A stretch of 32,000 nucleotides of DNA from Paramicrosporidium saccamoebae KSL3. Taxonomy: Eukaryota; Fungi; Cryptomycota. Each line of letters begins with the position of its first letter. Within the stretch, counting starts at the first letter, position 1. The stretch is taken from the NCBI GenBank assembly GCA_002794465.1, contig MTSL01000206.1:37313-69312 (forward strand), in the 5' to 3' direction. The notes under the pieces were generated by a model. That model searched no databases. It was not told where the DNA came from and saw only the letters and a list, made by a program, of their open reading frames with translations. The position numbers and the translations under genes were made by a program. This document shows positions 1 through 32,000 of this stretch, piece after piece.

Positions 1-1616
1 CTGAATGGCTTCGTAGCAAAGATCCATTCACTCCACCTGCCCTTATCTCAATTGAGGTTGCTGCGCGGAAAGGCCACGGCAACATTTTGGAATGGTACTG
101 GAAAAATTATGCACCCACCCCCACCATACACCAGCTCGTCTTCAGCAATCTACTCACAATAGCGGATTGGCTTCGTTCCAAATCTGGCGAACAGTACCCA
201 ACTCAGGCCGCAATCAATGAAGCAGTTCAACAAGGCCATACCCCAGCTCTTGAATGGATGTTAAATAAGAACTCTAAGATTGCACCAGACTTGGAGTCGG
301 TTGTAAAGACTGTGAGCAACGGATACGAAGGATCCTTGATCATCTTGTTGCAACATCGTCCCGGGTGCCTTTTAAATTCACAAGTTATCGATGCTCTCGC
401 TATTCGTGAGTATTGGTCTTTTATCAACTACCTATTGAATGTAAACATTGAATGGACTCCGAGTCAGTCAAATGCTGATCACATCCTGAACTCTGGTAAC
501 ACTGTAGTTTTGGCCAAATTTTTAAACTTGCCACGCACCTGTCGCCCCAGTCTAGCAAGCATTAATATGGCGGCATTACGCGGGCATACGGAAGGGCTTG
601 CCGTGGTTTTTGAAAAATTCTCCGATGCACTACCCGATGCGTCGACAATCAGCATGCTCTACATCACTGGTAGAGTAACAGTCATCCATTTTTTGTACAA
701 GGTCGTGCCAGGATTCATAACATCTCGGCTAGAGTTGAGCATAGCCGCTCTGAATGGCCATGTGGGCGTGTTAAAGTACTGTCATTTTAAAAATCCGACC
801 CTGCTACTTGACTTGAAATCCATAATGTATGCCAAAGCGATAGGGCATTCAGATGTGGAAGATTGGTTCATCAGCGCGTTAGCAAATTTACAAACAGCTG
901 GGACTCTACCAGATGTTAGAATTGATCACGTTTCAGATGAGACGATTAAAATTGATCCGACGCACGTCAAGGCGATGATAGAACTTTTGGCACAGCAGGA
1001 TTCGCTCGAAATAAGTGTAGCAAAGGTTGCTAAACAGCCAGAACTACTATCCACATCGAGTAACGAGGCACCGAATTTTCAACAAGAGACGCCGAATGGA
1101 TGGCGGAAAAGACTTTCTGAATTAACGGAGAACCAAATTGCCCCTCCACCCCTCTCAGTCTATCCTAGGATTCCGGCAGTCCCAGTTTCAGGCGTGCGGC
1201 TACTTGGTGATGACCCTGTAGCAGCAAATACTGGATCTTTGCAGCCACGGTTGGGACAAGTCGCATCTCTGAGAAATTCTAAAAGTAGCCTGAGGGCGCC
1301 ACCACCCACCCAAACAAGAGTTTATCCACCAAATCACTTACTAGAACTTTCTGAGAGTAGCACAAAGGTTTCGTCAAGGGCATCATCCCCAGCAAGGATT
1401 AATCCGACAAATCAGCTACAAGGATGTCAATTCCACATCCCTAAAAGGACATACGTGCATTCGATGGCCTCGTCCTCAGATGCACAGGCTTCTGATGTTA
1501 GGGTTGGAACAGAAAGCACTGAGCAACAACCGTCACCCATACCTACCAAAAGGCGGCGTCTTGACGACAACACCCGAAAACCACCACTAGCGGCACTTTT
1601 CCACGATTCAAGCTAA
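1..1616 (+). CDS. Ankyrin-repeat-like protein, tandem paralog A (5'-truncated by window edge)
   Basis: The frame is open from position 3 (EWLRSKDPFTPPALISIEVAARKGHGNILEW...), upstream of the listed TTG at 87. It has ankyrin-like repeats (AARKGH, AALRGH, AALNGH) and is collinear with the 1845-4004 protein. The disordered Ser/Pro-rich tail ends in PTKRRRL. Confidence 0.85.
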   Translation, partial: EWLRSKDPFTPPALISIEVAARKGHGNILEWYWKNYAPTPTIHQLVFSNLLTIADWLRSKSGEQYPTQAAINEAVQQGHTPALEWMLNKNSKIAPDLESVVKTVSNGYEGSLIILLQHRPGCLLNSQVIDALAIREYWSFINYLLNVNIEWTPSQSNADHILNSGNTVVLAKFLNLPRTCRPSLASINMAALRGHTEGLAVVFEKFSDALPDASTISMLYITGRVTVIHFLYKVVPGFITSRLELSIAALNGHVGVLKYCHFKNPTLLLDLKSIMYAKAIGHSDVEDWFISALANLQTAGTLPDVRIDHVSDETIKIDPTHVKAMIELLAQQDSLEISVAKVAKQPELLSTSSNEAPNFQQETPNGWRKRLSELTENQIAPPPLSVYPRIPAVPVSGVRLLGDDPVAANTGSLQPRLGQVASLRNSKSSLRAPPPTQTRVYPPNHLLELSESSTKVSSRASSPARINPTNQLQGCQFHIPKRTYVHSMASSSDAQASDVRVGTESTEQQPSPIPTKRRRLDDNTRKPPLAALFHDSS

Positions 1617-1671
1617 TGCGTCCCCTTGAGACACACTATTTAAGATACGAAATCAACGCAAACACAAACCT

Positions 1672-1736
1672 AATAAATACATTCTACTATTAAAATTTCC
1701 AGCGCCAGCTCTCTTTACTTGTTAATGTAAATGCAG
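1672..1736 (+). repeat. Conserved 65-nt 3' flanking element of ankyrin gene A (second copy at 4089-4153)
   Basis: Begins with AATAAA. Ungapped manual alignment to 4089-4153 gives 52/65 identity. Confidence 0.8.
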
Positions 1737-1844
1737 CTCCTGAATGAGCTTTGATAATCAAGTCCCTAGATCGCGAGCCTGCTGTAGTGTGAGTAGACCC
1801 AATTTAAAGTTTTAAAAATCCCAATTTTGCTGCCCCGGCAAAGC

Positions 1845-4004
1845 ATGGCCGCCAAATTTGTTATCCTCTGCAGCCTTGCGATTTTTTCCCGTGTATCGCC
1901 AGCTGCACACGTAGAATGTAGCTCCATTATCCCCGAAGGCACTTTTATTCGAACAGCACTTATTGGCACGCAGGGTCAAGGGTTAATATCGACCGTCTCC
2001 ATTAAATCTTCTCTGGAGGCCGGCGAGATGACACTGATAAACGCTTTAGCCTCCCAATGCCCCGAATGGACGCCTGACGGTGAACTGGTGACATATCTTG
2101 TGAAGCAGAACCTCCACAAAATCATTGAAATGCTATACAGAAAGAATTGTCGAGTCCAGCCGTCCATAAAGAACTTGGATGATGCGGCAAAATGGGGACA
2201 TTTGAATGTGCTCAGAGCATTCTTTGCTAACGATCAAGGAGCTTTGCCATCCCAAGTCGGGGTCAAACGAGCTATAGCCAAAGGTCACCTTGGGATTGTT
2301 AAATGGATGGCTAAAGTGAATCCATACTACTTCAACTATAAGCAACTAGCTCTCGTTGCCTCTAAATATGGCTATTTGGATCTTATCCAATGGATATTTA
2401 AAAAACAGGGTGTACTTCCATCGTATCTTGGCATTAATTATGCCGCGAGGGCGGGTCATTTGGACACTGTGAAATGGCTTTTTGCTATGGATCCATATAC
2501 TCTGCCCACGTTTCCCACCATGGAGATTGCAGCGCAAAAAGGTCATGATGATATCCTGCAATGGTGCCTCGACAACAGTGTGGCTGCCCCCAATTTAAAT
2601 CGACTCGTGTCCAACGACCAATTCGGTATAGCCAATTGGCTTTATCCCAGGTCTGATGGACACTATCCAAACCAGGCTGCAATCAATGAAGCAGTTAAGG
2701 AAGGCCGTGTTCAAGCCCTCAAATGGATGTTGGAAAAGAACTCCAAGATTGCACCAGACCTGGAGTCGATTGTAAAGACTGTAAACAACGGATACGAAGG
2801 GTGCCTGATCGTGTTGCTCGAGAACCGCCCCGAGTGCCTTTTAAACTCGCAAGTTATCCATGTCCTTGTTGCTCGTGGATATTGGTTTGTTATCGACGGC
2901 TTGCTTGAGTTAGACATTAAGTGGATGCCAAGCCAATCGAATGTTGACAATATCTTGGAATCCGGGAAGAGTGCAACCTTGGCCAAACTTTTAGACCTGC
3001 CACAATCTTGCCGCCCCAGCCAAGCAAGTATTAATCGGACTGCAAGAAATGGTCATGCAGACAGTCTCCACTCTCTTCTTGAAGAATTTCCCGATGCCCT
3101 GCCCGACGCATCGACAATTAGCTCACTCTACGCCAGCGGCAAGACGTCGGTCATTCATTTACTGTACACGGTTGTGCCAAGATTCACCACGTCTCAGCTA
3201 GAATTCAACTCTGCGGCTCTGAATGGCCATGTAGTCTTGCTAAAGTATTGCTACGTTAGAAACCCAACCCTACTTCTTGATTTGACAACTATATTATATG
3301 CCAAGAAGGCAGGACACTTACACGTGGAGGAGTGGTTCATCCGTCTGCTGACCCACTTGCAGGCAGCGGGGACTCTGCCAGCTATTAGAGTTGGTCATGT
3401 TTCCGAGCGGACAGTTAAAATTGATCCCACAGAGGTCAAGTCGATAGTGAAAATTTTGGCAAAGCAGACTTTACACAATGTAAGCGAGGCAAAGGTCCTT
3501 GAACAGCCGGAATCACTACCCAGATCAAGTGACGAGACCCATCGTCCTAGCCAAGAGGCATTGACTGAACGGCAAGGAAGATTTACTGAAACAACAGTGG
3601 GAAAAATAATTCTTCCTCCCATTTCAGTTTATCCTAGGATTCCGGCAGTCCCACGCGTGCAATCACCTAGCAGCGACACCACAATAGCAAGTGCTGGACA
3701 TTTACAGTCACGATCGAGGCAAATGGCGTCTCTAAACAATTCCCAAGAGAACCAAAGCATGTCACTAACGATACCATATACTCTAACAAGAGTTCGTTCA
3801 GCAAGTTCAAGCCATCTACCACAATCACAACCTCCCATACCTGTACGGGTATATAGATATCCGGTGCACCTATCTTCGGATACAAGATCTTCTAATGACA
3901 GGGTTGAAATAGGACACACTGAACACCAGCCATCATCCAGGCCAACCAAGAGAGCACGCCTTGACGGGAGTACCCACGAAGCCGCTGTTAGCACGTTACT
4001 TTAA
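1845..4004 (+). CDS. Putative secreted ankyrin-repeat-like protein, tandem paralog B
   Basis: First ATG is at 1845. The N-terminus MAAKFVILCSLAIFSRVSPAA looks like a signal peptide. Repeated ankyrin-like motifs (AAKWGHLNVL, AIAKGHLGIV, AARAGHLDTV, AAQKGHDDIL, AALNGH) follow, and the disordered C-terminus contains PTKRARL. No intron needed. Confidence 0.85.
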   Translation: MAAKFVILCSLAIFSRVSPAAHVECSSIIPEGTFIRTALIGTQGQGLISTVSIKSSLEAGEMTLINALASQCPEWTPDGELVTYLVKQNLHKIIEMLYRKNCRVQPSIKNLDDAAKWGHLNVLRAFFANDQGALPSQVGVKRAIAKGHLGIVKWMAKVNPYYFNYKQLALVASKYGYLDLIQWIFKKQGVLPSYLGINYAARAGHLDTVKWLFAMDPYTLPTFPTMEIAAQKGHDDILQWCLDNSVAAPNLNRLVSNDQFGIANWLYPRSDGHYPNQAAINEAVKEGRVQALKWMLEKNSKIAPDLESIVKTVNNGYEGCLIVLLENRPECLLNSQVIHVLVARGYWFVIDGLLELDIKWMPSQSNVDNILESGKSATLAKLLDLPQSCRPSQASINRTARNGHADSLHSLLEEFPDALPDASTISSLYASGKTSVIHLLYTVVPRFTTSQLEFNSAALNGHVVLLKYCYVRNPTLLLDLTTILYAKKAGHLHVEEWFIRLLTHLQAAGTLPAIRVGHVSERTVKIDPTEVKSIVKILAKQTLHNVSEAKVLEQPESLPRSSDETHRPSQEALTERQGRFTETTVGKIILPPISVYPRIPAVPRVQSPSSDTTIASAGHLQSRSRQMASLNNSQENQSMSLTIPYTLTRVRSASSSHLPQSQPPIPVRVYRYPVHLSSDTRSSNDRVEIGHTEHQPSSRPTKRARLDGSTHEAAVSTLL

Positions 4005-4088
4005 TAATGATAATAGAAGCCTGACTATTAGACAGTGTACATCTGCGGACCAAGGACTCCAGTACAGGGTCTTTACATAGACCTCACC

Positions 4089-4153
4089 AATAAACACACC
4101 CTACTACTATAATTGCCAGCACCAACTCTCTTTATTTGTCAGTGGAAATGCAC
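4089..4153 (+). repeat. Conserved 65-nt 3' flanking element of ankyrin gene B
   Basis: 52/65 ungapped identity to 1672-1736. Also contains TTTATT at 4131-4136, which is AATAAA on the minus strand just downstream of the RPL23 stop. Confidence 0.8.
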
Positions 4154-4156
4154 TAT

Positions 4157-4615
4157 TTAGACGACGGTTCCGGCAGTCGAGGCAATCTTGGGCCAGAGGT
4201 CGGCACACTCCTTACCGACTGGTCCGGTAATGGCGGATCCCTTCATTTCACCCTTGGGGTTAATGATGACACCAGCGTTATCTTCAAAGTAGATGAAGAC
4301 ACCATCTCGGCGACGCCACGACTTTCGCTGACGAACAACGACGGCGGGCATGACCTTCTTCTTGAGGTCCGGCTTTCCCTTCTTCACAGTGGCGATAATC
4401 ATATCACCCACACCAGCAGCGGGCAGACGGTTCAGACGGCCCTTGATGCCCTTGACGGCAATGACGTACAGATTCTTCGCACCCGAGTTATCGGCACAGT
4501 TGATGACGGCACCCACGGGGAGACCGAGGGTCATACGGAACCGGTTGCCTGAGACTCCTCCACTGCCTATCGGTTAGATGGATGGATGAGAGGGATGCAT
4601 ACCTCGCTTGGCCAT
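4157..4615 (-). CDS. RPL23: 60S ribosomal protein L23 (uL14)
   Basis: Exons 4615-4603 and 4566-4157, with a 36-nt intron 4602-4567 (GTATGC...CTAAC...TAG). Spliced protein [37 protein letters not shown]...[12 protein letters not shown] is typical eukaryotic uL14. Confidence 0.97.
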
Positions 4616-4713
4616 TGAGCTATATGGAAGGGACCCCGGCTCTGGCCAATCATTACCGTGAGTGGAAGTGGACCATTATGCTTAATCTGGTAAACAGAGG
4701 AGTGGATTTGAAG

Positions 4714-6042
4714 ATGGTAGAGTCGCGACCCGGAAGTGCGAATGGCAGCCGAGTAATAAAGTATCGTCGACTACGACCCTTCAAAACGGATGAGATCAAG
4801 GTCCTGTTGGTGGAGAATATTAGCACTATCGCCGAAAAGATGCTCCGCGAGGCGGGCTACCAAGTATAGCAACAATCATGCGCTAAGCATTAGGTGGAGG
4901 TTTGCAGCAAGTCATTGCCAAAGGAGGAGCTGCGTGAAAAGCTCAGGACCGTGCATGCCCTGGGAATCAGGAGCAAGACACAAATCACAGAAGACCTCAT
5001 CAAGGAAGCACCCTGTCTCCTCACCATAGGCTGCTTCTGCATCGGGGTTAATCAGGTAGCCCAGGAGGCGGCATTATCCCGTGGAATTGCCGTCTTTAAC
5101 TCACCCTTTAGCAACAGCCGCAGCGTTGCCGAGCTGGTCATTTCCGAAATCATCACTCTAGCGCGACAACTTGGTGACCGAAACCGGGAAATGCACAATG
5201 GACAATGGAAGAAGACGGCAGGTGGTTGTCAAGAGATTCGTCGCAAAATATTGGGCATTGTTGGCTATGGCCATATTGGAGCCCAATTGTCCGTGCTGGC
5301 TGAATCAATGGGAATGCAAGTGCTCTTCTATGATATTCAACAGATTATGCCACTTGGCATGGCAACTCCCACCGAAAGTCTGGACGAGCTGCTTGAGCGG
5401 TCCGATTTTGTGTCGTTGCATGTGCCCGAGACGAGTGAAACTATCAATATGATCGGTGCCAGGGAGTTAAAGCTGATGAAGCCGGGTGCAAAGCTTATTA
5501 ATGCCAGTCGTGGTTCAGTTGTGGATTTGCTGGCATTGAAGGAGGCCCTGGAATCTGGCAGGATGGGTGGTGCAGCATTGGATGTGTATCCAGAAGAACC
5601 CGCTGCAAACGGTCCATGGAGTACTGGTCTGGAGGGATTGGACAATGTCATCTTGACACCCCATATTGGGGGCAGCACTGAAGAGGCGCAGGCTGCTATT
5701 GGAGTGGAGGTGGCCACTAACATGATCCGATTCCTTGACCAAGGCACCACGTTGGGCTCCGTCAACTTTCCAGAGCTTGATCTGCGCGTCAACACGTTTG
5801 AGCAGCCCAGCACTCCGTATCCGTGTCGAGTGCTTAATGTACACCAGAATGTTCCTGGAGTCTTGCTCAAGATTAACCAGATCCTGGGGCAATTTAACAT
5901 TGAAAAGCAGGTCTGTGAAAGTCGCGGACAGTATTCCTACATCATGGCGGATGTGTGTGCCGGCTGTGAGACAGACTTGGACCATATTTTTGAAAGTATT
6001 TTCCATCTACCTGAGGCAGTGGCTACTCGTATTGTTTATTAA
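4714..6042 (+). CDS. SER3: D-3-phosphoglycerate dehydrogenase with C-terminal ACT domain
   Basis: Exons 4714-4863 and 4894-6042, with a 30-nt intron 4864-4893. Motifs LRPFKT..IKVLLVENI, GIRSKT, FNSPFSNSRSVAE, GIVGYGHIG, LINASRG, LTPHIGGSTEEAQ. The start could alternatively be ATG 4678. Confidence 0.95.
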
Positions 6043-6051
6043 ACACTAAAT

Positions 6052-6910
6052 CTATGTGTGCAACTGAGAGAGGTCTTCCTTGGCGAGGCTTATTTGGGTC
6101 AATATTTGCTGGTACTGCATGGCAATCTTGCTGACTGACGGGCCGAGCTGCTGGAAGAGCAGCAGATTGGTGGCCCCCTCGCTGATCCGATTATCAAGTT
6201 CCTCCAGTAGTTCCTCTGAAACTGCAACACAATTTTGCAATCTTGTAGTTCCGCCCTGGTAAATCTCCAATTTTGCTTCCATTTGAATAATCCTACCGAT
6301 GAGACTGAAATGCGAGTGGCTACTGTAATTTAAGATCCAGTGACTCAATAACCGCACGGATATAGATGGAAAAGGTCCCCAGATAGCGCACTGCTACCGG
6401 TTCTGCCCCTAAAACAATTTTCTGACACGCCTCCTCGACCTGATGAAGCTTTTTAGTAGAATCCACCAGCGACGCCAAAATGTCGTCAAGTTTACTTCTG
6501 AATTCGTCCGTGCATTCTTGGATTTGTCTTTGGGCGAGCTGCACGGATTGAAGGAGTGTGGATGTAGAGTGCACAGGGATACTGGGGAAGAGGAGCTGTC
6601 CAGTCTGAATCAGCGGCGCGACAAGCTGCTCAATGCCCTGCGAAGCTTGGTTAGCAGTCATGGTAGATTGTTCAATGTCAAGAAAAGGAAAATCCTGCTG
6701 GGCTTGGGCAATATTGACACTGCGGGAATTGCCATTCGAGAGTGCATTCTTGAGCAATCGAAGTTGCCAGAACTGTTCAAGATGTCTTTGATGCTCGCCC
6801 ACAATCATCTCAAACTGCGCATTTTCCTCATTAAGGAGAGTTAAAAGCTGGGCGAAATGAGGAACATCCAGAGCAGTGGCCAAGTTTTCTGGCAGTGAAC
6901 ACTGTACCAT
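6052..6910 (-). CDS. HAUS4: HAUS augmin-like complex subunit 4 (HAUS4)-like coiled-coil protein
   Basis: Exons 6910-6324 and 6292-6052, with a 31-nt intron 6323-6293, giving 275 aa. VPHFAQLLTLL resembles HAUS4 NPYFSKLLLNL. YIRAVIESLDLKLQIIQMEAKLEIY resembles YLSAKCEAMILKLRMEELKILSDTY. FQQLGPSVSKIAMQY resembles YEVLGEEFDRLVKEY. Reference recalled from memory. Confidence 0.65.
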
Positions 6911-7040
6911 CGCACGGGCCAATCAGGACTTGCCTGTTTAGACAATCGACACCCTGGAATGTCCGGGTGGTACTGTTGCTTTTTGCACACCAGCAACCAC
7001 CACAGCCCTACAATCCGTCTTTTCAAGCAGCAGCCGCTGG

Positions 7041-8468
7041 ATGAGCAGTGGCTGGGAACACCCCTACCCCATCCACCGTGGTGGCGATGACATTAAGCCG
7101 CCGGAAGAGGGCTTTCCCCTGACTCCCAGAAGCGAGGAGCAACACGAGGATACCGGCACGACATTCTGGACCAATGCGCCCAAACTGGAAGTCCTGCAGA
7201 ATTGGGTCTACTCACCAGCATCCTATTCAAGCTCTGAGGATGGATACTTGGAGGACACGGAGCACATTGACTTTGCGGCGCTAAAGGATCATTTGAATGT
7301 CTTCCGACCTGGAAATGATGTGGATGTGAGTGATCACAAGAAGGGAAAGTACGTCTTTTATTCCATGCAGACGGGCCTACTGCGTCACCATGTGCTTGCA
7401 GATGTGTGCAAGCACGGACATGGACACGGCTTTAGCACGGGATTGGGAAATGGAAACGCAGCCTATGGAAAAGTCAGCCCCCTCCCCTCCAAAATCCCCA
7501 ATCTGAGCGAAGTCATGCGAAACGGTCCCTTCTGGCTCGACATTTGCAATCCAACCAAAGAGGAGCTGCGTGCCCTATGCGAGATATTCAAAATGCATCC
7601 ACTGACGTTGGAAGGATTGGAGTCGGATGGGGAGGAGATTCGAGAAAAATGTGACGTGTTTGAAAAGTACTACTTTATCTGCATTAAGGCATTTGAGAGT
7701 GACGCCCAGAGTGACGACTACATGCTACCCATCAATCTATTCATGTTGGTCAGTCCAAGCTGTGTTGTCACAATCCACCGTGATCCTCTGGAATTCTCCC
7801 ACACCATTGCTAAACGTATGCGTCTGTTAACGGCTCGGACCGGACTGACGTCGGATTGGATCGTCTACACCATTCTGGAAGACGTGTTGGAAATGTTCGT
7901 GCCGTCAGTGCGGGCCAGTGAGATTGAAATTGACGCCATTGACGATCTTGTGGGCGGCTCCTCTACGGCCAGCACCCGCTCGCAAACCCATTCAGAACTA
8001 TTGGGACGAATTGCCAATTCGCGACGGAGAGTCACACAACTAATCCGTCTAATGTCAGCAAAATCGGACCTGTTTCGAGTCATTGCCAAACGCTGCAGCA
8101 TGCGATTTAGTGAAGATGCGCATCTTTATTTGCGTGATCTGCAAGACCACACGGCCATGGTCGATCAGACGCTGCACCAATATGACGAGTCTCTCAATCG
8201 TTCCCACGCAAACTACTTGGCACTTCTCTCCATCGAAATCAGTGAGACATCTAACCATATGAGCGATGTCATGAAGAAGCTGACTGCTGCCTCCACTGTA
8301 GCGTTGCCCTGGAGTATGATTACTGGTCTCATGGGGATGAACATTTTTGTACCTGGAGGTAACAGCTACCAAACTGAGTCGTGGATCCCTTGGTTCATCT
8401 TTTTCCTCGCCATGTCTGCATCCTCTGTCATTATCTACTTTGTTGGCCGTCGTCGCGACTGGTTTTAA
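7041..8468 (+). CDS. CorA-family Mg2+ transporter (fungal Alr1/Mnr2-like)
   Basis: Motifs FWLDICNPT, FKMHPLTLE and REKCDVFEKYYF, plus two C-terminal TM helices with the GMN signature (ITGLMGMNIFVPG). Confidence 0.92.
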   Translation: MSSGWEHPYPIHRGGDDIKPPEEGFPLTPRSEEQHEDTGTTFWTNAPKLEVLQNWVYSPASYSSSEDGYLEDTEHIDFAALKDHLNVFRPGNDVDVSDHKKGKYVFYSMQTGLLRHHVLADVCKHGHGHGFSTGLGNGNAAYGKVSPLPSKIPNLSEVMRNGPFWLDICNPTKEELRALCEIFKMHPLTLEGLESDGEEIREKCDVFEKYYFICIKAFESDAQSDDYMLPINLFMLVSPSCVVTIHRDPLEFSHTIAKRMRLLTARTGLTSDWIVYTILEDVLEMFVPSVRASEIEIDAIDDLVGGSSTASTRSQTHSELLGRIANSRRRVTQLIRLMSAKSDLFRVIAKRCSMRFSEDAHLYLRDLQDHTAMVDQTLHQYDESLNRSHANYLALLSIEISETSNHMSDVMKKLTAASTVALPWSMITGLMGMNIFVPGGNSYQTESWIPWFIFFLAMSASSVIIYFVGRRRDWF

Positions 8469-8681
8469 TAAAACTTCAATCAAGTATTTCAGGAGCGAAC
8501 TATACCCGTGATGAGGCTAGATAGGTCGGCCATAGCGGCTCGTTGACGAGATCAAAGGTTATGCTCGTGTTGAGGCTAAAAGTTCTTCATATCCAGCTCA
8601 CTAATGAGGTTACAACTCAATCATACAAACCTTATGCTCGGCTCCCTAAAGACAAATGAATTTTATTCACATGTTTCCGAG

Positions 8682-8717
8682 TTGGCGGGATAATTGGGCG
8701 GGTGCAATGTTCCCGCC
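8682..8717. promoter_or_regulatory. Cluster of three E2F-like GGCGGG/CCCGCC boxes upstream of the geminin-like gene
   Basis: TTGGCGGGA at 8682-8690, TTGGGCGGG at 8694-8702 and TTCCCGCC at 8710-8717, 30-65 nt upstream of ATG 8747. They resemble the TTTSSCGC / TTGGCGGGA E2F consensus. Confidence 0.4.
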
Positions 8718-8746
8718 CATCGTGGTACTCCCCCGTGCTAGTGGTG

Positions 8747-9142
8747 ATGCTGAGTGCCTTTCCATTGAAGGATGTTGAAAATGCTCCAACGACAATCAAA
8801 AAGTCCACATCACACTTGGCAACCAAGTCGGGCCATAAACAGACCCGCCGTCCCCTAAGCGACTTGAGTAACGGCGCCACTGATAACGCATATCAGCCAA
8901 TGGACTCTATGGAGACGGCACTGCGGGAGACACTGGTGGAGAACCGTCGGGTCCATGAACTCTGTGAAACATTGCGGGGCGAAAATATCGAGCTTAGAGG
9001 AAGGGTTGGGGAGCTGGCTGTTGTCACCATGCTGTACGAGGTGGCCAAGGCGGAGATTGAAGAGCTGACCAAGAAATTAGCCCAGTTATCGCCTTTGGAC
9101 ACTGAGAACGACAACAGCGCATTGTCGAATAGTGACTTGTAA
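8747..9142 (+). CDS. Small D-box plus coiled-coil protein, geminin-like (131 aa)
   Basis: First ATG in the ORF is at 8747. D-box RRPLSDLSN (RxxLxxxxN) at 8846-8872. The coiled coil ALRETLVENRRVH...ELAVV...IEEL aligns ungapped with geminin [13 protein letters not shown]...ELAEV...IERL. The gene is probably real; the family call is tentative. Confidence 0.55.
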   Translation: MLSAFPLKDVENAPTTIKKSTSHLATKSGHKQTRRPLSDLSNGATDNAYQPMDSMETALRETLVENRRVHELCETLRGENIELRGRVGELAVVTMLYEVAKAEIEELTKKLAQLSPLDTENDNSALSNSDL

Positions 9143-9149
9143 TAATAAA

Positions 9150-9305
9150 CAGCATGTAGATAGCCGGATAATATGATGAGTGGCACAGAAATATAATGAT
9201 ATGGTAGTATATTGGCATGAGACACGACAATGTGATGATGCGGTAGCATGTCATAATAGCAAAACATGCTAACATGACAATACGACAATATGATAGTATG
9301 AAAGA
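9150..9305. repeat. Degenerate AT-rich short-period repeat between convergent genes
   Basis: Recurrent (G/A)CATG, ATATGAT and GACAAT words at about 8-10 nt spacing; no exact unit. Confidence 0.45.
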
Positions 9306-9316
9306 CTCGGTATAGT

Positions 9317-11612
9317 TTATTTCCTACGCAACACCTCATTCTCTCTCCTCAACATTTCCAACTCTCTCCGCATCAACTCCAGACCATCCGGCTGGGGTGA
9401 TTTTATTGAATGCACCGTCCGATGCACTCCGGCTGAGGCAAAGGGACGAACACCGCGTTGGTCAATGGACATGGAACGTCGTTTCCGCGGATCCCACGGC
9501 TCGGCAGGCGAATAGGCGGAGAGGTTTGGGGGGAGGGACACTTGGGGATCCTCCACCATCGGTCGGCCCTCCCATTCAGAGAAGCCATTGTAATGGATCG
9601 TTGGGTGGTATGAGGCAGATCCATACAAACTGTCGTTTCGACGGGTGGAATTGCGCAGCTCCAAAAGTTGCTGACGGATCAGCTCGTTCAGCAGTAAAAG
9701 TTGATCAAACTGAGACGGATGGACAAAAATCGGTGCTGACTGGCTAAAGTCCCGTCCATAGGGAACCGAAGTGGAGGGCGTCTCTCCATTCCCATTCACC
9801 TCTTCGTAAAGAGGGTAGGCGGGTCCACGTGGATAAGGAGCGGGCAGACTATCGACGCTCTCATGAACCATCCGAGCTGGCTGAGGTTGAGAGACATGGA
9901 ATCGACTGGGTGCTCCATTTCCGACTTCATCAGGGGGGATGGAAGGAATCTCTACCTTGAACCGACTCCTCCTCCCATCCTCCAATTCGCCCTCAATGAT
10001 GCTCCCCACTAGAGGGAGTTGAGTATCCATAGGAGATGTTGGATTGTCCCGGGCTGATTCGAGGACGCTGAATCTTCCCTTCCGTACTCCACCTGCATCT
10101 TCGCCTTCCATACCATCTACCAGATCCAGGGGAGTCACTAAGCCCTTTTCTTCAGTGGGGGAGGATCTGGTGCTGGGGTCGCCAGATGGTGGCTCCGCCT
10201 CCACCACAAACCGACTACACCGTTTGTCGCCAATGGTCCGCACAGTGCCTTCATCGGTCGCCTCGGGACTATTGGGCGCAGTGGATGGCTCAGTGCCTAC
10301 TCCGCCCCCTCCCACCTCAGTCTCTGCCTCGGACTCGGAAAAGTCCCATTCTTGTCCCGTCATCTCGCTAGTCTCAGTGGTTGCATTATCTGCCAATTGT
10401 TTCACCAGTTTGGTCACTCGTGGACGCTGTTCCAGAGGAGGGATCACTGCCAAGATTGTACTTGCCAAATGACTCTTCTTTTTGGCTGCTTTAAAGAAGG
10501 GATGTTTCAGCAACATCTCAGCTGTGGGTCTATAGACATTGTTAGAATGGTTTAAAGAATACCGTTTGGTGGGATCCCTTTGCAGACATTGGTCAATCAT
10601 TTCCTTAAATGTCCGACTGTATTTGTTCTTGGACCGTTTCCGATCCAAACTTGGAGGTGCGCTGCTCAATGTCAAATAAATCACCTTCATGGGCGGATAT
10701 TTGGAGAATGGCGCGTGGCCATAGGCCAGCTCGAGGGCAGTGATACCAAAGGACCAAATGTCCGCTTTAGTGTCATAGCCCCGTGTCATCTCCATCACCT
10801 CTGGCGCCATCCAACACGGCGTCCCCACAAAAGTCTTTCTCAACCCACGTCGCTCCAAATCCTCCATCAGCGAGGAGCTCACACCAAAGTCGGCCAGTTG
10901 CACCGTTCCGTCAACATCCATTAGTAAATTTCCCGCCTTGACGTCGCGATGAATGTGACTATCCCGATGGAGGTAATCCAAGCCCTGCAGGGCCTGCAGA
11001 AGAATGGTCGCAATGGATGCCTCGTCCAGGCCGTCCCGGAAGCCCGTCTTCATAATGTCCAAACACGATCCGCCACGTAGGAATGGCGTCACTATCCACA
11101 GCTTTGATTCGTGCACAAAGGAAGCCAAGATCCGCAATAGATTCGCATGTTTACACAAGGTCATGACCTGGATTTCCTTGCGAAGCTCGTCAATTTGATT
11201 CCGCTCAAAGTGATCCAAGTCGATCATTTTTACGGCCACGGTCATGTTGAGCGGCACATAGGTCGTGTGGTAAACAATTGCAGAGGAGCCAAAGCCTAAA
11301 ATTTAATATTGCATCGGCACAAATACCTATGGCCGGTCCGATAGTGTAATCTTCGGGGCTCATGGAAAAGGGCATCTCCTCGCCGGTATAAATGGTGGGA
11401 GTGCCAACTGAATCTACGGACGAGGCCAGCGAAGCTAGAGCCGACCGGTTTATCCGCACCTCCTCGTTGCTCTGCATGACCGGTGGTGGTGGAGTGGCTT
11501 CGGGCCTCGTCACCAATCCACCCTGCTTGTCCATCATCATTTCATTCGACAGAATGGACCGCAATGGCTCCTGGGGACGCTCCTCGTCGTCTTTTGCAGC
11601 AAGCTCGTCCAT
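9317..11612 (-). CDS. STE20/GCK-VI (OSR1/SPAK/Fray-like) Ser/Thr kinase
   Basis: Exons 11612-11327, 11295-10563 and 10529-9317, with introns of 31 nt (11326-11296) and 33 nt (10562-10530). Splicing restores IGFGSSAIV and KRPTAEMLLKH. Motifs HRDVKAGN, DFGVS and RKTFVGTPCWMAPEVME...YPPMKV are characteristic of OSR1/SPAK. The exact start ATG is uncertain. Confidence 0.92.
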
Positions 11613-11699
11613 GCTGCAATTCGCTTGTTTCGTCTTCCAAAGGGTTCTGATTGGTGGGGTCTTAACCGCCGCATGAACACTACCAAGTCACAGCACAAT

Positions 11700-13629
11700 T
11701 TATACAATGTGAGTATTAGGTTTCTCGTTTAGCAGGGCCGTCTTGAGCGAGGGAGAGGCTGCGAGTATGGCCTCCGGAACCTTGGTCACGGGCAGGACGT
11801 GCATCTCGTAGTACGCAGTGTCTGACGCACCCAAACAAAACTCTGTACAATTCAGTAGTGTTCCTCTATCGAACGGATTCTTCAGCTTTGTCCCATGGCT
11901 GCACTTGGGTCCATGTTCATGGTCCTCAGCGGGGACGGTCGTGTCTGGATTGAAATACTCCAGACGATACCAGTTGGACACTTCATTGGTAGTCTGATTC
12001 TTGGCAATCTGCCATGTCTGGACAACGAGCAGGAAACCCACCCATAGAATAAAAGTGCACTTTTCCACCATACAGACAAAAACAAAGGGGGCGAGGATGG
12101 CCTGACGACACAGTCTATTGCTCATAATGCAAAAGCTGCCCGCCGTCACATCTGCAATGGGCAAAGTCTGCAAATCTACAAAAATGAGCATCCCCAAAAT
12201 TGGTACAAAGATAAGCGAGAATGACAAAGACAATCAACGAGGGGACAACTGAATAGACGTAAAAGATAAAGTAACGATGATTTCCCACTCCCACACAGCT
12301 GTTCGTCCATGGACAATGGTGATCAAACTTTGCCACACAGAAATCACACACTCGACAATGCTTTGACCGTAGCGGCTTCTTTATCCGACATGTCACACAA
12401 TACTTTCTCCGATTCAGCTCCGACTCGCCCACCAACTCCAATATGAGTTGATGTCGGTCAGCGATGGTGAGGGGGGGCCGAAGAATGCCCGGATCAGTCT
12501 GATTGACCCGACGCAGAAAATATACAGAAGATAGGACAGTGGCAGTCCAAAAAAGATGGAGGAGATAGTGGGAAGGTGTGGCGGGATAGAGGACAAAGAT
12601 ATCCAGAAGGAAGAGGGGTGGGATCATGACGGCCTGGTAGGCAAACACCATGCCAGTTTCAGTGGGATTGATGGAGGGGAAGAAGAGTGTACGGATGTAC
12701 TTGTCATAGACCATGAATATCGCAATCACAATTCCCAAGGCCAACACCCAGGGCGACACAGTCCACAGAACCAACGAATACAGCGGATACACAATACAGG
12801 GTACAATCTTGCCCATAATAAACTTGGCCCGTCCTCGGGCGGGACGCCAATAGTTTATGTTGAGGGGGGCGAGATCTTTCAGCAGATTCTTGCGCCCAAA
12901 CTCAATAAGGAGAATGGAGAACCATTTGTAATGGTCCTTTTGTTTGGCCCAATCGGCTGCCGTCTTTCCTTCTGCGTCTTTGACGGACGGATCGGCACGA
13001 TATTTGAAGAGCAATCGAATAATTTCATAATGGCCTTTGATGACGGCCCAATGGAGCACAGTGGTACCGCCATTGTCCATAGAATCGGGATTGGCTCCGT
13101 CCTGTAACAGGACTTGCACAGTCTCCACATGACCCCGGAACGTGGCCCATAAGAGGGCAGTACGTCCAAATCCGTCCCGCTCCTCCACATCCACTCCCAA
13201 AGCCAACAAATAAAGCACTGCCAATGTCTGTCCATGTTGTGCCGCCAAATGCAGCGCGGTGTATCCCGGTTGGTCCCGTAGTGCCAAATCTGCTCCAAAC
13301 GTCACGAGGGTCGACATGGCGTCAATGTGTCCTTTGGTGGTCGCCCAATGGAGGGCCGTTGACCATTGTTCACCTCCCAATGAATTAACTACTGCGCCCT
13401 TTTCGAGGAGATAGCGCAGGATAGATGTGCGATCATTCAGCGCGGCCCAATGGAGCGGCGGGATTTGATCATTCGGACTTGGCGCGTGTACCAAGTCTGG
13501 CTGTTCTGTCACCAGAACCTGCACCCTAAAGAGGTCTCCCACCTGGGAAGCCGTCCAGATGTTCATCTTGTCCTCTTGAGGCTCCACAGGTGCCACTGTC
13601 GGAGGCTCGCAAACAGGTGCCGTGACCAT
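11700..13629 (-). CDS. AKR1: Ankyrin-repeat DHHC palmitoyltransferase (Akr1/ZDHHC17-like)
   Basis: Exons 13629-12207 and 12175-11700, with a 31-nt intron 12206-12176. N-terminal ankyrin repeats ([30 protein letters not shown]), TM helices, [32 protein letters not shown] motif and NPFDRG. Confidence 0.93.
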
Positions 13630-13885
13630 AAACAACTTTAAGATTTTTGTTTAATCTTTTGACCCGAATTTGAACTGGTAATTTGCCAATGAGCCATAAA
13701 CTGTGAGGTGTAGAATATGGGTGGGGTGGGGTGGAATTGCTCATTGAGTAGAGCTTCTCTTACAGATAATTCTGTTTAACCGACTGCTTAGCTGGTTGTT
13801 TAGCCAACGGTCAAATTGTCTATACAACGTCTCCGCCCCGTATAATACGTCCTTTTACAATATTACAGGATAAAATGCCTCTATT

Positions 13886-15087
13886 TTACAGATGAAAAGG
13901 TAGAAAAGATTCGGTTCGCTCATCTAACGTGGCACTCAGATTGAATGAAGACTGTCCCCTATTCAAGGTATAAACACGGTCAACCAATGCTTCGGCAGCT
14001 GTGGGGAGCACCATGCCGGTTCCAGTAATTTGATAATCACCTCCATGGATAGGCCCAACGACACTCAAATCCGTTCTGCTGAGGGTTCCGTGGAGAAATG
14101 GACTCGGAGCCACTAATTCAGGCATTACAACAAACGACTTTCCATCACGTTGATTGAGCAGGAAATCAACCAAACCATGGACAGACATTTCTTCCGAAAT
14201 GGTCAGCGTAGTGGAGGCAACAGAAACCCGTTTGGAATTTGTCTTTCGGACCCGGTTGATCCGTCTATTAATGGCCTCTTTGATGAGTTGAGGATCGACG
14301 TTTTCTTGGCCAGAACCGTGATCCGAATCGTGATCAGAGCCATGATCAGAATTCTTAATCTCCTCAACCCGTTCTAGAAAGGACTCTCCGTCATCGTCTA
14401 GTTGTTTAAATTCAAGACCTTCTCCTTTCAACAACTCTATCAGTGATTTGGTCGCTTTGGAGATGAATGCTTTCATCTTGCCCCCATCATTGCGAAAGAG
14501 TACAACAAGATCTGACTGCAGATAATAGAAATAGGGGATGGTTCCCGTCTTGAGGCCATTATAGAGCGACAACAATGCCTTCCTCCAACTGTCCACCATG
14601 GATTTAAAGAATTGACGTTCCAGTGAGTCGCTTTTCTTAGCCAGGATATTGCATAGACGTCGGGGATCAGGTAGTGCGGGAAATGGGAAACGGTAGAAAT
14701 CAAACAGATTGGTCAGCTCCGCAGGACAGTCCGACTTGCCGAGCTGTGTCTTCCACGGGGCAATAGATGCGTCAGTGGTGATGGTGAGCTTCTCAGAGAG
14801 GGTCCAAGACACTTTTGGTCGCGCCACAGTTAGGATGGGCGTCTTGGGCTTTACAATTTCGTTGGTAGTGATGTGACCGAACGGCTTCCTCTCATTTGGG
14901 AGGGATACTTTTGGTGGTGCAACATTGATACATCCAGTGTTGTGTTCTTCTCTGACGAGTGCATCTCTACTCTGCTTGGTACGCTTGCTTTTGAGCAATT
15001 TCTACACAATCAATCGCCATGACTGGATACCTTTAGCTCAGAGGGAAGGAGCGGCCGCTTCGGTCCATCATCTGCATCGCCAAGCAT
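13886..15087 (-). CDS. DONSON: DONSON (downstream neighbor of SON / humpty dumpty) replication initiation factor
   Basis: Exons 15087-15031 and 15001-13886, with a 29-nt intron 15030-15002, giving 390 aa. WRKALLSLYNGLKTGTIPYFYY..LVVLFR...AFISKATKSLIELLKGEGLEF matches DONSON [28 protein letters not shown]...[21 protein letters not shown]. Also SWTLSEKLTITT and PELVAPSPFLHGT. Reference recalled from memory. Confidence 0.85.
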
Positions 15088-15092
15088 CGGTC

Positions 15093-15145
15093 AAATGCGC
15101 GCGCACAATTTTTCGCGCCTGAATCGGAATAATTGATTCCCCGCC
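15093..15145. promoter_or_regulatory. E2F/SCB-like motifs immediately upstream of DONSON
   Basis: TTTCGCGC at 15111-15118 (reverse contains CGCGAAA), GCGCGCGC at 15097-15104 and TTCCCCGCC at 15137-15145, all within 60 nt of the DONSON ATG. Confidence 0.45.
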
Positions 15146-15716
15146 ATGACAACGGCTAATTATTTTCGTTTTGCCAGGTTGGCTGGAGTGGGATTTGTTA
15201 ATGTAAGGGTGGGGCTTGTTAAGGATATAAGGAATGAGGTTTGTTGAGAATGTAAGAAATGAGGCTGTTAAGCAGCATCCACTTACTATTAATGAGTCCG
15301 ACCCAGATAGCGGTCTCACAGTCCAATCTGATTCTATTAAGAATGGCCACCTATAAAAAGCCCATATGCTTTAATAAAAGATAGTTTCACCCATCAACAG
15401 AGCAGAGGCTTGTTGAGAATGTGAGGGATTTGACTGCATATTGATAATATACAAATTTCCTTTCGTCAAAAACCGTGCTGCAATGCAAGAAAACGATGAT
15501 ATTACACCCTTTATTACCTTATATTATCACCTTGTCGCGTAGTGGGGATAATACCACGGACTTTGTCAGGCGGAAAGAGACGAGAAGAGAAGACAAGAGA
15601 AGAGAAGGGAATCTATTCAGTTAATCCAACGACCCATTTATAGTCTCACAAATAACATTATCCTTCATCGATTGTTCTGATTATCCCTTCTTTATTGAGG
15701 ATCTCGACACACATGC

Positions 15717-16703
15717 TTATTCACCAGGAGCGTGGCAGAACAAATAGGATACGGATTCACCGTTGTGTGTACGACGGATGGCCTCGGCGAGGATCCCAGA
15801 CACATCAAGGACGGTAATCTTTTCGCATGCCCGCGCCTCATCAGAGAGGGGAACAGTATTGGTTACTACCAGTCTGGTCAGGGGCGATGCTTCAATGCGC
15901 TGCACTGCATCACCCGAGAGAATCGGATGTATCACCATGGCATAGACTTCCTTAGCGCCATGTTCCTTTAACGACTGTGCAGCCAACACCAAAGTGCCAC
16001 ACGTATCAGCCATATCGTCAACAATGATTGCTATACGATCCTTCACATCTCCCACCAACACCATCCGAAAGACTTGATTGGCGCGCTTCCGTTCCTTGTG
16101 AATGATTGCAAAGTCCAAATCAAGTCGATCAGCCATTCCTGCGCAGCGCTTCACCCCTCCCGCATCTGGCGACACTAGGATGGCTTCCCGATAGTTGGGA
16201 ATGCTGGTGACAATGTAATTTAGCAGCACCGGCTCAGCACACAGATTGTCCACGGGGACGTCAAAGAAGCCTTGGATTTGAGATGCATGTAGATCCATTG
16301 TAATCACATGATCTGCACCCGCCACAGTGAGTAGATTTGCCACCAGCTTGGCAGTAATAGGCGCTCTACTGCGGTCCTTTTTATCCTGGCGGGCATACGG
16401 ATAGCAAGGCACTACTGCAGTGATACGACGGGCCGAGGCGACACGACAAGCCGAGGCCAACTGGCACAGCTCTATGATATGGTCGTTGAGCCCACCAGCC
16501 GTACGACTGCTGCCTGTTTGAACAAGAAACACGTCTTGGTCTCGCACCGACTCGCATACAGTCAGAGTGCTCTCTCCATTGGCCTGACGCACAAGGAGCA
16601 TCGGGGAAATGGCCATGTTTAATCGATTGGCTATCGATTCGGTGAGCCCGTAATGTGAATTCCCACTCAGCAGTTTGATGCAGTTTGGTCTCTGTGCGCT
16701 CAT
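15717..16703 (-). CDS. PRS: Ribose-phosphate pyrophosphokinase (PRPP synthetase)
   Basis: Intronless, 328 aa. Motifs [37 protein letters not shown] and [11 protein letters not shown]. Confidence 0.96.
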
Positions 16704-16725
16704 ATCCGGACGAAGAGTTAATAAA

Positions 16726-16885
16726 TAATGCGGTTTATTAGACTAATCGCAAGAATGGATATTGTGAGTGGTCATGTTTAGTCGATTAGCTCGTAGTGTA
16801 AATTCTCATTAAACAGCTTAGTCGGGACATTTATCTCTAGACAAAGAATTAACCAGTAATGCGGTTTATTCTATTAATCGCGAGA
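16726..16885. repeat. Direct repeat, 2 x 29 nt (16726-16754 and 16857-16885)
   Basis: TAATGCGGTTTATTagacTAATCGCaAGA vs TAATGCGGTTTATTctatTAATCGCgAGA, 25/29 identical. On the minus strand each copy reads GAT-stop followed by AATAAA. The second copy contains the RNase H1 stop codon. Confidence 0.8.
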
Positions 16886-17522
16886 GCGAGCCCCATAGGT
16901 GGCCAATCTGTCGGCACGCTCATTCCCAGGCTCGCCAGAGTGTCCTTTAACATGCTTCTACAAGAGTTAATACGACCAAATAAAATACATAGGTGACGGG
17001 ATGCCTTCGGTTTCGTGTTTCATGAACAATTTCCTTTACCAAATCGAGATTCTTCTTGTCCACATTCCAATCCTGGCGCTCCCATTCACGACTCCAATCT
17101 GTTGCGCATCCGATTCCGTAACGACTGTCTGTCCTGATCTCTACTGGTGCCTCCACGTCTCGCGTTGCCCTGAGTCCTTCGAGGATTGCGGTCAGCTCTG
17201 CACGTTGGTTAGTCTGCGGCTCACTGTTTGACAATGCTCCCGAACGATCCAAATCGGGACGGGAAGGACAATGCACTCCATATCCCGCCTGGGCGCCCCT
17301 CTGGCCGTTCCCCGTGCACGCTCCGTCTGTATAAACCACAAAGTTCTCGCTTTGACTTTCAGATGGCTGCACGGATGACTGTCTGACAAACGCCTCTGCT
17401 TCCTGGCGAGTTGAGAACTTTGCATGTCTGGCACGGGGGTAGCCGTTGACATTTTCCCGACACTCGTCCCAAGTGGAATAGACACCTGGATTTCTTCCCG
17501 ACTGTACTGCGTAATACGGCAT
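16874..17522 (-). CDS. RNH1: Ribonuclease H1
   Basis: Exons 17522-16989 and 16957-16874, with a 31-nt intron 16988-16958. N-terminal hybrid-binding domain YYAV..GRNPGVYSTWDEC. Catalytic motifs VYTDGAC, TNQRAEL, IRTDSRY and HVKGHSGEPGNERAD. Confidence 0.95.
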
Positions 17523-17685
17523 TATTTGGACTATCCTGAGGGCAGAGTATTGCAAAGTGTGGCGGTAATAACCTGCCAGTCTATCAAATATTAATCCGTT
17601 TACCCATTATGGAAATATATAAGCGACCAATGTGAGTAACGTACAAATACACCATTTTTACCGAATGTGAGAATTTATTACAATA

Positions 17686-20600
17686 TCAGCTTGTGTAACG
17701 AGAAGAACGCCGAAGATGCAATGACGTTGGGGTTTCGGTCACGCTTCTGGGACTATGCCGTCGACCACCAGTCCTTACTCTTGGGGTAATGACCTCCTCA
17801 TCAGTGTCCAATTGAGAGTCTGAATCTTCCTCGTCCGATCGGATTCGTCGTCGTTTTGGTCTAGACTGCTCAGATCGATGGCTGCGCTGCTCAGACCGAT
17901 GACTGGACTGCTCCGGTCGATGAATAGGCAAATCGAGTCCCGCCCTCCGCCTTGCTCTGGCTTCTCTTTCCGCTGCGCCATGTCGCATCGGAGTTTCATG
18001 ACTATCAGCGCGATTAGAATGATTAGCACGGTTCCCATGATTAGAACGGTCTGTAGAATCAGTTGTATTGACGTGTCGGGAGATGCGTCTTGTGCCTCGT
18101 TCAGCACGTTTGACCAGCCGGAGTATTTCAGAGAGTATATAGTCGGCATCTTGGACAATGTCACTGTCGGGGAGATTGTAGACAAAGGCATTTTCATAGA
18201 TGAGCCGGGCATCCCATTCAAATGCCTCAATTCTGCGATGATAGCCATTAATAACCCGCTGATGGAGCAGAGTAAGGTCCATGGGATAGGCAACCTCTTC
18301 CAAATAGTCTGGAAATTGGTGCAAATCCACCGCCTTCTTGAAGGGAGCACCGCGGGGGTCAGCCATCAACTTTTGTAACCCCTCGTCCAACTGTCGGAGC
18401 ACTTCCGAGGTAATGTACTCGGAACAACAGTATGGCTCTCGGTTGGGAGAGTCCTCTTCAAGAATCGTCTCCAACTCCCACGGACTCAGCGGTTCAGGGT
18501 CGTCCGAGAGTGTTAGCCATTCCACAAAATAGCATTGCCAAGGCTTCTCCGGGATCCGATCAGCTGGCACTGTGACCTTTTTCACCCGTGCCTCATAAGT
18601 TTCGTTTCTTCCAAAGACCACACGCACAATCTCACCAGAAGTATAGCGTTGTACGGGTTGAACACTCCAGTGATAACGACAGAATGGGATAATAAAGTCT
18701 GGTTGGTTGTCCATGTCGTAAAATGCAATTTGGATGCGATGTGCACTTGCCGGGATGTGAGTAGGCGGTGGGAGGGATTCACGTGCCTCCATCTTGCGTA
18801 GAATCAACAACTCTACTAGACACCACGTGGGATCGCCAGGGAAAAAGTTCATCGAAATAATCTGACCAAACACTACGGGCGGGAGACGACCCTCAGTCTC
18901 CCATGGTAGCCCATCGTGAAATTGAACTCCCTCCTCTCGAGACAGGAATAAACGGTGTCCCTCGGGAAAGTATGCCACAACATCATAAATTTGGGGCAAG
19001 TAAGGGAACACTTGACGATCCTTCATGGACAGCCACTTGGAGACTTGTTGAACCCGTTCGATGAGTGGACCAGTATCCTCGTCTGATTCAGTAATGACCG
19101 GACGCCTTCTAGAGGATCCTCGATGTCGTAAAGCAGGTCGATCGGGTCTGTACAATGGCTCCTCTTCTTCCTCAAACTCGGGAATTGGGCGGAGTCGGTC
19201 TGAGCGACGTCCTTGACGAGGTGACGCCTCGTGTAGTCTCCTCCGGAAATTGTACGGACCTGGACTAGGCATTTCGTGGTCGGTAGAAGTTATCCCAACT
19301 TCACCGTCCGTCTCAGAACCCGCACTTGCGAGACGATATTCTTCTTCGCCCTCCTCCGCCGGCTGTTCAGCGACCGGAGGTATTTCATCCTCGACATCTG
19401 AGCCATGCAAAACGCGTCTTCGTCGCGATCTTGTGTGCCGAGGAACACTTCCAGGTACCGTGTCTTGAAGTTCCCGATTGTACAAGTCAATTTCAGTGTC
19501 CAGCTGTCGCTGATATAACTGCTGCTGTCTCATCAATACGCCCTCATCAATATCCACCGGAATGGTCAGTGGATAGGACTCTTTCACAATGAGATCATAA
19601 GGGTTTCGTTCAATTGAAAAAATCTTTTCTCTAGAGGCCAGGTGGGGCGGTCTTTGCGTGATTGCGTCCAAGGCAGTGCGTTGAGAGTCGAAAATGAGCT
19701 CATTCCAATCATCGTGAAAAAATTGCGAAGAAGGAGCTTTGGAGAAGGAGTCGGGAGAGATGCCACATCCAAAAATGGACACTCGTCCTAAATCATCCAC
19801 TAGAGAGAACATGGTCCCGTTCTGTGAAAACCCGCCATCCAGGAATCGGGTATTCTCCAACTGGAACTCGAATATGCGAGTCCCCGTGTGCATGTTCCAC
19901 AGCGCAGCCCGGCCATCACATCCCGCCGACAGGACGATACGATCATCAGCAGGATTGGCAGTGAGAATGTAGACTTCCCCACGGTGATAATGCAAAACAC
20001 GGGGAGATTTCTGACGCTTCGCATCGAAAACGATCAACTCAAATCCTTGGTTGACAGCTGCAACAATCGTTTCGTCATTATTGCAAAATGTCACAATGGT
20101 GACCTTTCTCGGTCTTCCGGGCACTATCATATCCGTGCTATCTCCCAACACGGCGGTTGTGTCATACGGATCTGAAAGCCACTTTGCATCATATCTCCAC
20201 TTTCTTACTGTGCCATCAGACGAACTGGTCACAAATTCTGTTCCTTTAGTGCTGAAATGCACACTGTTAATGTAGCCCTCGTGCTCTTCCAAATATTGTA
20301 CATTGGGCAGGAATATTGAGGGCTGCACACCAGCCTTAATGTCTGCCACATCAGGAACACTGAACAGCCGAACAATCCCATCAGTAGCTCCCGTGATGAA
20401 ACGCAGTCCTGACGGTGAAAAGGAAGCGCAACGGATCTCATCCCGTGCAAGTGATTTGCAATGGAATTTGACTGGGATTGTACTCCAGGTACGCTGTTGG
20501 AGATTGATCGACCAAAACTTGGCATACCCATCTGAACATGTGGTCATCAAAACCAGTTCCTTGCTGGCTCCCTCCACTGGCCGAAATTCCAAGGTAAGGA

Positions 20601-21513
20601 TGGGGGAAAAGGCATTGATGGTGAATAGATGATGTCCAATGCGCAGATCCCAGAATGTCAAATAGCCGTCAATTGACCCGACAGCGAGAACAGTGTTACT
20701 GGGATCCAGACCAATGTCCGAGATGCAGTTTGAGTGAGAACGGAGGGAGTATAATAAAACGCCACTCTTGGCACACCAAATCTTGACAATACCGTCGTCG
20801 CCGCCCTAACAATTTTAACAAAGACAAGTCGTCTACAGTAATGATCCGGTGATCGGACCGATCGAACTGCATACAGTATGATGGAAGTCTATGGCCTGTA
20901 ATCGTCTTCAACTACAACAGCATTAGACAGACCCTTAGGCGACATACATGCAAGAAGCGAGTGGCAGCGACGGCGAGCATATTATCGGCCCAGGGTGATC
21001 CAATCGACCAGGGCAGTAGGAAATTAAGAATCACACCCCGGAGCGGCAATCTCAACGGAGACCTAATTTCAGCCAGTTTGGGCTCTCCTCGCGAACGTCC
21101 GTCACCGGTAAGCTGTCCTCGGAGACGTCCTGCAAGGGACAGAAGGTCTTTGGGCTGGTGCATGGCAAGTTCGCCATCACGGGGCATCAAACTGCGAAGC
21201 AACACTTCCAAACTAGGCAACCCTTCATCAGAACAGCCAGCCATCTATGATTATTACACTGTGTAAACAACTATGGTACGCCATGTTCAAAGGTGGTTGA
21301 CAAGACGTCACCCTGCCAGTTGACGGAGGGTGGGAAGAGCTGCGCACTCTCACAGACTTTAATCAGATGGCGGGCCGCCTGGAAGTGTCCTCTTCGGTGA
21401 AGGAACTCTGCCACCAGTAAATAAATCTGTTTGGTCGCCTCGTCAACCGGAAACTCGCGCTGTGTGCCCGCCACAAGGCCTCCCAATGGTTCTGTTACAT
21501 CCTCGACAGCCAT
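17686..21513 (-). CDS. Bromodomain- and WD-repeat-containing protein (PHIP/BRWD1/BRWD3 family)
   Basis: Exons 21513-21280, 21244-20948, 20911-20837 and 20805-17686, with introns of 35, 36 and 31 nt, giving about 1241 aa. LisH-like IYLLVAEFL...AARHLI, WD40 ITGHRLPSYCMQFDRS..RIITGGDDGIVKIW, Tudor-like PYLPQIYDVVAYFPEGH and a single bromodomain FPDYLEEVAYPMDL...NAFVYNLPDSDI. Confidence 0.88.
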
Positions 21514-21620
21514 TAAGAAATAATTGGTAACAGTAAGGACAGAGGCGCTTAGTTAGTAGAGGCGACTTGGCCAATGGTGCCCACCGGTGTCGTCCCTCCA
21601 AACCGGGGATTCCGCAGTCG

Positions 21621-22121
21621 ATGGGGCCATGTTACCTTCTGGTCTGCACCCTGCGCCATTTTGGTCGCATTTCCGTCCCATTATACACCCACAACAGCAC
21701 CATCATGTCAAGAGCCAGGTTTGGCATTGTAGGTCCCACTGAGGTCGCGTCCCAGCCAATGGCAGACTGTATACAAAGAATGAAAATTGTTTTGAAGAGT
21801 AGGCGGGCAGTCGGAATTTGTGCACCCCAGCTGGGGTTTGACTTTTGTTTACTCGCCTGGCGAGACTACTATGGAAAAATCAGGTTCCTTTGCAATCCCA
21901 AGATTACACCACTGGGCACGGAAACATTTTCTCTGCGAGAAGGTTGTTTGAGTTCGCCAGGCCTGCGACATGAGGTCATTCGGACGCGTGACATTGTCGT
22001 AAATGGAGTAGACCTTGAAATGAAACCAGTGAAATACAACCTCTCAAAACTTGACGCCGCCATCATACAACACGAAATGGATCATCTGGAAGGACGTCCG
22101 TGGCCACCACAAATCAAATGA
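21621..22121 (+). CDS. PDF: Peptide deformylase, probably mitochondrial
   Basis: All three PDF motifs are present: AVGICAPQLG, EGCLS and QHEMDHLEG. The first in-frame ATG is at 21621; the short Arg-containing, acid-free N-terminus could be a presequence. Start uncertain. Confidence 0.88.
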   Translation: MGPCYLLVCTLRHFGRISVPLYTHNSTIMSRARFGIVGPTEVASQPMADCIQRMKIVLKSRRAVGICAPQLGFDFCLLAWRDYYGKIRFLCNPKITPLGTETFSLREGCLSSPGLRHEVIRTRDIVVNGVDLEMKPVKYNLSKLDAAIIQHEMDHLEGRPWPPQIK

Positions 22122-22181
22122 TTATTATTTAAAGAAGGCATCGAAGCGGTATGCTACACTTCCCACCACAGCTCAATGCGA

Positions 22182-22934
22182 CTATTTACGGAAAGCATCG
22201 ATCCGATAGGTTATAGCTCCCTCCACCACATGTTCCCCATCGTCGGTCAATTTTACCGTCGGGGTTAGCAATTCCTGGCACTGGCGCGTTATGTTTATGA
22301 CCCGGGGATATTTATCGAGTAATGTGCCTGGGAAATGAGTATCGCATGGCATGGATGGATGATCAGTCAGGCGAGTCAGGAAGACGCAATCACAGCCACC
22401 ATCATAATCACGGTTGAGGGCTGCTTCGTATATGCCACTTCCACCTAACATTAGACAGCTACTCTGTAACTTATACCAAGGATAAATATTTGACCTGTAC
22501 CGGCAAGTCGACTTGCTTCTTCTACTGCAGACTCAAAGCTTGTCACAGCAACAACATCGGGATGCCGATTTCCATCTTTTGCACTAATGCGTCAGGACAG
22601 TTATCCCATATCGATACTTGAAAGACTGCACATCTCGTGTAACAATGATATTGATTCGATCTTCCATAGGTTTGAACCGGGTGGGAATGGAGTCCCACGT
22701 CTTCCGTCCCATTATTACAGCATTTCTGACTCCTGTGTCGAGGTCTGTGAATCGTATACTGTCACCGCAACACTCGTAGTGATGAGTGGTTACAAATTTC
22801 AGGAACGCCATGTCCAGTTGCAATCTTTTTGGGTGCCATGGCAATTTCTCCTCATTCCCAATGCCCCATTCCTTTGTCACAGCCGCCACGACGGCAAACC
22901 TTCCGTCAACCTTCTGATTCGATAATAACGGCAT
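22182..22934 (-). CDS. DFR1: Dihydrofolate reductase (monofunctional)
   Basis: Exons 22934-22618, 22583-22477 and 22444-22182, with introns of 34 and 32 nt, giving 228 aa. Motifs VVAAV...GIG...LPW, NAVIMGRKTWDSIP, RINIIVTR, IFILGGSGIY and CDTHFP. Confidence 0.93.
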
Positions 22935-23056
22935 CCCCACGTCTTCTAATTGGTCCGTTGCCCTTTATTTTATTGGTTGCTGAGCGTTAACGACCGACCG
23001 TTTACCTCGTTATCTGGCGAGGCTGGGCATAGTTGTGCAGCCGTCCTGCCGAAAAA

Positions 23057-23697
23057 ATGTCGTCTCCAGGTCGGAGGATCCAAACGGACGTCATGAAGCT
23101 GTAAGGGGGCGTGCGGGAGAGTAACCTTGTTGTAGTATCATGGCCCAGTATGAGGTGCAGCTAATCAACGAAAGCATGCACGAGTTTTACGTCATGTTTT
23201 CCGGACCCAAAGAAAGTACCGCATAGGCGTTGTACTTATTTGTCGTAGCACCTTTTGAAGGCGGAGTTTGGAAAGTCCACGTGGAACTACCCGAGAACTA
23301 TCCGTACAAGTCACCCTCCATTGGTTTTATGAGTCGCATCTTCCATCCCAACATTGATGAAATGTATCCCGTCTGTCGTCACTAATCGGCTAGGAGTGGT
23401 TCTGTATGTCTCGACGTCATCAACCAGTCATGGAGTCCCATGTTCGATCTGATCAACGTCTTTGAAGTCTTCCTCCCTCAACTCCTGCGCTATCCAAATC
23501 CAAGCGACCCGCTGAACGGAGAGGCGGCTGCTCTTATGATGCGTGACCCAAAGAGCTACGAAACAAAAGTCAAGGACTATGTTCGTCGGTTTGCCTCGGG
23601 TGACTCCTCTGAGGTGGCCATGAAGGAGGATGCAGATTCTGAAGTATCCTCCATTGCATATTATTCAGACGATGAGGCAGAGCAGATGGAGTTGTAG
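23057..23697 (+). CDS. UBC8: Ubiquitin-conjugating enzyme E2 H (Ubc8)
   Basis: Exons 23057-23100, 23136-23215, 23249-23363 and 23394-23697, with introns of 35, 33 and 30 nt, giving 180 aa. Protein [15 protein letters not shown]...[37 protein letters not shown] with an acidic tail. Confidence 0.96.
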
Positions 23698-23711
23698 TAT
23701 AGTAAATAAAA

Positions 23712-23885
23712 TTTGCGTGGGTTAATAAGTGGAGAGTTCCATGGCGTGGGACGATGGTTAGAAAAGTTTATTGCGTGGGTTGACGATTAGAAGAATCCAT
23801 TGTGTGGCTTAATGAGCAGAGGAACCCATTGCGTGGGTTGATGAGCAGAGGAGTCCATTGCGTGGGTTGATGATTAGAAGAATCC
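23712..23885 (+). repeat. Minisatellite, 6 x 29 bp, overlapping the PMS1 start codon
   Basis: Contiguous indel-free units start at 23712, 23741, 23770, 23799, 23828 and 23857; consensus approximately ATTGCGTGGGTTGATGA(T/G)(T/C)AGA(A/G)GAATCC. The last unit supplies ATG 23870 and the first codons of PMS1. Confidence 0.95.
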
Positions 23886-25714
23886 ACGGTGGAACGGTCA
23901 GAGACTTGGCTGCAGCACAAGTCATTTTGGACCTGAGCGCGGCTGTAAAAGAATTGATTGAGAATAGCATTGATGCTGGAGCAACTCAAATTGGTAAAAA
24001 GACCATAGTGTGCACTAAACAATACAGTGGTATCATTTTGGGGACTGGGATTGGAGGCTGTGGAAGTGACGGATGACGGCTGTGGTATTAGCGTCGAGGA
24101 CATGCACATTTTGGGAGAAAGGCATTGCACCTCTAAAATTACCACCGACGAGGATATCTATCAAGTACAGACGTTTGGATTTCGAGGCGAAGCACTCCAC
24201 TCATTGGCGGCACTTTCTGAAGACCTTGTAGTGACCAGCCAAACTAGGACAAACTCGACCGGCACCGGCCTACGTGTAAACCTTAAGAGCAAAGATACTG
24301 CCACACGCGTAGCCTGTCCAAGCGGGACCACAGTGAGATTGAGTGGCTTATTGTCATCGCTGCCGGTTCGACGGGCGGAATGGGAGCGAAATGCAAAGCG
24401 TCACCTTGCGCGGGCTCTCTGGCTCGTGCAGTCATATATTTTGGCAGTTCCAAACGTTAGAATTAGATGCATTGGGTGTACTAATGGCAAGTCGAGCGTA
24501 TATTTTGCGTCAAGTGGATCAAATGATGCAAGCAAGGCATACGCAGAAGCATTCAAGGGAGAAATCAAGGGCTCCTTCCAGACCGCCTCAGTTGAGACGG
24601 AAGCATTCACTGCTACGCTGTATTTCACACGAGAAGGGAGGAGGTCGGCCGATCGACAATTTTCATTTCTCAACAGTCGACCGTGCGATTTGCCACGCGT
24701 AATGAAAAAGCTTAACGAGACATTTCGGAATCATTCCTCGGATGTCATTTTTCCCATTTTTGTTCTCTTCATAAGTACCAATTCGCGGGTGGATGCCAAT
24801 CTGACTCCTGACAAACGACAAGTTTCGATTCCCTTTGAAGACAGCCTCATTACATGTCTGTGTCAAGAATTTGACCAGGCGCTTACTGACAAGATTGAGA
24901 TACCAGTGAAACTGGCGCCAATCAAAGCTAGCGCTCCGTCGGATGATCAAATCCCATCTTCGCTATTCTCAAAGCCCGATATCAGAGACTGTAGCCACTG
25001 CACAGACGTCTTGCCTCAGGCCCATGTCCACGTGGACGTTTCCCTCGACAATTATGCTCAAATCTTGGAACGCAGCGATTTTGGTCGTATGCAAATTTTG
25101 GGTCAGTTTAATCACGGATTTGTTCTAACCAAGATTGAAGATGCAACAAAGGGAACAAGAGTGTTCATTGTGGATCAACATGCGTCCGATGAGAGGTTTC
25201 GATTAGAATCATTACAGAGGGATCTTTCGTTTACTTGTCAAGCAATGTTGGTCCCCATCAAGGTTACAACTGGTCTCGACGACGTCATGTACATAATCGA
25301 CAACCAAAAGGCTTTTTCTGAGCTTGGATTCGTAGTTCGTGTTCAAGACGACGACGATGGCAGGTCTATTTCATTGCTATCGTCGCCTTTTGTGGCGGGA
25401 ATTCAACTTGCCGAGTCTGGTATACCTTTGGGTAAATATTAATACGCAGATTTTCTGGAAATGGTGTCGCTGATGAGGTTGGAGGAATTTGCCGGACTAC
25501 ACTGCTTATCACGAGTTGCAGAACAACTGGCATACCGAGCGTGCCGGTCTGCAATCATGATTGGAGATGCTCTCAATCTTCAGCAAATGGTCCAAGTGGT
25601 ACGGAATTTGGAGGGCCTCCAAAGACCATGGGTATCAAAACATGTCCAATTTATTTGTAGATTTGCGCACACGGAAGGCCTACAGTCCGGCTATTATACA
25701 TAACTGCCGCCTAG
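23870..25714 (+). CDS. PMS1: MutL-family mismatch repair endonuclease Pms1 (human PMS2 ortholog)
   Basis: Exons 23870-23993, 24028-25419, 25450-25631 and 25661-25714, with introns of 34, 30 and 29 nt, giving 583 aa. GHKL motifs AVKELIENSIDAGA, DDGCG and TFGFRGEALHSL. Endonuclease motifs DQHASDERFRLE, ACRSAIMIG and PWICAHGRPT. Confidence 0.93.
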
Positions 25715-26854
25715 GTGTGAACTACAGCAATTAGCACTGTAATGTCGTCCTGCTTCCTAGAAAAATTAGTAAACATTTTGTCAGAGTATATACCCTCCAG
25801 AAAACATGTATCCATGACTAAGGGCACTTAGTGCAAACGGTGACTTCCAATGAACTTCGTTAGATCTTGCCCATGAGTGCCATGCCAACGTAGTGGAGGC
25901 GCTCTTCACTCTCTCCTGTAGGGCAGCATCAAGTGACTGTATGTTACTCACCATCTTTGTCGCGCTTCGATTAGCCACTGGACCCACCATGGCGACCACC
26001 ATATCAACAATCTCCTGTTCGTAGAGATTATCCAACACTCCGTCAGTGACCATTACAATCATATCACCAGATCTCAAAAAGACTGACTGGCGTGACTCGA
26101 ATTGCTGAATCGAGCCATAGGGGTTTCCTTCTTGATCAAAGCCCACCTGATGCGGGGCATTGAACCCCTCAACCCCCAGCTTGGTCTTTCGGAGCAACTT
26201 TCCATCACGAATAATCAAGGCACCCGAATCTCCAATGTTGCTAATGTCAAGTCTCCCGCTTTCATGGTCAAGGATGGCCGTACAGAGAGTCGTAGAACCT
26301 TGCTTGTGCACTCTTTGAGCCGCCATCCGCTCAAATGCAAGACCTGCAACTTCACTCAACGGTAAGCGGGTTCCACTCGCAAGCCCTTTCATTTCCTCCA
26401 GAATTCCTGTGGATACTTTTGATGAGTCCCCACCAGACAATCCCCATCCTCCAACGCCATCTGCAACACCCAGAAACGTACGACCCTTACTGGGAGCTCC
26501 TGGTGCAACGGCGATGGAGAAGGCATCCTCTCCACATTCATGAGAGCTTGTGGAGGCGGTCTTTTTTATACAGTGGCCGGCGGCAAAGACGAGCAACTTT
26601 CCAGGATATTGCGTGACTTCTGGAGTCGAAGAGACCGGAGGGAACTCGGTTGAAACTTGCTTCTGCGTGAAAAGAGCCCATTTAGAGTGCACAAATTTGG
26701 CAAAATTTTCGGCCGTTTCATTCTTGCTAAACCAAAGAGCAGTGACAGCCACTGCACCCATTCCAATTACCAGAGATGTGATGATCCAACCAAGCGATAT
26801 GGAACTATTCTTGGGAGGTCGCTTCTTTGCAGGAGTAGTGTCATTCTTTGTCAT
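25711..26854 (-). CDS. PTC7: PP2C-family phosphatase PTC7-like with N-terminal hydrophobic segment
   Basis: Exons 26854-25794 and 25756-25711, with a 37-nt intron. Motifs CGEDAF, GVADGVGGW, GSTT, NIGDSG, FNAPHQ, TDGVLDNL and GGKQDDITV. Start uncertain; ATG 26854 is the first in frame. Confidence 0.88.
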
Positions 26855-26943
26855 TTCCAGGGAATGCACCAATCATAATGATTTCTCAGTGGAACTAGTC
26901 CATCAACAAAGTGACTCTTTTTATATTAAATTGAAAATAACTA

Positions 26944-27894
26944 TTAAACAATGTTAGCTCCGGAAGCCTCGCCTTGGTCCTCGGGGCTGTCAATCTTGTC
27001 GGGCGATGATTGGCTAATATCCAAATAACGATTAAAACGCTGCTCTGTGGGCGATCCAGACTGCTGGTTAGTTATGGGCGGAAAGTACATTCGATACGAC
27101 GAGTACGCGGCGATTGTTCCGATAATAGCGCCAGCAAGGACGTCCTGCCAATGGTGACGATAATCTATGATGCGGGTTAGCCCCACACATCCCGCTAACA
27201 GGAACGGCAACATGGAGACGACCAATTTGTAAACATGCCCTTCGCCATCAAATACTCCAAGCTGGCCAGCCAGGAAGAATCCAGCATAGCCCAGACCTCC
27301 GAACGAGGCTGAAGTGTGACCAGAGGGAAAACTCCTCCTTCCCTCATGAACCAGCTTTATCGGCCCACGACACACAACTTTGCTTAGGATAGATGGATCC
27401 GGATCACATCTGGCCAAGAAATCCGGCCTTGGTCTTCCCACCATTGGCTTAATCAACGTCGTCAACTGCACCGTAATCAACAGTGAAAGTAACAATCCCA
27501 AATAAACCACCAGCAGCTTCCTATTCCGAAACTGTCTAATCCCGAGCCATCCCGTAATCAAAATCAACGGGATGATAAGCGCAAAGATTGGCACTGCCCA
27601 GTGCGGGATAATTTCGCTCTCAACATGAGGGAACATGATTGAACGGTCATCACGCCAGACAATTCGCTCGAACGGTGGGATTGTAAAAATTAGAAAGTAC
27701 GGAAGGGTAAGGACAAGAATTAGTAGCAGGTCATAGAGATAACTGACCAACAGACGCCGACGAGTAAAGAATCCACATAGCGCCGACATGAATCTGCGAC
27801 GGCTGAGCAGTACCCCAACCTTATTGGGCGGTGTCATGCCCTCTTTGAGTCGCACCCAATCGAATTGCTCGACCAGCCTCATTGGCGATGACAT
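26944..27894 (-). CDS. DPP1: PAP2-family lipid phosphate phosphatase (Dpp1/Lpp1-like)
   Basis: Motifs KPMVGRPRPDFLARC, SFPSGHTS and TRIIDYRHHWQDVLAG, with multiple TM helices. The start is ambiguous among in-frame ATGs at 27954, 27894 (both in the repeat) and 27882. Confidence 0.9.
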   Translation of the reverse strand: MSSPMRLVEQFDWVRLKEGMTPPNKVGVLLSRRRFMSALCGFFTRRRLLVSYLYDLLLILVLTLPYFLIFTIPPFERIVWRDDRSIMFPHVESEIIPHWAVPIFALIIPLILITGWLGIRQFRNRKLLVVYLGLLLSLLITVQLTTLIKPMVGRPRPDFLARCDPDPSILSKVVCRGPIKLVHEGRRSFPSGHTSASFGGLGYAGFFLAGQLGVFDGEGHVYKLVVSMLPFLLAGCVGLTRIIDYRHHWQDVLAGAIIGTIAAYSSYRMYFPPITNQQSGSPTEQRFNRYLDISQSSPDKIDSPEDQGEASGANIV

Positions 27895-28039
27895 GTGTAG
27901 TTTGGTGATAACTGGTGTGGTTTGACCATGACATGTGTATTTTGGTGATGACATGTGTAGTCTAGCGATGACGTGTGTATTTTGGCAATAGTGGATGTAG
28001 TTTGGCAGTAATGGCGTGTGTAGTTTAGCGGTGACATGT
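27881..28039. repeat. Minisatellite, about 8 x 20 bp, overlapping the DPP1 start region
   Basis: Units start at 27881, 27901, 27921, 27941, 27961, 27981, 28001 (23 nt) and 28024 (partial); consensus approximately TTTGGYGATGACATGTGTAG. Confidence 0.92.
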
Positions 28040-28400
28040 TTAATATGGCTCTACGGTACTCGATTGTAACAGAATCATAAACTCCAAAACTGTACGAGGT
28101 ACCCAAAGACTGGTTACTCAGCTCAGAGGCATAATACTCCAACTAGTTGCAATATACTATGAGCAGCATAATACTACTCATCCCTTGGGAGGTATATACA
28201 ATCGATTTTTTGACTACACATCTTTTGTCTGGGTCCTTCCACATTTAATTTCCTAAAACTACATCCGACTTTAGACCCACCATTTTACGCTCGACTCTTT
28301 TTCTACAACCCACATTCATCTCCCCCTAATCTCATGTTCAATGCTGCATTGCCATCACTAGATACTCCCTCGACCAGGGTCTCGACCTCGACACAAGAGA

Positions 28401-29225
28401 ATGGTACCTAATGCCCCTCATCCATCCATCTCTAACACTGTTTAGGCTCGTGGACCTCGCAAGCATTTGAAGCGTCTGGCGGCCCCCAAGTCGTGGATGC
28501 TGGACAAATTGTCCGGTACCTTTGCCCCTCGCCCCTCCTCTGGCCCCCACAAGCTCCGTGAGAGTCTCCCTCTTATTGTGCTCATCCGCAACCGCTTGAA
28601 GTACGCCCTGACCAAGCGTGAGGTTACCAGCATTGTTATGCAGCGCCTCATCAAGGTTGACAACAAGGTTCGCACTGACTCTAACTACCCCACTGGCTTC
28701 ATGGACGTTGTTCAGATCGAGAAGACTGGAGAAAACTTCCGCATCCTCTACGACACCAAGGGACGCTTTGTTGTGCACCGCATCTCTGATGAGGAGGCTC
28801 AATACAAGTTGTGCAAGGTTAAGAAGCTCCAAGTTGGCGCCAAGGGAGTCCCGTTCGTGGTTACCCATGACGGCCGCACCCTTCGCTACCCTGACCCCCT
28901 TATCCGAGTCAACGACACTGTCCGCGTGAACCTTGAGGCTGGAAAGGTTGAGGCCTTTGTCAAGTTTGAGGTTGGCAATATTGCCCTCGTTACTGGTGGC
29001 CACAGCATGGGTCGCGTGGGAACCATCACCCATCGCGAACGTCATCCCGGAGGTTTCGATATCGTCCACCTGAAGGATGCCCGTGATCAGACCTTTGCCA
29101 CCCGTCTTGCCAACGTCTTTGTCATTGGTGAGAGCACTCAGTCCTGGATCTCTCTGCCCAAGGGCAAGGGTCTTAAGCTATCCATTGCTGAGGAGCGCGA
29201 TAAGCGTCTTGGTCTCCGCAAATAA
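28401..29225 (+). CDS. RPS4: 40S ribosomal protein S4 (eS4)
   Basis: Exon 1 is the ATG alone (28401-28403), followed by a 42-nt intron 28404-28445 and exon 2 28446-29225. Protein [23 protein letters not shown]...[14 protein letters not shown]; strong C-ending codon bias. Confidence 0.97.
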
Positions 29226-29459
29226 GTAGCTTGATTTGTTCCTGGACATACAATAAACGTACAATAATTCTTGACTGATAGAGTGAAGGTGCTGCCGAGT
29301 CGTGTTTGTGTGGCCACATAGACAACTTTGGCCGAGTGGAAATTAATAAGCATTTCGCGCGTCGATCTTTACTGAAAAGGAAGGTCCAGCATGTTGCCTA
29401 ATATGGAATGATAGCGAAAAGCGGCATCCTATGGGTCGACGCATGAACCAAAGGGGCAA

Positions 29460-30528
29460 ATGTCCGAGCACGCCCTCCGCAATGGTCTCCCGGATGCCAA
29501 CGCCGAACTGCTGTCGGCCGAGGTAGCCCTCGCCTCCCGCGGGCTCTCCCGCTCGTACTCGCTCTCCTATATACAGTCTATGCGGGACAATAACGATCCG
29601 GCACTTCCCCTCCAAATCCAGAACGTAGGCATTCTGCGAGTCTGACATGCTAGATGGTCACATCTATGCTCTCTACGCCATCCAGTATCATGCCTCTAAC
29701 ACCCGATGATGAATCATTCTTGTTTCAACCAGTGCCACTGGGTCAAAAAATCCAGTGCAAGGTGATTCGGAGGAAGCATAGTATGGGGTCGGTTTATCCA
29801 CAGTACGAACTCTATTTGGAAGGGACCAATGGAGCGCGGTTTTTCCTAATGTCTGCCCGAAGGAAGAAAAAGGCCCGTGGTGCAACATACTTGATATCTC
29901 TGAATCGCTTTGATAGCGGTGATTTTGACGAACGCGTTGTTGCCAAAGTCAAGTGCAAAGTCTTTCTGAATTCACATTGTAGATCTAATTTCTTGGGAAC
30001 GCTGTTTACAGTCTACGATGGCAAGCGGGACAAGGAACGCAACGAACGTGCTGCAATACTATACCAACCCAATATTTTTGGGCTCTGCGGTCCTCGCAAG
30101 ATGACCCTCCTTCTTCCTGGCCTCACTTCCGAGGGCCGAATCAAACCTCTCACATATAAATCGGGCAGCTGTCAGTTGCATGAAAAGTTCAAGACTGACG
30201 AGATTGCCGAGATTCTGGTGATGCGAAACAAGACACCACAATGGAATGATGGTATGTATTGAGTAGTATATGACGTTTAGAGTCGGGTTCGTACGTGTTG
30301 AATTTCCATAATAGAGTGTCACAAGCCTCTGTGAAGAACTTTCAAGTTGTTCCCGACTTTGACTGTACACAATACGTAACTCTGTAATGGCTAGTGGACT
30401 ATATTGTTATGCAATTTGGACGGGTTGGAGTGGACTCTTTTACAATGGACTTTCAATATCCGCTAAGTGCAATACAGGCATTTGGGATCACCCTAAGTAG
30501 TTTCGATCCAAAATTGGTATGTGAATAG
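29460..30528 (+). CDS. Tubby-like protein (TULP family)
   Basis: Exons 29460-29624, 29654-29952, 29983-30251, 30281-30364 and 30395-30528; the second intron is 3n with a GTG donor and is less certain. Tubby motifs [49 protein letters not shown] and [29 protein letters not shown]. Confidence 0.92.
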
Positions 30529-30776
30529 TTTGGCATAAATTGAGGTGTATTCTACAAATGCAATTATGAGATAGTGGAATGTTTAGCTGGGTGCTGGCTG
30601 CCGGGTGCCGAGTGCTGGATATTTGGCCCAATATTAAAAGAAGAGTCAGAGTTTCCAATGTTTGACATATTGACTCTTCAACGTTTGGGCACCATGTCGG
30701 TAATAAGCCGTTCTCTGTCACCCACTTTGCATTATATTGACACCACGATAATGCTCTCATCGCGCAACACAATCCT

Positions 30777-32000
30777 CTACCTCTTTGACCCGTATCGGGC
30801 CTTGAATAGAGGATGTCTCGGCTTTACTGTCGATGACGTGACGGGCTTGTTGTACTCGATATAGGCCATGTCATCGGCGCCCGAGAGACTCTTCATGGAG
30901 GACGTCTTTTTGACCACGGTGGATTCGACATCATCGCCACCGTCAACGGCTTCCTCCTCGGCGTCCTCTTCAGTGGCCAAAAGGACGGATTGGAGCAACT
31001 CGATTTGATCCTTATGCGAAGCATAAGCTAAATCTGGGAATTCCTCCATCCCTTTCAGCTCTGTAATCACCTTGAACGAATATCCCTGATCGATCAGGAA
31101 CTGTTGTCGCTTTGTAGAATAAAACATTTCCTCCGTATCACGAGAGACGAGAGAGTAGAAGAATGCATTAAAACCGTCATCTCTGCGACGCTTGGCGCGG
31201 AGAATACGACCCAGACGTTGGGCTTCCTGACGTCGAGAGCCGTAGTGGGAGGATATCTGGATGAGACAGGTGGCTTCAGGAAGATCAATGGACGTGTCAC
31301 CCACCTTGGAGAGAAAGATGGTGTTTACAAGAGGGCTCGATTGGAACAGGTGGAGGACACGCATGCGCTCTGTCTGTCCAGTTTCACCGTAAATGTGGGG
31401 CTTCTTTAACTTGAGCGCATATGCCCGAAGCGCAAAGACATTATCTGAAAAGACAATAATTTTGTCGCCGCGCTTCTCATGATAATCAATAAGGAATTGA
31501 CAAGCTTGGAATTTTCGGGGATTCATAATTGCCAAAAGACGTCGTTTCCTCGAGGACTCGTTCAGATATTCTCGATAAAACTCACTAGTCATGTTGCACC
31601 AAATTTCGGCACACTGAACATTGGCAATGTGTCCCTTCCTGGCCAGATCCAGCCAGTTGGCCTCATACAATTTGGGTCCAATCAGGAAATTCAGATCGTC
31701 AATTTTGTCATCTTCACGCACCAGCGTGGCGGTCAAGCCGAGTTTGCAATGTGCCGCCACAGTTGTCAGCACTCTTCGGAATACATTAGCTGGCACAACA
31801 TGCACTTCATCGAGAATCAGCAATCCCCATTCAGTGTTCTGGATCAGCTCCATCATTTTACGTGCTTCATAAGAACGACGGCCACCATAGGCCACCATCG
31901 TATATGTCGAGACAATTATCCCATTATTTGTGGGCAGCCGCTCCTTAAAGTCAGATGTAAAGCGGGCCACTTGGTTTTCTTGAATATTGGTAAAGTACTT
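30777..32000 (-). CDS. SSL2: TFIIH helicase/translocase XPB (Ssl2/Rad25/ERCC3), 5'-truncated
   Basis: The frame stays open to the window end ([17 protein letters not shown]). Motifs [42 protein letters not shown] and [16 protein letters not shown]. Confidence 0.97.

Follow-up and report, generated by a model that had tools for sequence, protein, structure and literature searches.

Geminin (GMNN; PF07412; PDB 1UII, 1T6F, 2WVR, 2ZXX) is a small protein whose disordered tail bears an N-terminal D-box and whose central helix spans ~65 residues (~96-160). Its relatives Idas/Multicilin (MCIDAS; 4BRY chain B) and GemC1 (GMNC) are long proteins with extra C-terminal regions and act in multiciliogenesis. 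Geminin has been described as a metazoan addition to licensing control, absent from yeast and with no clear plant homologue (PMC3814758, PMC9448001, PMC11148040). In the heptad register of its coiled coil, Ser96 is position a1, Arg106 is d2 and Ile124 is a5; the first two heptads matter for how stable the coil is, and N-terminal residues of the coiled-coil dimer bind Cdt1 tightly (PMC3814758). In dimers of geminin and Idas the 'a'-position Asn117 takes part in a hydrophilic network, and Idas on its own does not bind Cdt1, its preferred state being a heterodimer with geminin (PMC3814758). A second conserved 'a' Asn is N138 in geminin and N108 in GemC1, and the Trp at the start of the coil already differs in register when geminin is compared with GemC1 (PMC4631479). 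We found no report of a fungal geminin in the literature searched.

Paramicrosporidium is a parasite of amoebae and an early-branching fungus. We analyzed a 32,000-nt stretch (the window) in which a reading made from the sequence alone had picked out a 131-aa ORF at positions 8747-9142 as a candidate geminin in a fungal-lineage genome. The coordinates proved exact, with the start ATG at 8747 and the stop TAA at 9140-9142, and the lineage was also right. The window corresponds to ~37,313-69,312 of contig MTSL01000206.1 from the published assembly of Paramicrosporidium saccamoebae (Rozellomycota), GCA_002794465.1 (PMC5701793). It has 45-53% GC and densely packed long ORFs, and a 131-aa gene is called at the same site in the NCBI record. 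A word-indexed search found the closest orthologues to be P0002 (82% identity) and P0003 (57%), and against these two the ORF had dN/dS values of 0.089 and 0.15. Given the orthologues, the dN/dS of 0.09-0.15 and the conserved synteny described below, the ORF is a genuine gene under purifying selection. A chance ORF might have been suspected from the short length, the lack of a Pfam domain and the antisense ORFs that overlap it, but the homologues, the dN/dS values, the synteny, a conserved promoter block and the NCBI annotation refute that reading and leave it virtually no probability.

Table 1. Features of the 131-aa gene and its flanks, in window positions.
Feature	Position	Strand	Basis or remark
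CorA-type Mg2+ transporter gene, flanking	7041-8468	+	
Conserved promoter block with three GC-rich E2F-like boxes	8681..8720	+	100% identity to L001/L002
E2F-like box TTGGCGGG	8682-8689	+	
E2F-like box TTGGGCGGG	8694-8702	+	
E2F-like box TTCCCGCC	8710-8717	+	
CDS of the 131-aa protein, stop included	8747..9142	+	ORF list, translation, orthologues, dN/dS, NCBI gene call
N-terminal DVEN, part of 'ML...[D/S/N]xEN'	8771..8782	+	Recurrent in relatives
D-box RRPLSDLSN (RxxLxxxxN), residues 34-42, in disordered tail	8846..8872	+	Exact match
Single long alpha-helix, residues 49-114, presumed dimeric coiled coil	8891..9088	+	AlphaFold2, pLDDT >90
Geminin-like core ALRETLVENRRVHELCETLRGENIELRGRVGELAVV, residues 58-93	8918..9025	+	HMMER and hhalign align it with geminin 109-144 and Idas
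Family-specific block VVTMLYEVAKAEIEEL, residues 92-107, consensus VVSMLY[ED]AAKxE[IL]	9020..9067	+	Best-conserved block of the family
AATAAA, poly(A)-signal-like hexamer, putative function	9144..9149	+	2 nt past the stop codon; read from sequence
Protein-kinase gene, convergent flank	9317-11257	-	

A 3-sequence HMMER profile searched against 1.84 billion cluster representatives (E<=1e-3) returned 11 relatives and nothing else. All 11 came from metagenome or read-archive assemblies, and no metazoan geminin was among them. Cluster look-ups gave no informative name for any of the 11 (one was a 'hypothetical protein'), and none carried a Pfam domain. A 12-sequence profile used in a word-indexed homologue search added no members, and two metagenome locus scans yielded no further ones. 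Each locus or contig showed a single family member.

All placeable relatives lie between a CorA gene and a kinase gene, and the order 2-hydroxyacid dehydrogenase, CorA, family gene, kinase, ankyrin/DHHC was found at every locus long enough to judge, in genomes that span 37-58% GC. In the window the conserved run extends from ribosomal L14 through the 2-hydroxyacid dehydrogenase, CorA, the 131-aa gene and the kinase to an ankyrin/DHHC palmitoyltransferase (4894-13635), and it is kept in L003, L004-L006, L007-L008, L009-L010 and L011-L012 while the proteins are only 35-45% identical. Microsynteny across such a range of GC content and at such low protein identity suggests that all these genomes belong to relatives of Paramicrosporidium in which gene order has been unusually stable.

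Two family members have truncated gene calls. At L004 (5701-6225) an apparent intron sets the called ORF apart from an upstream exon beginning MLATTNAEN and from an in-frame segment with the D-box RVPLGNLTN. At L007 (~5830-6381) the D-box RAPLAPLHN is in frame 5' of the called ATG in a segment without a start codon, which implies an upstream exon. A DONSON-domain gene (PF27662) lies near the orthologous locus of one relative (L008, 6676-6963); DONSON is a replication-initiation factor best known from animals.

With the family alignment as input, AlphaFold2 predicted residues 1-48 to be disordered. The D-box that had been reported in this tail not only matches RxxLxxxxN exactly but is conserved across the family: R-x-P-L-x-x-x-x-N/S was present in 12/12 lineages (10 perfect, 2 ending in Ser), within a tail that is otherwise unalignable. 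By chance RxxLxxxxN arose in the first 55 residues of the shuffled protein at a rate of 0.024 per sequence (2.4%). An N-terminal D-box in a disordered tail is also the arrangement of geminin. Generic APC/C D-box substrates such as cyclin B and securin likewise carry RxxLxxxxN, conserved in orthologues, in a disordered N-terminal region, but the window protein has neither a cyclin fold nor a separase-binding region.

A second motif, [D/S/N]-x-E-N, lies 20-80 residues N-terminal to the D-box. As 'ML...[D/S/N]xEN' it was found in P0001/2/3, P0009, P0010 and P0012 and in the inferred first exon at L004 (5701-5859). Human geminin has a KEN 8 residues before its D-box, and by this analogy the xEN motif may, speculatively, be a KEN-like second degron. 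The conserved xEN motif and the R-x-P-L-x-x-x-x-N form of the D-box, which budding-yeast securin shares as R-x-P-L, would also suit a securin-like protein or some other APC/C pseudosubstrate or inhibitor that is not a coiled coil, in which the D-box (with xEN) would be the functional part and the helix a scaffold. We set this reading aside as very improbable, because conservation is best in the long helix and not in the tail and the Pfam scans gave no match to a securin, Acm1 or Mes1-type family; securins are not known to have a 66-residue helix as their framework.

The sequence-only reading had cautioned that the YWK motif ahead of the coil in geminin was not evident, and there is indeed no YWK or other Trp ahead of the coil in the window protein, which has no equivalent of geminin Trp99. 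A Trp motif, W[WYF][TS][VL], was present in 9/12 members, 14-45 residues ahead of the AL core; the window protein and the two orthologues closest to it lack the motif. In the AlphaFold2 model of P0009 a short helix with this motif comes directly before a 73-residue helix. The Trp motif close ahead of the long helix in these relatives may correspond to the single Trp that geminin (W99) and Idas (W182) have at the N-terminal start of the coil; its spacing differs from that in geminin.

Where a coiled coil had been claimed after the D-box, AlphaFold2 predicted one helix of 66 residues (pLDDT >90), with a/d heptads in the register of geminin; the model is of a monomer only, and its a/d pattern is compatible with a dimer. 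Helix length in the family (66-73 residues) is similar to that in geminin. Foldseek with the single-helix model was uninformative (top match vimentin, E 3). Across the family the long helix is better conserved than the tail, with the consensus ...ELE-x-ALRETL-x-ENRRVH-x-LC-x-x-L-x-x-EN-x-EL-x6-LAVVSMLYEAAK-x-EIEEL in alignment A3 and a coil core of AL-x-E-x-L-x-EN-x-x-V-H. Human geminin has the identical residue at nine positions that the family keeps invariant or nearly so (A58, L59, L63, E65, N66, H70, E79, L83 and L90). The C-terminal half of the helix is unlike geminin and holds the family-specific block. We found no counterpart of this block in geminin or the other searched families, and the HMMER and hhalign alignments end before it; it may be a binding site for a lineage-specific partner.

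An ungapped alignment of the window protein with residues 109-158 of human geminin (the sequence used was 100% identical to PDB 2wvr_A) gave the 17/50 identities that had been reported, a number attained in register by 2/200,000 heptad-preserving shuffles of the geminin segment. The profile alignment was ungapped as well and in the same register, placing A-L-R-E-T-L-x-E-N-R-R-V-H on geminin A109-H121; ~38 columns align, covering the N-terminal part of the coil only. The family's hydrophobic positions fall on geminin a/d positions along the entire helix. The invariant Glu65-Asn66 pair falls on geminin E116-N117, with the Asn at 'a', and H70 aligns with H121. The two families conserve the pattern AL-x-E-x-L-x-E-N-x-x-[LV]-H in one heptad register. 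The signature AL-x-x-A-L-x-E-N-x-x-L-H is present as ALRETLVENRRVH (residues 58-70), its A, L, L, E, N and H being invariant or nearly so, and the Idas coil ALGDALVENNQLH has this AL..AL.EN..LH signature in common with the family.

Other parts of the geminin coil differ. The second 'a' Asn, three heptads on, is absent, geminin N138 aligning with Val87 in the ungapped alignment. The family has a second invariant Asn of its own, N80, at an 'a' position two heptads after N66 and thus one heptad earlier than N138. An alignment with a 7-residue gap that sets N80 on N138 (LRGENIEL against LKKENKEL) was seen by eye and rejected, as neither HMMER nor hhalign favoured it. Ahead of the AL core the helix of the window protein is only ~9 residues long, and there is no counterpart of geminin heptads 1-2 (96-109), which are unconserved in the family. 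The protein also lacks the long acidic tail of geminin.

The Pfam geminin model PF07412 (gathering threshold 22.2 bits) did not match the window protein, the 11 other members or the family consensus, even at E<=10; as positive controls, human geminin scored 281 bits and the Idas coil alone 68 bits. The window protein, the members and the consensus drew only weak matches to assorted coiled-coil Pfam families. Five members (P0005, P0007, P0008 and two others) matched the C-terminal 40 positions of DUF5101 at E 0.006-0.3 and four members weakly matched bacterial YabA, both of which are probably coiled-coil noise. Searches with one sequence (Pfam, PDB phmmer) or with the 3-sequence profile yielded generic coiled-coil noise and missed geminin in the PDB, and the window's clade by itself did not match geminin. 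We regard the single- and 3-sequence searches as uninformative rather than negative, since the signal emerged with 12 sequences.

With the 12-sequence profile A3, geminin and Multicilin made up the top five matches among 177,635 distinct PDB sequences. The best was 4bry_A (E=0.0016); 2zxx_A, 1t6f and 1uii were also among these five, the geminin entries being human and mouse constructs, and full-length geminin ranked seventh. With the core-only profile A4, all six geminin-family sequences were the top six in the PDB (E 7e-4 to 5e-3), and the next match was MreC (E 0.023). Idas did nearly as well as geminin (E 0.005 with A4). The ranking of geminin was stable to leave-one-out and to dropping the window's clade. 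Under a shuffle null that keeps both composition and heptad periodicity, the real profile score was reached by 0/20,000 shuffles for mouse geminin and 1/20,000 for Idas. A profile-profile comparison by hhalign of the family with mammalian geminins and Idas gave a probability of 74.8% (P=2.6e-5, 39 columns), a value that would not be significant library-wide. The geminin side of that comparison, mammals plus Idas, was thin because a search with human geminin gave mammals only among the 120 matches listed. We also searched in reverse, with an HMM of mammalian geminin and Idas and filters off, against every stop-to-stop ORF of at least 40 aa in a six-frame translation of the window together with 12 related loci. 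The candidate ORFs of the window and ten related loci ranked as the top 11/1,543 (E 0.004-0.39), and only the most divergent family member was missed.

Set against the generic coiled-coil background, then, geminin and Multicilin were the leading PDB matches and the shuffles were beaten, but PF07412 stayed unmatched. The profiles point to a real resemblance of the coil to geminin and Idas, above that background and modest in strength. The proposal of a candidate geminin is partly supported: the geminin-like profile signal and the family-wide D-box speak for it, and the lack of a PF07412 match, an hhalign probability of only 75% and an alignment of only ~38 columns speak against it.

These shortfalls would fit an APC/C substrate specific to Rozellomycota, with a dimeric coil and no descent from geminin, whose likeness to it arose by convergence of short, charged, Asn-containing coils. 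Such a protein would have another partner and another role, for example as a spindle, kinetochore or cytokinesis factor cleared at mitotic exit. No member matches PF07412, and the search of 1.84 billion representatives reached 11 relatives only and no metazoan geminin. The likeness is confined to ~38 residues at an hhalign probability of 75%, the VSMLY[ED]AAKxE block and the Trp spacing are unlike geminin, and the second buried Asn is displaced. The weak matches to many unrelated coiled-coil Pfam families further mark this as a promiscuous type of sequence. Convergence does not readily account, however, for geminin and Idas coming out best in the PDB ahead of thousands of coiled coils, for a score that heptad-preserving shuffles almost never attain, or for shared residues that are not generic, namely a His and a Glu-Asn pair that occupy one register in both. 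The architecture, too, is that of geminin, with an N-terminal D-box, a ~65-residue helix and small size. We hold independent origin to be a serious contender, with a probability well short of even.

A small protein with an N-terminal D-box and a ~65-residue coil, together with a profile signal corrected for coiled coils, points to the geminin superfamily. Our preferred reading, to which we assign a probability of about 0.5, is that the 131-aa gene encodes a very diverged geminin-superfamily protein degraded by APC/C. The protein would have two parts, a disordered tail with the conserved D-box and a helix of ~66 residues, most likely part of a parallel coiled coil of two identical chains. The D-box would direct APC/C-dependent destruction and so time the protein to the cell cycle, and the coil would have Cdt1 as its target. 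Taken by itself, common descent with geminin is somewhat favoured by the evidence. Inhibition of Cdt1 as the function is a more tentative proposal and falls somewhat below an even chance. The case for re-replication control through Cdt1 is weakened because Idas, a true member of the family, does not bind Cdt1 alone (PMC3814758) and because nothing in the window protein corresponds to the first two heptads of geminin.

The same two points favour a true geminin-superfamily protein that is not a Cdt1 inhibitor: an Idas/GemC1-like or geminin-like transcriptional or chromatin co-regulator acting through partner exchange of the coil. Idas has the coil and yet does not bind Cdt1 alone, and the window protein lacks, or has in different form, the segment N-terminal to the coil with which geminin binds Cdt1 tightly (PMC3814758). 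At 131 aa, however, there is no room for the long C-terminal regions that Idas and GemC1 have, the conserved D-box points to cell-cycle-timed destruction as in geminin, and no heterodimer partner is evident, since with one member per locus or contig we saw no second family member that could play the part geminin plays for Idas. A co-regulator of this kind seems improbable to us.

If the preferred reading of a diverged, APC/C-degraded geminin relative holds, an APC/C-degraded Cdt1-binding coil may have been present in the opisthokont ancestor, surviving in strongly diverged form in Rozellomycota, here in an intranuclear parasite with a genome of 7.3 Mb, and having been lost from those fungi that have been studied; we offer this scenario as possible and a little doubtful. 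True homology would date the origin of the geminin-Cdt1 switch to a time before animals and fungi diverged. Geminin would then not be an animal invention, and some fungi would control origin licensing in the 'animal' way. The protein would join the 'animal-like' cell-cycle parts kept by basal fungi, such as E2F (PMC4862756), and would offer a minimal geminin of 131 residues for defining the essentials of a geminin. Were it not a homologue, the family would still be a hitherto undescribed, conserved one, probably of APC/C substrates, from a parasite lineage that has received little study.

We also examined the region upstream of the gene. The 40-bp promoter block is identical at the locus of the 82% orthologue (L001/L002), at which the sequence farther upstream is unalignable and synonymous sites have diverged to pS 0.54. 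Three GC boxes, including TTTGGCGGG, are kept in L003, the locus of the 57% orthologue, and three E2F-like boxes lie within 210 bp upstream in L011. In L004 and L009 no E2F-like box lies within 400 bp of either called start, and none of the upstream boxes is an exact TTTSSCGC. E2F is retained in basal fungi (PMC4862756). The boxes resemble E2F sites; with no enrichment of the pattern in the window as a whole (20 observed, 13.6 expected), this likeness is no more than a hint.

Elsewhere in the window, Rfam and tRNA scans of the 32,000 nt came back empty, and no Pfam domain was found at E<=0.001 in the ORFs at 87-1616 (509 aa), 6320-6922 (200 aa) and 13886-14998 (370 aa). The ankyrin-repeat DHHC palmitoyltransferase (11700-13635, minus strand) appears as two ORFs that overlap (11700-12233 and 12115-13635), a short intron or a frameshift having split the DHHC domain between the two. 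A BRWD/PHIP-like WD40 and bromodomain protein (17686-20661, minus strand), a peptide deformylase (21567-22121, plus strand) and a Tubby-domain protein (29654-30262, plus strand) are ancestral eukaryotic genes kept despite the reduced genome of the parasite.

What the first reader, a model, noticed from the sequence alone, without database searches (positions are those of the whole stretch)
23712..23899. Minisatellite built from the PMS1 start codon creates a chain of stop-start uORFs
Seen: six 29-bp units fill the whole gap between the UBC8 poly(A) signal (AATAAA at 23705-23710) and PMS1, and the last unit encodes the real start MIRRIH. Because the unit is 29 nt and contains T(G/A)ATG, the upstream copies form successive 9-codon uORFs whose stop overlaps the next start: ATG23754 MVRKVYCVG-TGA, ACG23783 ..IRRIHCVA-TAA, ATG23812 MSRGTHCVG-TGA, ATG23841 MSRGVHCVG-TGA, then the PMS1 ATG at 23870. 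Established: uORFs dampen main-ORF translation, TGATG/TAATG overlaps permit termination-reinitiation, and MMR dosage sets the mutation rate. Inference: a copy-number-variable element tuning a mismatch-repair gene, i.e. a potential mutator rheostat. The stop-start geometry follows automatically from the unit sequence, so it is not by itself proof of selection.
Basis: partly seen in the sequence, partly recalled or inferred. Interest (0 to 1): 0.7.

Follow-up and report, generated by a model that had tools for sequence, protein, structure and literature searches.

The report
Start-codon minisatellite upstream of PMS1
In the amoeba parasite Paramicrosporidium saccamoebae, the 29 bases around the start codon of the mismatch-repair gene PMS1 have been copied six times in a row, where its closest known relative has one copy; this looks like one case of a general habit of these compact genomes, not a proven mutation-rate dial.

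Summary
Six head-to-tail 29-nt units lie at 23714-23887. Each holds 11 nt of leader, the ATG and 15 nt of coding sequence. They fill the gap between the UBC8 stop (23695-23697) and the PMS1 ATG (23870), which sits in the last unit.

The window is P. saccamoebae KSL3. A sister lineage, seen in three independent metagenome contigs (84-90% DNA identity), has exactly one unit and a 27-nt UBC8-PMS1 gap. More distant relatives have unrelated, mostly repeat-free gaps of 53-227 nt. The array is therefore lineage-specific, and copy number differs 6 versus 1.

The "mutator rheostat" reading is not supported:
- The units are old and diverged (76% matches).
- KSL3 shows no excess substitutions relative to its sister, and PMS1 is equally constrained in both.
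- Other spacers in KSL3 and its sister carry their own unrelated lineage-specific minisatellites.

Whether the repeats are transcribed could not be tested here.

Best reading: a nearly neutral spacer expansion that, if it lies in the mRNA leader, would dampen PMS1 translation.

The parts
23057..23697 (+). UBC8 (E2 H-type ubiquitin-conjugating enzyme) gene. My model has 4 exons and introns at 23101-23135, 23216-23248 and 23364-23393. Stop TAG at 23695-23697.
   Evidence: Spliced model of 180 aa. Pfam UQ_con, E=2.4e-40. Best named hits are UBC8 / E2 H.
23698..23713 (+). A/T-rich spacer TATAGTAAATAAAATT, containing AATAAA (23705-23710). Likely the UBC8 polyadenylation signal and/or the ancestral PMS1 promoter-proximal element.
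   Evidence: With the next 10 nt it forms a 26-nt block identical in KSL3 and the sister lineage, although 4-fold sites differ at 31-42%. The role is inferred.
23714..23887 (+). Minisatellite of six 29-nt units (u1 23714, u2 23743, u3 23772, u4 23801, u5 23830, u6 23859). Each unit = 11 nt PMS1 leader + ATG + 15 nt PMS1 coding sequence.
   Evidence: TRF, unit table, alignment A2 with the sister's single copy.
23754..23783 (+). uORF MVRKVYCVG* from unit 2. Its ATG has A at -3 and G at +4. Its stop overlaps the ACG that replaces the ATG of unit 3.
23812..23841 (+). uORF MSRGTHCVG* from unit 4. Its TGA overlaps the next ATG.
23841..23870 (+). uORF MSRGVHCVG* from unit 5. Its TGA overlaps the PMS1 ATG.
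23870..25714 (+). PMS1 (MutL-family) gene, corrected model of 583 aa. Exons 23870-23993, 24028-25419, 25450-25631, 25661-25714. Introns of 34, 30 and 29 nt.
   Evidence: Pfam HATPase_c_3, DNA_mis_repair and MutL_C all above cut-off. 97% identical to the GenBank P. saccamoebae Pms1 over the shared part.

Best explanation
This is a lineage-specific minisatellite. It arose by repeated tandem duplication of a 29-bp segment that straddles the PMS1 translation start: 11 nt of leader, the ATG and the first 15 coding nt.

The ancestral state, still present in the sister lineage, is a single copy with only 27 nt between the UBC8 stop and the PMS1 ATG. In strain KSL3 five extra copies were added upstream, stretching the gap to 172 nt. 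The last copy stays under coding constraint and is the real start. The upstream copies are pseudo-starts that are decaying; two of the five have already lost their ATG.

The array is one instance of a general mutational habit of this small clade, in which short intergenic spacers spawn unrelated minisatellites.

Its most likely consequence is inferred, not shown. The unit carries only 11 nt of upstream sequence, so the core promoter was probably left at the 5' edge. The array would then lie in the PMS1 5' leader, where its four uAUGs would lower PMS1 translation somewhat. There is no sign that this has been used as an adjustable mutation-rate control.
For: Structure.

Organism and locus: P. 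saccamoebae KSL3, contig MTSL01000206.1.

Single-unit sister state: three independent contigs (L015 and L016 from JGI, L017 from Logan) read TAG-TATAGTAAATAAAATTTGCGTGGGTTG-ATGATTAGGAGAATCCATGG. This is exactly the sequence predicted by deleting five units from the window.

Register: u1 begins TT|TGCG (from AAAATT), whereas u2-u6 begin AT|TGCG or AT|GGCG (from ..CCAT). This fits a head-to-tail duplication junction.

Outgroups: gene order and the MIRRI-type start are conserved, but the spacers are 53-227 nt, unrelated in sequence and without this repeat.

Age: the oldest units differ from the ancestral unit at 9 of 29 sites. That is comparable with, or a little above, half the pairwise 4-fold divergence between the lineages (p = 0.31-0.42).

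Generality:
- KSL3 has a second array (20 nt x 7.8 copies, 27882-28039) that is single-copy in the sister.
- The sister has its own arrays of 27, 18 and 15 nt in its spacers; these regions no longer align with KSL3.
- About 60 kb from eight more distant relatives has none.

No functional decay and no mutator signal:
- PMS1 domains are intact.
- Lineage-specific amino-acid changes are 7 (KSL3) versus 5 (sister).
- Lineage-specific nucleotide changes are 36 versus 44 in PMS1 and 9 versus 10 in UBC8.

The array has no unusual RNA structure (z = -0.96) and no Rfam match.
Against: - The transcription start is unknown. If it lies in the last unit, the upstream copies are simply promoter or spacer DNA and have no translational effect.
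- The leader-derived 10 nt of the units are better kept than the rest. Against the sister's single copy, all six units give 5 mismatches in 60 cells versus 30 in 114. Against the array consensus, u1-u5 give 5 in 50 versus 23 in 95. In u1 the contrast is 0 of 10 versus 9 of 19. This hints that something in the units is still selected, which a purely neutral view does not predict.
- Loss of units in the sister, as opposed to gain in KSL3, cannot be strictly excluded.
- Only about 1 kb of sequence was available for the rate test.
Confidence: 0.7

Rival explanations
1. The array lies in the PMS1 5' leader. Its chain of stop-start uORFs sets PMS1 translation, and gain or loss of units tunes mismatch-repair dosage and hence mutation rate (a mutator rheostat).
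For: - The uORF geometry is confirmed.
- Copy number differs 6 versus 1 between sister lineages.
- The unit carries only 11 nt of upstream sequence, so the promoter probably sits 5' of the array.
- The ancestral 27-nt leader has no uATG.
- u3, the youngest upstream copy, differs from the real start unit u6 at only two positions; one is the synonymous CAT/CAC at the unit's last base and the other turns its ATG into ACG. That pattern is what selection against a transcribed uATG would leave, though the chance of a hit in the ATG is about 0.1.
- A bacterial precedent exists: repeats in mutL act as mutability switches (PMC2955026).
Against: - The units are diverged (15-28 of 29 positions identical), so slippage or unequal exchange should be slow.
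- The three sister samples all have 1 unit.
- There is no rate acceleration in KSL3 (45 versus 54 changes) and no relaxation of PMS1.
- Comparable arrays sit next to unrelated genes in both lineages.
- Reinitiation after short uORFs needs an intercistronic distance (PMC5972666), which the UGAUG overlaps lack.
- In Aspergillus only 4.3% of promoter tandem-repeat polymorphisms correlated with expression (PMC3516485).
- From general knowledge: 29-nt loops are outside the usual range of mismatch repair, so no feedback loop is expected.
Confidence: 0.1
2. The array acts at the DNA or transcription level. Either it is a cluster of a cis-regulatory motif (TGCGTGGGTT) that drives PMS1, or it is a selected spacer that separates UBC8 3'-end formation from the PMS1 promoter. 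In the sister lineage these two must overlap within 27 nt.
For: - The leader-derived 10 nt are the best-kept part of the units, and GCGTGGG is intact in 5 of 6.
- The 26 nt after the UBC8 stop are identical between lineages despite about 35% neutral divergence. Chance of this is roughly 1e-5.
- In u1, all 9 changes fall outside the first 10 nt (hypergeometric p about 0.009, computed).
- A 27-nt gap leaves no room for separate poly(A) and promoter signals.
- Microsporidia, the sister group, have an AAATTT-like signal plus a CCC/GGG motif just upstream of the ATG, 5' UTRs under 7 nt, and transcriptional overrun (PMC2803860). The ancestral AAAATTTGCGTGGGTTG-ATG has that layout.
Against: - GCGTGGG is not enriched elsewhere: there are 3 other hits in the window, all inside coding ORFs, against 3.4 expected.
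- Other genes in the window do not show an AAATTT + GGG/CCC layout.
- The motif is absent upstream of PMS1 in more distant relatives.
- Conservation at the 5' edge can be explained by UBC8 polyadenylation alone.
- The units are not independent samples.
Confidence: 0.15
3. Assembly artefact. Either the array in KSL3 is a mis-assembly, or the single unit in the sister contigs is a collapsed repeat.
For: Short-read assemblies can collapse or inflate perfect tandem repeats.
Against: - The KSL3 units are all distinguishable from one another and lie inside a 70.8-kb contig.
- The single-unit state was assembled identically in three samples by two pipelines, with unique junctions on both sides.
Confidence: 0.03

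Closest known systems
Promoter or 5'-UTR minisatellites (VNTRs) that modulate expression, e.g. the human TYMS 28-bp 5'-UTR repeat (PMC3320636, PMC2528158) and yeast promoter tandem repeats (Vinces et al. 2009, as summarised in PMC3516485)
   Same: A tandem array of about 28-29-bp units directly upstream of the start codon of a DNA-metabolism gene. Copy number differs between related genomes. It can act as a "tuning knob".
   Different: Here the unit includes the start codon and the first five codons, so each copy brings a pseudo-start and a uORF. Variation is shown only between sister lineages, not within a population. No expression data exist.
Tandem-repeat mutability switches inside bacterial mutL/mutS (Chen et al. 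2010, PMC2955026)
   Same: A repeat physically linked to a MutL-family repair gene, whose copy number could change repair capacity.
   Different: The bacterial switches are perfect short repeats (for example 6 bp) inside the coding sequence that flip the protein on and off at high frequency. This is a diverged 29-bp array outside the functional ORF in a eukaryote, with no mutator signature.
GCN4/ATF4-type multi-uORF leaders and termination-reinitiation (PMC5972666, PMC10275272)
   Same: Several very short uORFs (6-9 codons) precede a main ORF.
   Different: Those uORFs are conserved and are spaced so that ternary complex can be re-acquired. Here they are absent from the nearest relative, arose by duplication, and abut or overlap the next AUG.
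Microsporidian compact gene starts (AAATTT-like signal, CCC/GGG motif, 5' UTR under 7 nt, transcript overrun; PMC2803860)
   Same: The ancestral single-copy arrangement AAATAAAATTTGCGTGGGTTG-ATG, 27 nt after the upstream stop, looks like this layout. It implies overlapping UBC8 and PMS1 signals.
   Different: Other P. saccamoebae genes in the window do not show the layout, so it cannot be assumed to be the rule in this organism.

Membership tests
Minisatellite / VNTR | Head-to-tail copies of a 10-100 bp unit | tested here: met
   Six 29-nt units with 76% matches.
Minisatellite / VNTR | Copy number varies between genomes | tested here: met
   6 units in KSL3 versus 1 in three sister-lineage contigs. 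Within-species variation could not be tested, because no second KSL3-type assembly exists in the collections.
uORF-mediated translational control | The uORFs lie in the transcribed 5' leader | not testable with these tools
   No RNA-derived contig of P. saccamoebae is in the collections. RNA-seq exists according to PMC5701793.
uORF-mediated translational control | The uORFs are conserved in relatives | tested here: not met
   The sister lineage has a 27-nt uATG-free gap. Other relatives have unrelated spacers.
uORF-mediated translational control | Spacing after short uORFs allows reinitiation | tested here: not met
   The last two uORF stops overlap the next AUG (UGAUG). The distance requirement is from PMC5972666.
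Repeat-based mutator switch (contingency locus) at a mismatch-repair gene | Near-identical units that allow frequent reversible slippage | tested here: not met
   Pairwise unit identity is 15-28 of 29 positions. Only u3/u6 are near-identical.
Repeat-based mutator switch (contingency locus) at a mismatch-repair gene | The carrier lineage shows elevated mutation or substitution | tested here: not met
   Relative-rate counts are 36 versus 44 (PMS1) and 9 versus 10 (UBC8), with binomial p of 0.43 and 1.0. The sample is small, about 1 kb.
MutL / PMS1 family (the downstream gene) | GHKL ATPase N-terminus, DNA_mis_repair domain, and MutL_C with endonuclease motifs | tested here: met
   Pfam HATPase_c_3 (33 bits), DNA_mis_repair (47 bits) and MutL_C (59 bits) are all above cut-off. 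DQHASDERFRLE and CAHGRPT are present in the model. Top named hits are PMS1/PMS2.

The most novel reading that the evidence does not exclude
The array is transcribed as the PMS1 leader. Through its uAUG chain it keeps mismatch-repair dosage in KSL3 well below that of its single-unit sister. Rare unit gain or loss then gives heritable, reversible steps in mutation rate. This would be a eukaryotic counterpart of the bacterial mutL repeat switches, created by duplicating the gene's own start codon.
Probability: 0.07. Interest if true: 0.75.

Novelty: new member of a known kind. Interest (0 to 1): 0.3.

Why it matters
If the array does sit in the mRNA, it is a clean natural experiment. Two sister lineages differ by 0 versus 4 uAUGs in front of an otherwise conserved repair gene.

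More broadly, the locus shows how an extremely compact genome re-expands a spacer, here from a 27-nt gap between two genes. It does so by copying the sequence around a start codon, which leaves decaying pseudo-starts behind.

It also has a practical side. In this genome, annotated start codons that fall inside such arrays (PAP2 in this window) should be treated with suspicion.

As a candidate for control of mutation rate it is weak.

Tried and rejected
1. I looked for RNA-derived or independent DNA assemblies of P. saccamoebae, to see the TSS or allelic copy numbers. Exact look-ups of RPS4, UBC8 and PMS1 products found only the GenBank genome.
2. A metagenome scan with the PMS1 protein gave only distant relatives. 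The informative sister lineage came from searching with the UBC8 last exon.
3. RNA structure of the array shows no signal (z = -0.96). There is no Rfam family.
4. A microsporidian-type AAATTT + CCC/GGG promoter as a general rule in this genome is not seen at the other gene starts in the window.
5. GCGTGGG as a recurrent promoter motif is not enriched outside the array.
6. The bacterial promoter/terminator scan is irrelevant and empty.
7. I first thought the second array straddles the true PAP2 start. Alignment with relatives suggests the true start is further downstream, near 27789, so that array is 5'-proximal and does not span the start.
8. A higher-order 87-bp repeat (u1-3 / u4-6) is supported only by the u3/u6 pair, so I rejected it.

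Full report
**What is there.** The window is part of contig MTSL01000206.1 of Paramicrosporidium saccamoebae strain KSL3, an intranuclear parasite of amoebae. Window position equals record position minus 37312. Between the stop codon of a UBC8/E2-H gene (TAG 23695-23697) and the ATG of PMS1 (23870) lie 172 nt. TRF reports a 29-nt array at 23738-23886 with 5.1 copies and 76% matches. Laid out by hand there are six units.

The natural register is TGCGTGGGTTGATGATTAGAAGAATCCAT, spanning 23714-23887. That is 11 nt of leader, the ATG and 15 nt of coding sequence. The core 17-mer occurs five times in the window, all within the array, against 0.2 expected by chance. The array ranks first in an autocorrelation scan of the whole window.

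There is one more at 23741, MAWDDG*.

**The downstream gene.** The GenBank model (P0001) starts at the same ATG. That model mis-splices intron 1 and stops early. My model has exons 23870-23993, 24028-25419, 25450-25631 and 25661-25714, giving 583 aa. It restores the GHKL ATPase domain and the C-terminal endonuclease motifs, and it scores above the Pfam cut-off for HATPase_c_3, DNA_mis_repair and MutL_C. Eight uncultured relatives start PMS1 with MIR(R/H/P)(I/L) at the aligned position, and a ninth (L002) with MVMLRRI (L002). The last unit therefore holds the ancestral, real start.

**Comparative evidence.** Gene order is conserved in all relatives recovered from Logan, ENA and JGI assemblies: PDF, DHFR, UBC8, PMS1, PP2C, PAP2, RPS4.

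| Locus | UBC8 stop to PMS1 ATG gap | Source |
|---|---|---|
| L007 | 53 nt | |
| L002 | about 75 nt | |
| L005 | about 97 nt | |
| L020 / L023 | 123 nt | |
| L003 | 198 nt | |
| L018 | 227 nt | |

These gaps are unrelated in sequence and none contains the 29-nt repeat. L018 has small repeats of its own.

The decisive result came from searching with the last exon of UBC8. It found a sister lineage with 99% UBC8 amino-acid identity. Its DNA identity to the window is 89.9% over UBC8 and 83.8% over the first 720 nt of PMS1. The lineage is present in three independent contigs, from two JGI samples and one Logan run.

All three contigs read ...GAGTTG TAG TATAGTAAATAAAATTTGCGTGGGTTG ATG ATTAGGAGAATCCATGGTGG.... 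That is exactly one unit and a 27-nt gap. It is precisely the sequence predicted by removing five units from the window. It also explains why unit 1 begins TT|TGCG (after AAAATT) whereas units 2-6 begin AT|TGCG or AT|GGCG (after ..CCAT). The array is therefore specific to the KSL3 lineage, and copy number differs 6 versus 1.

**Age.** Four-fold degenerate sites differ at 42% (PMS1) and 31% (UBC8) between KSL3 and its sister. The outer units u1 and u2 each differ from the ancestral unit at 9 of 29 sites. Unit u5 differs at 5, u4 at 8, and u3 at 2. Unit u3 is 28/29 identical to u6. The first duplications are thus about as old as the split from the sister, and the last event, or a gene conversion, is recent. 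This is an old, mostly decayed array. It does not look like a set of near-identical units prone to frequent slippage.

**Is it special to PMS1?** No. The window's second minisatellite (27882-28039, 20 nt x 7.8 copies) sits at the 5' end of the PAP2 ORF. A contig from what appears to be the same sister lineage (L019, 84-85% DNA identity) has a single copy of that unit. L019 carries three different arrays of its own, of 27, 18 and 15 nt, in the RPS4-PAP2 and PAP2-PP2C spacers. About 60 kb from eight more distant relatives has no array of period 9 or more at the same threshold. Minisatellite birth in spacers is therefore a general trait of this small subclade. The genome paper reports 0.53% repeats, mostly simple, and 76% gene space (PMC5701793).

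**Tests of the rheostat idea.**
- With L018 as outgroup, PMS1 has 7 KSL3-specific and 5 sister-specific amino-acid changes in 231 residues.
- Lineage-specific nucleotide changes are 36 versus 44 in PMS1 and 9 versus 10 in UBC8.
- PMS1 is thus not relaxed, and KSL3 shows no long-term mutator signature. The sample is only about 1 kb.
- The three sister samples are identical at this site.
- Reinitiation after short uORFs generally needs an intercistronic distance to re-acquire ternary complex (PMC5972666). The UGAUG overlaps lack that distance, so if the chain is translated it would mostly be inhibitory.
- No RNA-derived or second DNA assembly of P. saccamoebae is in the collections. The TSS and within-species copy number could therefore not be tested.

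**What may still be functional.** The 26 nt after the UBC8 stop (TATAGTAAATAAAATTTGCGTGGGTT) are identical in both lineages, despite about 35% neutral divergence and otherwise unalignable spacers. Within u1 the first 10 nt are intact, whereas 9 of the next 19 have changed. Across units the leader-derived 10 nt are better kept than the coding-derived part.

The simplest reading is that this block carries the UBC8 polyadenylation signals (AATAAA at 23705-23710) and/or the ancestral PMS1 promoter-proximal element. The single-copy layout AAAATTT-GCGT-GGG-TTG-ATG resembles the microsporidian AAATTT plus GGG/CCC arrangement with very short 5' UTRs (PMC2803860). Other genes in this window do not share that layout, and GCGTGGG is not enriched elsewhere.

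The unit carries only 11 nt of upstream sequence. I therefore infer, at about 60% probability, that transcripts reaching the PMS1 ATG start at or before the 5' edge of the array, so that the uAUGs are in the leader. A further hint is that u3, the youngest upstream copy, differs from u6 only at the unit's last base (CAT/CAC) and by ATG to ACG. The chance of a hit in the ATG is about 0.1.

**Verdict.** The origin of the array is settled: a tandem duplication that spans the start codon, absent from the sister lineage. The functional interpretation remains an inference. The evidence favours a nearly neutral spacer expansion with, at most, a dampening effect on PMS1 translation. It does not favour an adaptive, adjustable mutator device. 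In kind, this is a 5'-proximal VNTR, comparable to the TYMS 28-bp 5'-UTR repeat (PMC3320636) or to yeast promoter repeats (summarised in PMC3516485). Its unusual detail is that the unit contains the gene's own start codon.

Noticed in passing
window 27882-28039 (minus strand): A second minisatellite: 20 nt x 7.8 copies, minus-strand unit ACTACACATGTCATCGCCAA, containing ATG. It lies at the 5' end of the PAP2 ORF. The annotated PAP2 start (27954) lies inside it, but relatives and the sister lineage start at the equivalent of M56 (about 27789). The first 55 annotated residues are therefore doubtful. The sister contig L019 has a single copy of the unit.
   Followed up: yes
L019 117-159, 252-357, 1380-1424: The sister-lineage contig carries its own unrelated minisatellites (18 nt x 2.4, 27 nt x 3.9, 15 nt x 3.0) in the RPS4-PAP2 and PAP2-PP2C spacers. 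The PAP2-PP2C spacer is about 500 nt there, against 89 nt in KSL3.
   Followed up: partly
window 23870-25714: The GenBank PMS1 model (502 aa) uses a wrong first intron, which deletes ATPase motif I (VKELIENSIDAGATQI). It also ends at 25442, missing two short introns and the last two exons, which carry the ACRSAIMIGD and CAHGRPT motifs. The corrected model is 583 aa.
   Followed up: yes
window 23057-23697 and 22191-23094: The annotated UBC8 is 115 aa and the annotated DHFR start (23094) overlaps the UBC8 start. A 4-exon UBC8 model of 180 aa with 30-35-nt introns fits the family much better. DHFR probably starts near 22934.
   Followed up: partly
window 23698-23723 versus L015 645-670: The 26-nt block after the UBC8 stop is 100% identical between KSL3 and its sister, while 4-fold sites differ at 31-42% and most other spacers no longer align. 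It is a strongly constrained element whose function is unproven: a poly(A) signal and/or a promoter.
   Followed up: partly
window 15200-15272 (and a related copy near 15425), minus strand: A decayed array of about 25-nt units (cctcatttcttacattctcaacaa-like), plus an (AAGAG)7 microsatellite at 15575-15611. Both lie in a 700-nt intergenic region between the PRPP-synthetase gene and the next gene.
   Followed up: no
window 87-1616 and 1827-4004: Two adjacent paralogous ORFs with ankyrin-like repeats share long stretches of near-identical protein sequence. This looks like a tandem gene duplication.
   Followed up: no
L018 1106-1142 and 1180-1205: In the next-closest relative, the UBC8-PMS1 spacer (227 nt) contains its own small repeats (AAAACTATA x 4, GTAGATCG.. 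x 2) and a C-rich tract just before the PMS1 ATG.
   Followed up: no
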